This document shows, in pieces, positions 1-64,000 of a DNA stretch of 64,000 nucleotides. Where the stretch lies: assembly GCA_963727485.1 (NCBI GenBank), contig CAVSGM010000011.1:96001-160000 (forward strand), given 5' to 3'. The notes under the pieces are model-generated. The model had not been told where the DNA came from. It saw only the letters and a program-made list of their open reading frames with translations, and did no database searches. This stretch comes from an uncultured delta proteobacterium. GTDB lineage: Bacteria > Myxococcota > Myxococcia > SLRQ01. Numbering within the stretch: position 1 is the first letter of the stretch; each line of letters begins with the position of its first letter. Both the position numbers and the translations under genes were made by a program.

Positions 1-651
1 TGCGCCGGCCCCCGAGCCGAGGCGAAGCCCGCGCCCGCCGCCACGCCCGCGCCCGCCGCGGCGGCGAAGCCCGCGCCCTCGCCCGCCGCCCCCGCGAAGC
101 CCCCGGCCGCCGCGAAGCCCCCGGCCGCCGCGAAGCCCGCCGCCGGAGGCATCGCGACCCTCGCCCTCGACAAGGGCAAGCGCGTCGTGACCATGCAGGG
201 CGCGCCGGCGCGCATCGTCATCCCCGACGGGTGGCACGTGGTGAAGCAGGACGCCCACCACCTCCTCTTCGCCCGCACCCCGGTCGCCGGCACCGTGCGC
301 CCGGTCATCCAGGTGAAGGTCAGCGCCGCCGCCAATCCCTCCGACGTCCCCTCGGTGGTCCACCAGGTGGTCCTCGCCGCCTTCGCCCCGGTGGACGGCG
401 GCGACCCCTCGAAGCTCAAGCTCCCCGACGGGTGGGACGGCGGCGCCCTCGGGCAGAGCGGGGTCTCGGGCCAGGGCGAGGTGAAGGTCGCGGGCAGGGC
501 CTACCAGACGCGGTGGCGCTACTTCGAGGCCACCGGCGGTCACACCCGCCTCGCCATCGCCGGCGCCTGCCCCCAGCGCGGCCCGGACAGCTGCGACGAG
601 GAGTTCGCCTCGGTGGTCAGCTCCTTCGTGACCAGCGCCACCGACAAGTAG
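1..651 (+). CDS. Hypothetical protein, 5'-truncated by window, with Ala/Lys/Pro-rich linker
   Basis: Frame open from base 1 (AKPAPAA/AKPPAA repeats at 1-150) into the 187..651 ORF; GC3-rich codons. Confidence 0.6.
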   Translation, partial: CAGPRAEAKPAPAATPAPAAAAKPAPSPAAPAKPPAAAKPPAAAKPAAGGIATLALDKGKRVVTMQGAPARIVIPDGWHVVKQDAHHLLFARTPVAGTVRPVIQVKVSAAANPSDVPSVVHQVVLAAFAPVDGGDPSKLKLPDGWDGGALGQSGVSGQGEVKVAGRAYQTRWRYFEATGGHTRLAIAGACPQRGPDSCDEEFASVVSSFVTSATDK

Positions 652-658
652 CGGGCCC

Positions 659-1114
659 ATGCTCCACTTCGGCGGCACCCACCTCCCCAGCCTGCTCCGC
701 GACCTGCCGGGCATGACCCTCTATGTCCTGACCCTGGCGGTGCTCCTGGTGAAGATGCAGGCGGTGGCCGCCTGGACCGGCGTCGTCCGCGCCCGGGTCG
801 GCAGCCCCAACCCCGAGGACCACCCGGACGGCCAGGCCCCGGCCACCGAGCACCCGGACCTGTTGCGCTGCCGCCGCGCCCACCGCAACGACCTGGAGAA
901 CATCCCCACGTTCCTCGTCCTGGCCCTCGTGGCGGTCCTGGTGGGGGTGCCGACGACGGGCCTGTGGATCTGCTTCGGCGCCTTCGTGGTGGCCCGGGTG
1001 GCCCACTCGATCTTCTACCTCTCGGCGACCCAGCCCTGGCGCTCCCGGAGCTACGGCATCGGGCTCCTGGCGACCCTGGGGCTCCTGGTCCTGGTGCTGG
1101 TCCGGGTGGTCTAG
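659..1114 (+). CDS. MAPEG family membrane protein
   Basis: RCRRAHRNDLENIP and ARVAHSIFY motifs; about four hydrophobic helices. Confidence 0.85.
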   Translation: MLHFGGTHLPSLLRDLPGMTLYVLTLAVLLVKMQAVAAWTGVVRARVGSPNPEDHPDGQAPATEHPDLLRCRRAHRNDLENIPTFLVLALVAVLVGVPTTGLWICFGAFVVARVAHSIFYLSATQPWRSRSYGIGLLATLGLLVLVLVRVV

Positions 1115-1158
1115 AAGGCGTGGCCCCAGGCGCGCCGATGCGCTAGGCTGCGCGCCCC

Positions 1159-2694
1159 ATGGCCACCAAGACCGCGATCAGCCCGACCCGAGACGAGAAC
1201 TACCCCGAGTGGTACCAGCAGGTGGTGCGCGCCGCCGACCTGGCGGAGCACTCGCCGGTCCGCGGCTGCATGATCATCAAGCCCTGGGGCTACGCCCTGT
1301 GGGAGAACATCCAGCGCCGCCTCGACCGGATGTTCAAGGACACCGGCCACAAGAACGCCTACTTCCCGCTCTTCATCCCCAAGAGCTTCCTGGAGAAGGA
1401 GGCCGAGCACGTCGAGGGCTTCGCCAAGGAGTGCGCGGTGGTCACCCACCACCGCCTGGAGGCCGGCCCCGAGGGCGGGCTGGTCCCCGCCGGCGAGCTC
1501 GAGGAGCCCCTGGTGGTGCGGCCCACCTCGGAGACCATCATCGGCGACGCGTTCTCCAAGTGGGTGACGAGCTACCGCGACCTGCCCCTGCTCATCAACC
1601 AGTGGGCCAACGTGGTCCGGTGGGAGATGCGCACCCGGATGTTCCTGCGGACCAGCGAGTTCCTCTGGCAGGAGGGGCACACGGTCCACGTCGACGAGGC
1701 CGACGCCCGGGCCGAGACCATGCGCATGCTCGGGGTCTACGCGGACTTCGCCGAGCAGTACATGGCCATGCCCGTCATCCGCGGGGCCAAGCCCGCCCAC
1801 GAGCGCTTCCCCGGCGCCGTGGACACCTACGCCATCGAGGCCATGATGCAGGACCGCAAGGCCCTGCAGGCGGGCACCAGCCACTACCTGGGGCAGAACT
1901 TCGCGAAGGCCCAGGAAATCCAGTTCCTCGACGCCGACGGCGAGCGCAAGTTCGCCCACACCACCAGCTGGGGCGTCTCCACCCGGCTCATCGGCGGCAT
2001 GATCATGGCCCACGCCGACGACGACGGGATGGTGATGCCCCCGAAGCTCGCGCCGACCCACGTGGTCATCCTGCCCATCACCTTCCGCGCCGACGATCCC
2101 GCCAAGGTGCTCGCGTACTGCGAGTCGCTCGCCCGGGAGCTCCGGGACCAGCGCTACGCCGGACGCGACCTCGAGGTGGAGATCGACGCCCGGGACATCC
2201 GCGGCGGCGAGAAGACCTGGCAGTGGGTGAAGAAGGGCGTGCCCCTGCGCCTCGAGGTGGGCCCCCGGGACATGGCCGACGACGCGGTGTTCATGGCCCG
2301 GCGCGACAAGGGCGCCAAGGACAAGGTCTCGGTGCCGAGGGCCCAGTTCCTCGCCGAGGTCACCCAGATCCTCGACGAGATCCAGACCGGTCTCTTCGAG
2401 CGCGCCAAGGCGTTCCGCGAGGCGCACACGCAGGTCATCGACGACAAGGACGCGTTCTACAAGTTCTTCACGCCCAAGAACGCCGACCAGCCGGAGATCC
2501 ACGGGGGCTTCGCCCTGACCCACTGGAGCGGCGACCACGACGTCGCCGAGCAGATCCAGACGGATCTGGGCGTGACCATCCGCTGCATCCCCACCGACGA
2601 TCCGGCGAACCCGGCGATCGGCGCCGAGCCGGGGACCTGCCCTTTCTCGGGCAAGCCCAGCCCCCGGCGGGTGGTCTGGGCCAAGGCCTACTAG
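1159..2694 (+). CDS. proS: Proline--tRNA ligase, archaeal/eukaryote-like type
   Basis: [54 protein letters not shown], C-terminal AKAY. Confidence 0.97.
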   Translation: [511 protein letters not shown]

Positions 2695-2713
2695 CGTCCC
2701 CGGGCGGCGGGGC

Positions 2714-3496
2714 TCACCAGGGCACCGGCGCCCCGTCCCGGAACATCCCGCCGGTGGGCCCGTCCGCCGGGAGCGTCGCCGCCCAGGTGATCCCGGCCGC
2801 GCCGTCCTCCACGCTCCGGGGCGCCGCGGCGCCGCCCATGTCCGTGCGCACCCAGCCCGGGCCCACGGCGTTCACCTTCAGCTTCGGCCAGGCGCGGGCG
2901 TAGACCCGGGTCATGGCGCCGAGCGCCGCCTTGGAGGTGCCGTACGCCGACGAGGGCAGCCCCGCGTCCCGGTAGCGGCCCTTGGCCACCAGCTCGGGGA
3001 AGCGCCGGCACAGGTCCAGGACCGCCGCGCGATCCGGGGCCTCGGCGCCGAGGATCGCCAGCGCCTCGCCGTCGAGGCCCGAGAGGGACCCGAGGCCGCT
3101 GGAGACCATGACCACCCGGCCGCCCGCGCGCATCCGGGGGAGCAGGGCGTCGGTGACCCGCACCGCGCCGAAGAGGTTCACCGCCAGCGTCCCGCGGACC
3201 ACCTCGGCGTCGAAGCCGTGCATGGAGATCCCGGCGTTGTTCACCAGGGCGTCGAGGGGGCCCTCGAGGCGCGCCGCCAGCGCCTCGACCGAGGCGTCGT
3301 CGGTGACGTCGAGGACCTCGGGGACCACCTCGCCGCCGGCGCCTTCGAGCGACGCGGCGGCGGCCCGGGCCTTCTCGGCGTCGCGGGCGGTGAGGAGGAC
3401 GCGCCAGCCCCGGGCGGCGAGCTGGCGGCAGGTCTCGAGGCCGAGGCCCCGGTTGCCGCCGGTGACCAGGGCGAGAGGGGCGGTGTCGGTGGGCAT
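2714..3496 (-). CDS. SDR oxidoreductase (carbonyl reductase-like)
   Basis: TGGNRGLG, NNAG, YGTSK, PGWVRTDMGG. Confidence 0.92.
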   Translation of the reverse strand: MPTDTAPLALVTGGNRGLGLETCRQLAARGWRVLLTARDAEKARAAAASLEGAGGEVVPEVLDVTDDASVEALAARLEGPLDALVNNAGISMHGFDAEVVRGTLAVNLFGAVRVTDALLPRMRAGGRVVMVSSGLGSLSGLDGEALAILGAEAPDRAAVLDLCRRFPELVAKGRYRDAGLPSSAYGTSKAALGAMTRVYARAWPKLKVNAVGPGWVRTDMGGAAAPRSVEDGAAGITWAATLPADGPTGGMFRDGAPVPW

Positions 3497-3628
3497 GGGC
3501 GAGAGGCTAGGACAGGGTGGGGCGCCTGCCCACTCGCGCCAGCCCGTGGAGGATTCTCCCTAGCCCGTCCGGGGGGACCCGGCTATTCTGGAGCGTGGCG
3601 TCCGGCCCCTGGGCCGGCGTCGCTCACC

Positions 3629-4270
3629 ATGCCCGACCCCCAGACCGTCCTCCTCGTCGAAGACCACCCCGCCACCGCCCGCGCCTACGCCGAGCTCATC
3701 CGGACGGGCCGCGGCTTCCGCGTCCTCACCGCCCTCACCCTCGCCGGCGCCCTGGCCTTCTGCGGCACCCCGGGCCTGGCGCTGGCCCTGGTGGACCTGG
3801 GGCTCCCCGACGGCGAGGGCCACGACCTGGTGCGGCGCCTCGCCCGCTGCGACCCGCCGGTCCCCAGCGTGGTCATCACCAACCGCGACGACCGCCGCAG
3901 CCTCATGGCCGCGGTCCACGCCGGGACCCGGGGCTACGTCCTCAAGGACGAGGACCCGGCCTTCGTGCTCCAGGTGGTCGACGAGGCCCTCCGGGGCGAG
4001 GTGCCCCTCTCCGGGCGCATGGCGGGAGCCCTCCTGGAGCTGGTACGCACCGAGCAGCCCCAGCCCCCGGCGGTGCCCCTGACCCCGCGGGAGCGCGACC
4101 TCCTCCAGCTCTTCGCCAAGGGCATGACCTATGGCGAGTGCGCGGCGCTCATGGGCATCGCCCTCGGCACCGTCCAGGACCACGTCAAGCGCCTCTACCC
4201 CAAGCTCGGGGTGAGCACCAAGGCCGAGGCGACGGCGCTCGCCATCCACTGCGGGCTGGTGGAGGCCTAG
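3629..4270 (+). CDS. NarL/LuxR-family response regulator
   Basis: LLVEDH...LVDLGLPDG receiver plus LTPRE...TVQDHVKRLYPKLGV HTH; ATG 3629 chosen inside the longer ORF. Confidence 0.92.
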   Translation: MPDPQTVLLVEDHPATARAYAELIRTGRGFRVLTALTLAGALAFCGTPGLALALVDLGLPDGEGHDLVRRLARCDPPVPSVVITNRDDRRSLMAAVHAGTRGYVLKDEDPAFVLQVVDEALRGEVPLSGRMAGALLELVRTEQPQPPAVPLTPRERDLLQLFAKGMTYGECAALMGIALGTVQDHVKRLYPKLGVSTKAEATALAIHCGLVEA

Positions 4271-4273
4271 GGG

Positions 4274-5533
4274 GTGGCCGCGGTCGACCGCTCGGACCCG
4301 GAGCTGGTCGCCGCCTACCACCAGGCCGTCGAGGATCGCGTCCCCGACGCCTTCGAGACCGTCCAGGGCGGCTGGGCGATCCTCGCCTACCTGGCCATGG
4401 GGGCGCTGGTCACGGGGTTCACCCAGATCCCGGCGCTCAAGCCCATCTTCAAGGTGGGCCTGTGGCCGGTGGCCGTGGTGGTCGGCTCCAACGAGCTCAT
4501 CTTCATCAGCCAGGCGTGGCTGGTGAAGCGCTTCGGCGCCCGGAGCCGGGTGATGGTCGTCCACCAGTGGGTCGACACCTTCGCCACCATCGGCTCGGGG
4601 GTGTGGCTGGTGTGGCTGTCCGGCTCGGCGACGAGCATCTGGTGGTTCATCGTGGTGGCCCAGGTGCTCGTCACCGGCAAGCGGGTGAAGCTCAAGCGCC
4701 TCAACTTCGCGGTCCTCGACGGGTTCTGCCTGGCGCTCGCCGCGGCCTTCGGCCTCGCCGGGCACCCGGGCGACATGTGGGTCTCGGTGATGCTCACCGT
4801 GATCGTCACCTACATCCTCTGGGTGATGGTCTCCGACGAGGAGAAGGCCACCTGGCTCCAGGCGGAGAAGGACCTCCTCGAGCGGCGGCTGACGACCCTC
4901 GAGGTCGAGCGGGAGCGCGAGCGCATCGCCCGGGATCTCCACGACGGCCTCGGCGCCGAGCTCACCGGCCTGGTGCTCCGGGCGCGGCGGGCCACCGCCG
5001 ACGCCAACACCGCCCAGCTCGCCGCCGCCGACGAGGTCATCGGCGACGCGAGGCGGATCCTCGACGAGCTGCGGGACGTGGTGTGGAACCTCGGCCCCGA
5101 CGGCGCCAGGTGGGCCGAGCTGGTGGACCGGGTGCGCCGCAAGGGCGGCGACCTCTTCGGTGACGAGGTGGCCTTCGACGTGGTGGACGCCGGCTGCCCC
5201 GAGGGCTTCCGCATCCCCGAGGGCCTGGGCACCCACCCCCTGCGGATGGTGCTGGAGCTGCTGCGCAACGCCCGGACCCACGCCCGGGCGAGGCGGGTCA
5301 CCGTGGCCCTCGCCGCCGACACCGAGGCGCTGCGGATCACGGTCGCGGACGACGGCGTGGGCCTCGATCCCGAGGCCGCGGTGGCGAGCGCCGGGGGCCT
5401 GGCGCACCTGCGTGCCCGGGCCCAGAGCCTCGGCGGTACCGTGACCGTGACGGGCGGTGAGGGTGGGGCCAGGGTGGATGTGGTCCTGCCGCTTCCCTCG
5501 GCTGACGGGGTGCGCCTCGAGCCGGCGGTCTGA
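4274..5533 (+). CDS. Membrane sensor histidine kinase (HisKA_3 type)
   Basis: Multi-TM N-terminus; ERERIARDLHDGLG H-box; ELLRNARTHA N-box; DDGVG. Confidence 0.92.
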   Translation: MAAVDRSDPELVAAYHQAVEDRVPDAFETVQGGWAILAYLAMGALVTGFTQIPALKPIFKVGLWPVAVVVGSNELIFISQAWLVKRFGARSRVMVVHQWVDTFATIGSGVWLVWLSGSATSIWWFIVVAQVLVTGKRVKLKRLNFAVLDGFCLALAAAFGLAGHPGDMWVSVMLTVIVTYILWVMVSDEEKATWLQAEKDLLERRLTTLEVERERERIARDLHDGLGAELTGLVLRARRATADANTAQLAAADEVIGDARRILDELRDVVWNLGPDGARWAELVDRVRRKGGDLFGDEVAFDVVDAGCPEGFRIPEGLGTHPLRMVLELLRNARTHARARRVTVALAADTEALRITVADDGVGLDPEAAVASAGGLAHLRARAQSLGGTVTVTGGEGGARVDVVLPLPSADGVRLEPAV

Positions 5534-5665
5534 CGGGCGCACGGGGATCGAGGAGAGCACCTCCGGCGGCGCCGGGCATCCCCACGGGCATGGGGTGGGG
5601 CCGAGTTGGGGGCGCCGGCTAGCGTGGCATGAGCGCACCTCGACGCCACCCGAAAGGACTCGCCC

Positions 5666-7791
5666 ATGGCCTCCCGCCTCCGGATCCGCCCCATCCTCGC
5701 CCTCGCTGCCGCCCTGGGGCTCGTCGCCGCTTGCGGCCCGTCGGGTGGAGGCGGCGGCGACGGCGGGGGGCTCGGGCGGGACCGACGGGGGCACCGTAGG
5801 CGGGACCGACGGCGGCACCGTGGGCGGGACCGACGGCGGGCACCGTGGGCGGGACCGACGGCGGCACCGTGGGCGGGACCGACGGGGGCACCCCCGACGG
5901 CGGCGGCGGGGCCGGGAGTCTCGCCGGCGCCCTGACCCTGGACCTCGTCGCCGGCGACACCGGGGGGCCGGGGAGCTTCGACGGGACCGGACCTGCCGCC
6001 CGCTTCGACGCGCCCTGGGGCATCACCGGTGACGCGGCGGGGAACCTCTACGTCGCCGACCGGTTCAACGACACCATCCGCAAGATCGATCCCTCCGGCG
6101 CGGTCACCACCTTCGCGGGCCAGCCGACCCGCATCCCCGCGACCCCGGTTGACGGGACTGGCACCGCGGCCACGTTCAACGGCGTCTTCGGCATCGCCAT
6201 CGGCCCCCAGGGCAACCTCTACGTCAGCGAGATCAACGATGTCCGCAAGATCGCCCCGGACGGGACGGTGACCACCCTCGCCGGCACCCTCGGGTCCCCC
6301 GCCGGCGACCAGGACGGCACCGGGAGCGCCGCCAGCTTCGACGTCCCCGAGGGCATCGCCGTGGACGCCCAGGGGAACGTCTACGTCGCCGAGGCGATGG
6401 GCTGCGTCATCCGCAAGATCACCCCGTCGGGCGGGGTCACGACCCTCGCCGGCCAGGCGGGACAGCGGGGCCAGGCCGACGGAACCGGGAGCGCCGCGCG
6501 GTTCAACGACCCCGAGGCCCTGGCGGTCGGGCCCGCCGGCAACGTCTGGGTCTCCGACGCCTCAGGGATCCGCGAGATCACCCCGGGGGGAGTGGTGACC
6601 ACGCCCTATCCAGGCGTGTACGGGCAGGGCCTCGCCTTCGACGGCCAGGGGCACCTGCTCTACGACACCGTCACCGCCGTGGATCGCCTCGACGCCTCGG
6701 GCAGCAGCACCGTGGTCGCCGGGGCGGGCGGGCTGGGGCACGTGGACGGGCCCGCGGCGTCGGCCAAGTTCCTGTTCCCCAAGGGCCTCTTCCTCGACGC
6801 CTCGGGCAACATCTTCGTCGCCGGCTGGGGAAGCAGCTGCGTCCGGGAGGTGAGCGCCACCGGCACCGTGAGCACCGTGGCCGGCGTGGCCCCGGACAGC
6901 GGGCAGGACGTCGACGGCACCGGGGCCGCCGCCCGCTTCACCGAACCCACCCGTATCGCCGCCGACGGTCAGGGGGGCGCCTTCGTCCTGGAGGGCGACT
7001 CCAGCGGGAACCTGCCGACGGCCCTCAGGCACGTGGACGCCGCCGGCGCGGTCACCACGCTGTTCTCGGCAAGCCACAACGTGGCGTCCCAGTTCCTCGC
7101 TGCCACCCCCGACGGAACGCCGTACGTCGTCGGCAAGAGCGCCAGCTTCAACCCGGAGATCGACACGGTGGCGAGCGACGGGACCCTCACCCCCTTCGCC
7201 GGCGGGGCCGCCGGGGGCGCGGACGGGAAGGGGACCGCGGCGGGGCTCGGTACCGTCCGCAGCCTCACCGCCGACGCCGCCGGAAACCTGTGGCTCGTGG
7301 ATCTCGATCTCTCGACCTTCAAGAGCCGCATCCGGAAGATCACCCCCGACGGCACCGTGACCACCGTGGCGTCCGAGGCCGGGATGGGGTGGCAGCACCT
7401 GGCCGTCGATCCTTCGGGCAACGTCTATGCCCTGAGCACCTTCAGCGTGGTCTCGGTGGCCTCCGACGGCACCGCCCAGACCGTCGCGGGCCAGGCGCAG
7501 GACCTGGGCAACAGCGACGGGCAGGGCGCCGCTGCCACCTTCAACAGCCCCGGGGCGCTGGTCGCCGGCCCCGGCGGCGACCTCTTCGTCGCCGACACCG
7601 ACAACGGCCTCCTCCGCCGGGTCACCCCGGGGGGGACGGTGACCACCCTCCTGGGCGCCATCGGGACGCGCAAGATCGCCCCGGGGCCCCTGCCCACGAC
7701 CATCGACTCGCCCCAGGACCTGGACTTCGCCCACGACGGCAGCCTCCTCATCCTCGACGGCAACGCGCTCCTGAGGCTTCACGCGCACTAG
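5666..7791 (+). CDS. NHL-repeat beta-propeller lipoprotein; frameshifted in its GGTDGGTV repeat linker
   Basis: Signal peptide with LVAAC lipobox at 5666; repeated DGxGxAARF..P.GIA.D..GN.YVAD units in the 5845..7791 frame; two apparent +1 G insertions (~5768, ~5838) reconcile the frames. Confidence 0.8.
5774..5895 (+). repeat. About 5 tandem 24-bp units (gggcgggaccgacggcggcaccgt) coding GGTDGGTV
   Basis: Directly visible; one unit carries an extra G. Confidence 0.9.
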
Positions 7792-7834
7792 CCCGGTCCG
7801 CGCCGGGGCGGCACTCCGGGTAGACTGGTCGGGC

Positions 7835-9022
7835 ATGGCGCCGCCGAAGCACATCATCGTCGTGGGGGGCGGCCTCGGCGGCCTCGCCGTCGCCGCCGCC
7901 CTCAAGGTCGAGGGCCTCGAGGCCACGGTCCTGGAGCAGGCCCCGGTCCTCGGAGAGGTCGGCGCCGGCATCGCCCTGTGGAGCAACGCCGGGCGGGTGC
8001 TGCGCCACCTCGGTGTGGACCTCGACGCGGTGAGCCGGCCGGTGGACTTCACCGCGGTCGGAAGCGACTCGGGGAAGGTGCTCACCCAGGTCGAGCTGGC
8101 GCCCTTCTTCGCCCGCCGGGGCATCGCCGACCCCTGCCGCATCGTCCACCGGGCCGACCTCCACCGCCTGCTGCGCGAGAAGCTGGACCCGGCGCGCCTG
8201 CGCACCGGCGCCCGCTGCGTCGGGGTCGACGCCAGCGGGGCGCGGCCGGTGGTGCGCCTCGAGGGGGGCGAGGCGGTGGAGGCGGACCTGGTCATCGGCG
8301 CCGACGGGATCCGCTCGGCGGTCCGCGAAGCGGTCTTCCCCGGCGCGGTCCTCCGCTACGCCGGCGTCGTCGCCTGGCGGGGCATCGCCGAGCAGGGCCA
8401 CCCGGACCTGGGCACCCTCCGGGAGATCCAGGGCCACGGCGGCCGCTTCGGCGTCTGCCCCATCGACCCGGACCGCACCTACTGGTTCGCCACCCAGCCG
8501 GCCCCCGAAAGCTTCGACGTGCCCTCGGCCGAGCGCCGGGACGCGGTCCTGGCGCGCTTCGCCCACTTCCCCTTCGGCGCCCGGGACTGCGTGGAGGCCA
8601 CGCCCCCGGAGAAGATCCTCCTCGGGCCCCTCTGGGACCTGTGGCCGGTGCCGCCCCGGTGGGTGCAGGGCAAGGTGGTGCTCCTCGGGGACGCCGCCCA
8701 CGCCATGACCCCCAACCTGGGGCAGGGGGCGGCGACGGCCCTGGAGGACGCGGTGGTCCTGGCGCGCCTGGTGGCCAGGGCACCCGGCCTCGCCGCGGCC
8801 CTCTCGGCCTACGAGGCGACGCGGCGGCCCCGGGGGGAGACCCTGGTGGCCCGCTCGGCGCGCTTCGGGCGCATCGGGGACTGGGCGAACCCGGTGGCGG
8901 TGTGGGCCCGGGAGCTGGCCCTCCGCGTCACCCCCCGGAGGACCGCGGAGGCCATCTTCGCCGAGCAGGCGGGCTACGACGCGGTGGCCGACGCCGACCG
9001 GGCGCTGGCCGCCCTCGGCTGA
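7835..9022 (+). CDS. FAD-dependent monooxygenase
   Basis: GGGLGG, DLVIGADGIRS, LLGDAAHAMTPNLGQGA. Confidence 0.92.
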   Translation: MAPPKHIIVVGGGLGGLAVAAALKVEGLEATVLEQAPVLGEVGAGIALWSNAGRVLRHLGVDLDAVSRPVDFTAVGSDSGKVLTQVELAPFFARRGIADPCRIVHRADLHRLLREKLDPARLRTGARCVGVDASGARPVVRLEGGEAVEADLVIGADGIRSAVREAVFPGAVLRYAGVVAWRGIAEQGHPDLGTLREIQGHGGRFGVCPIDPDRTYWFATQPAPESFDVPSAERRDAVLARFAHFPFGARDCVEATPPEKILLGPLWDLWPVPPRWVQGKVVLLGDAAHAMTPNLGQGAATALEDAVVLARLVARAPGLAAALSAYEATRRPRGETLVARSARFGRIGDWANPVAVWARELALRVTPRRTAEAIFAEQAGYDAVADADRALAALG

Positions 9023-9097
9023 CCGGCGGTTGCCCCGGCGCCCCCGGCGCATAACCGATCGGGTGCGGGGCCGGTGCGCCCCGCGGGGGGACAACAG

Positions 9098-10849
9098 ATG
9101 AACCGGCGGCGCATCACCAAGCCCCGGACGGCGTGGCGCGGGACGCCGAACCTCGTCGACTACGACGCCGCCCGGCGCAGCTTCACCTGGGAGGCCGCCC
9201 GCGCCGAGCTCGACGGCCTCCCGGGAGGCGGGCTGAACCTGGCCCACGAGGCCGTGGACCGCCACGCCGCGGGCCCGCGTGCCCGCCACCTGGCCATCCG
9301 CTTCGTCGGCGAAGGCGGCCACCTGCTCGACCTCACCTACGCCGAGCTCGCCCGGGAGACCAGCCGCTTCGCCAACGTCCTCGACACCCTCGGCGTCGGC
9401 GCCGGCGAGGCGGTGTTCTGCCTCACCGGGCGCATCCCCGAGCTCTACGTCGCCGCGCTGGGCACCCTCAAGCACCGCTCGGTCTTCGCGCCGCTGTTCT
9501 CCGCCTTCGGCCCCGAGCCCATCGAGGCCCGGATCACCCGGGGCGAGGGCGTGGTCCTGGTCACCACCGCCCGCCTCTACCGGAAGAAGGTCGCGCCCAT
9601 CCGCGCGCGCCTGCCGACCCTGCGCGAGGTCCTGGTGGTCCCCGACGACGGGGGCCTCCCCGAGGGGACCCGCTCGCTCCCGGCGCTCCTGACCGCCGCC
9701 TCCGACCAGTTCGAGATCCCGCCCACCAATCCCGAGGACCGGGCGCTGCTCCACTTCACCAGCGGCACCACCGGCACCCCCAAGGGCGCCATCCATGTCC
9801 ACGAGGCGGTGGTCGCCCACCACTACACCACCAAGGTCGCCCTCGACCTCCACCCCGACGACATCTTCTGGTGCACCGCCGACCCGGGGTGGGTCACCGG
9901 GACCAGCTACGGCATCCTCGGGCCGCTGACCATCGGCGCCACCCTGATCGTCGACGCCGGGGAGTTCGACGCCGACCGCTGGTACCAGATCCTCGAGTCC
10001 CAGGGGGTGAGCGTCTGGTACACCGCGCCCACCGCGGTGCGGATGATGATGAAGTCCGGCGCCGACCTCGCCCGGCCCCACCGCTTCGACCGCCTGCGCT
10101 TCATCGCCAGCGTCGGCGAGCCCTTGAACCCCGAGGCGGTCTACTGGGGCGAGGAGGTCTTCGGCCTGCCCATCCACGACAACTGGTGGCAGACGGAGAC
10201 CGGGGCGATCCTGATCGCCAACCTCGCGGCGCTGGAGATCCGCCCGGGGTCCATGGGCCGGCCGCTCCCCGGGGTCGAGGCCGCCATCGTCCGCCACACC
10301 GACGAGGGGGTCGCGGTGCTCCCGGCGGGCGAGGAGGGCGAGCTGGCGCTGCGCCCCGGGTGGCCCTCGATGTTCCGGGGCTACCTGAACCAGGACGACC
10401 GGTACCGCGCCTGCTTCGCCTCGGGCTGGTACCTGTCCGGCGACCTCGCGCGGATGGATGCCGACGGCTACGTCTGGTTCGTGGGCCGCGCCGACGACGT
10501 GATCAAGTCGGCGGGCCACCTCATCGGGCCCTTCGAGGTGGAGAGCGTGCTCCTGGAGCACCCGGCGGTGGCCGAGGCCGGGGTCATCGGCGTCCCCGAT
10601 CCGGTGATGGGCGAGCTGGTGAAGGCCTTCGTGTCGCTCAAGGGCAAGCGGCTCCCCGACGAGGCCCTGGAGCGCGAGCTGATGGCGCTGGCGCGCACCC
10701 GCCTGGGGCCGGCGGTGGCCCCGCGGACCATCGCCTTCCTGCCCTCGCTCCCCCGGACCCGCAGCGGCAAGATCATGCGCCGGCTCCTCAAGGCCCGGGA
10801 GCTCGGCCTCCCCGAAGGCGACCTCTCGACCCTGGAGGCGGCGCCATGA
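9098..10849 (+). CDS. acsA: Acetate--CoA ligase (AcsA-type AMP-forming)
   Basis: [42 protein letters not shown]. Confidence 0.9.
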
Positions 10850-11904
10850 TCGACGGCCGCGAGCTGTTGCGCCAGATGCTCCGGGTGCGCCGGTTCGAGG
10901 AGCGCGCCGCCGAGCTCTACACCCAGGAGAAGATCCGCGGCTTCCTCCACCTCTACATCGGCGAGGAGGCGGCGGCGGCCGGGGTGATCCCGAACCTCGC
11001 CGGGGACGACGCGGTGGTCGCCACCTACCGGGAGCACGGCCACGCCCTGGTGCGCGGCCTCCCCATGGGCCCGGTGCTGGCCGAGATGTACGGGAAGCAG
11101 GAGGGCGTGAGCCGGGGGCGCGGGGGCTCGATGCACCTCTTCGACGCGGCGACGCGGTTCTACGGGGGGAACGCCATCGTCGCGGGGGGCCTGCCCCTGG
11201 CCGTGGGCCTGGCGCTGGCCGACAAGATGCAGGGGCGGCGGCGGGTGACGTGCTGCTTCTTCGGCGACGGGGCCGCCGCCGAGGGGGCGTTCCACGAGTC
11301 CCTGAACCTGGCGCGGCTCTGGGACCTGCCGGTGCTCTTCGCCTGCGAGAACAACCGCTACGCCATGGGCACGGCGCTGCGCTTCTCCCACGCGGTCACC
11401 GACCTGCGGCGCCGGGCGCTGGCCTACGACGTCCCCGCCGAGGCGGTGGACGCCATGGACGCCCGGGCGGTGGCGGCGGCGGCCGAGCGGGCGGTGGCGG
11501 CGATCCGCGCCGGGCAGGGGCCGGTGTTCCTGGAGCTGAAGACCTACCGGTTCCGGGCCCACTCCATGTTCGACCCCGAGCGCTACCGCACCCAGGAGGA
11601 GGTCGCCGCCTGGAAGGAGAAGGATCCGATCCCGCGGCTGGTCGCCGAGCTGAAGGCCGAGGGGGCCCTCGACGAGGCCGGGCTCGCGGCCCTGGAGGCC
11701 GAGGTCGCCGCCGAGGTCGACGACGCGGTGGCCTTCGCCGAGGCCGCCGGGTGGGAGCCGGAGGCCGACCTCTACCGCGACGTCGTCGCGGAGGCCGAGG
11801 CGTCCGAGGCCGCGGCCGCCGGGTCACCCACCGGGTCGGGGCCGGCCACGGGTGCCGAGGCGATGAAGCCCCCCGAGCCCCTCCACGCCGAGGCGAGACG
11901 ATGA
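10846..11904 (+). CDS. pdhA: Pyruvate dehydrogenase E1 alpha
   Basis: [24 protein letters not shown]...[16 protein letters not shown] overlap with acsA. Confidence 0.92.
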
Positions 11905-12905
11905 CCGCGCTCCCCCAGGCGGCGCCGCCGCGCCTCACCTACCGCGAGGCCGTCCGGGAGGCGATCCGCGAGGCCATGGCACGCGACCCCCGGGTCTTCC
12001 TCATGGGCGAGGACGTGGGCCGCTACGGTGGGTGCTACGCGGTGAGCCAGGGGCTCCTGGAGCAGTTCGGTCCCGAGCGCATCCGCGACACCCCGCTCTC
12101 CGAGGGCGCGTTCACCGGCGCTGGGATCGGCGCGGCCCTCGGGGGGATGCGGCCCATCGTCGAGGTGATGACGGTCAACTTCAGCCTCCTGGCCATGGAC
12201 CAGATCGTGAACACCGCGGCGACCTTCCGGCACATGAGCGGGGGCCAGGTGGGGGTGCCGCTGGTCATCCGCATGACCACCGGCGCCGGCCGACAGCTCG
12301 CCGCCCAGCACTCCCACAGCTTCGAGGGCTGGTACGCCAGCGTCCCCGGCCTCAAGGTGGCGGCGCCGGCGACGGTCGACGACGCCCGGGGGATGCTGGC
12401 CACGGCGCTCGCCGACCCGGACCCGGTGATCCTCTTCGAGCACGCGGGCCTCTACAACCGCGAGGGGGTCCTCGAGGGCGACGGGGGCCCGGTGGACCTG
12501 GTCCACGCGGCGGTGCGCCGGCCCGGGCGCGACGTCACCCTCGTGACCTACGGGGGGAGCCTGTTCAAGACCCTGGAGGCCGCCGACCAGCTCGCCGCCG
12601 AGGGGATCGACGCCGAGGTCCTCGACCTCCGGATGCTCCGGCCGCTCGACACCGAGAGCATCCTGGCGTCGGTGCGCCGGACCCGGCGGGCGGTGGTGGT
12701 CGACGAGGGGTGGCGCAGCGTGTCGCTGGCCTCGGAGGTGATGGCGCGGATCGTCGAGGGGGCGTTCTTCGACCTCGACGGGCCGCTGGCCCGGGTGTGC
12801 ACCGAGGAGGTGCCCATCCCCTACGCGAGGCACCTGGAGGCCGCGGCGCTCCCCCAGCCGGCGAAGATCGTCGCCGCCGCCCGGGAGGTGGTGGGCCGTG
12901 AGTGA
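11901..12905 (+). CDS. pdhB: Pyruvate dehydrogenase E1 beta
   Basis: MGEDVG, DTPLSE, AAQHSHS; ATGA overlap. Confidence 0.92.
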
Positions 12906-14148
12906 GTTCCGCATGCCCTCGCTCGGCGCGGACATGGAGGCCGGGCGCCTGGTCGAGTGGAAGGTCGCGCCCGGGGACCGGGTGCACCGGGGCGACATCA
13001 TCGCCGTGGTGGAGACGGCGAAGGGCGCCATCGACGTGGAGGTCTTCGAGGACGGGGTGGTGGAGCGGCTCCTGGTGGAGGCGGGGAGCGAGGTGCCGGT
13101 GGGGACGGTGCTGGCGACCCTCGGCGACGGCGCCGGGGCAGAGCCGGTACCGCCTACGCCCGCGCCACCCACTCCACCCGCGCTCGAGCGCGAGCTGGCG
13201 ACGCGGCCGGCGGCGTCCGTGCCGACGCCGGCGCCACGCGCCCCCGCGGGCAACGGCCACCGGCCCACCCGGGTGCGCGCGACCCCCTCGGCGCGCCACC
13301 TCGCCCACGAGCTCGGCGTCGACCTCGGGGCCCTCGGCGCCGGCGGCTCGGTGGTCCACCGGGACGACGTGCGCCGGGCTGCGGGTCCGGCGGCGCCGGT
13401 CGAGGCGCCGGCGTCCCGCCCGGCGGCGCCGCCCACGCCCGCGCGGCCGGCACCCGCCGCGGCGCCGGCACCCGCCGCCGACGCCCAGGCGGCCATGCGC
13501 CGGGCCATCGCCGCGGCCATGGCCCGCTCCAAGCGCGAGATCCCCCACTTCTACCTGGGCGCCACCGCCGACGTCTCCCGGGCCGTCGCCTGGCTCGACG
13601 CCGAGAACGCCGCCCGGGGCCTCGACGACCGGCGGCTCATGGTCAGCCTCCTCCTCCGCGCCGTGGCCCGGTCCCTCGTCGAGCACCCGGCGCTCAACGG
13701 CTTCTACGAGGACGACGCCTTCCGCCCCGCAGACGGGATCCACCTGGGCCTCGCCGTCGCCCTCCGGGGCGGGGGCCTGGTGGCCCCGGCGATCCACCAC
13801 ACCGACCGCCTCGACCTCGACGCCCTCGACGCCGCGGTGAAGGACCTGGTGATCCGGGCCCGGGAGGGGCGCCTGAAGAGCTCCGAGATCGCCGACCCCA
13901 CCCTCACCGTCACCGCCCTCGGGGAGCTCGGGGTGGAGTCGGTCCAGGGGATCATCTACCCGCCCCAGGTGGCCCTGGTGGGCTTCGGCGCCGTGACCCG
14001 GGCGCCGGTGGCGCTTCCCGACGGGGTGGTCGCGCGCCCGGTCGTCCACGTCACCCTCTCGGCGGACCACCGGGTGGTCGACGGCTTCCGGGGGAGCCGC
14101 TTCCTCCAGGCCGTGATCCACCGCCTCGCCAATCCGGAGGTCCCATGA
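12898..14148 (+). CDS. pdhC: Dihydrolipoamide acetyltransferase E2
   Basis: Lipoyl domain VETAKG, PSBD-like ATPSARHLA, catalytic DHRVVDG. Confidence 0.92.
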
Positions 14149-14402
14149 ACCGCGCCGAGCTCGAAGCCGCCGTCCGCGCCGCCCTCGGGCGCATCGCCCC
14201 CGAGGCCCTCGAGGGCCTCGACGACACCAGGCCCATCCGCGACCAGGCGGAGCTCGACTCCATGGACGTGCTCCGCTTCCTCGCCGCCGTCCGGGACGCC
14301 ACCGGGATCGAGATCCCCGAGGCCGACGCGAGGCGCCTCCACAGCGTCGACGACCTGGTGGGCTACCTCTCGACCCGCCCGTCCGTGGCGGCCCGGCCGT
14401 AG
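14145..14402 (+). CDS. Acyl carrier protein
   Basis: 85 aa, LDSMD phosphopantetheine site, IEIPEAD...SVDDLVGYL; ATGA overlap with pdhC. Confidence 0.85.
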   Translation: MNRAELEAAVRAALGRIAPEALEGLDDTRPIRDQAELDSMDVLRFLAAVRDATGIEIPEADARRLHSVDDLVGYLSTRPSVAARP

Positions 14403-15283
14403 CCGAAGGGCTCGGCGCGGGCGCGCCAGTCCTCGGGCACCCCGCCGGTGGCCGAGAGGGCCACCACGCCCCCGGCGATGGCACAGGTGGTGTCCCGGTC
14501 CCCGAGACCCGAGACCGTGCTCCACATCGCCGCGGCGTAGTCGTCGAGGTGCCGGGCCGCGCACCAGAGCGCGAACGGCACGGTGTCGGTGGCCAGCACC
14601 TCCTGGCCGCTGCCCAGGCGCTCGGCGGCCTCGTGGCCGGCGAGGTCGAAGCCCAGGTCGAGGGCCAGCTCCAGGCCGTCGCGCACCACCCCGGCCGGCG
14701 TGAAGGTCACGGTGGTGGCCAACAGCTCGGCGCCGTCGCGCACCGGCTCCGACCGCAGGCGCCAGGCCACCGCCGCGGCGACCGCCACCGCCACCGCCCC
14801 GGCCTGCCCCTCGGGGTGGCTGTGGGTCGGCACGGCCGAGGCCCGGGCCTCGTCCACCACCCGGTCCAGGTCCTCGGCGAAGTACGCCCCCAGGGGGGCC
14901 ACCCGCATCGCCGCGCCGTTGCCCATGGACCCCACGCCCCCGTGGACCGACCGGGAGAGCTCGGCCCAGGGCTGCCCGTCGGCGATGCCCTCGAGGATGC
15001 GCGCGGCGGTGGGCCCGTAGCCACGCCAGGGCCGGGCCCGGTACCGGCGGGCGAAGGCCTGGGCGAGGGCGTCGGGATCCGCCCGGCCCCCGGCCTCGAG
15101 GACCTCGACGATGGCGAGCGCCAGCTCGGTGTCGTCGGTGATGGCCCAGGGACCGGGGGGCAGGGTCCGGGTCAGCAGATGCTCCCGGAGCACCTCGGGG
15201 TCGAAGAACCGCTCCCCGAACGCGTCCCCCACCGCGAGACCGGTCAGGGACAGCGCCATCCGCGCGCTGGGTGTTTCGTACAT
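14363..15283 (-). CDS. ADP-ribosylglycohydrolase family protein
   Basis: GLAVGDAFG, TDDTE, GNGAAMRVAP, PTHSHP, GDRDTTCAIAGG. Confidence 0.92.
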   Translation of the reverse strand: MYETPSARMALSLTGLAVGDAFGERFFDPEVLREHLLTRTLPPGPWAITDDTELALAIVEVLEAGGRADPDALAQAFARRYRARPWRGYGPTAARILEGIADGQPWAELSRSVHGGVGSMGNGAAMRVAPLGAYFAEDLDRVVDEARASAVPTHSHPEGQAGAVAVAVAAAVAWRLRSEPVRDGAELLATTVTFTPAGVVRDGLELALDLGFDLAGHEAAERLGSGQEVLATDTVPFALWCAARHLDDYAAAMWSTVSGLGDRDTTCAIAGGVVALSATGGVPEDWRARAEPFGYGRAATDGRVER

Positions 15284-15418
15284 CGTGAGGCGTCCGCACC
15301 CAATGTGGGACCCCGGGGTCCGCCAGGAAAGGCCCGCGCGCGGTTTGGCGCAGCGCGCCTTGCCCCGGAGGCTGGCAAGGCCGATATGGAGAGGGAACCC
15401 CCAAAGCCGGGAGGCACC

Positions 15419-17035
15419 ATGGAAGCCACGATGATGCAGTACCCCCTGTCGGTGAACCACCTCATCGAGCGCGCCGGTACGCTCTTCGGTGACGTCGAGG
15501 TCGTCAGCCGGATGCCCGACCGGTCGCTGCACCGCCAGACCTACGCCGACACCCTCCGGCGGACCCGGGCGCTGGCCAAGGGCCTGCTCGAGGCCGGCCT
15601 CAAGCCTGGGGACCGGGTGGCCACCCTGATGTGGAACCACTACGCCCACCTGGAGACCTACTTCGGCGCCCCCATGGCCGGCGGGATGTACCACACCCTC
15701 AACCTGCGCCTCGCCCCCGAGGAGATGGCGTACATCATCGACCACGCCGAGGACCGCTACCTCATCGTCGACGACGTGCTGCTGCCCCTCTACCAGCGCA
15801 TCGCCGACCAGGTGAAGTTCGAGAAGGTCTTCGTGGTGCCGCTCACCGGCAAGCCGGTGCCCGACGGCTTCGCGAGCTACGAGGACCTGCTCTCCGAGCC
15901 CGGCGCCGACTGGCAGCCCCCGGAGGTGGACGAGAACGCCGCCATCGGGCTGTGCTACACCTCGGGCACCACCGGCAAGCCCAAGGGCGTGGCCTACTCC
16001 CACCGGGCGCTGGTGCTCCACTCCTTCGCCTCGGCCATGGCCGGGACCCTCGGCCTCTCCGACCACGACACCCTGGTGCCGGTGGTCCCCATGTTCCACG
16101 CCAACGCCTGGGGCCTGCCCTTCACCGCGGCGCTGGTCGGCTGCAAGCAGGTCTTCCCCGGTCCCCACCTCGACCCCGAGAGCCTGCTCCAGCTCTACCA
16201 GGACGAGAAGGTCACCGTCTCCGCCGGGGTGCCCACCATCTGGCTCGGGATCATCCAGACCCTGGAGAAGGATCCCAAGGCCTACGACCTGGTCCCGGGC
16301 CTGCGGATGATCGTCGGCGGGGCCGCGGCGCCCCAGTCGCTCATCCGCGCCTTCGACAAGTTCGACATGCGCGTCATCCACGCCTGGGGCATGACCGAGA
16401 CCACGCCGCTGGGCTCGGTGGCCTCGCTCAAGCCCAAGATGGAGAGCTGGCCCGAGGACGACCAGTACGCCATCCGCGCCAAGCAGGGCCTCCCGGCGCC
16501 CTTCGTGGAGATCCGCGCCCGGGGCGACAAGGACCTGGTGCCCTGGGACGGCAAGAGCTACGGCGAGCTGGAGGTGCGCGGCCCCTGGGTGGCGTCGGGC
16601 TACTTCCACACCGACCTGGGCAAGGACAAGTGGACCCGCGACGGCTGGTTCCGCACCGGCGACGTGGTGACCATCGACAAGGAGGGCTACCTCCAGATCG
16701 TCGACCGCACCAAGGATCTGGTGAAGTCCGGCGGCGAGTGGATCAGCTCGGTGGACATGGAGAACCTGCTCATGGGCCACCCGGCGGTGGCCGAGGCCGC
16801 GGTGATCGCCATCCCCGACGAGAAGTGGGGCGAGCGGCCGCTGGCGGTGGTGGTGTTCAAGGAGGGCCAGAGCGCCACCGAGGACGCGCTGCGCGAGCAC
16901 CTCTCGAAGGACTTCGCCAAGTGGGCGATCCCCGAGCGCTTCGAGATCCGCAAGGAGATCCCCCGGACCGCCACCGGCAAGTTCCTCAAGCGCGCCCTGC
17001 GCGCCGAGCTCGGCGAGGAGAAGCCGGGGAGCTGA
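15419..17035 (+). CDS. Medium/long-chain fatty-acid--CoA ligase
   Basis: YTSGTTGKPKG, PMFHANAWG, AWGMTET, KSGGEWISS; GGAGG RBS before ATG 15419. Confidence 0.92.
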   Translation: MEATMMQYPLSVNHLIERAGTLFGDVEVVSRMPDRSLHRQTYADTLRRTRALAKGLLEAGLKPGDRVATLMWNHYAHLETYFGAPMAGGMYHTLNLRLAPEEMAYIIDHAEDRYLIVDDVLLPLYQRIADQVKFEKVFVVPLTGKPVPDGFASYEDLLSEPGADWQPPEVDENAAIGLCYTSGTTGKPKGVAYSHRALVLHSFASAMAGTLGLSDHDTLVPVVPMFHANAWGLPFTAALVGCKQVFPGPHLDPESLLQLYQDEKVTVSAGVPTIWLGIIQTLEKDPKAYDLVPGLRMIVGGAAAPQSLIRAFDKFDMRVIHAWGMTETTPLGSVASLKPKMESWPEDDQYAIRAKQGLPAPFVEIRARGDKDLVPWDGKSYGELEVRGPWVASGYFHTDLGKDKWTRDGWFRTGDVVTIDKEGYLQIVDRTKDLVKSGGEWISSVDMENLLMGHPAVAEAAVIAIPDEKWGERPLAVVVFKEGQSATEDALREHLSKDFAKWAIPERFEIRKEIPRTATGKFLKRALRAELGEEKPGS

Positions 17036-17626
17036 TCAGCGCGTCTGGCGCCGGCGGCCCGGGCGGCCCACCTCACCGTGGCGGAAGCACCCGGTGAGGT
17101 GGTCGTTGACCAGGCCGCAGGCCTGGAGGTGCGAGTAGGCGATGGTGGGGCCGTAGAAGCGGAAGCCCCGCTGCTTGAGGGCCCTCGCCAGGGCCTCGCT
17201 CTCCTTCGTCTTCGCCGGGACGTCCTCCAGGCGGCGCCAGTGGTTCACCCGGGGCTCGCCGCCCACGAACGACCAGAGGAAGCGGTCGAAGCCGCCCGCC
17301 TCCCCGGCGAGCTCGAGGAACGCCCGGGCGTTGCCGATGGCCGCCTCGATCTTGGCGCGGTTGCGGACGATGGCCGCGTCCTCCAGGAGCCGGGCCACGT
17401 CCCGGGCCCCGAAGCGCGCCACCTGCTCGGGGTCGAAGCCGGCGAAGGCGCGCCGGTACCCCTCGCGCTTGCGGAGGATGGTGATCCACGAGAGCCCCGC
17501 CTGGGCGCTCTCCAGGATCATGAACTCGAAGTGGCGGCGATCGTCGTGGACCGGCACGCCCCACTCGTCGTCGTGGTAGGCGACGTAGAGGGGATCGTCT
17601 CCGGCCCAGGGGCAGCGTGTGGGCAT
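17036..17626 (-). CDS. tag: DNA-3-methyladenine glycosylase I
   Basis: RCPWA, YHDDEWG, LESAQAGLSWITIL, VNDHLTGC. Confidence 0.95.
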   Translation of the reverse strand: MPTRCPWAGDDPLYVAYHDDEWGVPVHDDRRHFEFMILESAQAGLSWITILRKREGYRRAFAGFDPEQVARFGARDVARLLEDAAIVRNRAKIEAAIGNARAFLELAGEAGGFDRFLWSFVGGEPRVNHWRRLEDVPAKTKESEALARALKQRGFRFYGPTIAYSHLQACGLVNDHLTGCFRHGEVGRPGRRRQTR

Positions 17627-17765
17627 GGGCGACGGGTACGACGGATGCGGGGATCCGGGCAAGGGGCGCGACGGACGCCGGGGAACATCGATTCCTCGCG
17701 CTTCGTTGCACCCTCGACCCGCTGGCGTTACAAGCGCCGGTTCCACCTGAACCGAAGGAGCCACC

Positions 17766-18272
17766 GTGGCCGAAACCCTACTCATCGGCGATGGCACCGT
17801 CGTCGCGTTCCACTACCGCCTCTCCAACGACGCCGGAGACGTCCTCGACTCCTCCGAGGGCAAGGAGCCCCTCTCCTACCTCCAGGGCGCCGGCAACATC
17901 GTCCCGGGCCTCGAGCGCCAGATGCAGGGCCACGTGGCCGGGGACGCCTTCGAGGCGGTGGTCCCGCCGGCCGAGGGCTACGGCGACCGCCAGCCCGTCC
18001 CCGCCCAGGCCCTGCCCCGGTCGAGCTTCCCCGAGGGCGTCGAGCTCCAGGCCGGCATGGGCTTCATCGCCCAGGGCCCCAGCGGCCAGGACATCCCCCT
18101 CTTCATCGTCTCCGTCGGCGACGACGAGGTGAAGGTCGACGTGGACCACCCGCTGGCCGGCGAGACCCTCCACTTCAACGTGGAGGTGGTCTCGGTGCGC
18201 GCCGCCTCCGACGAGGAGAAGCAGCACGGCCACCCCCACGGCCCCGAGGGGCACGGCCACCACCACGGGTAG
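17766..18272 (+). CDS. slyD: FKBP-type peptidyl-prolyl isomerase with His-rich tail
   Basis: PLSYLQG..NIVPGLE, DHPLAGETLHF, C-terminal HGHPHGPEGHGHHHG; GAAGGAG RBS. Confidence 0.93.
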   Translation: MAETLLIGDGTVVAFHYRLSNDAGDVLDSSEGKEPLSYLQGAGNIVPGLERQMQGHVAGDAFEAVVPPAEGYGDRQPVPAQALPRSSFPEGVELQAGMGFIAQGPSGQDIPLFIVSVGDDEVKVDVDHPLAGETLHFNVEVVSVRAASDEEKQHGHPHGPEGHGHHHG

Positions 18273-18364
18273 CCGCGCCGCGCGACACCCGGGCCCGTGA
18301 CGGGCCCACGCCGCGCCCTTGCGCCGCCTCCCCGGGGACCAAGGTTCCCAGGAGGAGGTGACGC

Positions 18365-19291
18365 ATGGGGCGTGGCACGCAGCTTCGCCGAGGGGCGGTC
18401 GTCGGTCGCCGGGGTCGGGTTGCCCGGTACGGCGTCCTCGCCGGCCTGGTCCTGGGACTGGCCCCGGGCCCCGCCCGCGCCGCCGACCGGCTCCAGGTCT
18501 TCGTCAGCATCCTCCCGGAGCGGGCGCTGGTGCAGGCCGTCGGTGGCGACCTGGTGTCGGTCACCGTCCTGGTGGGTCCGGGACGGAGCCCCGAGACCTA
18601 CGCCCCCTCGCCGCGGCAGCTCGAGGCCCTGGGCCGGGCGCAGCTCTACCTGGCCATCGGCGTGCCCTTCGAGTCGGTGTGGCTCCCGCGGATCCACGCG
18701 GCCCAACCGGCGTTGCCCATCGTCCACCTGGAGCAGGGGATCCCAAGGCGCCCGGTGGTCGGCGTCGACGGCCAGCCCGTCCCCGGGGGACCGCCGGATC
18801 CCCACCTGTGGCTGGCACCGCCGCTGGCGAAGCGGCTGGTGGCCCACGTGGAGGCGGCGCTCGTCGCCCGGGACCCGGCCCACACTGCCGAGTACCGGGA
18901 GAACGCCGCGCGCTTCAACGCCAGGCTGGGCACCCTCGACACCTGGATCCGCGCCCGCCTCGCGCCCTACCGGGGCCGGACGATCCTCGTGTTCCACCCC
19001 GCCTGGGGCTACTACGCCGACGCCTACGGCCTCACCGAGCTGCCCATCGAGATCGCGGGCAAGCCTCCTGGGGCGAGGCGCCTCGCCGCGATCCTCGACC
19101 TCGCCCGGACGCGGCGGGTGCGCACGGTCTTCGTCCAGCCCCAGTTCTCCGACGCCCTGGCGCACACCGTAGCCCGGAGCCTCGGGGCGAAGGTGGTCGC
19201 CGTCGATCCCCTCGCCGCCGACTACCTGGCGAACCTCCGGTCGGCCACCGAGGCCTTCGTCGCCGCCTTTGCCCGGGAGCCGTCGCCGTGA
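18365..19291 (+). CDS. znuA: Zn/Mn ABC transporter substrate-binding protein
   Basis: SPETYAPSPRQ, DPHLWL, VFHPAWGY, VDPLA. Confidence 0.88.
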   Translation: MGRGTQLRRGAVVGRRGRVARYGVLAGLVLGLAPGPARAADRLQVFVSILPERALVQAVGGDLVSVTVLVGPGRSPETYAPSPRQLEALGRAQLYLAIGVPFESVWLPRIHAAQPALPIVHLEQGIPRRPVVGVDGQPVPGGPPDPHLWLAPPLAKRLVAHVEAALVARDPAHTAEYRENAARFNARLGTLDTWIRARLAPYRGRTILVFHPAWGYYADAYGLTELPIEIAGKPPGARRLAAILDLARTRRVRTVFVQPQFSDALAHTVARSLGAKVVAVDPLAADYLANLRSATEAFVAAFAREPSP

Positions 19292-20092
19292 CCGGCCCGG
19301 CCGCCCCCACCGCGACGCTTGGCCGCGGCGACGCCACGGCCGCGCCCGCCGTCGCCCTCCGCGGCGTCTCCTTCGCCTACGACGGCTTGGCGGTCCTCGA
19401 GGACGTGGACCTGGTGATCCCTGCCGGCGACTTCCTGGGCCTCGTCGGGCCCAATGGCGGCGGCAAGAGCACCCTCCTCAAGCTCATCCTCGGCCTCCTG
19501 GCGCCGGACACCGGCACGGTGCGGGTCCTCGGCGTGCCCCCGTCCCGCCGCCGGGTCGACATCGGCTACGTGCCCCAGTTCGCCAGCTTCAACCGCGCCT
19601 TCCCCATCTCCGTGGCGGACACGGTGCTCATGGGCCGCCTCGGCCGCACCGCGCCCCTCTTCGGCTACCGGCGCCGGGACCGGGAGGTCGCCGAGCAGGC
19701 GATGGTCGACATGGACGTGGCGGACCTTCGCCGCCGCCCCATCGGCGCCCTCTCCGGGGGCCAGCTCCAGCGGGTCCTCCTCGCCCGGGCGCTCGCCAGC
19801 GAGCCGCGGATCCTCCTCCTCGACGAGCCCACCGCCAACGTCGACCCGCGCGTGGAGAAGACCGTCTTCGATCTCCTCGACGACCTGCGCGGCCGGCTGA
19901 CCATCGTGGTGGTCTCCCATGACATCGGCTTCATCGCAGGGCACGTGGAGGTGGTCGCCTGCCTCAACCGGCGGCTGGTCTGCCACCAGGCCACGGCCCT
20001 CACCGGCGAGATCATCGAGCAGCCTCTACGGCGCGCCGGTCCACCGGATCCGCCACGACACCCGCGTGGATTTGGGCGGAGGCGGGGAGTGA
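19288..20092 (+). CDS. znuC: Zn/Mn ABC transporter ATPase (apparent +1 frameshift at ~20023)
   Basis: GPNGGGKS, LSGGQLQR, LLDEP, SHD; removing one C restores LYGAPV...stop at 20092, overlapping the znuB GTG. Confidence 0.85.
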
Positions 20093-20988
20093 GCGGCTTC
20101 CTCCACGCCCTCGTCACCCAGGGCTTCCTCCAGCGGGCGCTCCTGGCTGGCCTCCTCGCCGCCGTGGGCTGCGGCGTCGTGGGCACCTATGTCGTCACCC
20201 GGCGCATCGGCTACCTCGCCGGGGGCATCGCCCACACCGTCCTGGGGGGCATGGGCATCGCCTACTTCCTCGGGGCCGCGCCCATGACCGGGGCGGTGGT
20301 GGCGGCGCTCTTCGCTGCCGGGGTCATCGGCTGGGTGAGCCTCTCGCAGCGCGCCGAGGAGGACGTGCTCATCGGTGCCTTCTGGGCGGTGGGCATGGCG
20401 CTGGGCGTGGTCTTCCTCTCCCGGAGCCCCGGCTACAACGTCGACCTGATGAGCTACCTGTTCGGGAGCATCCTCCTGGTGCCCGCCGGCGACCTCTGGC
20501 TCATGGGCGCCCTCGATCTCGCCATCGGGGTCACCGTGGCGCTGTTCTGGAAGCAGCTGCTCGCCGTGGCCTTCGACGAGACCTTCGCGCGGCTGCGGGG
20601 GGTGGCGGTGGGCGCGGTGTACATCCTCCTCCTGGCGATGGTGGCGCTTACCGTGGTCCTCCTCATCCGCGTCGTGGGCCTGGTGCTGGTCATCGCCCTG
20701 CTCACCCTCCCGGCGGCCATCGCCGGCCAGTACCGGCGCACGGTCCTGGGGATGATGGTCCTGGCGACGGTCCTCGGCGCGGCGTTCACCGTCCTCGGTC
20801 TCTGGGTGAGCTACGGCCCGGACCTCCCCGCCGGCGCCACCATCATCCTGGTCGCCGGGGTCGCCTACGTGGGGTCCACGGGGATCGTCAGCCTGCGTCG
20901 GTGGCGGCGGGCCCGGGCGCGGCGGGACGCGCGGGCACGAGCACCCGGAGGAGCACCAGGGCCAGGAGCGCCAGGCCGGCGCTGGTGA
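20089..20988 (+). CDS. znuB: Zn/Mn ABC transporter permease
   Basis: GIAHTVLGG, YLFGSIL, FDETFA, GLVLVIALLTLP. Confidence 0.88.
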   Translation: MSGFLHALVTQGFLQRALLAGLLAAVGCGVVGTYVVTRRIGYLAGGIAHTVLGGMGIAYFLGAAPMTGAVVAALFAAGVIGWVSLSQRAEEDVLIGAFWAVGMALGVVFLSRSPGYNVDLMSYLFGSILLVPAGDLWLMGALDLAIGVTVALFWKQLLAVAFDETFARLRGVAVGAVYILLLAMVALTVVLLIRVVGLVLVIALLTLPAAIAGQYRRTVLGMMVLATVLGAAFTVLGLWVSYGPDLPAGATIILVAGVAYVGSTGIVSLRRWRRARARRDARARAPGGAPGPGAPGRRW

Positions 20989-22150
20989 GGAACGCGGCGC
21001 GGCTCCCGTAGGCGTCCCAGAGGGCGCCGAAGAGGACCGAGGCGGGCAGGGTGAGCACGCCCACCGTGAGGTGGAACCACCCGAAGGCGGTGCCCCGGCT
21101 CGTCTCCGGTACCGCCGCGGCGACCAGGGCCTTCTGGGCGCCGACGGTGAGCCCGTCGTAGAGGCCGTAGACCATGAAGAGGGCGGCGACGGTCCACTGG
21201 TCGCCGGCGAAGGCGAAGCCCACGTAGACCGCCACGAAGATGATCCACCCGGCGGTGATGGCGGCGCGGGGGCCCCGGCTGTCGGCGAGCCGGCCCCCGG
21301 GGATCGAGGTCGCCGAGCGCACCACGTGGAGGCCGATCCAGAGCAGCGGCAGGCCGTAGAGGGGCGTCTTCTCGGCGCCGGCCTTCAGCAGCAGGAACAC
21401 GTCGGTGCTGTTGCCCAGGGTGAACACGGCGAGCGGCAAGAGGAAGCGCAGGAGGCCGGGCGGGGCACCGGCGAGCAGGGGCGCCTTCTCGGGCACCGGG
21501 CCGCGGACCTCCCGGACCCCGAAGAAGAGCACCGCCAGGGTGAGCGCCGCCGGCAGGGCCGACCACCAGAACACCGTGCGCAGGTGCTGCCCCGCGAGGG
21601 CGAGGACCAGGAGCGCCAGGAGCGGACCCACGATGGCGCCGAGGTGGTCGAGGGCCTGGTGGAAGCCGAAGGCCGTGCCCCGCCGGGTGTCGTCGACCGA
21701 GGCGGCGATGAGGCTGTCCCGGGGGCTGGTGCGCAGGCCCTTGCCGGTGCGGTCGACGACCCGGATGCCCAGGACCTGGAGCGGGGTGGCGGTGGCGGCG
21801 ATGAAGGGCCGGGTCACAGCCGAGACCCCGTAGCCCAGAAGGACCCACGGCCGCCGCCGTCCGGTGCGGTCGGCGAGCCAGCCGCTGCCGAGCTTGAGCA
21901 CCGAGGCGACCATGTCGGCGGTGCCCTCGATGAGCCCGAGCGCCAGGGCCCCGCCTCCGAGCACCGTGGTCACGAACGCCGGGAGCAGCGGGAGGATCAT
22001 CTCCGTGGAGGCGTCGTTGAACAGGCTCACCAGGCCCAGCGCCAGGACGTTGCGGGTGAGCCAGGGCCACCGGGCCCAGAGGGGGACGTCGGCGCCGACG
22101 GGCGCGGGGCCGGCGTCGAGAGGGCGCGGCGGTTGGGGGTCGGCGGCCAT
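20888..22150 (-). CDS. MFS transporter
   Basis: About 12 TM; GWLADRTGRRR, DRTGKGLRTSPRD. Confidence 0.9.
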   Translation of the reverse strand: MAADPQPPRPLDAGPAPVGADVPLWARWPWLTRNVLALGLVSLFNDASTEMILPLLPAFVTTVLGGGALALGLIEGTADMVASVLKLGSGWLADRTGRRRPWVLLGYGVSAVTRPFIAATATPLQVLGIRVVDRTGKGLRTSPRDSLIAASVDDTRRGTAFGFHQALDHLGAIVGPLLALLVLALAGQHLRTVFWWSALPAALTLAVLFFGVREVRGPVPEKAPLLAGAPPGLLRFLLPLAVFTLGNSTDVFLLLKAGAEKTPLYGLPLLWIGLHVVRSATSIPGGRLADSRGPRAAITAGWIIFVAVYVGFAFAGDQWTVAALFMVYGLYDGLTVGAQKALVAAAVPETSRGTAFGWFHLTVGVLTLPASVLFGALWDAYGSRAAFLTSAGLALLALVLLRVLVPARPAAPGPAATDAG

Positions 22151-22207
22151 CGCCGGGCATCATCGCCCACGGCGGCGGCGGTGGCGAGGCGCCGTGCCCG
22201 CGCCGGG

Positions 22208-23707
22208 TCAGAGCCCGAGGTGCTTGCGCCAGCGCCAGAGGGTGGCCCGGCTGATGCCCAGGCGCCTCGCCGCGCGACCCAGGTGCCCGCCCTCGGCGGC
22301 CAGGGCCGCGCGGACGCGCCCGGCCCGGGCGGCGTCGGACTCGGGGCCGTCGGCGCCGCCGCCCGCCGCGGCGCCGTCCGCACCCCCGGCCCCGGTCGCG
22401 TAGGCCTCCTCGCCGGAAGCCTCGGCCACCCGGTCTGCCGACCTTCCCGCGCCCGCCCCGCCCGGCTCCACCCGCGGCCCCGGCCCCGGCGTCTGCAGCT
22501 CCGGGGGCAGGTCGTCGAGCTCCAGCTCGGTCCCCCGTCCCACGGCGAAGGCGTAGGCCACCACGTTGGCGAGCTCCCGGACGTTCCCCGGCCACCGGTG
22601 GTCGATGAGGGCGCGCATGGCCTCGGGGCTCACCGTCTCCACCCGCCGGCGCCCGGCCTCGTTGTGCCGGGCGATGAAGTGCCACAGCAGCACCTCCACG
22701 TCCTCCCAGCGGTCGCGCAGCGGCGGCAGGAAGATGGGCACCACCCGCAGGCGGTACATCAGGTCGGCGCGGAACTGCCGGTTGGCGACGGCCTCGCGCA
22801 GCGAGCGGTGGGTGGCGGCGACGACCCTCACGTCCACGGGCAGGGGCTCGGTGCCCCCCACCGGCACCACCTCCCGGGCCTCGAGGACCCGCAGGAGCTT
22901 CGCCTGCACCTCGAGCGACAGCTCGGCGACCTCGTCGAGGAAGAGGGTCCCGCCGTCGGCCTGCTCGAAGAGCCCCTTGCGGTCGCGCACCGCTCCGGTG
23001 AAGGCGCCGCGCACATGCCCGAAGAGCTCGGACTCCATGAGGGTCTCGGTGAGGGCGGCGCAGTTCACCGGGACGAAGGGACCCTCGCGCCTCGGGCTCT
23101 CGGCGTGGAGCGCCCGGGCCACCAGCTCCTTGCCCGAGCCGCTCTCGCCGCGGACCAGGGCGGTGGCGTCGGTCTCGGCGACGTTGCGCACCACCTGGAA
23201 CACCCGGCGCATCGCCGGGTCCCGGCTCACCATCCCGTGGAAGACCAGCGGCGCGTCCTCGGGGGGCGCCTCGGCGGGCTCGGCGTCGGGGACGGCGGGG
23301 GTGAGGATCTCGATGCCCCCGAGGAAGTCCCCGTCGTCGTCGAAGAAGGCCCGGGCGGTCTTGTGCATCCGGATGGGGGTGCCGTCGGCCCGGTGGAGGA
23401 CCAGCGGCTGGTCCCGGAAGGCGCCGACCTCGGCGAGGCCGCAGCCGCGCATGCAGTCCTCGCAGCGGCTCACGTGGAGGCAGTGCTTCCCCAGGACGTC
23501 CGTGGGGTCGTAGCCCAGGAGGCGCCGGGCCCCGTCGCTCCATAGGATCACGTTGCGGTCCCGGTCGACGGCGAAGACCACGGCCCCTGGGGGGAGCCCC
23601 GCCAGACCCGCGAAGGCCTCGGCGGCGCCCACCTCGGCGAGCCAGCCTTCCAGGGCGCTCGACCGGTCCGCCGGCCGCGGCGGTTGTTTCATGTGTGTTT
23701 CAGCCAT
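22208..23707 (-). CDS. Sigma-54-dependent enhancer-binding protein (Cys-containing PAS sensor + AAA+ + Fis HTH), FisR-like
   Basis: GESGSGKE, ESELFGHVRGAFTGA, WPGNVREL, LGISRATLWR; N-terminal HC-x5-CEDC-x3-C; start could be 23692. Confidence 0.93.
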   Translation of the reverse strand: MAETHMKQPPRPADRSSALEGWLAEVGAAEAFAGLAGLPPGAVVFAVDRDRNVILWSDGARRLLGYDPTDVLGKHCLHVSRCEDCMRGCGLAEVGAFRDQPLVLHRADGTPIRMHKTARAFFDDDGDFLGGIEILTPAVPDAEPAEAPPEDAPLVFHGMVSRDPAMRRVFQVVRNVAETDATALVRGESGSGKELVARALHAESPRREGPFVPVNCAALTETLMESELFGHVRGAFTGAVRDRKGLFEQADGGTLFLDEVAELSLEVQAKLLRVLEAREVVPVGGTEPLPVDVRVVAATHRSLREAVANRQFRADLMYRLRVVPIFLPPLRDRWEDVEVLLWHFIARHNEAGRRRVETVSPEAMRALIDHRWPGNVRELANVVAYAFAVGRGTELELDDLPPELQTPGPGPRVEPGGAGAGRSADRVAEASGEEAYATGAGGADGAAAGGGADGPESDAARAGRVRAALAAEGGHLGRAARRLGISRATLWRWRKHLGL

Positions 23708-23767
23708 TGGTTCACATCTTGTTGCAGTGCACCATCCTAGCATGAAACAACCGGCACCCATGAAACA
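23684..23767. promoter_or_regulatory. Candidate enhancer: TGTTTCA x2, TGTTGCA, TGAAACA x2
   Basis: Half-sites at 23685, 23696, 23720, 23743, 23761; perfect 10-bp inverted pair TTGTTTCATG/CATGAAACAA. Confidence 0.7.
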
Positions 23768-23809
23768 TTCACGCCAGTAAACTCAATGACTTGCAGCCTG
23801 CCGTGGGCC

Positions 23810-23825
23810 TGGCACGGGGGCTGCT
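23810..23825 (+). promoter_or_regulatory. Sigma-54 promoter of the pdo operon
   Basis: TGGCAC-GGGGG-CTGCT (GG-N10-GC); IHF-like ACTCAATGACTTG at 23781-23793; divergent bEBP gene. Confidence 0.8.
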
Positions 23826-23876
23826 ATCTCTCCGGCACGACCCAAGCCTCCCCGCAGCAGGGGGACGGAGGCGACC

Positions 23877-24563
23877 ATGATCTTCCGGCAGCTCTTCGAC
23901 AAGACGTCCAGCACCTACACCTACCTCCTGGCCCGGGGGCCGGGGGGCGAGGCCCTCCTCATCGACCCGGTGAACGAGCAGGTCGACAGCTACCTGCGCC
24001 TCATCGAGGAGCTCGACCTCAAGCTGGTGCAGGCCGTCGACACCCACGTCCACGCCGACCACGTCACCGGCCTCGGGGCCCTGCGCGACCGGACCGGCTG
24101 CGTGACCCTCATGGGCGCCGAGACCCGCGCCGACTGCGTGAGCCGCAAGGTCGCCGACGGCGAGGTCCTGAAGGTCGACGGCCTCGAGGTCCGCGCCCTC
24201 TACACCCCGGGCCACACCGACGACTCCTACTCCTTCGTGATGGCCGACCGGGTGTTCACCGGCGACACCCTCCTCATCCGCGGCACCGGGCGCACCGACT
24301 TCCAGAACGGCGACCCCCACGCCGAGTACGACTCGATCTTCCACAAGCTCCTCGTCCTCCCCGACGAGACGCGGGTCTACCCGGCCCACGACTACAAGGG
24401 CTGGACGGTGAGCACCATCGCCGAGGAGCGGGCCCACAACCCGCGCCTCCAGGTGAAGAGCGAGGCCGAGTTCGTGGAGATCATGAACAACCTCGACCTC
24501 CCCAACCCCAAGCTCATGGACGTGGCGGTCCCGGCGAACCTCCGCTGTGGCCGCGCCGCCTGA
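23877..24563 (+). CDS. pdo: Persulfide dioxygenase (ETHE1-like MBL-fold)
   Basis: MIFRQLFD..SSTYTYL, THVHADH, TPGHT, GDTLLIRGTGRTDFQ, YPAHDY, AVPANLRCG. Confidence 0.92.
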   Translation: MIFRQLFDKTSSTYTYLLARGPGGEALLIDPVNEQVDSYLRLIEELDLKLVQAVDTHVHADHVTGLGALRDRTGCVTLMGAETRADCVSRKVADGEVLKVDGLEVRALYTPGHTDDSYSFVMADRVFTGDTLLIRGTGRTDFQNGDPHAEYDSIFHKLLVLPDETRVYPAHDYKGWTVSTIAEERAHNPRLQVKSEAEFVEIMNNLDLPNPKLMDVAVPANLRCGRAA

Positions 24564-24603
24564 CCGGCTCAACCCACTCACTCCTCACCGAGGTCTTCCC
24601 ACC

Positions 24604-25011
24604 ATGCGTTTCGGATTCCCCTTCGGCTCCTCCTCTGCGCGCTTCGCCCAGCTCGGCCCCGCCGAGGCCAACACCCAGCTCTCGACCTTCAAGATCCTCG
24701 ACGTCCGGGGCCCCGACGAGTTCGACGGGCAGCTCGGGCACGTGCCCGGCGCGAGCCTGGTGCCGCTGCACACCCTGCCCATCAAGCTCGGTGAGCTCGG
24801 CCTCGAGGAGGGCGAGAAGATCCTGGTGGTCTGCCGCTCCGGGGGCCGCTCGGCCCAGGCCGCCGACCTCCTCGGCCGCAGCGGCTTCACCAACGTCCAC
24901 AACCTCGCCGGGGGGATGCTCTCCTGGCGCAGCCACGGCCTCCCGGTCTGCGGCCACCGCCACGGCGCCGGCGCCACCGGTATCCGCTGCGACGCCAAGC
25001 AGTCGGCCTAG
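24604..25011 (+). CDS. Rhodanese-like sulfurtransferase
   Basis: LDVR.PDEF, GHVPGA, CRSGGRS active loop, LAGGM. Confidence 0.92.
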   Translation: MRFGFPFGSSSARFAQLGPAEANTQLSTFKILDVRGPDEFDGQLGHVPGASLVPLHTLPIKLGELGLEEGEKILVVCRSGGRSAQAADLLGRSGFTNVHNLAGGMLSWRSHGLPVCGHRHGAGATGIRCDAKQSA

Positions 25012-25024
25012 TCCAGGAGACCCG

Positions 25025-25903
25025 ATGCTCCTCGTCGCCGCCGCGCTCTCCATCCTCATGGGCCTCGCCCTCGGTCTCCTCGGGGGCGGGGGCTCGATCC
25101 TCACCGTCCCGATCCTGCTCTACGTGGTGGGCCTGCCCACCAAGACCGCCATCGCCACCTCGCTGCTGGTGGTGGGGCTCACCAGCCTCACCGGGGTCAT
25201 CCAGCACGGGCGGGTGGGCAACGTCCGGTGGGGCACCGGGCTGGTCTTCGGCGGCGTCGCCATGGTCGGCGCCTACCTCGGCGGCCGGGCCGCGGCCTTC
25301 GTGCCCGGGCCGGTGCTGCTGATCATCTTCGCCTCGCTGATGGTGGTCACCGCCGTAGGCATGCTCCGCCCCAAGAAGGGCGGCGACGCCGAGCCGGTGG
25401 AGAAGGCGTTCTCCTTCCCCAAGATCGCCGCCCAGGGCCTGGTGGTCGGCGCCCTCACCGGGCTGGTCGGCGCCGGAGGCGGGTTCCTCATCGTGCCGGC
25501 CCTGGTCTTCCTCGCCGGCCTCTCGATGCACGAGGCGGTGGGCACCTCGCTGCTGGTGATCACCATGAACTCCGGCGCCGGCATCGCCGGGCAGCTCGCC
25601 CACGTCCACCTCGACCTCCGGGTCGCGGCCATCGTCGCCGCGGCGGCGGTGGTGGGCTCCGTGGTGGGCACCACGCTGGCCCGGCGGGTCCCCCAGGCGG
25701 CGCTCCGGCGCATCTTCGCCTGGTTCGTGCTGGCCATGGCCGGCTTCATCCTCTACCGGCAGGCGCCGGCGGGGATGGTGGCCTCGATCCTGGCGACCCC
25801 CTGGGTCCCCTGGGTCCTGGCCGCCGTGGGCCTCGCCGTCGTCACCCTCCTCATCCTCCTGCGCTTCCGGCGGCCCGGGGACGACCTCCCCAACGAGAGC
25901 TAG
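25025..25903 (+). CDS. TauE/SafE-family sulfite exporter
   Basis: GLLGGGGSILTVP and GLVGAGGGFLIVP, AVGTSL; AGGAG RBS. Confidence 0.9.
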   Translation: MLLVAAALSILMGLALGLLGGGGSILTVPILLYVVGLPTKTAIATSLLVVGLTSLTGVIQHGRVGNVRWGTGLVFGGVAMVGAYLGGRAAAFVPGPVLLIIFASLMVVTAVGMLRPKKGGDAEPVEKAFSFPKIAAQGLVVGALTGLVGAGGGFLIVPALVFLAGLSMHEAVGTSLLVITMNSGAGIAGQLAHVHLDLRVAAIVAAAAVVGSVVGTTLARRVPQAALRRIFAWFVLAMAGFILYRQAPAGMVASILATPWVPWVLAAVGLAVVTLLILLRFRRPGDDLPNES

Positions 25904-25975
25904 CCCCTTCGGTCGGGGCCCGGGCCCATCCCGGGTCCCGGCCGACCCCGGTTGCCCGCCGGACCCCCGTCCCCT

Positions 25976-26017
25976 CGGCGCGGATCCCCGCTTCCCCGCG
26001 GGATCCGCGCCGTTTTT
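25976..26017 (+). terminator. Intrinsic terminator of the pdo-rhodanese-tauE operon
   Basis: 13-bp stem CGGCGCGGATCCC/GGGATCCGCGCCG followed by TTTTT. Confidence 0.75.
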
Positions 26018-26043
26018 CCTGGGTGCGCCCCGGGGCGGGACGG

Positions 26044-26059
26044 TGGCATGTGCGGTGCA
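26044..26059 (+). promoter_or_regulatory. Candidate sigma-54 promoter
   Basis: TGGCAT-GTGCG-GTGCA (GG-N10-GC) just upstream of ATGs at 26072/26084. Confidence 0.55.
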
Positions 26060-26083
26060 ATACCGACCGTCATGCAGACGGGC

Positions 26084-27058
26084 ATGGCACAAGACGAGGT
26101 CCCGCAGGTGGCGCCCGAGCCCATCCTCCTCCACGCACCGGACGGGGTGGCCGGGAGCCTCCTGCGGACCTTCTGCCTCGACGCCGGGTGGCCGTCCCGG
26201 ATGGCGCCCGGCGTCGAGGCGGTCCTCCGGGACCTCGAGGACGCGCCCCCGGCGGTGGTCATCGCCGACCCCGAGGCGGTGGGCCTCACCCCCGCCGCGT
26301 TCCTCGGTCGGGTCCGGGAGCGCACCGCGGACCTCGGGCCCGGCGAGGCGCCGGCGATCCTCCTCCTCGTCCTCGACGACGACGCGGGCGCCCGGCTCCG
26401 GGCCCTGGAGGCCGGCGCCGACGACGTGATCCCCCGGCCCCTCCAGCGCCTCGAGGTGCAGCACCGCATCCACCGCGCCCTGGAGCTCCGGGCGGCGCGC
26501 CGGCGCCTGGCCACCTGGTCCGAGGACCTCGCCCGGGCGGCGCGGAGCCTCGCCTCGGTGGGCAACGAGCGCGACCTCACCCGGGATCTGGTCCACGAGG
26601 TGTCCCAGGCGCGGCGCACCGACGCGCCGCTCACCTGCGTGGCGGTGCTGCCCCGGCACCTCCCCGGTCTCGACGACCCGGCGGCCACCGGTGCCTCGGC
26701 CCTGGCGGTGCAGGCGACCCTCCGGGGCTCGGACCGCATCTGCCTCCTCGGGAGCGACGCCATCATCGCCCTGCTCCCCGAGTGCGACGCCGACGGCGCC
26801 GCCGCCACCCTCACCCGCCTGCGCCGGGTGCTGCCGCCCTTCCCGGGCTTCGACCTCGGCCACGCCACCCTGGCCCCGGGCGACGGCCAGGATGGCTGGG
26901 ATCTGCTCCTCGGGGCCCGACGCGCCGCCCTGGCCGCCGGGCTGACCCGGGCCACCTGGCCCGGCGAGGACGACGCGGCGGGCGACGCGGCGGGCGACGC
27001 GAAGGTCAGCGCCCGGGGGTCGGGGCGCCGACGGCCCACCCGGTCGCGATCCGGCTGA
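26084..27058 (+). CDS. Degenerate receiver + degenerate GGDEF-like protein
   Basis: ALEAGADDVIPRP receiver tail; LRGSDRICLLGSDAIIALLP aligns to the GGDEF region but lacks GG[DE]EF; start may be 26072. Confidence 0.6.
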   Translation: MAQDEVPQVAPEPILLHAPDGVAGSLLRTFCLDAGWPSRMAPGVEAVLRDLEDAPPAVVIADPEAVGLTPAAFLGRVRERTADLGPGEAPAILLLVLDDDAGARLRALEAGADDVIPRPLQRLEVQHRIHRALELRAARRRLATWSEDLARAARSLASVGNERDLTRDLVHEVSQARRTDAPLTCVAVLPRHLPGLDDPAATGASALAVQATLRGSDRICLLGSDAIIALLPECDADGAAATLTRLRRVLPPFPGFDLGHATLAPGDGQDGWDLLLGARRAALAAGLTRATWPGEDDAAGDAAGDAKVSARGSGRRRPTRSRSG

Positions 27059-28958
27059 GGCTGGCCCCGGCACCGGGCAGCTGCCGGCTGCAGGCGGCGT
27101 CGAGGGGCACCGAGTCACCGGTCTCCAGGATCACCGGGTCGGTGGCGGAGAGGCCCCCGGGGAGGGCGCCCGGTCGGAGCGTGAGGGCCCCGTCGGCGAT
27201 CCCCGCCGGCGCCTCCCTGCCCAGGACCACCACCGCCCGCTGCCCGGGCGAAAGCGTCGCGGCCGGGAGGGTCACCGTGGCGTCTCCGTCGGCGAGGCGC
27301 ACCCCGCCGAGGGGGGCCGGGGCGTCGCCGGCGTTCACCAGCTCCACCCAGGGGGTGGCGCCGCCCTCGACCTCGGCGAGCATCAGGTCCGCCTTGGGCG
27401 CGGCGCCGTCCGGGACCACCGAGCCGGCCCACACCTTTGCGAAGGCCCCCTCGGCGGCGGCGACCAGGCGCCGGTCGTGGATGATGAGCAGGGTCTCGTC
27501 GTTGCGGGTCTCGGCGCGGGTGCTGAAGTTGTAGGAGCCGACGATGAGGGTCGCCTCGGGGGTCCCGGCGTCGATGACGATCATCTTGTGGTGCATCAGC
27601 TCGCCGTGGGGGGTCCGGCGCATGGGGAGGCCGGCGTCGACCAGGCGGCGCCACTGGGAGCCGCGGATGGTGGCGTGGAGCCAGTCCACCGCGCCCTTCA
27701 CCGCCACCCCGTGGGCCGCGCGGTCCACCAGGGCGTCGCCCACCGCGGTCTCGGTGAGGGTGAAGGCCAGGACGTGGACCGAGCGCCGGGCGGCGTGGAT
27801 GGCGGCGACCACCGCGTCCTCCACGTGGTCCACCGGGGCGACGTAGAGGGAGACCTCGGCGCCGTCGACCACGTGGTCGTGGACCCGGGTCGCGTGCTTG
27901 GCCGGGCCGAACTCCCGGTGGACCATGTCGTCGACGCCCTGGGCGAGGGTGGCGGCGAGGCCGGGGTTGACCAGCTCCACCGCGGCGTCGGCGGTGAGAT
28001 GGACGGTGGGGTTCCAGGAGCCGAGCCACACCCGCCGGCCGTCGGCGACCAGGTACTTGTTGTGGCTCTCGGCGCTCCGCTCGTCGGGGACCACCACGAT
28101 GCCGTCGGCCTCGAGGCGGGCGTAGCCCGGGTGGTAGTCGGCGCGGTCGTAGAAGGTGGAGTCGGTGACCAGGCGCACCACCACCCCCCGGTCCTCGGCG
28201 CGGATCAGGGCGTCGAGGATCGCGGGATCGTCGAGCTGGTAGAGGGCGCAGTCGAGGGTGTCGTGGGCGCCGTCGATGAAGCGCACCATCGCCGCGGCGG
28301 TCTCGCTGTCGTCGGTGGGGGCGGTGAAGTGGATCCGGAGGAGGCCCGAGGGTGCCAGGTGGTTCCGGACGCCGGGGCTGCCCCCGGGGACCAGGCGCCA
28401 GCTCGAGGGGGCGTCGGGGAGGGTGGGGGCCCGGCGCTCCCGGGCCACGTCCGGGCCCGTGGCGGCGCCCGGGGCCACCGCGTCGAGGACCTCGCCGGTG
28501 GCTTCCCGGAGGATCACCGGGTCGCGCTGGGCCAGGCCGTTGCCCAGGGCGTGGTCGTCGGTGGTGAGGACCGGGACGCCGGGGGGGTAGGGGCCGGTGG
28601 CGTCCGGGTCGACCACCAGGACGTAGCCATGGGGCGCCGCGAGGGCGGGGCCGGCGCGGTGGACCAGGGCGTCCGGGGCGTCGCCGTCGTCGAGGACCAG
28701 GTGGTCGAGGGCCACCGGGGCGCCGGTGACGTTGACCAGCTCCACGTACTCGCCGCGCCGGGCGTCGCTGGGGCTCACCAGGATCTCGTTGATCCGCAGG
28801 GGCGAGCCGGCCTCGGCGTGGAGGGCGGCGGCAGGGGGCCCGCCGGCGGTGCCGGTGCCGGTGAGGCTCCCCGGGCCACAGGCGGTGGCGGCGGCGAGGA
28901 CGAGGGCCAGGGCCCAGACGGCGAGGGCGGGGCGACGGTCGATGGTGCGGCGCAGCAT
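27006..28958 (-). CDS. Secreted/lipoprotein phospholipase D-family nuclease with lamin-tail-like domains
   Basis: ATAC lipobox-like signal; INEIL...EYVELVN; two HKD motifs (HNKYLVAD, HHKMIVID..GSYN); C-terminal PTPG. Confidence 0.85.
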   Translation of the reverse strand: MLRRTIDRRPALAVWALALVLAAATACGPGSLTGTGTAGGPPAAALHAEAGSPLRINEILVSPSDARRGEYVELVNVTGAPVALDHLVLDDGDAPDALVHRAGPALAAPHGYVLVVDPDATGPYPPGVPVLTTDDHALGNGLAQRDPVILREATGEVLDAVAPGAATGPDVARERRAPTLPDAPSSWRLVPGGSPGVRNHLAPSGLLRIHFTAPTDDSETAAAMVRFIDGAHDTLDCALYQLDDPAILDALIRAEDRGVVVRLVTDSTFYDRADYHPGYARLEADGIVVVPDERSAESHNKYLVADGRRVWLGSWNPTVHLTADAAVELVNPGLAATLAQGVDDMVHREFGPAKHATRVHDHVVDGAEVSLYVAPVDHVEDAVVAAIHAARRSVHVLAFTLTETAVGDALVDRAAHGVAVKGAVDWLHATIRGSQWRRLVDAGLPMRRTPHGELMHHKMIVIDAGTPEATLIVGSYNFSTRAETRNDETLLIIHDRRLVAAAEGAFAKVWAGSVVPDGAAPKADLMLAEVEGGATPWVELVNAGDAPAPLGGVRLADGDATVTLPAATLSPGQRAVVVLGREAPAGIADGALTLRPGALPGGLSATDPVILETGDSVPLDAACSRQLPGAGASLSRIATGWAVGAPTPGR

Positions 28959-28971
28959 GGACCGTCCCCAT

Positions 28972-28987
28972 CGCAAGGACCGTGCCC
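28972..28987 (-). promoter_or_regulatory. Candidate sigma-54 promoter for the PLD gene
   Basis: Minus strand GGGCAC-GGTCC-TTGCG (GG-N10-GC). Confidence 0.6.
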
Positions 28988-29237
28988 GCCCCCGGCCTGG
29001 CTCGCAAGTGGCTGGGATCACTCGGAGCCGGCGACCCATGGCCCTGCCGGACAAGGCAGATCGTCCAGAGGGTGAACGCCTTCCCTCGACGCCGCATCGT
29101 CCCTGGACGGTCCCGTCAACCTCCCAGAAACACGCCGCTTGGTTCCCGCCTCCGTCCAGCGTCCCCGAACCGTCCACAAGCTGGACGCTGCGGGTCTGGA
29201 CGCTGGCGCCGCCGCGGGCCATGCCCACCCTGGCCCC

Positions 29238-29963
29238 ATGGGCCGCCAAATCCACGTGGGCACCAGCGGCTGGACCTACGACGACTGGAACGGGCCCTTC
29301 TACCCGAAGGGCGTGCGTGGGACGGACCGCCTGGCCTTCTACGCCGGGCGCTTCGACACGGTGGAGGTGAACGCGACCTTCTACCGCCCGCTCACGCCGA
29401 CGATGATCGACGCCTGGAACCGCCACCTGCCCCCGGGCTACCACCTGGCCCTCAAGGGACCCCGGTGGGTCACCCACCTGGCGAAGCTCGTGGGCTGCAA
29501 GGACGCGGTCGCGGACTTCCTCGAGCGCGCCGGGCGCCTCCTCACGGTCAAGGTCGTCCTCTGGCAGCTTCCCCCGCAGCTCCACCGGGACCTCGGGCGC
29601 CTCGACGGCTTCCTCTCGATGCTCCCGGCGACGGTGCGCCACGCGGTGGAGTTCCGCCACCCGAGCTGGTTCGATGACGCGGTCGCCGCGCGGCTCGCCG
29701 AGCGGGACATGGCCTTCGTGGCGGTGAGCCACCCCGACCTGCCGCCCACGGTGTACCCCACCGGCGATCTCCTCTACGCGCGCTTCCACGGCCTGGGCCC
29801 CCAGCTCTGCGACCAGGACTACAGCCAGGAGGCGCTCGCCGGCTGGGTGGGGCGGCTGGCCCCGCACCTCGAGGGGCGGACCCTCTACGCCTTCTTCAAC
29901 AACGACGTCGCCTGCCGCGCCCCGGCGAACGCGGCGGCCTTCCGGGCGATGCTCACCAGGTGA
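29238..29963 (+). CDS. DUF72 family protein
   Basis: HVGTSGW, TVEVNATFYR, LWQLPP, VEFRHPSW, YARFHG, YAFFNND. Confidence 0.92.
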   Translation: MGRQIHVGTSGWTYDDWNGPFYPKGVRGTDRLAFYAGRFDTVEVNATFYRPLTPTMIDAWNRHLPPGYHLALKGPRWVTHLAKLVGCKDAVADFLERAGRLLTVKVVLWQLPPQLHRDLGRLDGFLSMLPATVRHAVEFRHPSWFDDAVAARLAERDMAFVAVSHPDLPPTVYPTGDLLYARFHGLGPQLCDQDYSQEALAGWVGRLAPHLEGRTLYAFFNNDVACRAPANAAAFRAMLTR

Positions 29964-29980
29964 GCCCGGCGCCCCACCGG

Positions 29981-31150
29981 TCAGGCGTCGAAGCGCGCCT
30001 CGTCCCGGGCCGGGCCCGCGATCACCCGGTCGAGGACCGCCGGGGCCCCCTGGTAGCTCACCGGCGTGCACTGGATCTCGGCGGTGACCGCGGTGCCGTC
30101 GGCGCGGCGGAAGCGGACGGTCCGGTGGCAGCTCCCGCAGCCGTGCTCCAGGGCCACGTCGTGGCCTCCGGCGAGGGCCGCCCGGTCTTCGGGGAGGACC
30201 AGCTCCTGGATGAGCCGGCCCTCGAGGTCGGCGGCGTCTTCGATCCCCAGGAGGCGCGCGAGGGCGCTGTTGGCGTGGACCAGGCGGCCGTCCCGGTGGA
30301 CCGCCGCGGGCTCCTCGAGGCGGGTCACGAGCTCCAGGAGGCACTGCTCGGTGCTCTCCAGGCGGGTGCGCGCCTCGCGCTCGGCGGTGACGTCGCGCTG
30401 GAGGCCCACGAAGTTGACCAGGGCCCCCTCGGCGTCGAAGACCGGTGAGAGGCGCAGCTCGTTCCAGAAGGGCGTGCCGTCCTTGCGGTAGTTGAGGATC
30501 ACCCGGGTGATCGGCCGGAGGGCGGCGACGGCGTCGCGGATGTCGGCGACGGCGCCCTGGTCGGTGTCCGGGCCCTGGAGGAAGCGGCAGTTGCGCCCGA
30601 TGACCTCGTCGGCCCGGTAGCCGGTGAGCCGCTCGAAGCCCGGGTTCACGAAGACCACGGGGTTGTCCGGGAGGTCGGGGTCGGTGAGGATCGCGCCCCC
30701 GGGGAGCGCCGCGAGGCCGGCGGCGAACTGGGCGTTCTCGCGGATGGCCTGGCGCAGGGTCTCGGAGAGCTCGGCGTTGCGCAGGGCGTGGCGCAGCACG
30801 CACTCGAGGACGTGGGCCTCGAGGCCCTCGCGGCTCACCAGGTCGGCGGGGCCGAGGCGCTCGACGGCGGCGCGCAGGTCCGGGTCGTCGCGGTCGGCGA
30901 GGATGAGCATCGGGCCGCCGCACCCGGCCGCCCGCGCCGCCTCCAGGCTGCCCACGGTGTCGGTGCCGTCCTCGTGGACCACCACGCACACGTCGTAGCA
31001 GGGGATGCCCAGGCAGGGGAGCGCCTCGTCCATGCTCCCGACCCACTCCAGGTCGAAGCGGGTCTCGGGGGCCTGCCGAAGGAGACTCTGGACCTCCCGG
31101 TTCGCTTCGGCGGAAGCGACCACGAGGACGCTGATGGGCAGCTCATCCAT
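29981..31150 (-). CDS. Pseudo-receiver - LOV - PAS photoreceptor
   Basis: DNPVVFVN, GRNCRFLQ, NYRKDGTPFWN, FVGLQRD; second PAS; no output domain. Confidence 0.9.
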   Translation of the reverse strand: MDELPISVLVVASAEANREVQSLLRQAPETRFDLEWVGSMDEALPCLGIPCYDVCVVVHEDGTDTVGSLEAARAAGCGGPMLILADRDDPDLRAAVERLGPADLVSREGLEAHVLECVLRHALRNAELSETLRQAIRENAQFAAGLAALPGGAILTDPDLPDNPVVFVNPGFERLTGYRADEVIGRNCRFLQGPDTDQGAVADIRDAVAALRPITRVILNYRKDGTPFWNELRLSPVFDAEGALVNFVGLQRDVTAEREARTRLESTEQCLLELVTRLEEPAAVHRDGRLVHANSALARLLGIEDAADLEGRLIQELVLPEDRAALAGGHDVALEHGCGSCHRTVRFRRADGTAVTAEIQCTPVSYQGAPAVLDRVIAGPARDEARFDA

Positions 31151-31304
31151 GCCGGCGACGCCTGGGGATCACGGTATTCCGGGCCCGCCTCGGTGCAACG
31201 CGGGATGCACCGGAGCGAGGCGTTCGGGGGGACCTCCAGCCTACCCCCGATCGGGGCCCGGAATCCCGTTTTCCCCAGGTGGGCGCTTGGGCGCCAGGGC
31301 GACT

Positions 31305-32960
31305 ATGCTGCCCGAGGTGACCGCGAACGCCGAGCTCGTGATCCCGGCGCTGCGCCTGGACGTGGCCCTCTTCGGGCTGACCTGCGACCCGGGGGACGCC
31401 GCCGCGGTGGCGCTGGGGACCTTCGTGCCCCGGTGGCTCGCCGACGCCCTGACGCCGGAGGTCGCCGCGGCGGCGGTGCTCCTCCGCAGCCGGAACCACG
31501 CCGCGCCGCGCACCGCCGATCCCGACGACGGCGACCGGCGCCGGGTCCGCGACGCCACCCGGGCGAGGACCCTGGTCTCGGGCTCCGTCGCGGCGGGGGA
31601 CCTCGCCCTCGACCTCGACGAGGGCCGTCGCCGCCGGCGCCTCTGCGAGGTCCCCCTGGAGCCCGGCCACCGGGCCCACGGGGTCGCCGCCGCCCTGGAG
31701 GCGGTCCTCGACCACTTCTGCCCCAAGGGCGCGGCCCCCGGGCGCGCCGACCTCGCCCGCCTCCGGGCGCTGGCCGACGACGCCCTCGCCGACCTGGTGG
31801 CCCTCGCCGAGGACCCGGGGCCGGACCCGGTGGCGCTGGCCCGCCGGGTCGCGGCGGGGGCCCCGGCCCTCGCCCTCACCGTGGCCCTCTGCGGCCGGGT
31901 GGTCCGGAGCCGCCGGGCCCGCGGCGACCTCGCCGGGAGCCTCGCGGTGGCCCGGGCCCTCGCCGAGGCCCGCCCCGACGACGGCCACGCCCAGGCGGCC
32001 CTCGCCGAGGCCCTCGAGGCCTCGGGGGACGCCGCCGCCGCCGCCGAGACCCTGGCCCTGGCCGCCCGCCTCGACCCGGCCGCCGCCCCGCCGCTGACCG
32101 TGGGCCGGGCCTTCGCCGCCGCCGGCGACGCGCCCGAGGCCGCGCGATGGTTCGTCCGGGGCGGGGGGGCCGCGCGCCCCGCCGCCGCCGCCGACAACCT
32201 GGTGGCCCTCGCCGAGCTCCACGCCGCCGCCGGCCGCCCCGGCGAGGCCGAGGCCCGGCTCCGGGAGGCCCTCACCCGGGTCCCCGACCACGCCTGGGCC
32301 CACGCGGACCTCGGGGCCCTCCTCGGGGCCAAGGGGGACCTCGGGGGCATGGTGAAGGCGCTGGAGGCGGGCCTCGGCGGCCTCCCACCCGACGATCGGG
32401 ACCGCCTGGTCGACGCCGCCTCCGACCGCCTCCTCGCCGCCGGGGACGTCGGGGGCCTCCTCGCCGTCGCCGCCGCCGCCACCGCCGACGGCCACTCGTC
32501 CCCGGTCACCGCCGGCGCCTACGCGGTGGGGGTCCTGCGCACCCGGGGCGGGGACCTCCGCAGGGCCCTGGTGCTCCTGCGCCCCCACCTCGGCGCCGAC
32601 CTCCCCGGCGAGATCGCCGGGCCCCTCAAGAGCCTCTTCGCCGACGTCGCCTGCCGGCTGGCCGACGCCGCCCCGGACCCCGAGGCCCGGGCGGTGCTCC
32701 ACCGGGCGGTGGAGGTCGCCCCGGACCACGGCGACGCGCGGCTGCGCCTGGGGCGCCTGCTTTTGGCCGCCGGCCGGAGCGGCGAGGCGCTCACGGTGCT
32801 CCAGCCGGCCCCGGGTCTCCCCGGCGGCGGTGAGCGCGCCTGGGCCGAGCTCGCCCGGGCCCACCTCGCCGAGGGGCGCGAGGACCTCGCCGCCGTCGCC
32901 GCCGAGCGCGCCGGCAAGGCCGCCAAGGCCTACCCGGAGCTCCGGCGCCTCGGCCGGTGA
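31305..32960 (+). CDS. TPR-repeat protein
   Basis: Ala-rich helical repeats with PDHAWAHADLG and PDHGDARLRLG TPR turns. Confidence 0.65.
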   Translation: MLPEVTANAELVIPALRLDVALFGLTCDPGDAAAVALGTFVPRWLADALTPEVAAAAVLLRSRNHAAPRTADPDDGDRRRVRDATRARTLVSGSVAAGDLALDLDEGRRRRRLCEVPLEPGHRAHGVAAALEAVLDHFCPKGAAPGRADLARLRALADDALADLVALAEDPGPDPVALARRVAAGAPALALTVALCGRVVRSRRARGDLAGSLAVARALAEARPDDGHAQAALAEALEASGDAAAAAETLALAARLDPAAAPPLTVGRAFAAAGDAPEAARWFVRGGGAARPAAAADNLVALAELHAAAGRPGEAEARLREALTRVPDHAWAHADLGALLGAKGDLGGMVKALEAGLGGLPPDDRDRLVDAASDRLLAAGDVGGLLAVAAAATADGHSSPVTAGAYAVGVLRTRGGDLRRALVLLRPHLGADLPGEIAGPLKSLFADVACRLADAAPDPEARAVLHRAVEVAPDHGDARLRLGRLLLAAGRSGEALTVLQPAPGLPGGGERAWAELARAHLAEGREDLAAVAAERAGKAAKAYPELRRLGR

Positions 32961-32984
32961 CCGCGGGTCGCCGCCCGCGGTGTC

Positions 32985-34041
32985 CTACCGGATGAGCGCC
33001 TCGGCCCCGCGCTCCATGGCGCCGATGCGCCCGCCGACGCCGGTGGCCTCGACCACCTGCTCCCAGATGGGCGCCGCCAGGGCCCGGGCCTTCGCCGCCC
33101 CGGCGTTCAGGATCTCCGCCACCGCCTCGGGGTCCGCCTCGAGCTCGGCGCGTCTTGCCCGCGCCGGCCCGAAGACCTCGAGGTACCGCTCGAAGAGGCG
33201 CTTCTTGTAGCTCCCGTACCCGACGCCCCCCTCGGCCCAGGTCCGCTTGTGCTCGGCGGCCTCGTCGGCCTCGCAGAGGAGCACCAAAAGCGCCAGCAGC
33301 GGCGAGCCGGCGGGCTTGGGCGCCTCCACCGGGGTGGAGTCGGTCTTCATGCCCATGATCCGCTTGCGCAGGGGCTTCTCGGCCTCGAAGAGGGGCAGGG
33401 TGTTGTCGTAGCTCTTGGACATCTTCTGCCCGTCGAGGCCCGGCACCACCGCGGCCTGCTCCAGGATCAGCGACTCGGGGAGCTTGAGGATCCCGGGAAC
33501 CCCGTTGCCCTTGCCCTCGGCGTCGGCGGGATTCCCACCCGGGGACGAAGGCGAGGTTGAACTTGGCGGCGATGTCCCGGGCGTACTCCAGGTGCTGCTT
33601 CTGGTCCTGGCCCACGGGCACCGCGTCGGAGCCGTAGAGCAGGATGTCCGCGGCCATGAGCACCGGGTAGAAGAGGAGCCCCGAGTTGGGGGCGATGCCC
33701 TTGGCGAGCTTGTCCTTGTAGCTGTGCCCGCGCTCCAGGAGGCCCACCGGGGTCACCGTGGAGAGGATCCAGGCGAGCATGGGGATCTCGGGGACGTCGC
33801 TCTGGCGGAAGAGGATCGCCCGCTCGGGATCGAGGCCGAGCGCCAGGTAGTCCAGCGCCACGTCCAGGGACGCCTGGCGCAGGCGCGCCGGGTCCCGGAC
33901 GGTGGTCAGGGCGTGGAGGTCGGCGATGAAGTACAGGGCCTCGTCCGCCTCGTCCTGGTACTGCACGAACTGGCGGAGGGCCCCGAGGTAGTTGCCCAGG
34001 TGGAGCTTCCCGGAGGACTGGACGCCCGAGAGGATTCGCAT
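32985..34041 (-). CDS. trpS: Tryptophan--tRNA ligase (apparent +1 frameshift at ~33532)
   Basis: SGVQSSG.LHLGNY, YPVLMAADIL, VPVGQDQKQHLE in one frame; PGLDGQKMSKS in the next. Confidence 0.93.
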
Positions 34042-34124
34042 GGCGGGGGAGGTACCATCCGGCGCCGGGGGCGGCAACTCCGGGGGCAGCGGGACGCGCC
34101 GGCGCGGCGGCCCTCCCGGCGCGG

Positions 34125-35375
34125 CTAGAGCAGCAGCAGGCTCGCGTCCTCGACCACCTGGAGGCAGAAGAGCGCGTAGAGCAGCGCCCAGGTGTCGCGC
34201 CGGTCGAGCCAGCCCTCGGCGGAGAGGTCGGCGACGGTGCGGGTGCCGTCGAGGCGCGCCACCACCTGGGCCTGGGGGCCGGTCAGGGGCAGGTCGTAGA
34301 GCTCGTAGGCGGGGGCCGGCGCCGGGGCGAGGCGCAGGTGGCCGGGGAGGAGGTCCCGGAGCACCGGCAGGGTCAGGGTGTGGACCCCCTCGAGGACCAG
34401 GTCGGTGGGGAAGATGTCGAGGCGCACCGGCTCGGCCTCGGCCTGGCGCTGGAAGGTCATCCGCCAGGTGCCCTCGCGCCAGGGAAAGAGGCTGAAGAGG
34501 ATGCCCTTGACCTGCCGGGTCACCAGGGCCCGGTGCCGCGCCCGGGAGAGGAGCCCGCGCCCGAGGAGCACCCGGTCGATGCGCTCCCCCCGCTCGCTGG
34601 CCTCCTCGGCGGCGGCGCGGATGGCCGCCTCGTCGAGGGCGCCCTGGCGCAGGAGCAGCTCGTCGAAGCGGTCCCGGCGCAGGTTGCTGGCGCCGAAGGC
34701 CGGGAGCCCCTCGTGGAAGTAGATGACCTTGCGCACCTTGCCGCGCTGGAGGTGGAGCTCGCCGGTCTCCCGGCTCACGTGGAAGGCGTTGAGCAGCCGC
34801 GGCACCGAGTGCTCGGCGAGGCTCCCGGAGGGGCCCGGGCTCGCCTTCGGGGGCTCGACCTCGGGGGCCTTCTCGGCCTGGGCGCGCAGGGCCGCCTCGA
34901 GGCCCGCCTCCGGGGGATCGAAGACGTAGTCCTGGGGCGTGCCCTCGACGGGGACCGCCTCCAGGCGCACCACCTGGTCGGGGTCGTAGGCCGGGGCCGG
35001 CGCCGGGGTGGCGTCGGGGATCAGCGCCTGGAGGCGTGCGAGGACCTCGGGGAGGTGGAAGGGCTTGTCGAAGAAGGCGTCGAGGAGGCCCCGGGACAGG
35101 GCGTCGCGCACCGAGGGGTCCTGGCGGAACACCCCGGAGATGCCCACCACCGCCGGGCGGGTGGGGAGGCGGCCGGCGGCCTCGGCGACGGCGAAGCCCA
35201 GGCCGTCGGGGAGGAGCAGGTCGAGGAGGATGCCGCCGGGGGCCGCGGCGGTGAGGGCGGCGAGGGCCTCGTCCACCCGGCGCGCCACCCGGACCTCGTA
35301 GCCGGCGTCCTCGAGGGCGGCGGCGAGGAGGCGGCCGAGCTCGGCCTGGTCCTCGACGATGAGCAGAGTGGGCAC
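34125..35375 (-). CDS. Response regulator with DUF4388/PATAN-like C-terminal domain
   Basis: LIVEDQ..LLDLLLPDG..KPF receiver; GSL..SVPRLL..ETGEL.L..KVIYF.EG.P..ASN, LFPWREG. Confidence 0.8.
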   Translation of the reverse strand: MPTLLIVEDQAELGRLLAAALEDAGYEVRVARRVDEALAALTAAAPGGILLDLLLPDGLGFAVAEAAGRLPTRPAVVGISGVFRQDPSVRDALSRGLLDAFFDKPFHLPEVLARLQALIPDATPAPAPAYDPDQVVRLEAVPVEGTPQDYVFDPPEAGLEAALRAQAEKAPEVEPPKASPGPSGSLAEHSVPRLLNAFHVSRETGELHLQRGKVRKVIYFHEGLPAFGASNLRRDRFDELLLRQGALDEAAIRAAAEEASERGERIDRVLLGRGLLSRARHRALVTRQVKGILFSLFPWREGTWRMTFQRQAEAEPVRLDIFPTDLVLEGVHTLTLPVLRDLLPGHLRLAPAPAPAYELYDLPLTGPQAQVVARLDGTRTVADLSAEGWLDRRDTWALLYALFCLQVVEDASLLLL

Positions 35376-35450
35376 CGCCAAAGGATACGGGAGGCCCCGC
35401 GGCGACGACAGCGCTTTGGCCGGCGGCGGCGACCGGGCTACCGTGGGGCC

Positions 35451-36310
35451 GTGCCCAAGGAACCCGCCCAGGTCACCGGCGTCCCCGACCCCCGCCGCGC
35501 CATCGAGCGCACCCCCACGGTGACCTGCGTGGTGCACCGCACCATGGACGGTGCCCCCGGGGCGGCGGCGGACGATCGCCTGGCCGTGGAGGCGCCCCTG
35601 GAGATCCGCCTCGACGACGCCCCGGTGGCGGTGGTCATGCGCACCCCCGGCGCCGACTTCGAGCTCGCCGCGGGGTTCCTCTTCTCCGAGGGGCTCGTCG
35701 CCTCGGCGGCCGACGTCGCCGGCATCGCCTGGTGCCGCGAGCCCGGCCAGACGGGCCCCACCAACGTGGTCTCGATGGCGACCCCGGACCGCCGGGGCCC
35801 GCGGGTGGTCGGCGATCGGCGCCGGGTGGTGACCACCACCAGCGCCTGCGGCCTCTGTGGCCGGGTGACCCTCGACGAGGTCCACCGGCGCCTGGCGCCG
35901 CTCGCGCCGCCGCCACCGCTCACCCTCGCCGACCTCGAGGCCGCCCAGGCGGCGCTCCGGGACGCCCAGCCCCGCTTCGCCGACACCGGGAGCGTCCACG
36001 GCGCCGCGCTCCTCGCCGGCGACGGAGCCCGGGTCGCCTGCTTCGAGGACATAGGCCGGCACAACGCCGTGGACAAGTGCGTGGGGCGGATGCTCCTCGG
36101 GGAGCGCCTGCCGCTGGCCGGCCACCTGCTGGTGGTCAGCGGCCGGGTGAGCTTCGAGATCGTCCAGAAGGCGGCGGTGGCCGGCATCCCGGCGGTGTGC
36201 GCCGTGGGCGGGGCCACCAGCCTGGCGGTGGACCTCGCCCGGGAGGCCGGGATGCTCCTCGCCGGGTTCGTGCGCGACGGCCGGGCGACGGTGTACGCCG
36301 GGGTGCTGGC

Positions 36311-36314
<4 letters not shown>
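35451..36314 (+). CDS. fdhD: Formate dehydrogenase accessory sulfurtransferase
   Basis: [57 protein letters not shown]. Confidence 0.95.
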
Positions 36315-36938
<624 letters not shown>

Positions 36939-36964
36939 GGCCCACCTATAGCCCGGGCGCGGGC

Positions 36965-36998
36965 AAAAAAAAGCCCCGCAAGCCGAAGCTTGCGGGGC
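36965..36998 (-). terminator. Intrinsic terminator, copy 1
   Basis: GCCCCGCAAGC-UUCG-GCUUGCGGGGC followed by U8 on the minus strand. Confidence 0.93.
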
Positions 36999-37334
36999 CT
37001 GGGGGACCTGGCCAGGCCGGGGGAGTACCGACCAGATCCACATCGGAGAGGGACCCCACGGTTGCCCGTGGGGCTCGTCCACGCCTCGACCGGGGGGGGA
37101 ACGAGGCGGACGAAAAGGTGGCGCAGCCTGGAGAGAAGGGCGACCCGGGCCGGGTGCCGGGGGGAGGTTCACCGGCCCGGGTCATCCCAAAGACGCTGAC
37201 TCGGCCGGTCGTGCTTGGACCGACGCGAATCCGTACGACCTGGGAAGAGCCGGCACGCACCGCTGTGCGTGCGAAGGGGGGGACCGACGTGCCGGATACC
37301 CAGGTAACTGCGCCATTTCGTATTCGGTTTTCGC
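36965..37334 (-). ncRNA. Putative ~370-nt structured ncRNA with C-rich loops, copy 1
   Basis: Lies between a sigma-54-like promoter and an intrinsic terminator; several helices conserved with copy 2 through compensatory and G-U changes; no conserved ORF. Confidence 0.8.
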
Positions 37335-37344
37335 AAGGAGAGAA

Positions 37345-37360
37345 TACAAGCGCGGTGCCA
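37345..37360 (-). promoter_or_regulatory. Sigma-54-like promoter, copy 1
   Basis: TGGCAC-CGCGC-TTGTA; -12 element has GT instead of GC. Confidence 0.7.
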
Positions 37361-37633
37361 ACTCGAGCCTCCGCCCGGCAGCGCGCCAATGGCCAGTCTT
37401 TTCAGGGCCTTGCGGCCCAGGCCGGGAGATGCCCCGGGGGCGGATCCGAATGCAGATCTGCAGTCTGGCCACGGATCCGTTGCGAGGCGGAAAAGCCATC
37501 GTCATTCCAGGTGCTTGCGTCGAATTCCGGCGCTCCGCTCCCGCTGGAATCGTTCCAGTATGGCAAAAAACCGAGCCTTGACGCGGACTTGGGGATGGCT
37601 TGCACCGCTGAAAGTTCCCGGGCGGGCGCGGAC

Positions 37634-37667
37634 AAAAAAAAGCCCCGCAAGCCGAAGCTTGCGGGGC
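37634..37667 (-). terminator. Intrinsic terminator, copy 2
   Basis: Identical UUCG hairpin plus U8. Confidence 0.93.
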
Positions 37668-38006
37668 CTGGGGGACCTGGCCAGGCCGGGGGAGTACCGA
37701 CCAAGTCCACACCATCGAGGCGCCCCACAGTGACCCGTGGGGCTCGTCCGCTCCTCGACCGGGGGGGAGACCGAGGGGGACGAATGGGGGGCGCAGCGTG
37801 AGAAAGGAGGGAGACCCGGACCGGGTGCCGGGGGGAGGTTCACCGGTCCGGGTCATCCCAGGTACAGCGGCTCGGCCGGTCGTACTTGGACCGACGCGAA
37901 ACCGTAATGCCTGGGAAAATCCGGCACGCACCGCTGTTGATGTGCGAGGGGGGGACCGGCGTGCCGGGAACCCAGACAACTGCGCCATTTCGTATTCGGT
38001 TTTCGC
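37634..38006 (-). ncRNA. Putative ~373-nt structured ncRNA with C-rich loops, copy 2
   Basis: Paralog of copy 1 with the same promoter, terminator and helices. Confidence 0.8.
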
Positions 38007-38016
38007 GAGGAGAGAA

Positions 38017-38032
38017 TACAAGGGCGATGCCA
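38017..38032 (-). promoter_or_regulatory. Sigma-54-like promoter, copy 2
   Basis: TGGCAT-CGCCC-TTGTA at the same position as in copy 1. Confidence 0.7.
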
Positions 38033-38340
38033 ACTTGGGTCGGCCCGGAAGCAAGACCCCAATATCCAATTCTTTCAGGCGCTTGTGGTCGTGTCCGGAG
38101 GATGCCCCAGGGGCTGATCTGGATGCACATGTGCAGTCTGGCCCCGAGAGGTTTTCCAATACGAAAAAACGTAGTTATCAAGGGGCATTGAGTGTCATTC
38201 AGCGATTCCACTCCCAGCGGAATTGCTGCAGTGTGGCGAAAAACCCTGTCCTGATGCGTCTCTGGTGGGCCCTTGCACCCATGCAAGGTCCCTTCAGATC
38301 TGCAAGGCTTCCCGGGGCCCGTGGGGGCCCGCCCGCTGCC

Positions 38341-38961
38341 TCAGGCGCCGGCCCGCTCGTAGACCAGCCGGTAGACCGGCGTCCCCGTGGCCAGGTACCG
38401 CCGCTCCCGGTTCGAGGGGACCCCCAGGCCGTCGTCGGCGGTGAAGGTCCCGGGCCCCGACCGGTTCTCGAAGGGGGCCGCCCCGTCCTCGAAGGCCTCA
38501 ATCATGGCCCGGGCGTAGTCGAGGATGTCCGTGCGCAGGTAGACCCGGCCTCCGGGCCGGAGGAGCACGCCCATCATCCGCACCATCGGTGGGTCCACCA
38601 GCCGCCGCTTGTGGTGGCGCTTCTTCCACCAGGGGTCCGGGAACTGCACGTGGAAGGCGTCCACCGACCCCGGGGTGAAGAGGGTGGGCAGCAGGCGCCT
38701 CGCGTCCCCGCGCATGGCCAACACGTTCCCCAGCGCCCGGCGCTCGGCCTTCCGCACCGCCCCGGCGGCGAGCTTCGCCCGGAACTCCAGGCCCACCAGG
38801 TCGACCTCGGGGTGGGCGGCGGCGTAGTCCAGGAGGAAGTGGCCGTAGCCGAAGCCAATCTCCACCTGGAGGGGGGCGACCCGGCCGAAGCGCGCGGCCC
38901 AGTCCTCCCGGAGGTCGACGGCCAGGGGGCCGGTGGCGAAGGGGTCGTGGCGCTGGGGCAT
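38341..38961 (-). CDS. trmB: tRNA (guanine-N7)-methyltransferase
   Basis: EIGFGYG, GLE, FPDPWWKKRHHKRRL, LRTD. Confidence 0.92.
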   Translation of the reverse strand: MPQRHDPFATGPLAVDLREDWAARFGRVAPLQVEIGFGYGHFLLDYAAAHPEVDLVGLEFRAKLAAGAVRKAERRALGNVLAMRGDARRLLPTLFTPGSVDAFHVQFPDPWWKKRHHKRRLVDPPMVRMMGVLLRPGGRVYLRTDILDYARAMIEAFEDGAAPFENRSGPGTFTADDGLGVPSNRERRYLATGTPVYRLVYERAGA

Positions 38962-39203
38962 GGGGCGGTCGGCGGATGGCGCGCGGGGGCGGGGCGGCGG
39001 ATGATAGCGGGGCCCCCGGGAAATGTCCCGGGGACCGGTCGCGTACCGCCGCAGGTCGCCCGGTCAGATCGCCCGCCGGGGGTGCGTCCGCCGGCCACAT
39101 GCGCCATCTTGAGACTGAATTGACACTCGGCGTCGCGCGTTGCTACCACGAACCACCGGTGGCGGCGGGGCGGGGCCCCACCCGGATCAGGGGATAATCG
39201 CCC

Positions 39204-39995
39204 ATGTGGCAGAGAATGAAGCGCGTCGTCCGCTCCTTCGCCAACTTCTTCATCTCGGTGGCCGAGGACCCGGAGCTCATCCTGGAGCAGAACATCCGGG
39301 ACATGAACGACGAGGTCCCCAAGATGAACGAGTCCATCGCCATGGTCCGGGCGAACGTGACCCTCCTGGAGAAGGAGCAGGCGCGCTACCAGACCGAGAT
39401 CAACGAGACCACCAGCAAGGTCAAGGCGGCGATCAAGGCCGACCGGGACGATCTCGCCGCCAGCTACGCCATCAACCTCGAGCACAACCAGAAGGCCCTG
39501 GCCCGGAGCCAGGGCCAGCTCGAGGCCGCCAAGAGCGCCTACGAGAAGGCGCTCCAGCTCAAGCGGGCGTTCATGCGCGAGAAGGAGCGCAAGACCCGCG
39601 ACGCCCTCGAGGCCATCCGCGCCCACAAGCGGGCCCAGTGGCAGGCCAAGGTCGCCAGCACCCTCGAGTCCTTCGAGATCGGCGGCCTCGACCAGGGCCA
39701 CGACGACATGATCCGCCGCATCGAGGAGAAGACGGCGGTGAACGAGGCCCGGATGGAGATGGCCCTCGACGGCCTCGACCGGGACCGGCTCCAGATCGAG
39801 GAGGACGCCGAGCGGATCCGCGCCGAGGAGGTGGTCCGCCAGCTCAAGCTGGAGATGGGCGACGACGGCACCGACGCCAGCCACCAGCTCGGCAGCGGCG
39901 AGGCCACGCGCCTCGCCAGCGTCAAGGCCGCCGACGAGGCGGCCGAGGACACCGAGGCGGCGGTTCCCGCCGAGCCCAAGGCCGAGGCCAAGTGA
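39204..39995 (+). CDS. PspA/IM30 family protein
   Basis: MWQRMKRVVRS amphipathic start, EDPELILEQ.IRDM, long coiled coil, RRIEEK. Confidence 0.85.
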   Translation: MWQRMKRVVRSFANFFISVAEDPELILEQNIRDMNDEVPKMNESIAMVRANVTLLEKEQARYQTEINETTSKVKAAIKADRDDLAASYAINLEHNQKALARSQGQLEAAKSAYEKALQLKRAFMREKERKTRDALEAIRAHKRAQWQAKVASTLESFEIGGLDQGHDDMIRRIEEKTAVNEARMEMALDGLDRDRLQIEEDAERIRAEEVVRQLKLEMGDDGTDASHQLGSGEATRLASVKAADEAAEDTEAAVPAEPKAEAK

Positions 39996-40053
39996 TCCAC
40001 GGGAGGCGCGGGGTGGCCGTCGCCAGCGCGCGGCGCCCCCACGCGGCACACCG

Positions 40054-41091
40054 ATGACAGCACGCAAGGTCAGGCTGGGTCCCGGCGGCAAGGTCCTCAT
40101 GGTCCTCCTCGGGGTGGGCGTCATCCTCTGGGGCCTCGACGCGTACGGGTACCTCGACGGGGTCCGCAAGGCCCTCGGGTGGGAGCGGGGCCAGGCGGCG
40201 ACCGTGGTCCGCCGGGCGGTGACGCGCCCGGCCGCCCGGCCCCCCGAGGCCACCGCCCCCGCCTCCGACCCCGGTGCGACCCGTGCCGCCCCGCGCGCCG
40301 CCGCGACCGCCCCCGCCGCCGCGTCGCCCCCCGCCGACGACGCCTCGGCCCCGCTCCCGGCGCTCCCCGGGGCCACCCCCGCCGCCCTGAAGGACGGGGG
40401 CGACGCCCTCTGGGCGTCCACCGGCGGTCCGGCGCCCCAGTCCGAGCTCACCGCCCTGGTCCAGGGGCGCCTCGACCTGGCGCCCGTGGCCCTCCCGGAC
40501 CTGCTGCTCTTCGAGGACGCCGACAAGCTGGTCGTCGTCGGCGCGGTGCCGCCCCGGTCGCGGTACCTCTGCGCCGAGGCCGCCGACCCGGTGCAGGCGG
40601 TCCTCGGCGGCGCCTCCATCCACTTCGACCGGATCTCCGACGAGCTCCGGCTCGGCCTCCTCTTCGCCGCCCACGGGAAGGATCCCGCCGAGGCGGTCTC
40701 GGGCCAGGGGACGCCAGCGTTCACCAGCGCCACCCGGTCCCAGGGGGACGGCGACCACTGCGCGGACCTGGCGGCCCTCGGCGTCGACGGGCCCCGGGTG
40801 GTGGTGGCCCGGGCCACCGCGGTCCGCCTCCAGGGGCGCGCCTACCTCGCCGCGGTGAAGGCCCGGGGCGCCCTGACCCCGGCGGTGCGGGCCTGGCTCG
40901 GCGCCGACGCCCGCGACCCCTACGGCTACGCCCACCGGGCGGCGGCCCTCGCCCGGATCCACGCGACCCTCCAGTCCACGGTGGCGCCGGCGGTGCCGGC
41001 GGTGGCCCGGGACCTCCTCGCCGCCGACGCCCGGGGGGTGCTCCGGCTCTTCGCGCCCGCGAAGGCCGCGGCCCCGGGAGGCGCGCCGTGA
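40054..41091 (+). CDS. Membrane-anchored hypothetical protein
   Basis: Single N-terminal TM, Pro/Ala linker; GTGA overlap with next gene. Confidence 0.65.
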   Translation: MTARKVRLGPGGKVLMVLLGVGVILWGLDAYGYLDGVRKALGWERGQAATVVRRAVTRPAARPPEATAPASDPGATRAAPRAAATAPAAASPPADDASAPLPALPGATPAALKDGGDALWASTGGPAPQSELTALVQGRLDLAPVALPDLLLFEDADKLVVVGAVPPRSRYLCAEAADPVQAVLGGASIHFDRISDELRLGLLFAAHGKDPAEAVSGQGTPAFTSATRSQGDGDHCADLAALGVDGPRVVVARATAVRLQGRAYLAAVKARGALTPAVRAWLGADARDPYGYAHRAAALARIHATLQSTVAPAVPAVARDLLAADARGVLRLFAPAKAAAPGGAP

Positions 41092-41993
41092 GCGAGGAGC
41101 AGCCCACCGGCGACCGCCGGGACGAGGCCCTGGTCCCCGTGGAACAGGGCGGCGGCGCCCTGGCCCCACGGGAGAACGGCGGCCCCCCCGCCCGGCGCGC
41201 CCGGGTGAACTACACCAAGGAGGCGTTCCTCTCCCGGTTCAACCTGGCGCTGGTCGCCGGGGCCGTGGGCCTCTCGCTGGTGACCCTCTCGCCGCTCCCG
41301 CTGATCCTCGCCGCCGGGGGCGAGCTGGTCTACCTGGGCACCATCCCGGGGATGCGCCGCTACCAGCGCCTGGTCGACTCGCGCTTCCACGCCCTGCGCC
41401 GCCTCGAGGGCCGGCGCGCCGAGGCGCAGATCTATCGGCGCCTCTCGCCGAACCAGCAGACCACCGTCGACGCCCTCCGGGGCCTCCGGGACAAGGTCCA
41501 CGAGAACTACCAGCGCCTCGGGGGCGGGCGCGTGGTGACCGACGCCTCGCTGGGCAAGCTCGACCAGCTCCTGGTGAGCTTCGTCCGCCTCCTCGACCAG
41601 CTCAACGCCTACCGTCGCTACCTCGGCGCCACCGACCAGGGGCGCATCCAGCGCGAGCTGGCCACCTTGGAGACCGAGCTCTCCGTGGAGAAGCGCGAGC
41701 GCCTCGCCGACATCAAGCGCCGGCGCCTCGACATCCTCCACCGGCGCCTCGATCGCTTCGAGCGCGGAGAGGAGAACCGCGAGATCATCGCCCACCAGCT
41801 CGCGGCCATCGAGGACCTGATGCGGCTGATCCACGAGCAGTCCCTGACCCTGCGCGACCCCCAGGACATCTCCCGGCAGCTCGAGGCCCTGACCTCCGAG
41901 GTCGAGGAGACCGAGGGGACGGTGCGCGAGATGGAGAGCTTCCTCCAGCTCCAGGACGAGCTGGAGCGGACCCTGGCCGGCGAGAGCCCGTGA
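41088..41993 (+). CDS. Membrane protein with C-terminal coiled coil
   Basis: TM hairpin followed by charged heptad-rich helices; GGAGG RBS; 3' part of the 40179..41993 ORF. Confidence 0.75.
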   Translation: MSEEQPTGDRRDEALVPVEQGGGALAPRENGGPPARRARVNYTKEAFLSRFNLALVAGAVGLSLVTLSPLPLILAAGGELVYLGTIPGMRRYQRLVDSRFHALRRLEGRRAEAQIYRRLSPNQQTTVDALRGLRDKVHENYQRLGGGRVVTDASLGKLDQLLVSFVRLLDQLNAYRRYLGATDQGRIQRELATLETELSVEKRERLADIKRRRLDILHRRLDRFERGEENREIIAHQLAAIEDLMRLIHEQSLTLRDPQDISRQLEALTSEVEETEGTVREMESFLQLQDELERTLAGESP

Positions 41994-42004
41994 GCGGGGG
42001 GGCG

Positions 42005-43618
42005 ATGAAGAAGATCCTGGGCGGGGTGGTGGCGGCGGCGGTGGTGGCCGCGGTGGCGGTGGCGGTGCTCCGGCACGGCGCCTCGACCCCGGTGCTGGAG
42101 GGGGTCCCGGCGGACGCGACCTCGGTGGTGTGGGTCCCGGACCTCGGGCGCCTGACCACCCAGGCGCAGGTGGCGGCGAAGGCCCTGGACCTGGAGGCCC
42201 AGCTCGAGGGGCCCCTGCGCAGCCTCTCGGCCCAGCTCGGCTTCGACCTCACCGATCCCCAGGCGGTGGCGGGCGCCGGCCTCGCCCCCCACGGCGGGGT
42301 GGCGGTCTGCACCCTCCCCGGGTCGGCCGCGCCGGTGGTGGCCCTGGAGGCGAGCGCCCCGGGCCGCCTCGACGCCACCGTGCGCCGGGTGCTTCGCCAG
42401 CGGTGGGCCCGGACGGTCGCCACCTCGACCCAGGGCGGGGTGAAGGTGACCGTGGCCACCGGGCCCCTCCACACCGCGGCCTGGGCCTTCCGGGACCGGG
42501 TGCTGGTCATCTCCGAGGGCGACGGCGCCGCGGACCGGGTGGCGGCGGTGGTGAAGACCCTCCACGGCCTCGCCGACGATCCGGCCTTCCGCGCCGCCCG
42601 GGGCCACCTCCAGGACGCGGCCCTGGTGAGCTACGCGACCCACGGCCTGGCCAAGGCCCTGGGCGCCCGGGTCCCCGGGCTCAAGACCACGGGCCTGGGG
42701 ATCTCCTTCTCGAAGCAGGGCGCCACGGTGCGCGGCTACGCCAGCCTCGACGCCGCCGGTCGCCGGGCCCTGGCGCCGCTGGCCCCCTCCGGGGACGCCG
42801 GCGCCCTCCTCGACCGGGTGGACCCCGGCGCCATCGTGGTCCTGCGTCTGTCCGGCGACCCGGTCGCCGCCTGGAAGCAGCTCCCGGCCGGGCAGCTCCC
42901 GCCGCGCCTCGCCCGGCTGAAGCGGGCCCTGGGCGCCGCCCACCTCGATCCCGCCACCGACCTGCTCCCGCTCCTCGGCCACGACGCGGTCCTCGGGGTG
43001 CGCCTGGCCCCGGCGCCGGACCTCTCCAGCGGCATCCCCAGCCTCGACCCCCGGCGCACCAACCCCTTCCACTACCTCACGGCCACCGCCCAGGTGCCCC
43101 TCACCGATCCCGCGAAGGCGGCGAAGGTCCTGCCCCAGGTGGCCCGCGCCCTGGGGCCGGCGCTCGGAGCCGCCGTGACCCGCGCCCAGGTCGACGGCAT
43201 CGACGCCTTCACCGTCCGCTACCAGCTCGGGGAGGGGATGACCTTCGGGGTCGTGGGCCACACCCTTGTCGCCGCCGGGGGCGCCCACGCCTTCCGGGAC
43301 GCGGTGGCGCGGATCCAGAGCGCCGCCGGGGGCTACCCCAAGGCCGTGGGCGATCCCCGGGCGGTGCGCCGCCTCGCCCGGCGCGGCTCCGCCTCGGGCC
43401 TCCTCGACGTGGACACCCTCCTCGCGGCGGTGCGGGGCCTGCCGGCGTCGTCGCTCGGCGGGGGCACCTTCGGGGTCATCGCCCGGGCGGCCCTCGACCG
43501 GATCACCGCGCCCCTCGAGGGCCTGCGCCTGGTCTCGGCCGACCTCGCCCCGGCGGCCGGCGGGGTCGCCTTCCACGCCCGGGTGACCTTCCACGCCCAG
43601 GGGGCCGGCGCCGGATGA
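42005..43618 (+). CDS. Membrane-anchored exported protein (DUF3352-like by architecture)
   Basis: N-terminal TM; LADDPAFRAA and DLLPLLG segments; family assignment tentative. Confidence 0.6.
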   Translation: MKKILGGVVAAAVVAAVAVAVLRHGASTPVLEGVPADATSVVWVPDLGRLTTQAQVAAKALDLEAQLEGPLRSLSAQLGFDLTDPQAVAGAGLAPHGGVAVCTLPGSAAPVVALEASAPGRLDATVRRVLRQRWARTVATSTQGGVKVTVATGPLHTAAWAFRDRVLVISEGDGAADRVAAVVKTLHGLADDPAFRAARGHLQDAALVSYATHGLAKALGARVPGLKTTGLGISFSKQGATVRGYASLDAAGRRALAPLAPSGDAGALLDRVDPGAIVVLRLSGDPVAAWKQLPAGQLPPRLARLKRALGAAHLDPATDLLPLLGHDAVLGVRLAPAPDLSSGIPSLDPRRTNPFHYLTATAQVPLTDPAKAAKVLPQVARALGPALGAAVTRAQVDGIDAFTVRYQLGEGMTFGVVGHTLVAAGGAHAFRDAVARIQSAAGGYPKAVGDPRAVRRLARRGSASGLLDVDTLLAAVRGLPASSLGGGTFGVIARAALDRITAPLEGLRLVSADLAPAAGGVAFHARVTFHAQGAGAG

Positions 43619-44307
43619 TCCGCCTCACCGGGGTGCGCAAGGCCTACGCCGACGGGGCGGCGACGGTGCCCGTCCTCGACGGGGTGGACCTCGAGGTCGG
43701 CGCGGGGGAGCTCCTCGCCATCCTCGGCCACAGCGGCTCCGGGAAGAGCACGCTGCTCAACCTCCTCGGGGGCCTCGACGCCGACTACCAGGGCGACATC
43801 GTCGTCGACGGGGTGCGCCTCTCGGGTCTCGACGACCGGGCCCTCTCCGCCTACCGGGCGTCGACGGTGGCCTTCGTGTTCCAGGCCTTCAACCTCCTGG
43901 CGCCGCTCACCGCCCTCCAGAACGTGCTCCTCCCCACCTGGTTCGCCCCCGGCGACGCCCCGCCCGAGGACCTCGAGGCCCGGGCCCGCGCCGCCCTCGA
44001 CCGGGTGGGCCTCGAGACGAAGGCGGGGCGGCGCCCGGATCACCTCTCCGGCGGCGAGCGCCAGCGGGTGGCCCTGGCCCGGGCGCTGATGATGCGGCCC
44101 CGGGTGCTCCTCTGCGACGAGCCCACCGGGAACCTCGACCGGGAGACCGGCGCCGGGATCATCGCGCTGTTCCGGGCGCTCGCCGACGAGGGGATCACGG
44201 TGGTCGTGGTCACCCACGAGGCCCGGGTCTCCGAGCGCGCCGATTGGGTGCTGCGCCTCGAGGACGGGCACCTGGTCGCCGGGGCCGGCGGGGAGGGTGC
44301 CCGGTGA
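43615..44307 (+). CDS. LolD/MacB-type ABC ATPase
   Basis: GHSGSGKS, FVFQAFNLL, LSGGERQRVALARAL, DEPTGNLD, VTH. Confidence 0.92.
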   Translation: MIRLTGVRKAYADGAATVPVLDGVDLEVGAGELLAILGHSGSGKSTLLNLLGGLDADYQGDIVVDGVRLSGLDDRALSAYRASTVAFVFQAFNLLAPLTALQNVLLPTWFAPGDAPPEDLEARARAALDRVGLETKAGRRPDHLSGGERQRVALARALMMRPRVLLCDEPTGNLDRETGAGIIALFRALADEGITVVVVTHEARVSERADWVLRLEDGHLVAGAGGEGAR

Positions 44308-45594
44308 AGGCCGCGCGCCTGTGGCAGGCGACCCGCCTCAACCTCCGCCGGGACCGCCGGGGCTTCGTCCTCTCCGCCGGGGGGGTCGCGGTGGGGGTCG
44401 CCGCCTTCGTGTTCTTCGTGGCGCTGGGCCGTGGGGTGGGGCGGGTGGTGCGCGAGCGGATCTTCCCGGTGGACGCCCGGCTGGTGCGGGTGGTGCCACC
44501 GACGCTGTCGCTGGGGCGCTTCCTCGGCGGCGGGGTCCTCGACGACGGCGTGGTCGATTCGGCTCCAGGCGCTCCCCGGCGTTCGCCACGCCTGGCGGGA
44601 GCTGGCCCTGAAGGTGCCGGCGGTGAGCCGCTACGACGGCCGGTTCTTCGGCCGACCGTTGCGCCTGGGCCTGGAGATCGTCGGCGTCGGCGTCGACCCG
44701 GGCTACGTCGCAGGCGAGCTCGGCCGGGGCCGGCGCTTCGCCGATCCCGGGGACACGGGCCCGGTGCCGGTGGTGGTGGCCCGTCGCCTCCTCGACCTCT
44801 ACGACGAGAGCTTCGCCGCCGCCCGGGGCCTCCCGAGGATCACCCCCAAGATGATCGAGGGCTTCCGCTTCCCCCTCACCCTCGGCGAGAGCTACGTGAC
44901 CACCGCCGGCGTCCACGGCGCCCCGCGCACGGTGGACCTCGAGGTCGCCGGCGTCGGCGACCGGGCGATCCTCGGGGGCGTGACCCTGCCGCTTGCCACC
45001 GTGCGTCGGTGGAACGCCGCCTATGGGGTGAAGGCCAGAGGCTACCAGGCGGTGATCCTCGAGGCGGCAGACCCCGGCGCCGTCCCCGGCGTCATGGCGG
45101 CGGTGCGGCGGATGGGCTTCGAGGTGGACACCCGGGACCGGCGCCTGGCCAGCCAGGCGGGCGCGGTGGTCACCGTGACCACCGTGAGCCTCTCGCTCCT
45201 CTCGGTGCTCATCCTCGCCCTGGCGGCGGTGAACATCGCCCGGGCCGCCTTCGCCCAGGTGGCGGCCCGGACCCGGGAGCTGGGGCTGATGCGGGCGCTG
45301 GGGGCGCGGCGCGGGGACGTGCGCGCCATGGTCCTCGCCGAGGCGGCGGTGGCGGGCCTCGCCGGGGGCGTGCTGGGGGTGGTCCTGGGCGTCTCCGCCG
45401 GGCACCTCGCCGATCTCGCCGCGGCCCGGTGGCTCCCGCCGTTTCCCTTCAAGCCCGGGAGCTTCTTCGCCTACGGTGGGTGGCTGGTGCCCGCGGCCCT
45501 GGGGGCGGCGATCCTCGCCTCGATCCTCGGGGCGGTGGTGCCCGCGGCGCGGGCGGCGCGCCTGGATCCGGCGCGGGCGATCTCGGGAGGGTGA
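44304..45594 (+). CDS. FtsX/MacB-family ABC permease (apparent frameshift at ~44558)
   Basis: N-terminal TM; RTRELGLMRALGA..DVRAM.LAEA; PAARAARLDPARAI. Confidence 0.85.
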
Positions 45595-46397
45595 CGGTGG
45601 GTGAGCCAGGGAATGGGGGCGCGGTCGGGCGCGGCGACGCGACCGGGCAGGAGGCCGGGCGCCCGGGCATCCTCGGCGAGCGGGCGGCCCGGTGGGAGGC
45701 GCTCCCGGTGCTCCTCCTCGGCGCGGTCGTGGGCTACCTCGCCGTCAGCCGCCTCGCGCTGCGCGCCGGCGCCCTGTCCGCCCCCGCCTCGGCGCTCCTC
45801 CACCTGCCCCCGGCGGGGTTCTGGATCCCGGTGGCGGCGGTGACCGCGCCGGTGGGCCTGGTGGCCCTCTGGTGCGCCCTGCGCCGGGGCTCCGCGGTGC
45901 CGGTGCGCCTCTTCTACCTCCTCGCCGCCGGCGTCCTGTTCACCCAGGTCTTCCTCCTCCCGGCGGTGCGCCTCCCGCCGACGGTCACCGCCGACTTCAC
46001 CATGACCTCGAGCCTCCAGGTGGTGGCGACGCGCCTGGCCACCCTGAGCCAGGGCGGGGCGCTCCCGGTGGACCCGGCGGTGGCCCGGCGGGCGGTGGAG
46101 GGGCTGCCCCCGCCGCCCTACCGCCGGGCCGGGGCGCCCCTCGGCCGCTGGCACCTGGTGGTGCGCGCCGGCTGCTCGGGCCCGGCGACGCGCCCGGGGA
46201 CCCTGGCGGTGGGCACCGTGGTCTACTGCGTGGCGCCGGATCGCCACGCCGGATGGCTCACCCTGGTCGGCACCGGCGGGCGCGCCCTGGGGCCCCCGGC
46301 GATGGGCCGGGACGGCCAGGGGCACCTGGTGGTGGTGCCGGTGCGTCCGAGCGACGTCCGGGACACCCTCCCGGCCCGGATCGACCGCCCCCGGTGA
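45591..46397 (+). CDS. Hypothetical membrane protein
   Basis: Three TM segments then a small Cys-pair domain; GTGA overlap with the permease stop. Confidence 0.6.
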   Translation: MTVGEPGNGGAVGRGDATGQEAGRPGILGERAARWEALPVLLLGAVVGYLAVSRLALRAGALSAPASALLHLPPAGFWIPVAAVTAPVGLVALWCALRRGSAVPVRLFYLLAAGVLFTQVFLLPAVRLPPTVTADFTMTSSLQVVATRLATLSQGGALPVDPAVARRAVEGLPPPPYRRAGAPLGRWHLVVRAGCSGPATRPGTLAVGTVVYCVAPDRHAGWLTLVGTGGRALGPPAMGRDGQGHLVVVPVRPSDVRDTLPARIDRPR

Positions 46398-46640
46398 CCC
46401 CCGAGAGGCCCGCCGTCGGGGCCGGCCGGTGGGGTGGGGCTCGTGTTGACGCCCGCTTCGGGGTCGGGGTACGGTCGATGGGTCACGGGTACCTGATTTC
46501 CTTCGGGAATTCCCCGGACACCGATCCCGCCCACAACCCATGAGGAGCACCACGATCCACCCGCGCGGGCCTGCCGCGTCTCCCCGGTGTCGGGGACGGC
46601 CAGGGACGGATCGAACCGGGGCTCCGGCAAGGTCGACGCC

Positions 46641-49184
46641 GTGAAGAGCGCGGTGCCATTCGGGAAGTACCTCCTCATCGACCGGGTGAACGTCGGCGGG
46701 ATGGCCGAGGTCTACAAGGCCAAGACCCGGGGTGTGGAAGGCTTCGAGAAGCTCGTCGCCATCAAGCGCATCCTCCCGAACATCGCGGAGGACGACGAGT
46801 TCATCACGATGTTCATCGACGAGGCGAAGATCAGCGTCCAGCTGACCCACGCCAACATCGCGCAGATCTACGACCTGGGGAAGATCGGCGACTCGTACTT
46901 CATCGCCATGGAGTACGTCCCCGGCAAGGACCTGCGGGCCATCTTCGACCGGATGCGCAAGCGTGGCGAGACCCTCCCGATCCCGCTGACCTGCTACGCC
47001 ATCAGCCGGGTCTGCGAGGGCCTCGACTACGCCCACCGGAAGAAGGACGCGGTGGGCCGCGACCTCAACATCGTCCACCGCGACATCTCGCCCCAGAACG
47101 TGCTGACCAGCTTCGAGGGCGAGGTGAAGCTCATCGACTTCGGCATCGCCAAGGCGGCGAACAAGGCGTCGAAGACCCAGGCGGGGATCCTCAAGGGCAA
47201 GTTCGGCTACATGAGCCCCGAGCAGGTGCGCGGCCTCCCGCTGGACCGGCGCAGCGACATCTTCGCCGTGGGCGTGGTGCTCTACGAGCTGCTCACCGGC
47301 GAGCGCCTCTTCCTCGGGGAGAGCGACTTCTCCACCCTGGAGAAGGTCCGCAACGTCGACGTGGTTCCGCCGTCGACCTACAACCGGCGCATCCCCGACG
47401 AGCTCGAGCGCATCGTGATGAAGGCGCTCACCAAGGACGTCGATCAGCGCTACCAGTGGTGCAGCGAGCTGGAGAACGACCTCCAGCGCTTCCTCATCAC
47501 CTCCGACACCATCTTCTCCCGCAAGGACCTGGCGACCTTCATGAAGGCCGCGTTCGCCGAGGACCTGGAGCGGGAGAAGCTGAAGAACCAGGAGGCGATG
47601 GGGGTCGACGTCGCCGCCGCCGTCAGCGCCGCCCCGCCCGTCGAGGAGATCTCCTTCGACGTCGACGACGACGTCGACCCGGACAGCACCGAGGTGGGCC
47701 CGATGCCCACCTCGGACCCGTCGATCACCTCGCCGGGGCCCGGGCCCGGCACCCAGCCCGGCGTCGCCCCGCCCGCGGGTCGGACGCCGCCGCCGGCACC
47801 CCCGGCCGCCCCCCAGCCGCCGCCCGGCGCCACGCCCCTCACCCCGCCCCCGGCGGCCCGCACCCCGGCGCCGCCCGCGGCGGCCCCGGTGTCGCCGCCG
47901 GCCGCCGGGCCCGGCAGCCGCCTCCCCCCCATCGTCCGGGGCCCCGGTCCCGGCGCCGGCCCCCCGCGGATGGGCCCCGGCGCCGGTGCGGCGCCCCCGC
48001 GCCGCCCGCCGCTCCCACCGATCCCCCTCGAGGACGGCCCCACCGGCGTCGGTGCCCAGCCCCAGCGTGCCCGCGACCGCGACCGCGACCGCAATCGCGA
48101 CGACGACGACCGGCGCGCCGGGGGCGGCGGCGCCCGCAAGGCCCTCTACGCCGTCGGCGGGCTCCTGCTCCTCGCGGCCGTCGGTGGGGGCGCGTGGTAC
48201 CTGGGCCACGCGGGGCCCAACGGCGCCGCCCCCGGGGTGCTGATCATCCGCGGCAGCCCCACCGGCGCCAAGGTCAGCGTCGACGGGGCCGAGGTCGGCG
48301 ACGTCCCCTACATCGACTCCAAGATGACCGTGGGCGAGCACCAGGTGAAGGTCGTCGCCGCCGGGTACCGCCCCTACCAGAAGCAGGTGGCGGTCCTCCC
48401 CGGTCAGACCGCCACGGTGACCGCGACCCTCAAGGAGGCGTCCCACCCCAAGGCGAGCGTCCTGGTGGTCACCGTGCCCCTCGACACCGAGGTCCTCCTC
48501 GATGGGAAGGTGGTCAAGGACGGCGGCCAGTCCCCCTGGCAGTCCAAGAGCGTCGCCGCCGGGACCTCGCACACCATCGTGGTGCACAAGCCGGGCTTCC
48601 GCGACCGCACCTTCACCTGGACCCCGGAGGCCGGCTCGGACAAGACCTTCACCGCCCAGCTCGCCTCGGCGCAGGTGACGGTGGTCGTCGACTCCACCCC
48701 CAGCCACGCCGAGGTCTTCCTCGACGGCGACAAGAAGGGCGAGACGCCCCTGACCCTCAAGGACGTCGACGCCACCGAGAAGCACGCGCTCAAGATCACC
48801 CACGCCGGGTGCTACCAGGACTACACCAGCACCCTGCTCATCGAGGACGGGCTGAGCACCAAGACCGTCGACGCCACCCTCGACAAGAAGCCCGGGTGCG
48901 GTGAGCACCACGCGGAGGTGGTACGCCACCCGCACCCGCGCCACCACCCCCGGGCCGCGGCGGCGCCGGTGGGCAACGGCACCCTGCGCCTGAACACCAA
49001 GCCGGGCTGGGCCTCGGTGTGGGTCGACGGGAAGAACACCGGGCGGCAGACGCCCCTGCTCGGCTACCAGCTCCCCGCGGGGACCCATCGGGTCACCCTC
49101 AAGGCCCCCAACGGAAAGCGCAAGGAGCTGCAGGTCACCATCCGCCCGGACAAGGTCACGACCAAGATCGTGACCATGGACTAG
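46641..49184 (+). CDS. Hanks-type Ser/Thr kinase with TM and C-terminal PEGA domains
   Basis: GGMAEVY, VAIK, HRDISPQN, DFG, YMSPEQ; Pro-rich linker, TM, about 4 PEGA repeats. Confidence 0.95.
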   Translation: MKSAVPFGKYLLIDRVNVGGMAEVYKAKTRGVEGFEKLVAIKRILPNIAEDDEFITMFIDEAKISVQLTHANIAQIYDLGKIGDSYFIAMEYVPGKDLRAIFDRMRKRGETLPIPLTCYAISRVCEGLDYAHRKKDAVGRDLNIVHRDISPQNVLTSFEGEVKLIDFGIAKAANKASKTQAGILKGKFGYMSPEQVRGLPLDRRSDIFAVGVVLYELLTGERLFLGESDFSTLEKVRNVDVVPPSTYNRRIPDELERIVMKALTKDVDQRYQWCSELENDLQRFLITSDTIFSRKDLATFMKAAFAEDLEREKLKNQEAMGVDVAAAVSAAPPVEEISFDVDDDVDPDSTEVGPMPTSDPSITSPGPGPGTQPGVAPPAGRTPPPAPPAAPQPPPGATPLTPPPAARTPAPPAAAPVSPPAAGPGSRLPPIVRGPGPGAGPPRMGPGAGAAPPRRPPLPPIPLEDGPTGVGAQPQRARDRDRDRNRDDDDRRAGGGGARKALYAVGGLLLLAAVGGGAWYLGHAGPNGAAPGVLIIRGSPTGAKVSVDGAEVGDVPYIDSKMTVGEHQVKVVAAGYRPYQKQVAVLPGQTATVTATLKEASHPKASVLVVTVPLDTEVLLDGKVVKDGGQSPWQSKSVAAGTSHTIVVHKPGFRDRTFTWTPEAGSDKTFTAQLASAQVTVVVDSTPSHAEVFLDGDKKGETPLTLKDVDATEKHALKITHAGCYQDYTSTLLIEDGLSTKTVDATLDKKPGCGEHHAEVVRHPHPRHHPRAAAAPVGNGTLRLNTKPGWASVWVDGKNTGRQTPLLGYQLPAGTHRVTLKAPNGKRKELQVTIRPDKVTTKIVTMD

Positions 49185-49185
49185 C

Positions 49186-49603
49186 TGGGGAGTGCCGACA
49201 GGTTGTCCAGGCTGCCCGGATCGAGGCGGCTGATGATGCGCCCCAGCGTCTTCACGTCGAGGTGGAGGCGCTCGCCGGGCTCACTGCGCTCGTAGCGACG
49301 GGGTGGGATCTTCGGATCAAGAGCGCCGGCTCGGGCTGGCCGGTGCCGCCTCCCGAGCCGTGACACTGTGGAGCTGCCGAGCCGTAGCCGCCCAGCGATC
49401 GCCTTGCCGGACATCCGATGCTGCCGCCGGAGCTGCAGCGCCCGTTCACGCCGGTCCTGCGGGACCTGCCGCGGCATCCGACGGGGCCGCGAGGTACGGT
49501 CCAGCAGGCCCGACTGGCCTGGCTCCCCATACCGCCGCGGCCACTTGTAGGCGGTGCGCTCGCCGAGGCCCGCTGCGCCGGCAGCGTCGGCTGCGTCGCT
49601 GCC
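49186..49603 (-). mobile_element. IS481-family remnant, internally deleted
   Basis: RTAYKW..RY..G..GLLDRTSRP HTH and RRYER..PGE.LHLDVK.LGRI fused to C-terminal ISRL..DNL; IR-like TGGGGAGTGCCGACAGGTTGTCC next to CTAG. Confidence 0.85.
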
Positions 49604-50860
49604 CTACCAGCCCTCGGTGCCGTCCTCGTTGTCGAGGGGGTCGTCGCTCGACGACTTCTTGTGCGACTTGTCGGTGTCGTCGACGTCGAGGTCGCGCTTT
49701 TTCCCGTTGGCGCCCTTGTGGCCGAACCAGCCGCCGGTGCCGTTGTCCCGGTCGAGGGGGTCGCTGGAGGTCACCATGTGGTCGTGGTGGCTCCGGGCGT
49801 CCTGGAGCAGCTTGCCGATGAAGCCGTCGATGTTCGCCTGGAGGTTGAAGTCGCCGTCGGGGAAGTTGGTGCGCCGGGTGGCGAGGCGCTTCTGGCTGCC
49901 CATGCTCACGATCCAGGTGTCGAGGTTCACCTCGCCGTAGGTGTGGGAGACCACGCCGTACACGACCCAGTCGCAGCCCACGTACTGGCCGAGCTTGATC
50001 ATCGCGGTGCCCACCTTGCCCCGGGCGAACTCGCGTCCCACCTCCTGCACCACGATCTGCACCTTCTTGAAGTCGGGGGTGGGCTCGAGGCCGGCGTGGA
50101 TGGTGGCGTCCTCGGTGGGGGTGATGTTCACGACCTTGCCCCAGGGCTGGGTGCCCAGGCTCTCGAGGCGCATCACGTGGCGGCCGGTGGGGATCTTGTC
50201 GAGGCTCGTCGGGGTGAAGCCGACCTGCTTGTCGTCGAGGAAGATCCGGGCGCCGGAGGGCTTGCTGTAGACCGAGACCGAGCCCATGGACCCGCTCTTG
50301 ATGCCCTGGCGCACCTGGCCGACCACCTGCTTGAGCGAGGGGTCGAAGGTCTTGGTGTCGACCCGGTAGTCGGGCTGGTAGAGGAGCAGCTCCCGGTAGA
50401 CCGCCTTGCCGTCCTGGGTGTCGCCCTGGAGGATGTAGGTGGCGGCGAGGTAGGCGAGCGCCTTGGGGTACTCGGGGACGTCGTCGATCCACGCCGCCTG
50501 CTTGCGGAGGATCTTCAGCGCCTGCTGGAACGAGGTGACCGCCTGATCGAACTGCACCGCGGTGAAGTGCTGGATGCCCTCCTGGAGCGACGCCTGGGCC
50601 GCCTTCCGGGCCCGGTTGACCGCCGGCGGCTCCTTGACCCCGAAGACCTTGGTGAGGTCGATGACCCGGAGGTCATGGTCCTGGCGGAGGGTGTGCTCGA
50701 CCATCCCGCCGAGCTTGGTGGCCCAGGTGACCGAGTCGTCGTCGTTGGGGACCAGGAACACCTGGATCCGGGGGCCGGCGAGGGCCCGGGCGGCGGGGCC
50801 GCCGGCGACGAGGACGGCGAGGGCGAGGAGGGCGAAGGGACGGAAGCTTGGACCACGCAT
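49604..50860 (-). CDS. Secreted TPR-PEGA domain protein
   Basis: Signal peptide; TPR-like helices; SVYSKPSGARIFLDD..GFTP PEGA; acidic tail. Confidence 0.8.
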   Translation of the reverse strand: MRGPSFRPFALLALAVLVAGGPAARALAGPRIQVFLVPNDDDSVTWATKLGGMVEHTLRQDHDLRVIDLTKVFGVKEPPAVNRARKAAQASLQEGIQHFTAVQFDQAVTSFQQALKILRKQAAWIDDVPEYPKALAYLAATYILQGDTQDGKAVYRELLLYQPDYRVDTKTFDPSLKQVVGQVRQGIKSGSMGSVSVYSKPSGARIFLDDKQVGFTPTSLDKIPTGRHVMRLESLGTQPWGKVVNITPTEDATIHAGLEPTPDFKKVQIVVQEVGREFARGKVGTAMIKLGQYVGCDWVVYGVVSHTYGEVNLDTWIVSMGSQKRLATRRTNFPDGDFNLQANIDGFIGKLLQDARSHHDHMVTSSDPLDRDNGTGGWFGHKGANGKKRDLDVDDTDKSHKKSSSDDPLDNEDGTEGW

Positions 50861-50942
50861 GCGCCCAGCCTACCAGGGCCCGGGGGGCGCCGGGGTCGGT
50901 CGATCGGCCGAAGGGTCGATCCGCGCCGGGGCGGGCCGCCGG

Positions 50943-52353
50943 CTAGGGCACGCCGAGGACGATGAGCCCGGGGCGGCGATCCGGGGCCCCCGACGAGGCC
51001 AGGGCCGCGGCGGTGCCGGCGATCACCGCCACCCCGGCGCCGGTGGCGGCCCAGAACCACCAGGTCCGGGCAAAGGGCGGGAGCTTGAAGCTCACCGGGG
51101 GCGGGGGCTTGGGCAGGGGCGCCGGCTCGGCGGCGACCTTGGGCAGCCAACCCCGGCCGAGGCCGTCGAGGTCCCGGCCCCGGCGGGCGTCGCCATCGGC
51201 GAGGACCAGGGAGGTCGTCGCCACCCGCAGGCCCTTCGCCGGGGCGTAGGCGGTGAGGTGGAGCACCGGCGGGCCCTGCTTCGCCGGGACCACGCGACCG
51301 AGAACCAGCCGGTCGGCGGGGAAGCGCGCGGCGAGGGCGGCGGCGGCCTTGGGGAGCTTCTGGGGACCGGCGGCGGCGGTGGCGGCCCCGGCGGCCTTGG
51401 CGTAGGCGCCGGCGAGGGGGCCCGCGTCGAGGCGGACCTTCACCGGTGGGCCCACCCCGGCGGCGACGTCGGTGGTGAGGACCTCGGGGAGCCGCCCCCG
51501 GCGCGCGATCACCAGGAGGTGGGTGCCCACGGTGACCTTCTCCAGGGTCAGGGGGGTCACGCCGCGCCAGCGTCCGTCGATGAGCACGTTGGCCCCGGCG
51601 GGGGCGCTGACCACGGTGAGCGGCGCCTGGGGCCGGGCGGCGACCTCGACCCGGGCGCCGTTGAAGGCCTTCGCCAGCGGCGGCGAGAAGATCGTCGGGT
51701 CGGGCTGGTGATCGGGGTCGAGGAGGAGGGCGCGGACGAAGGCGGCGTGGGCGGCGTCCTGGTCCCCGGCGAGGAACCGGGTGGCCCCGAGGAAGACCAG
51801 GGCCCGGACCAGGGGCGCCGGGGTGGCCAGGGCGGGCAGCCCGGCGGTGAAGGCCTTGGCGGCGTCCTCGAAGTCGTTGCCGGCGTGGTCGAGGTCGAGG
51901 TTGTCGTAGGCCTTGCGGCCCTCGGCGAAGGCCTGGCGCCCGTCCTCGAGGTGCCCGGCGAGGGCGGCTGCCGCGGGGCCGAGGAGGATCGGCGCCGGGT
52001 CGTAGGGGCGGACACCGGGGTCGGCGGAGAGGGCGGCGGTGAGGCGGTGCTGGGCCTCGGCGGCGAGGGCGACGTCGCCGTGCTCGGCGGCGGTGACCAC
52101 CACCAGGACCCGGGGCGCGGCCGGGTGCGCCGGGGCCGCGGGGGCGGCGGGCTTCGCCGCAGCGGCGTGGGCGGGCGCGGCGTCGGGCGCGGCGGGCGCG
52201 GGCGGGCGCGGCGTCGGAGGGCGCGGCGTCGGAGGGCGCGGCGGCAGCGTCGGCCGGGGCCGCCGGGGCGTCCCCCTCCGCGCGGGCCGCGCCGGGGACG
52301 ATCGCGAGGCTGAGGATCAGGAGCCCGGGGAGGGCGGAGGCAGGCCAGCGCAT
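50943..52353 (-). CDS. Exported TPR-PEGA protein with C-terminal TM (frameshift near 52200)
   Basis: Signal peptide in the 52353 frame; [21 protein letters not shown] and WWFW-TM in the 50943..52103 frame. Confidence 0.75.
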
Positions 52354-52506
52354 CCCCTCCATGCTCCGCCCCCGCCCGCGCGGGTGTCAAGCGCGGATCG
52401 CCCTGGCTTTACAGGGGATCCGGGCCACTGCTACAACCCTCGCCTACCGACGCCGGTCGCGACGCGATCCGTCGCCCCCGGCCCCGATCCGGAGGTTGAA
52501 GCGCCC

Positions 52507-54212
52507 ATGGCGAGGTCGCGTTCCGCCGCCAAGGCGGCGTCCCAGGCGGACCTCTTCGCCGCGAAGGAGAAGCCGGTGGCGAAGAAGACGGTGGCCAGCA
52601 AGACCGCGCCGGAGGCCGCCCCCCGGCGCGCGGGCAAGGGCAAGCCCCGGCGGGGCCGCACCGCCGCGGAGATGGCCACGCGCCAGCGCGAGATCAGCGT
52701 CTCCGAGTTCTTCACCAAGAACCGCCACCTCCTCGGCTTCGACAGCCCCAGCCGGGCCCTGCTCACCGCGGTGAAGGAGGCGGTGGACAACGCCCTCGAC
52801 GCCTGCGAGGAGGCGGGGATCCTCCCGGACCTGGCGGTGGAGATCGTCGAGATCGACGAGAACCGCTACCGCATCAGCGTCGCGGACAACGGCCCGGGGA
52901 TCGTCAAGGCCCAGGTCCCGAGGATCTTCGGCAAGCTCCTCTACGGCTCCAAGTTCCACACCCTCAAGCAGAGCCGGGGGCAGCAGGGCATCGGGATCAG
53001 CGCCGCGGGGATGTACGGGCAGCTCACCACCGGCCGCCCGGTGGTCATCACCTCCAAGGTCCCGAAGCGCCCGGCCCACCACTTCGAGATCGTCCTCGAC
53101 ACCGCCAGGAACCAGCCGAAGATCCTCACCGAGGACACGGTGGAGTGGGACCAGGCGTCGGGCACCCGGGTGGAGATCGAGCTCGAGGGCACCTACCGCC
53201 GCGGCACCCGTTCGGTGGACGAGTACGTGACCCTCACGGCCATGGCGAACCCCCACGCTCGCGTCCGTTACAAGGCGCCGAAGGACGACGAGGTCGAGTT
53301 CCCCCGGCAGATCGACGAGCTGCCCGTGGAGGCCCGGGAGATCAAGCCGCACCCCTACGGCGTGGAGCTCGGCGTCCTCATCAAGATGCTCCAGACCACC
53401 AAGGCGAAGAACCTCGCCCCGGCGCTCTCCAAGGACTTCTCCCGGGTGAGCCCCAAGGTGGCCCAGGAGATCTGCAAGGTCGCCGGGCTCTCGCCGCGGA
53501 TGTGGGTGAGCCAGCTGACCACCGAGCAGGTCGAGGCCCTCTACAAGGCCATCCCCAAGGTGCGGATCCTGGCGCCGCCCACCAGCTGCCTCTCGCCCAT
53601 CGGCGAGGAGCAGATGCTTGCCGGGCTCCTCGCGGGCCTCAAGGCCCAGGGGCACGAGCCGGTGTTCTCCACCGCCACCACGCGCAGCCCCGCCATCTAC
53701 CGGGGCAACCCCTTCCAGGTGGAGGTGGCGCTCGCCTACGGCGGCAACCTCCCCGCCGACGACCTGGCGCAGCTCTACCGCTTCGCCAACCGGGTGCCGC
53801 TCCAGTACCAGCAGTCGGCCTGCGCCATCACCAAGGCGGTGATGGGCGCCGGGTGGCGCAACTACGGCCTCCAGCAGTCGCGCGGGGCCCTGCCCACCGG
53901 GCCGGTTCGCTCATGGTCCACATCGCCAGCGTCTGGGTGCCGTTCACCTCCGAGTCCAAGGAGGCCATCGCCTACTACCACGAGATCCTCAAGGAGCTGC
54001 GGCTCGCCCTCCAGGAGTGCGGGCGGCAGCTCGGGCGCTTCATCCGAAGGCGCAAGCGCGAGCTCGACGAGAACCGAAGCGCGCCACATCGAGACCTACA
54101 TCCCCACATCGGCGAGGCCCTGCAGGAGATCCTCGCCCTCACCGACAAGGACCGGGACGCCACGGTGGAAGAGCTCACGGGCATCCTCCACCGGTCCCGG
54201 AAGAACGGCTGA
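52507..54212 (+). CDS. top6B: DNA topoisomerase VI subunit B (frameshifted near 53905 and 54075-54100)
   Basis: [81 protein letters not shown]. Confidence 0.93.
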
Positions 54213-55378
54213 TGGCACGCAAGAAGACCGGAAACGGCGGCGAGGACGCCCACGCCAAGGAGAAGGCCCGCCTCGACCAGGTGACGGTGAAGGCCATCGA
54301 CGGCGCCGCCGAGGCCATCCACGCGGCGGCGCACAAGAACCAGAAGCCCGAGCTGAAGTTCCCGGTGCGCTCGCTGTCCAACGTCAGCTACGACGCGAAG
54401 CGCGGCTACTTCGAGATCGGCCGGTCGCGGAAGGTCCGCACGCTGACTGAACACCGTCAAGGCCTTCGCCCAGACCCTCAGGCTGATGGCCCTCTCCAAG
54501 GAGCTGGTGGAGACCAACGACTTCGCCACCAAGCGAGACGCCTACTACCAGATCAAGAACTGGGGCGAGGCGAAGTTCGACGAGCAGACCGAGTCCGACG
54601 CGGTGATGGACGACATCGAGGCGATGTTCTCCGCTCGCGGCGTCTCCCGCGAGCAGCTGCGCTTCGTGCCCCGAGGAGCACGGCGGCGCGGTGGCCGGCG
54701 AGCTGGTGGTCATCGACCGCGACCTCGAGACCGGCGAGCCGCATCGAGCATCGACTGCACCCGCTTCGGCTCCGGCGCCTACACCATCCCCCACTCGGTG
54801 GAGCACCTGGAGTTCGAGACCAAGGCGAAGTTCATCCTCGCCATCGAGACCGGCGGTATGTTCCAGCGCCTGCCAGCCCACAAGTACTGGCGAGAAGGCG
54901 AACTGCATCCTCGTCTCCATGGGCGGCGTGCCGACGCGCGCCTGACCCGGCGCTTCATCCGCCGGCTCTCGGACGAGCCGCAAGATCCCGGTCTACGCCT
55001 TCGTCGACTGCGACCCCTACGGGATCAGCAACATCTACCGGACCCTCAAGGTCGGCTCGGGGAACGCGGCGCACATCAACCAGTTCTTCTGCGTGCCCCA
55101 GGCGCGCTTCCTCGGCGTGACGCCCCAGGACATCATCGACTTCGAGCTCCAGGACGCCACCCACCCGCTCCAGGACGTGGACATCAAGCGGGCCAAGGAC
55201 GCCCTGAAGAACGACCCGTTCTTCCAGCACCACAAGGCCTGGCAGAAGGCGCTCAACCAGACTGCTCAAGATGGGCGTCCGCGCCGAGCAGCAGGCCCTG
55301 GCGAAGTGGGGCCTCAACTACGTGATGGACGAGTACCTCCCCGAGAAGCTGGCGAACACCGGGCGGTTCCTGCCCTGA
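54212..55378 (+). CDS. top6A: DNA topoisomerase VI subunit A (Spo11-like), multiple frameshifts
   Basis: TKRDAYY (catalytic Tyr region), [42 protein letters not shown] spread over several frames. Confidence 0.9.
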
Positions 55379-55393
55379 CGAATGGAGGCGGCG

Positions 55394-56200
55394 ATGACGC
55401 GGTGGCTCTTGCTCTCCCTGTGCGTGGTGTCCCTCTCCGGCTGCAGGGCGGGCACCTCACCGGCCGGGGCGCCGCCGCGCCCGGCGGGGTCCTCGGCGAA
55501 GGCGGCGGCGGCCGAGAGGACCGCCGAGGGGGCGTCAGGCTCGGGGGCCAAGGCGCCTTCGGCGCACCTCGTCACCGCGGCCCCTGACGCCGGCCCCCCC
55601 GTCGCCCCGGACGCCGGCCCCGCCCCGAAGGGCGCGGCCCTCGACCCGGACCACTTCGTGGGCTTCTCCGGGGACGAGACCGAGTTCGCCTGGTCGAGCT
55701 ACTCCGACGGCGCCGGGTTCTACATCCTCACCCTCGTCGCCTCCACCACCGGCGCGCGGGTCACCGACCTGCCCCTCGACTCGCCGGCGGCGAAGGCCAA
55801 GGCCCGCTCGCTCCTCACCGGGCAGGGGTTCACCGCCACCCCGGTGCCCGCCGCCAAGGTGCTCCCGGCCGGGACCACCCTGAAGGTCACCGTCCCCGAT
55901 GGCGTGGTGAACGTCGCCCTGGTCCGGGGGGAAGGGCGGTCGCCCTCAGGGCCGGCAAGGACTTCCTCGAGACCTCAAAGCACTTCGGCGCGCCGAAGGC
56001 GACCCTCTGGGGCTTCTCGCCCAAGGGGACCTATGCGGCGGTGAAGCTCACCCAGAGCGGCGGCGCCGAGCTGGGGACCGCGGTCGCCTACCACGTGGTC
56101 GACGTGAAGGCGGGGTTGGAGCGTCTCGACGGGGCGCCGGCGAAGAAGTCGGCGGCGGGGGAAGGCGGCGGGCGGCCTCCCGCCCGTCCTCGACCGCCAA
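55394..56200 (+). CDS. Lipoprotein of unknown function; frameshift at ~55940, 3' end approximate
   Basis: LSGC lipobox, GGAGG RBS; coding-like sequence continues in a shifted frame. Confidence 0.55.
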
Positions 56201-56205
56201 GGGGC

Positions 56206-57642
56206 CTACCGCCGCGGGGTGTCGCCGACGAAGAAGGTCGACGCCACCAGGAACCCGGCCTCGCCGAGGCGGGCCGGGAGCGAGCGCAGGACCTGCTCGG
56301 CCTTCACCAGCTCGGTGAACGACTTGTGGGAGAGGGTCGCCAGGACCGTCTCCTCGGTGCACTCCGCCGAGGCGTTGGTGGGGATCCCGGTGAGGGCGGA
56401 GATGCACCCGAAGACCTGGCCCCGGCCGAGGCGGGCGCGGACCTGGGTCTGGCCGCCGCTGCGCCCGGTGATCGCCACCTCGCCCTTGACCACCAGCCAC
56501 ACCCCGTTGGTCACCTCGCCCACCGACACCACCGGCTGACGGGCGGGGTGGCGGTGCTGGCGGAAGCGGTGGGTGAGCTCGAGGCGGGTGGCGCGGTCGA
56601 GGTCCCGGAACCCCGCGGTGGTGCCCAGGAAGGTCTCGAGGAGGCGCTGGCGGTAGAAGGCGCCGATGGCCTTCTTGGAGGCGGGGTGGTCCTTCATCAC
56701 CTCGGCGAGGGCGTGGTGGGTGACCTCGAAGACCACCGACGGCGCCCGGGCGCGGACGGTGGCGTTGCGTCGGCGCCCGGAGTAGAGGCCGAGCACCCCG
56801 GCCACCTGGCCCTCGCCGAGGACCGCGAGGAGCGAGTCGCGGCCCCCGCGGCCGGTGATGGCCTCGAGCTCGCCCTCGGCGACGATGAAGAAGCTGCGGG
56901 CGCCGGCGCCCTCCTCGAAGAGGAGGTCCCCGTCCTCGAGGGTGAGGCGGGTCATGCCGGTGGCCAGCGTCATGAACGCCCCCTGGCCCAGGCTCCCCAG
57001 AAGCGGCACCTCGCCGAGGCGGGCGCCCTCGAGGGCGGCCCGGGCGTGCTCCGCCGACGCCGGCCGGGCGCGATCGCCGGTGTGGAGCTGCTCCTCGACC
57101 ACCTCGAGGGCGGCGTCGTCCTCGGCGTAGGCCTCCGGGGGGGGCGGGGGCGGCGCCTTGGCGCTCTTCGCGGCCTGGATCCGCTCGACCTCGGCGGGGT
57201 CGTCGAGGACCTGGAGGGCCTTCACGGAGGTGGCGGTGAACTCCCGGGGGATGCGCCCGACGACGGTGCCCTCCCGGGGCGCCTCGGCCAGGGGCACGGC
57301 GATGCGCCCGGCCCCGCCGGCGCCGGGGTTCTTGGCGTAGAGGCGCGCCATCTCCAGGAGCAGCTCGTGATCGTCGGGGGCGACCGCGAGCATCTCCTTG
57401 GCCAACGCCAGGGCCCGGAGCCCCTGTCCCCGATGGGAGAGCTCGTGGACCGCCACCCGGTACCAGCGCAGGGCGCGCTTCGGTTCGCCGAGGAGCCGGT
57501 GGGCCCGGGCCACCCGCACCATGGAGCGCAGATCCTCGGGGTGCCGCTTGAGAATCTTCTGCAGGCTCTTGAGGGCGCGGCGGAGGGTCGCCGGATCCGG
57601 CGGTGACGGCGCGTGGCGCTCGGCGGGGGTGGCAGGAGACAT
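56206..57642 (-). CDS. TPR + two cyclic-nucleotide-binding domain protein
   Basis: N-terminal TPR-like helices; LFEEG..FFIVAEGEL..RNATVRA and second WLVVKGEV..FGCIS..NASA. Confidence 0.85.
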   Translation of the reverse strand: MSPATPAERHAPSPPDPATLRRALKSLQKILKRHPEDLRSMVRVARAHRLLGEPKRALRWYRVAVHELSHRGQGLRALALAKEMLAVAPDDHELLLEMARLYAKNPGAGGAGRIAVPLAEAPREGTVVGRIPREFTATSVKALQVLDDPAEVERIQAAKSAKAPPPPPPEAYAEDDAALEVVEEQLHTGDRARPASAEHARAALEGARLGEVPLLGSLGQGAFMTLATGMTRLTLEDGDLLFEEGAGARSFFIVAEGELEAITGRGGRDSLLAVLGEGQVAGVLGLYSGRRRNATVRARAPSVVFEVTHHALAEVMKDHPASKKAIGAFYRQRLLETFLGTTAGFRDLDRATRLELTHRFRQHRHPARQPVVSVGEVTNGVWLVVKGEVAITGRSGGQTQVRARLGRGQVFGCISALTGIPTNASAECTEETVLATLSHKSFTELVKAEQVLRSLPARLGEAGFLVASTFFVGDTPRR

Positions 57643-57756
57643 CGCGGTGCGATCGTATCACGGCGATCCCGGCGCCGCGACGGGGCGACGGTGCGAGGTC
57701 CGGCGCGCCGCCCCCGGGCCCGGGTCCAGTCCGGGGCGCGTCGGTCGCCTGGCCCG

Positions 57757-60112
57757 TCAGGGGGTGCCGGCGACCGCCGACCGCAGGGGCCCCGAGGGGG
57801 AGCTGCGCAGGCCCAGGTGGAGGTCGGCGTCGATGCCGCCGGTCCCCGGCGCCCCGTAAATCCAGGCGTAGGCCCGCGCCGCCGAGAGCACGGTGCGCAC
57901 GTAGGACCGGGTCTCGTCGAAGGGGATGACCTCCACGAAGGCGTCCACGGGCAGATCGCCCCAGCGGGCGAGCCACCAATCCACCGCGCCGGCCCCGGCG
58001 TTGTAGGCGGCCAGCGCCAGGACCTCGGAGCCGTGGAAGTGGCGCAGGAGCTTCTTGAGGTGCCAGGCCCCGAGCTCGAGGTTGTAGCGGGGATCGCAGA
58101 GCCGGCGCCGGGTGGGGTGGGGGAGCCGGAGGTCCCCGGCGGCGTCCCGGGCGGTGGGGAGGATGAGCTGGGTGAGGCCGTAGGCCGCGGCGCCGGAGCG
58201 CACGCAGGTGCGCCATCCGCTCTCCCGGAGCACCAGGCCGTCGACCAGCCAGGGCGAGAGGTGGAAGCGCCGCGCCATCCGGGTGACCACGTCCACGTGG
58301 TAGCGGGGGAAGGCCTGGTGCCAGGCGCGCTCGCGCTGTGCCGGCGAGAGGCCGCCGGGGTGGCGCATCACCGCCTCGCGGTAGAGGGACCGGGCGGCGG
58401 CGGTGCGGTGGAGGCCGGCGAGGAGGTCGGCGGCGACCAGGAGGTCGCGGCCCCGCACCCGCCGGACCCGCCCGGTGAGGAACGGGGTCAGCTCCAGGGT
58501 GGCGGCGCGGACCCAGCCGAGGTGGGCCGCCTGCCGGGCGCGGCGGAGGCGGGGGCCCGGGGGCCGGCGGACCTCGGAGCTGGGCGGGGTGGGCAAAAGC
58601 GACACCGCCGCGGCGCCGGCGAGGTGCGCCCGGGAGAGCGCCGCGTAGTACGAGAGGGGGTAGCGCGAGAGGATGGCCCGGTAGCCCGCCTGGGCGGCGG
58701 CGATGTGCCCGGCGCGGCCCAGGGCCCGCGCCGACCAGTAGAGGCTCCGGGCGGCGGCGGTGATGGGGGCGGCGCCGCGCTCGGTCTCCCGGGCGGCGCG
58801 CGCCGGGGCCTCCTTGGCGGCGGTGGCGAAGAACTCGGCGGCGCGCGCGGCGTGGCCGAGGCGGAGCTGGACCCAGCCCATGAGGAAGAGGGCCCGGGGG
58901 CGCCTCGGGTCCACCGGGTTGAGGAGCAGGAACGCCCGGAGGTGGCGCCGCGCCGCGGTGTAGGCCCGGAGCCGGGCCTCCAGGGTGGCGGCGGCGAGGA
59001 GGGCCCTCGGGGCCAGGGGGTGGTCCGCGTGGTCCGCGGCCACGGCGGCGAAGGCCCGGGCGGCGGCGTGGTCCTGGCCCGCGGCCCGGGCGGCGACGCC
59101 CAGGGCGTAGGTGGCCCGGGCCGAGAGGTCGGTGTCCCCGGCGTGGGTGGCGCGGCGGGCGGCCTCGGCGAAGCGGGTCATGGCCTCGGGGTCGTGGCCG
59201 GCGCGGTGGGCGAGGCGGCCCCGGAGGAAGAGGATCGTCGCCCGGAGCGGCCGGGCCCGGGGCGTGGCCCGCGAGGCGGGCGAGGGCGGCGGCGCGGTGG
59301 CGGGTGGTGAGGGCCGCGGCGAGGTCGGACCAGGCCCGGGCGAGGTGCCGGTGGTGGTGGGCGTCGAGGACGGCGAGCCGGCCGGCGGCCCGGGCGGCCA
59401 CCGGGCCCCCGGGGTGGGCGAGGACCGCGGCCCGGAACGCCTGCGCCGCCCGGAACCGGTGGTCGAGGGCGGACTCGGCGCGGCCGAGGCGGAAGAGGAC
59501 CTCGTCGGCCCGGGGGGCGTCGGGGGTGTGGCGCCAGGGCCGCAGGGTCTTCGCCACCGCCTTGGCCTCGCCGAGGTCGAGGCGGACGTCGGCCAGGAGG
59601 AGCAGCGCGTCGAGGTGGAACCGGCTGTCCTCGGGGACCGCGGCGAGGACCTCCGAGGCCTTGGCGTCCTGGCCCAGGTGGTGGAGGGCGGCGCCGAGGT
59701 GGTAGCGCACCCGGTCGCGGAGGAGGGGCCCGGCGAGGAGGACGCCCTCGAGGTCCTCGACGGCGTCGGCCCAGCGCCGGGCCTGGTAGAGGGCCTCGGC
59801 CCGGAGGAAGCGCGCCTCGCGGCTCGCGGCGAGGGTGCCCGGGAGGTGGTCGAGGAGCGGGAGGGCGCGGCGGCCCTGGCCGCGGGCCACCAGGGCCGCG
59901 GGCCGGCGCAGGGCCGGGGCGAGGGGCGCCGGCGGGGTGTCGCCGAGGTCGGGGGCCGCCAGCGGGACCAGCGAGGGGGCGGCGAGGTCGGCGACGGCGC
60001 CGGCGCTCCCCGTCGGGCTCGCGGCCTGGGCGCAGAGGGGCCAGGCGGCGAGGACCACCGCGGCGAAGCGGCCAGTCCGGCGGGTGACACCTCTGCCTAC
60101 ACGGGACCACAT
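57757..60112 (-). CDS. Soluble lytic transglycosylase with TPR repeats (frameshift at ~59270)
   Basis: RESG, SGAAAYGLTQL, ALAAYNAG, IPFDETRSYV; signal peptide and TPRs upstream in another frame. Confidence 0.88.
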
Positions 60113-60183
60113 GGTCCCGCGAGTATACGGATCGCGGTTTCCCGGCTCCAGTTTGCGGCGGCGGCGTTTCGGGCGGGCGGCCG

Positions 60184-60939
60184 TCAGCCCACCTCGACGA
60201 CCGGGCCGTCCACCGGCCGGGCCAGGGCCAGGCGGGCGCGGCGGAGGGCGTCGTCGAGGGCGGCCCGGCCGGCGTCGAGGCGGAAGGGTCCCGAGCGCGG
60301 GAGCTCGGGGAAGACCAGGGCCACCAGGCCCGGGCGCCGCGGGACCTGCACCGAGCGGGCGGTGCGCCAGGGCGAGCGGGAGGCGAGGTGGTGGTGGAGC
60401 ACCCGGGTGCCCTTTGCGACGCCGGCGAGGCCCGGCCGGTCGGAGACCCCGCCGTCGACGTGAGGCCGGCCGTCGATCCACACCGGCTGGAAGAGCACCG
60501 GCACCGCGCAGGAGGCGTGGATGGCCAGCGCCAGGTCGCCCTGGTCGAGGACCCGGGTGCGCCGCGCCAGGACGTCGTGGACCGAGACGGTCAGCGGCAC
60601 CCGGGCTCCGGCGAAGCGCCTGAGGGGGAGCACCGCGTGAAGCTTGTCCCGGAACCGGCGACCCCGGAGCAGGCCCAGGCCCGGGCGCGGGTCCCAGAAG
60701 TCGCGGCGGGTCAGGCCCCGGAGCTCGGTGGCGATGTCGCCGGCGTCGAGGCCCGCGGCGAAGAGCCCGCCGACCAGGGCCCCGGCGCTCGACCCGGTGA
60801 GGGCCGCCGGCGCGAGGCCCGCCTCCTCGAGGGCGAGGAGGACGCCGGTGTGGGCGAAGAAGCCGAAGAAGCCCGAGGAGAGCCCCAGGGTGAAGGGGCC
60901 CTCGGCGAGCCACTCGGCGAGGGTGGGGGCGGCGGCCAT
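60184..60939 (-). CDS. Patatin-like phospholipase
   Basis: GSSAG, ASCAVP.LF, DGG. Confidence 0.88.
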
Positions 60940-60961
60940 GGCCGTCGAGGAGGCCCGCGGG

Positions 60962-62482
<1,521 letters not shown>

Positions 62483-62635
62483 GGGGGGGCTCCTTCGGGT
62501 CGGGTCCGTGGGGGGCCGCGCATCCTAGCAGCGGGCCCCGAGGGGGTCCAGACGGGCGCCGGGCGGGCGCCCCGGGGCGGGCGGCACCGGGCGCTACCAA
62601 GTGGCCTCCGCGTGGATAGAGTTGCCCGGCCCGCC

Positions 62636-63520
62636 ATGCCCCACGCCCTGGTCCACGCCGCCGCCGTCGACGATCTCGCCGCCGCCCCCGAGGCGCTCCC
62701 CCCGCACATCGCCGAGGCGCTGCGGGCCCACCGGCCCTACGCCCGGTTCGGGGCCCTGCTCCCGGACCTGCCCTGGTTCGCCCTGCCGTGGCGGCGCCTG
62801 GTGGACGTCGCCACCGGCCGGCCGCCGGCGCCGCCGCCCTTCGCGACCCTGCTCCACAACGGCGCCCCGGTGGCCCTGGGGCTGCGCCTCGCCGAGCTGG
62901 TCGCCGGCGCCTCGTTCGTGGGCCGGCGGCCGGGGCTGGCGGTGGTCGCCGGCTACTTCAGCCACCTCGCCCTCGACCGCACCTTCCGCCCCCCGGTCGC
63001 CGACCTGGTCCGCCGCGAGGCGATGCCCGGGGAGGCGCTGCACCAGGTCGAGCGCCGGGTGGACTGGCAGCAGGCCCTCTTCTTCCTCCGCCGGCGTGAG
63101 AACCGCGACGTCCTCGGCTGGTCGGGCCTCCCCGAGCGCCTGCAGGTGGTCAAGCGCCAGGGCTTCCCCGTCCGCGGGGTGGGGCGGGGCATCGGTCTGC
63201 TGGTGCGCACCGCCTGCGCGGACACCCTGGGCGTGGCGCCGTCGCCCTCGGATCTCGACGGCTGGGTGCGCGGGCTCTACCTCTACGGCCGCGCGCTGGG
63301 CGGGCCCCTGGGGCCGCGCTTCGGGCTCCCCAAGGACCTGGGGACCCTGCGGGCGCGGATCTACCGCGGCGAGGCCATCGACTTCGACGGGCTCTACCTG
63401 GCGGCGGTGGACCGGGCGCGGCACCACGTGCGCCGGGCGTGTCGGTACCTGACCGAGGCGGACTTCGGCCTGGACGCGCGCCGGGCGTTCTTCGAGGACG
63501 TGCCCGAGGGGGCGGCGTAG
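62636..63520 (+). CDS. Zinc-dependent phospholipase C-like protein
   Basis: N-terminal MP...H, GALLPD, LH, GYFSHLALD. Confidence 0.7.
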   Translation: MPHALVHAAAVDDLAAAPEALPPHIAEALRAHRPYARFGALLPDLPWFALPWRRLVDVATGRPPAPPPFATLLHNGAPVALGLRLAELVAGASFVGRRPGLAVVAGYFSHLALDRTFRPPVADLVRREAMPGEALHQVERRVDWQQALFFLRRRENRDVLGWSGLPERLQVVKRQGFPVRGVGRGIGLLVRTACADTLGVAPSPSDLDGWVRGLYLYGRALGGPLGPRFGLPKDLGTLRARIYRGEAIDFDGLYLAAVDRARHHVRRACRYLTEADFGLDARRAFFEDVPEGAA

Positions 63521-63894
63521 GCGTGCGGGGTGGGGTGGGGGTGCGTGGCGCGGGGGGCGGTGCGTCGCGTGGGGTGCGCGCCGCCCTGCACGGGCCGCTA
63601 CGCGCCCTCGAGGACGACCTGCGAGGTCTACGGGAGAGTCCGCCTTGCGCTCCACCTCAATAGATCAGCGGACATCCTACCGGGTCGGTCTGACACTCGT
63701 TTGGCGTTCCGCCATTCGGCAGCTTTTTGGACTGCCATCTGGCAAGCCAAGTCGGATTGTCGTTCGGCGCGCAGACCCTCGCCTGGCGCCGCCCGGCGCC
63801 GGCACCCCGCCCGCAACCTTGAGCCGCCTGGTCCCGGTGCCTAGCCTCGGAGACAACGGGGAGGGCCCGGGTGGGAGCGGCCTGGGGCAATCAG

Positions 63895-64000
63895 ATGCCG
63901 GCGCGTCCGGCCCGGAGGCGCGCTGCGGTCCGGCGCGGCGCGGCGATCGCCGTGTCCCTCGCCTTGACCGTGGGGCCCGCCCGAACCGGAAGGGCCGCCC
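63895..64000 (+). CDS. Possible start of an exported protein (runs off the window)
   Basis: MPARPARRRAAVRRGAAIAVSLALTVG signal-like sequence, open to the window end. Confidence 0.35.
   Translation, partial: MPARPARRRAAVRRGAAIAVSLALTVGPARTGRAA

What the first reader, a model, noticed from the sequence alone, without database searches (positions are those of the whole stretch)
36965..38006. Tandem pair of ~370-nt structured ncRNAs displaying four C-rich (UCCCCC) loops
Seen in sequence: two paralogous minus-strand units run from a promoter-like motif to a UUCG/U8 terminator. Each predicts (i) a long-range helix GGCGCAG/CUGCGCC, (ii) nested helices ACCUGGG/CCCAGGU and CCGGCACG/CGUGCCGG around a GUCCCCCCC loop, (iii) hairpin GUCGGUC/GACCGGC, (iv) a long hairpin with loop AACCUCCCCCCGG, (v) a hairpin with a UCCCCCCC(C)GG loop, (vi) CCCCACGG-tetraloop hairpin and (vii) a hairpin with an ACUCCCCCG loop. 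Differences between copies preserve pairing: GACCCGG[G]CCGG/CCGG[C]CCGGGUC becomes [A]/[U], ACCUGGG/CCCAGGU becomes GUCUGGG/CCCAGGC, and GGAUCUGG becomes GGACUUGG (G-U/G-C swaps). Linkers diverge freely. Established: C-rich-loop sRNAs exist as tandem paralogs (alphaproteobacterial cuckoo/CcsR, Listeria LhrC, myxobacterial Pxr), but their mature forms are much shorter. Inference: this is an undescribed large multi-loop RNA that either blocks G-rich Shine-Dalgarno sequences of many mRNAs, sponges a C-tract-binding protein, or is processed into several sRNAs.
Basis: partly seen in the sequence, partly recalled or inferred. Interest (0 to 1): 0.92.

Follow-up and report, generated by a model that had tools for sequence, protein, structure and literature searches.

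The report
Large four-loop Pxr-like regulatory RNA
These are two adjacent copies of a gene for a roughly 370-base folded RNA that displays four cytosine-rich loops and appears to be switched on by the same activator as Pxr, the small RNA that gates fruiting-body development in Myxococcus; no transcript or target has been seen yet.

Summary
Two ~670-bp tandem units on the minus strand each hold an enhancer, a sigma-54 box, a ~370-nt structured RNA and a terminator. Homologues of 298-421 nt lie behind trmB in 4 of 4 same-family genomes. They are 49-61% identical between genera yet keep the helices, with two-sided changes, and 4-6 exposed C-tracts. There is no coding signal and no Rfam family.

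A matrix trained on pxr-type promoters of other families ranks these two promoters 1 and 2 of 1,121 sigma-54-like sites in the genome. The genome has the PxrR orthologue, but no RNA gene beside it and no classical Pxr hairpin. So this RNA most likely fills Pxr's slot as the output of PxrK/PxrR.

It fails Rfam Pxr and a broadened Pxr model, so it is not a Pxr member. It is the largest form I found of a phylum-wide group of sigma-54 poly-C-loop RNAs that I did not find in print. Most likely it pairs with G-rich mRNA (0.45); a poly(C)-protein sponge is the main rival (0.33). No RNA data; no conserved target found.

The parts
38341..38961 (-). trmB-like methyltransferase gene, upstream neighbour in 5 of 5 family genomes
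   Evidence: Pfam Methyltransf_4; homologous context
38292..38305 (.). Copy A enhancer palindrome 1 (PxrR-type, one mismatch)
   Evidence: second-best matrix score in the genome
38273..38286 (.). Copy A enhancer palindrome 2, exact TT[TG]CA-N4-TG[AC]AA
   Evidence: one of 2 exact sites in the genome
38123..38136 (.). Copy A proximal enhancer palindrome (two mismatches)
   Evidence: a site at -103 to -145 in all six copies
38073..38085 (-). IHF-like site, copy A (consensus recalled; inferred)
   Evidence: kept in both copies
38017..38032 (-). sigma-54 -24/-12 box, copy A (-12 element reads TTGTA, not TTGCA)
   Evidence: matrix score 12.0 of 23.8; combined rank 1 of 1121
37634..38006 (-). RNA copy A, ~373 nt (5' end inferred from the sigma-54 box)
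   Evidence: z -6.3; homologues
37993..38001 (-). Mostly single-stranded leader motif AAC(N)GAAUA, in 6 of 6 copies; role unexplained
37790..37986 (-). 5' domain of copy A: long-range helix P1 (37980-37986 with 37790-37796) closing P2, P3 and P4
   Evidence: pair probability above 0.8 in 5 of 6 copies, with unlike sequences between genera
37948..37957 (-). C-loop 1 (P2), copy A
   Evidence: mean unpaired 0.74
37863..37906 (-). P3 hairpin with a conserved bulged C and no C-loop
   Evidence: 5 of 11 pairs changed on both sides
37809..37859 (-). P4 hairpin with C-loop 2 (37828-37840), followed by a pyrimidine linker
   Evidence: 4 of 10 pairs changed on both sides
37744..37783 (-). P5 hairpin with C-loop 3 (37759-37768); module absent in G001
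37722..37743 (-). P6 tetraloop hairpin, no C-loop
37669..37714 (-). P7 hairpin with C-loop 4 (37686-37695), closed by GGU/GCC as in Pxr SL1
37634..37668 (-). Intrinsic terminator of copy A (UUCG hairpin, U8)
37600..37613 (.). Copy B distal enhancer palindrome, exact
   Evidence: best matrix score in the genome
37450..37463 (.). Copy B proximal enhancer palindrome
37400..37412 (-). IHF-like site, copy B (consensus recalled; inferred)
37345..37360 (-). sigma-54 -24/-12 box, copy B
   Evidence: matrix score 14.1; combined rank 2 of 1121
36965..37334 (-). RNA copy B, ~370 nt; C-loops at 37276-37285, 37157-37169, 37090-37100, 37017-37026; terminator 36965-37000
36305..36938 (-). pduO-like cobalamin adenosyltransferase gene downstream, with a frame break near 36560 (end approximate); neighbour in only 2 of 5 genomes

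Best explanation
Each unit is a stand-alone gene for a trans-acting regulatory RNA, the output of the PxrK/PxrR two-component system. Step 1 (inferred, about 0.85): PxrR, encoded on another contig, binds the TT[TG]CA-N4-TG[AC]AA palindromes and activates sigma-54 polymerase. Step 2 (sequence shown, transcript not seen, about 0.93): a ~370-nt RNA is made and ends at the U8 terminator. Step 3 (predicted, backed by covariation): it folds into a P1-closed 5' domain and a row of 3' hairpins, holding four U-C5-8 loops unpaired. Step 4 (inferred by analogy only, about 0.5): the loops nucleate Hfq-independent pairing with G-rich stretches at or near ribosome-binding sites and repress translation; several loops add avidity or reach several mRNAs, and the duplication raises the dose. 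It occupies the slot of Pxr in a family that lacks the classical Pxr hairpin. Common descent from Pxr is likely (about 0.55) but not shown.
For: Homologues in 4 of 4 same-family genomes, z -6.2 to -8.6, 49-61% identity between genera, two-sided changes in P3, P4 and P7, P1 kept with unlike sequences in 5 of 6 copies. No coding signal: GC3 0.64-0.72 in all frames of the two window copies against 0.98 in both neighbours, and frame-breaking indels. Promoters rank 1 and 2 of 1121 (45.0 and 44.4; next 32.9) with a matrix trained on other families; an exact enhancer site lies upstream of the RNA in 5 of 5 genomes. PxrR orthologue: best hit for 5 of 5 queries, reciprocal best in 5 of 5 genomes, 1 of 30 G000 activators inside the PxrR clade; no RNA gene beside pxrR in this family. 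GGU...RCC loop closure in P7 of 6 of 6 copies and in 28 of 32 Pxr-like hairpins, against 2.1% of genomic C5+ runs. Pxr needs its SL1 C-loop for function but not for accumulation (PMC5684412). C-rich loops of RNAIII, RsaE and LhrC pair with ribosome-binding sites, RsaE and LhrC without needing Hfq (PMC2837412, PMC2790875, PMC4132741); Hfq not found in 5 of 5 family genomes. GGGGGA occurs in 86 of 2912 SD windows against 38 and 32 in upstream windows.
Against: No target was found. Strong loop duplexes are only slightly enriched at start sites (277 against 218 upstream and 112 in CDS, of 4239 genes), and the ordinary SD signal can explain that. For 3 top candidate genes, a clear G-tract was kept in 1 of 8 best-hit genes inspected, with 2 unclear. 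A homopolymer loop carries little targeting information in a 73% GC genome. The broadened Pxr model does not recognise the RNA (best E 0.15-0.2 on the window copies, on the wrong strand or the terminator; 0 of 5 family genomes). The enhancer consensus is my own, seeded by eye after I had seen the window, and is no commoner genome-wide than its backwards control. Only six sequences support the covariation. The -12 element departs from consensus. G000's pxrR reads with two compensating frame breaks near its DNA-binding end, probably assembly errors.
Confidence: 0.45

Rival explanations
1. Same gene and same PxrR control, but the RNA is a multivalent sponge for a poly(C)-binding protein, in the way CsrB/RsmZ or the sigma-54-driven CrcZ titrate their proteins (these analogies are recalled). 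Loop number and gene number set the titre.
For: Across the phylum the constant feature is a C-run on a free stem, with 1, 2, 3 or 4-6 loops per RNA and tandem gene arrays. Stems diverge freely. No conserved mRNA target was found. For Pxr itself, 24 of 25 predicted binding regions were not tied to differentially expressed genes (PMC11928866, passage).
Against: No candidate protein was identified or searched for. The C-rich-loop RNAs I read about all act by pairing (PMC2837412, PMC2790875, PMC4132741). Loop lengths differ between this family (4-8 C) and the Pxr-like hairpins (7-10 C in 31 of 32).
Confidence: 0.33
2. The 370-nt RNA is a precursor cut into several short one-loop RNAs, which are the active species, as Pxr-XL is processed to Pxr-L and Pxr-S. 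Compatible with either mechanism above.
For: Modular hairpins joined by single-stranded linkers; a pyrimidine-rich linker after P4; whole modules lost or gained (G001 lacks P5; G002 has an extra 5' hairpin). Pxr matures in steps (PMC10217877, passages).
Against: The long-range helix P1 and the non-C hairpin P3 are conserved, which suggests the folded whole matters. There is one promoter and one terminator per unit.
Confidence: 0.14
3. A cis-acting leader, riboswitch or attenuator for pduO, or a cryptic coding region.
For: Copy B ends 26 nt before the pduO start; pduO also follows the RNA in G003. Long open frames cross the region.
Against: Copy A has no gene behind it. The downstream gene differs in 3 of 5 genomes. 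No riboswitch model matches. No codon bias, frame-breaking indels, no shared ORF.
Confidence: 0.03
4. A diverged housekeeping RNA (RNase P, 6S, tmRNA) or a decayed duplication without function.
For: Length is close to that of RNase P RNA; one copy could be a redundant duplicate.
Against: RNase P and 6S RNA genes are present elsewhere in the genome; ARAGORN finds nothing in the window; both copies keep promoter, helices and terminator.
Confidence: 0.02

Closest known systems
Pxr sRNA of Myxococcus xanthus and relatives (Rfam RF01812), with PxrK/PxrR (MXAN_1077/1078)
   Same: sigma-54 promoter; the same enhancer palindrome upstream; a C-rich loop closed by GGU/RCC; intrinsic terminator; tandem paralogues with duplicated promoters; an orthologous activator in the genome.
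   Different: About 370 against 108 nt; 4-6 exposed C-tracts against 1; a multibranch 5' domain; no SL3 stem; not next to pxrR; no match to the Rfam model or to a broadened model; host not known to form fruiting bodies.
Sigma-54 poly-C-loop RNAs of Myxococcota
   Same: sigma-54 box, long hairpins with C-loops, U-tail, often the same enhancer, variable loop number, multiple copies.
   Different: Those I saw are about 70-240 nt with 1-3 loops on simple hairpins; this one is 298-421 nt with a P1-closed junction, a leader motif and the P3 hairpin.
RNAIII of Staphylococcus aureus
   Same: A large multi-hairpin RNA that is the effector of a signalling system and uses several C-rich loops (7, 13, 14) on G-rich mRNA sites (PMC2837412, passages).
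   Different: Unrelated sequence and phylum, no Rfam match. RNAIII also codes a peptide and is not sigma-54-driven (recalled); no conserved ORF here.
Cuckoo/CcsR RNAs; LhrC; RsaE; sX13; 6C
   Same: Repeated C-rich loop motif on divergent stems, variable module number, multicopy; LhrC is driven by a two-component system (PMC4615179, PMC4132741).
   Different: Cuckoo loops read CCUCCUCCC on 2-4 adjacent hairpins in alphaproteobacteria; loops here are U-C5-8(-GG). Rfam sX13 and 6C give only sub-threshold scores that include the terminator.
Dv_sRNA2 of Desulfovibrio vulgaris
   Same: An expressed sRNA of unknown function that is the target of a sigma-54 response regulator, DVU0679 (PMC3333781, PMC4641369, passages).
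   Different: It lies beside its regulator. Its poly-C loops are claimed only in an earlier AI note, and I did not compare its sequence or binding motif.
CrcZ/CrcY and CsrB/RsmZ sponge RNAs (recalled)
   Same: Long RNA output of a two-component system with a repeated single-stranded motif; CrcZ is sigma-54-driven.
   Different: Their motifs are A-rich or GGA; no Rfam match; Hfq not found in this family.

Membership tests
Pxr (RF01812) | Match to the Rfam model at 80 bits | tested here: not met
   No Pxr hit up to E 10 on window 35000-40000; 0 of 5 family genomes at E 1; true pxr loci score 87 and 123 bits
Pxr (RF01812) | About 108 nt, three stem-loops, conserved SL3 stem | tested here: not met
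   298-421 nt, 7-8 helices, different terminator stem
Pxr (RF01812) | C-rich SL1 loop closed by GGU/RCC | tested here: met
   P7 in 6 of 6 copies; 28 of 32 Pxr-like hairpins; 2.1% background. The other loops mostly lack this closure
Pxr (RF01812) | sigma-54 promoter | tested here: met
   Box in 6 of 6 copies; sequence match only, with a non-consensus -12 element
Pxr (RF01812) | Upstream enhancer of the pxr type | tested here: met
   Ranks 1 and 2 of 1121; exact site upstream in 5 of 5 genomes; motif derived here, binding not shown
Pxr (RF01812) | Gene directly downstream of pxrR | tested here: not met
   pxrR abuts a convergent nuoN in G000; no RNA signature within 500 nt of pxrR in G001-G004. 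Pxr-like RNAs of other families also lie away from pxrR
Pxr (RF01812) | Processing to long and short forms; blocks development | not testable with these tools
   No RNA run listed; needs expression in M. xanthus
Broadened Pxr-SL1 group (model R1, built here from 32 hairpins) | Covariance-model match to the long single C-loop hairpin | tested here: not met
   Best E 0.15-0.2 on the window copies; 0 of 5 family genomes, 28 of 68 genomes overall
Phylum-wide sigma-54 poly-C-loop RNAs (descriptive group) | sigma-54 box, stem-exposed C-runs, U-tail, PxrR-type enhancer | tested here: met
   common descent not provable from sequence
Cuckoo RNAs | CCUCCUCCC motif in every hairpin loop | tested here: not met
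   Loops are U-C5-8 runs; definition from PMC4615179
Cuckoo RNAs | 2-4 adjacent hairpin modules with divergent stems | tested here: inconclusive
   Modular and divergent, but with a multibranch domain and non-C hairpins between the modules
sX13 (RF02232) and 6C (RF01066) | Rfam gathering score | tested here: not met
   25.8 of 50 and 27.5 of 47 bits; 28.4 of 50 at best in homologues
C-rich-loop base-pairing RNAs (RNAIII, RsaE, LhrC), as a mechanism | Loops pair with G-rich sites of specific, conserved mRNAs | tested here: inconclusive
   Weak enrichment at start sites, no conserved target
Sponge RNAs (CsrB, CrcZ), as a mechanism | A cognate protein binds the repeated motif | not tested
   Only Hfq was searched for: not found in 5 of 5 genomes

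The most novel reading that the evidence does not exclude
Myxococcota share an old regulatory module: a PxrK/PxrR two-component system whose output is a sigma-54 RNA that titrates an unknown poly(C)-binding protein. Strength is tuned by loop number (1 to 6) and gene number. Pxr is a one-loop member and this RNA is the most multivalent member seen here, a CsrB-like sponge system with a new motif and a new protein. It would explain why Pxr's targets have stayed elusive.
Probability: 0.3. Interest if true: 0.85.

Novelty: new variant of a known kind. Interest (0 to 1): 0.62.

Why it matters
Pxr controls the switch from growth to fruiting-body development in Myxococcus. The papers I read describe it as of recent origin, with its direct targets unknown. 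Here the Pxr activator, its enhancer and a C-loop RNA occur together well beyond the Rfam family, and in this family the RNA is three to four times longer, with four loops. That makes two open questions testable. First, what the C-loop binds: a four-loop RNA is a high-avidity bait, and loop mutants separate mRNA from protein partners. Second, whether the module is older than fruiting-body development: expression in an M. xanthus pxr deletion tests functional equivalence directly. It also yields a candidate PxrR binding motif. The wider group has turned up many times in this scan, so what is new here is the large, branched, family-restricted form and its replacement of Pxr.

Tried and rejected
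Expression: no RNA holder listed; this says nothing either way.

More homologues: a strict 3' motif found 0 metagenome contigs. The same motif hit 4 of 401 phylum genomes, all in this family, from which it was built. Of 80 trmB loci, 1 (L037) carried the box and four C-tracts; it may duplicate a genome already counted and is not counted. Model R2 (3' module) on 150 phylum genomes gave strong hits only in this family; 17 weak hits inspected were tRNA arms or plain terminators, two with a C-loop but no sigma-54 box. Of the weak DNA hits, two (L012, L016) were inspected and are not homologues; L014 and L015 were not inspected.

Targets: duplex scan, orthologue check of 3 top candidates and a G-run avoidance test gave nothing decisive; C-runs are avoided in coding DNA at least as much as G-runs.

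Variants of a related copy in run X10: of 22 listed substitutions mapped, 12 are unpaired, 5 keep a pair and 5 break one (2 with the partner outside the contig, 3 in a record with 13 gaps); 40 further rows were not shown. Inconclusive.

A global alignment of the six copies misplaces modules, so pairs were counted per module. The careful PxrR tree did not finish; the quick tree is cited. Rejected: sigma-70 promoter (0 found), coding region, pduO riboswitch, RNase P, 6S, tRNA/tmRNA, assembly artefact.

Full report
1. Observation. The region between a trmB-like gene (38341-38961, minus) and a pduO-like gene (start 36938, minus) holds two tandem units about 670 bp apart. Each RNA folds far better than its shuffles (z -6.2 and -6.3; 0 of 100) and ends in a hairpin plus U8. 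The genome holds only these two copies. They are 87% identical in the RNA body, and a contig from run X1 bridges their junction with one difference. Rfam gives no hit at a gathering score; the best are sX13 (25.8 of 50 bits) and 6C (27.5 of 47), both including the terminator.

2. Not coding, not cis-acting. GC3 is 0.64-0.72 in all six frames of both copies against 0.98 in both neighbours; substitutions fall 11/19/15 on the three positions; indels of 1, 2, 1 and 1 nt break frame; no ORF is shared across genera. The downstream gene is pduO in 2 of 5 genomes and an ORF without Pfam match in 3 of 5; copy A has no gene behind it. RNase P and 6S RNA lie elsewhere.

3. Family. All 4 other genomes of the family carry one homologue behind trmB. 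The tool labels no genome 'same order', so the family seems to stand alone in its order; its class contains Rfam-confirmed pxr loci, from which I infer Myxococcia. The six RNAs are 298-421 nt, z -6.2 to -8.6, and 49-61% identical between genera. The plan is constant: leader AAC(N)GAAUA (6 of 6), long-range helix P1 (5 of 6, with unlike sequences between genera), P2 with a C-loop, P3 with a bulged C, P4 with a C-loop, a pyrimidine linker, P5 and P6 (variable), P7 with a C-loop, terminator. Each exposes 4-6 C-tracts. Pairs changed on both sides: P3 5 of 11, P4 4 of 10, P7 2 of 11; 95-98% of cells pair, and sliding the partners destroys this. With six related sequences and structures derived from them this is support, not a significance test. 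Outside the family nothing like the full RNA was found in the searches run.

4. Promoter and regulator. Every copy has a sigma-54 box and palindromes at about -103 to -145 and -223 to -283. True pxr loci carry the same palindrome, TT[TG]CA-N4-TG[AC]AA. In the 5.55-Mb genome the only 2 exact sites are upstream of the two RNAs. In the relatives the RNA has 2 of 2, 1 of 2, 1 of 5 and 2 of 7 exact sites; the backwards control gives 0, 0, 3 and 7 (and 2 in G000), so the evidence is position, not abundance. A matrix from 85 sites in 32 upstream regions of other families puts the three best sites of the genome here and ranks the two promoters 1 and 2 of 1121 sigma-54-like sites (45.0 and 44.4; then 32.9 and 27.0). 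The seed motif was chosen by eye after I had seen the window, so the test is not fully blind. G000 has a kinase-pxrR pair on contig C1: best hit for 5 of 5 PxrR queries, reciprocal best in 5 of 5 genomes, and the only one of 30 G000 sigma-54 activators in a 17-row PxrR clade (SH-aLRT 100, quick tree; 16 of 17 loci given yielded a row). It abuts a convergent nuoN with no room for pxr, and G001-G004 show no RNA signature behind pxrR. G000's pxrR has two compensating frame breaks, like other breaks in this assembly.

5. Relation to Pxr. Of 40 stretches read behind the best PxrR-helix match, 23 hold a sigma-54-driven C-loop hairpin RNA: single hairpins in f3 and f7, two-loop forms in f4, Pxr in f2. 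A model built on 32 such hairpins hits 28 of 68 chosen genomes; of 24 loci inspected 23 are credible, many away from pxrR yet with the enhancer. It hits 0 of 5 genomes of this family and does not recognise the window RNAs; Rfam Pxr does not either. In other classes a box-plus-C-run pattern gave 18 hits in 15 of 80 genomes against 4 for the control; about 11 are credible RNAs with 1-3 loops, two with the enhancer, one beside a pxrR orthologue. None of 12 such loci matches Rfam. So the family that lacks the classical hairpin has the long RNA under the same enhancer. The one sequence link is the GGU...RCC closure of P7 (6 of 6; 28 of 32 Pxr-like; 2.1% background). It works like Pxr in regulation and design but is not a member of RF01812. 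Earlier AI notes of this scan, which I saw only, reach the same view of a wide sigma-54 poly-C group in other genomes; they are not independent evidence, and none matched this sequence.

6. Mechanism. Shown: gene anatomy, conserved fold, exposed C-runs, enhancer match, orthologous activator. Inferred: transcription, PxrR control, mode of action. Pairing with G-rich mRNA is favoured by precedent (RNAIII, RsaE, LhrC), by the Pxr loop mutation that removes function but not the RNA (PMC5684412), and by the lack of Hfq (0 of 5). My tests did not confirm it: with rough gene calls (4240 genes) strong duplexes were 277 at start sites, 218 upstream and 112 in CDS, and top candidates were not conserved. 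A protein sponge fits the homopolymer loops and the free variation in loop and gene number almost as well. Odds: pairing 0.45, sponge 0.33, processed precursor as the main point 0.14, others 0.05; the remaining 0.03 is unassigned.

7. Literature seen. PMC5568312: parts 1-3 of 6 and its primer supplement. PMC5684412: parts 1-3 of 4. Passages only: PMC11928866, PMC10217877, PMC2837412, PMC4615179, PMC8538405, PMC3333781, PMC4641369. Abstract only: PMC4132741, PMC2790875. Ten searches showed no paper on this RNA or on a phylum-wide Pxr-like group; the library lacks most subscription journals. I did not see the papers that first described PxrR and the distribution of pxr, or the supplements of PMC3333781 and PMC11928866; a published PxrR or DVU0679 motif could be there. 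CrcZ, CsrB, the IHF consensus and the sigma-54 consensus are recalled.

8. Verdict. A real, family-restricted, large poly-C-loop RNA gene, duplicated in tandem, very probably the PxrR-controlled counterpart of Pxr. New variant of a known kind; interest 0.62. Near-identical pieces occur in two salt-marsh runs and one soil run, one of which may be the source sample.

Noticed in passing
L017-L036, L151-L158 (pxr loci of family f2): Folded from the sigma-54 box, Pxr begins about 15 nt before the Rfam model, and this extra 5' part pairs with the annotated SL2, giving one long SL1 as in the other families. Full-length Pxr may be about 120 nt, which may bear on Pxr-XL and Pxr-L.
   Followed up: partly
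L155, L156, L157 (G057, G089, G097); L158 (G113): Tandem arrays of at least 5, 7 and 4 pxr copies, each with its own promoter; in G113 pxr is inverted relative to pxrR.
   Followed up: partly
L123-L144, L288-L317: Pxr-like single-hairpin and two-loop RNAs that Rfam does not recognise occur in families f3-f10, often away from pxrR but with the enhancer; several f5 genomes have 2-3 copies.
   Followed up: yes
L350, L352, L354, L356, L359, L362, L365-L367, L315: sigma-54 poly-C-loop RNAs in other classes of the phylum: a 240-nt three-loop RNA (G170), four copies in G139, and one beside a pxrR orthologue with the enhancer (G131).
   Followed up: partly
L123, L126, L127, L133, L135, L136, L161, L162: A small gene that looks like a single receiver domain follows the Pxr-like RNA in many f3 and f4 genomes; a possible further part of the module (judged by eye, not scanned).
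   Followed up: no
G000:C1:784163-784400 (L118): Third-ranked enhancer-plus-sigma-54 site (32.9), followed by one short C-loop hairpin and no clear terminator, near another sigma-54 activator gene; perhaps a degenerate unit.
   Followed up: partly
window 36305-36938 and 32985-34128; G000:C1 pxrR: Frame breaks in pduO, trpS and pxrR suggest indel errors in this assembly rather than pseudogenes.
   Followed up: partly
window 39204-41993: A PspA/IM30 gene and two genes without Pfam match lie divergently beyond trmB; similar genes lie near the RNA in G002 and G003.
   Followed up: no
L373 (G011), L372 (G018): A C-loop hairpin followed by a terminator with no sigma-54 box within 450 nt; possibly other C-loop small RNAs.
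   Followed up: no
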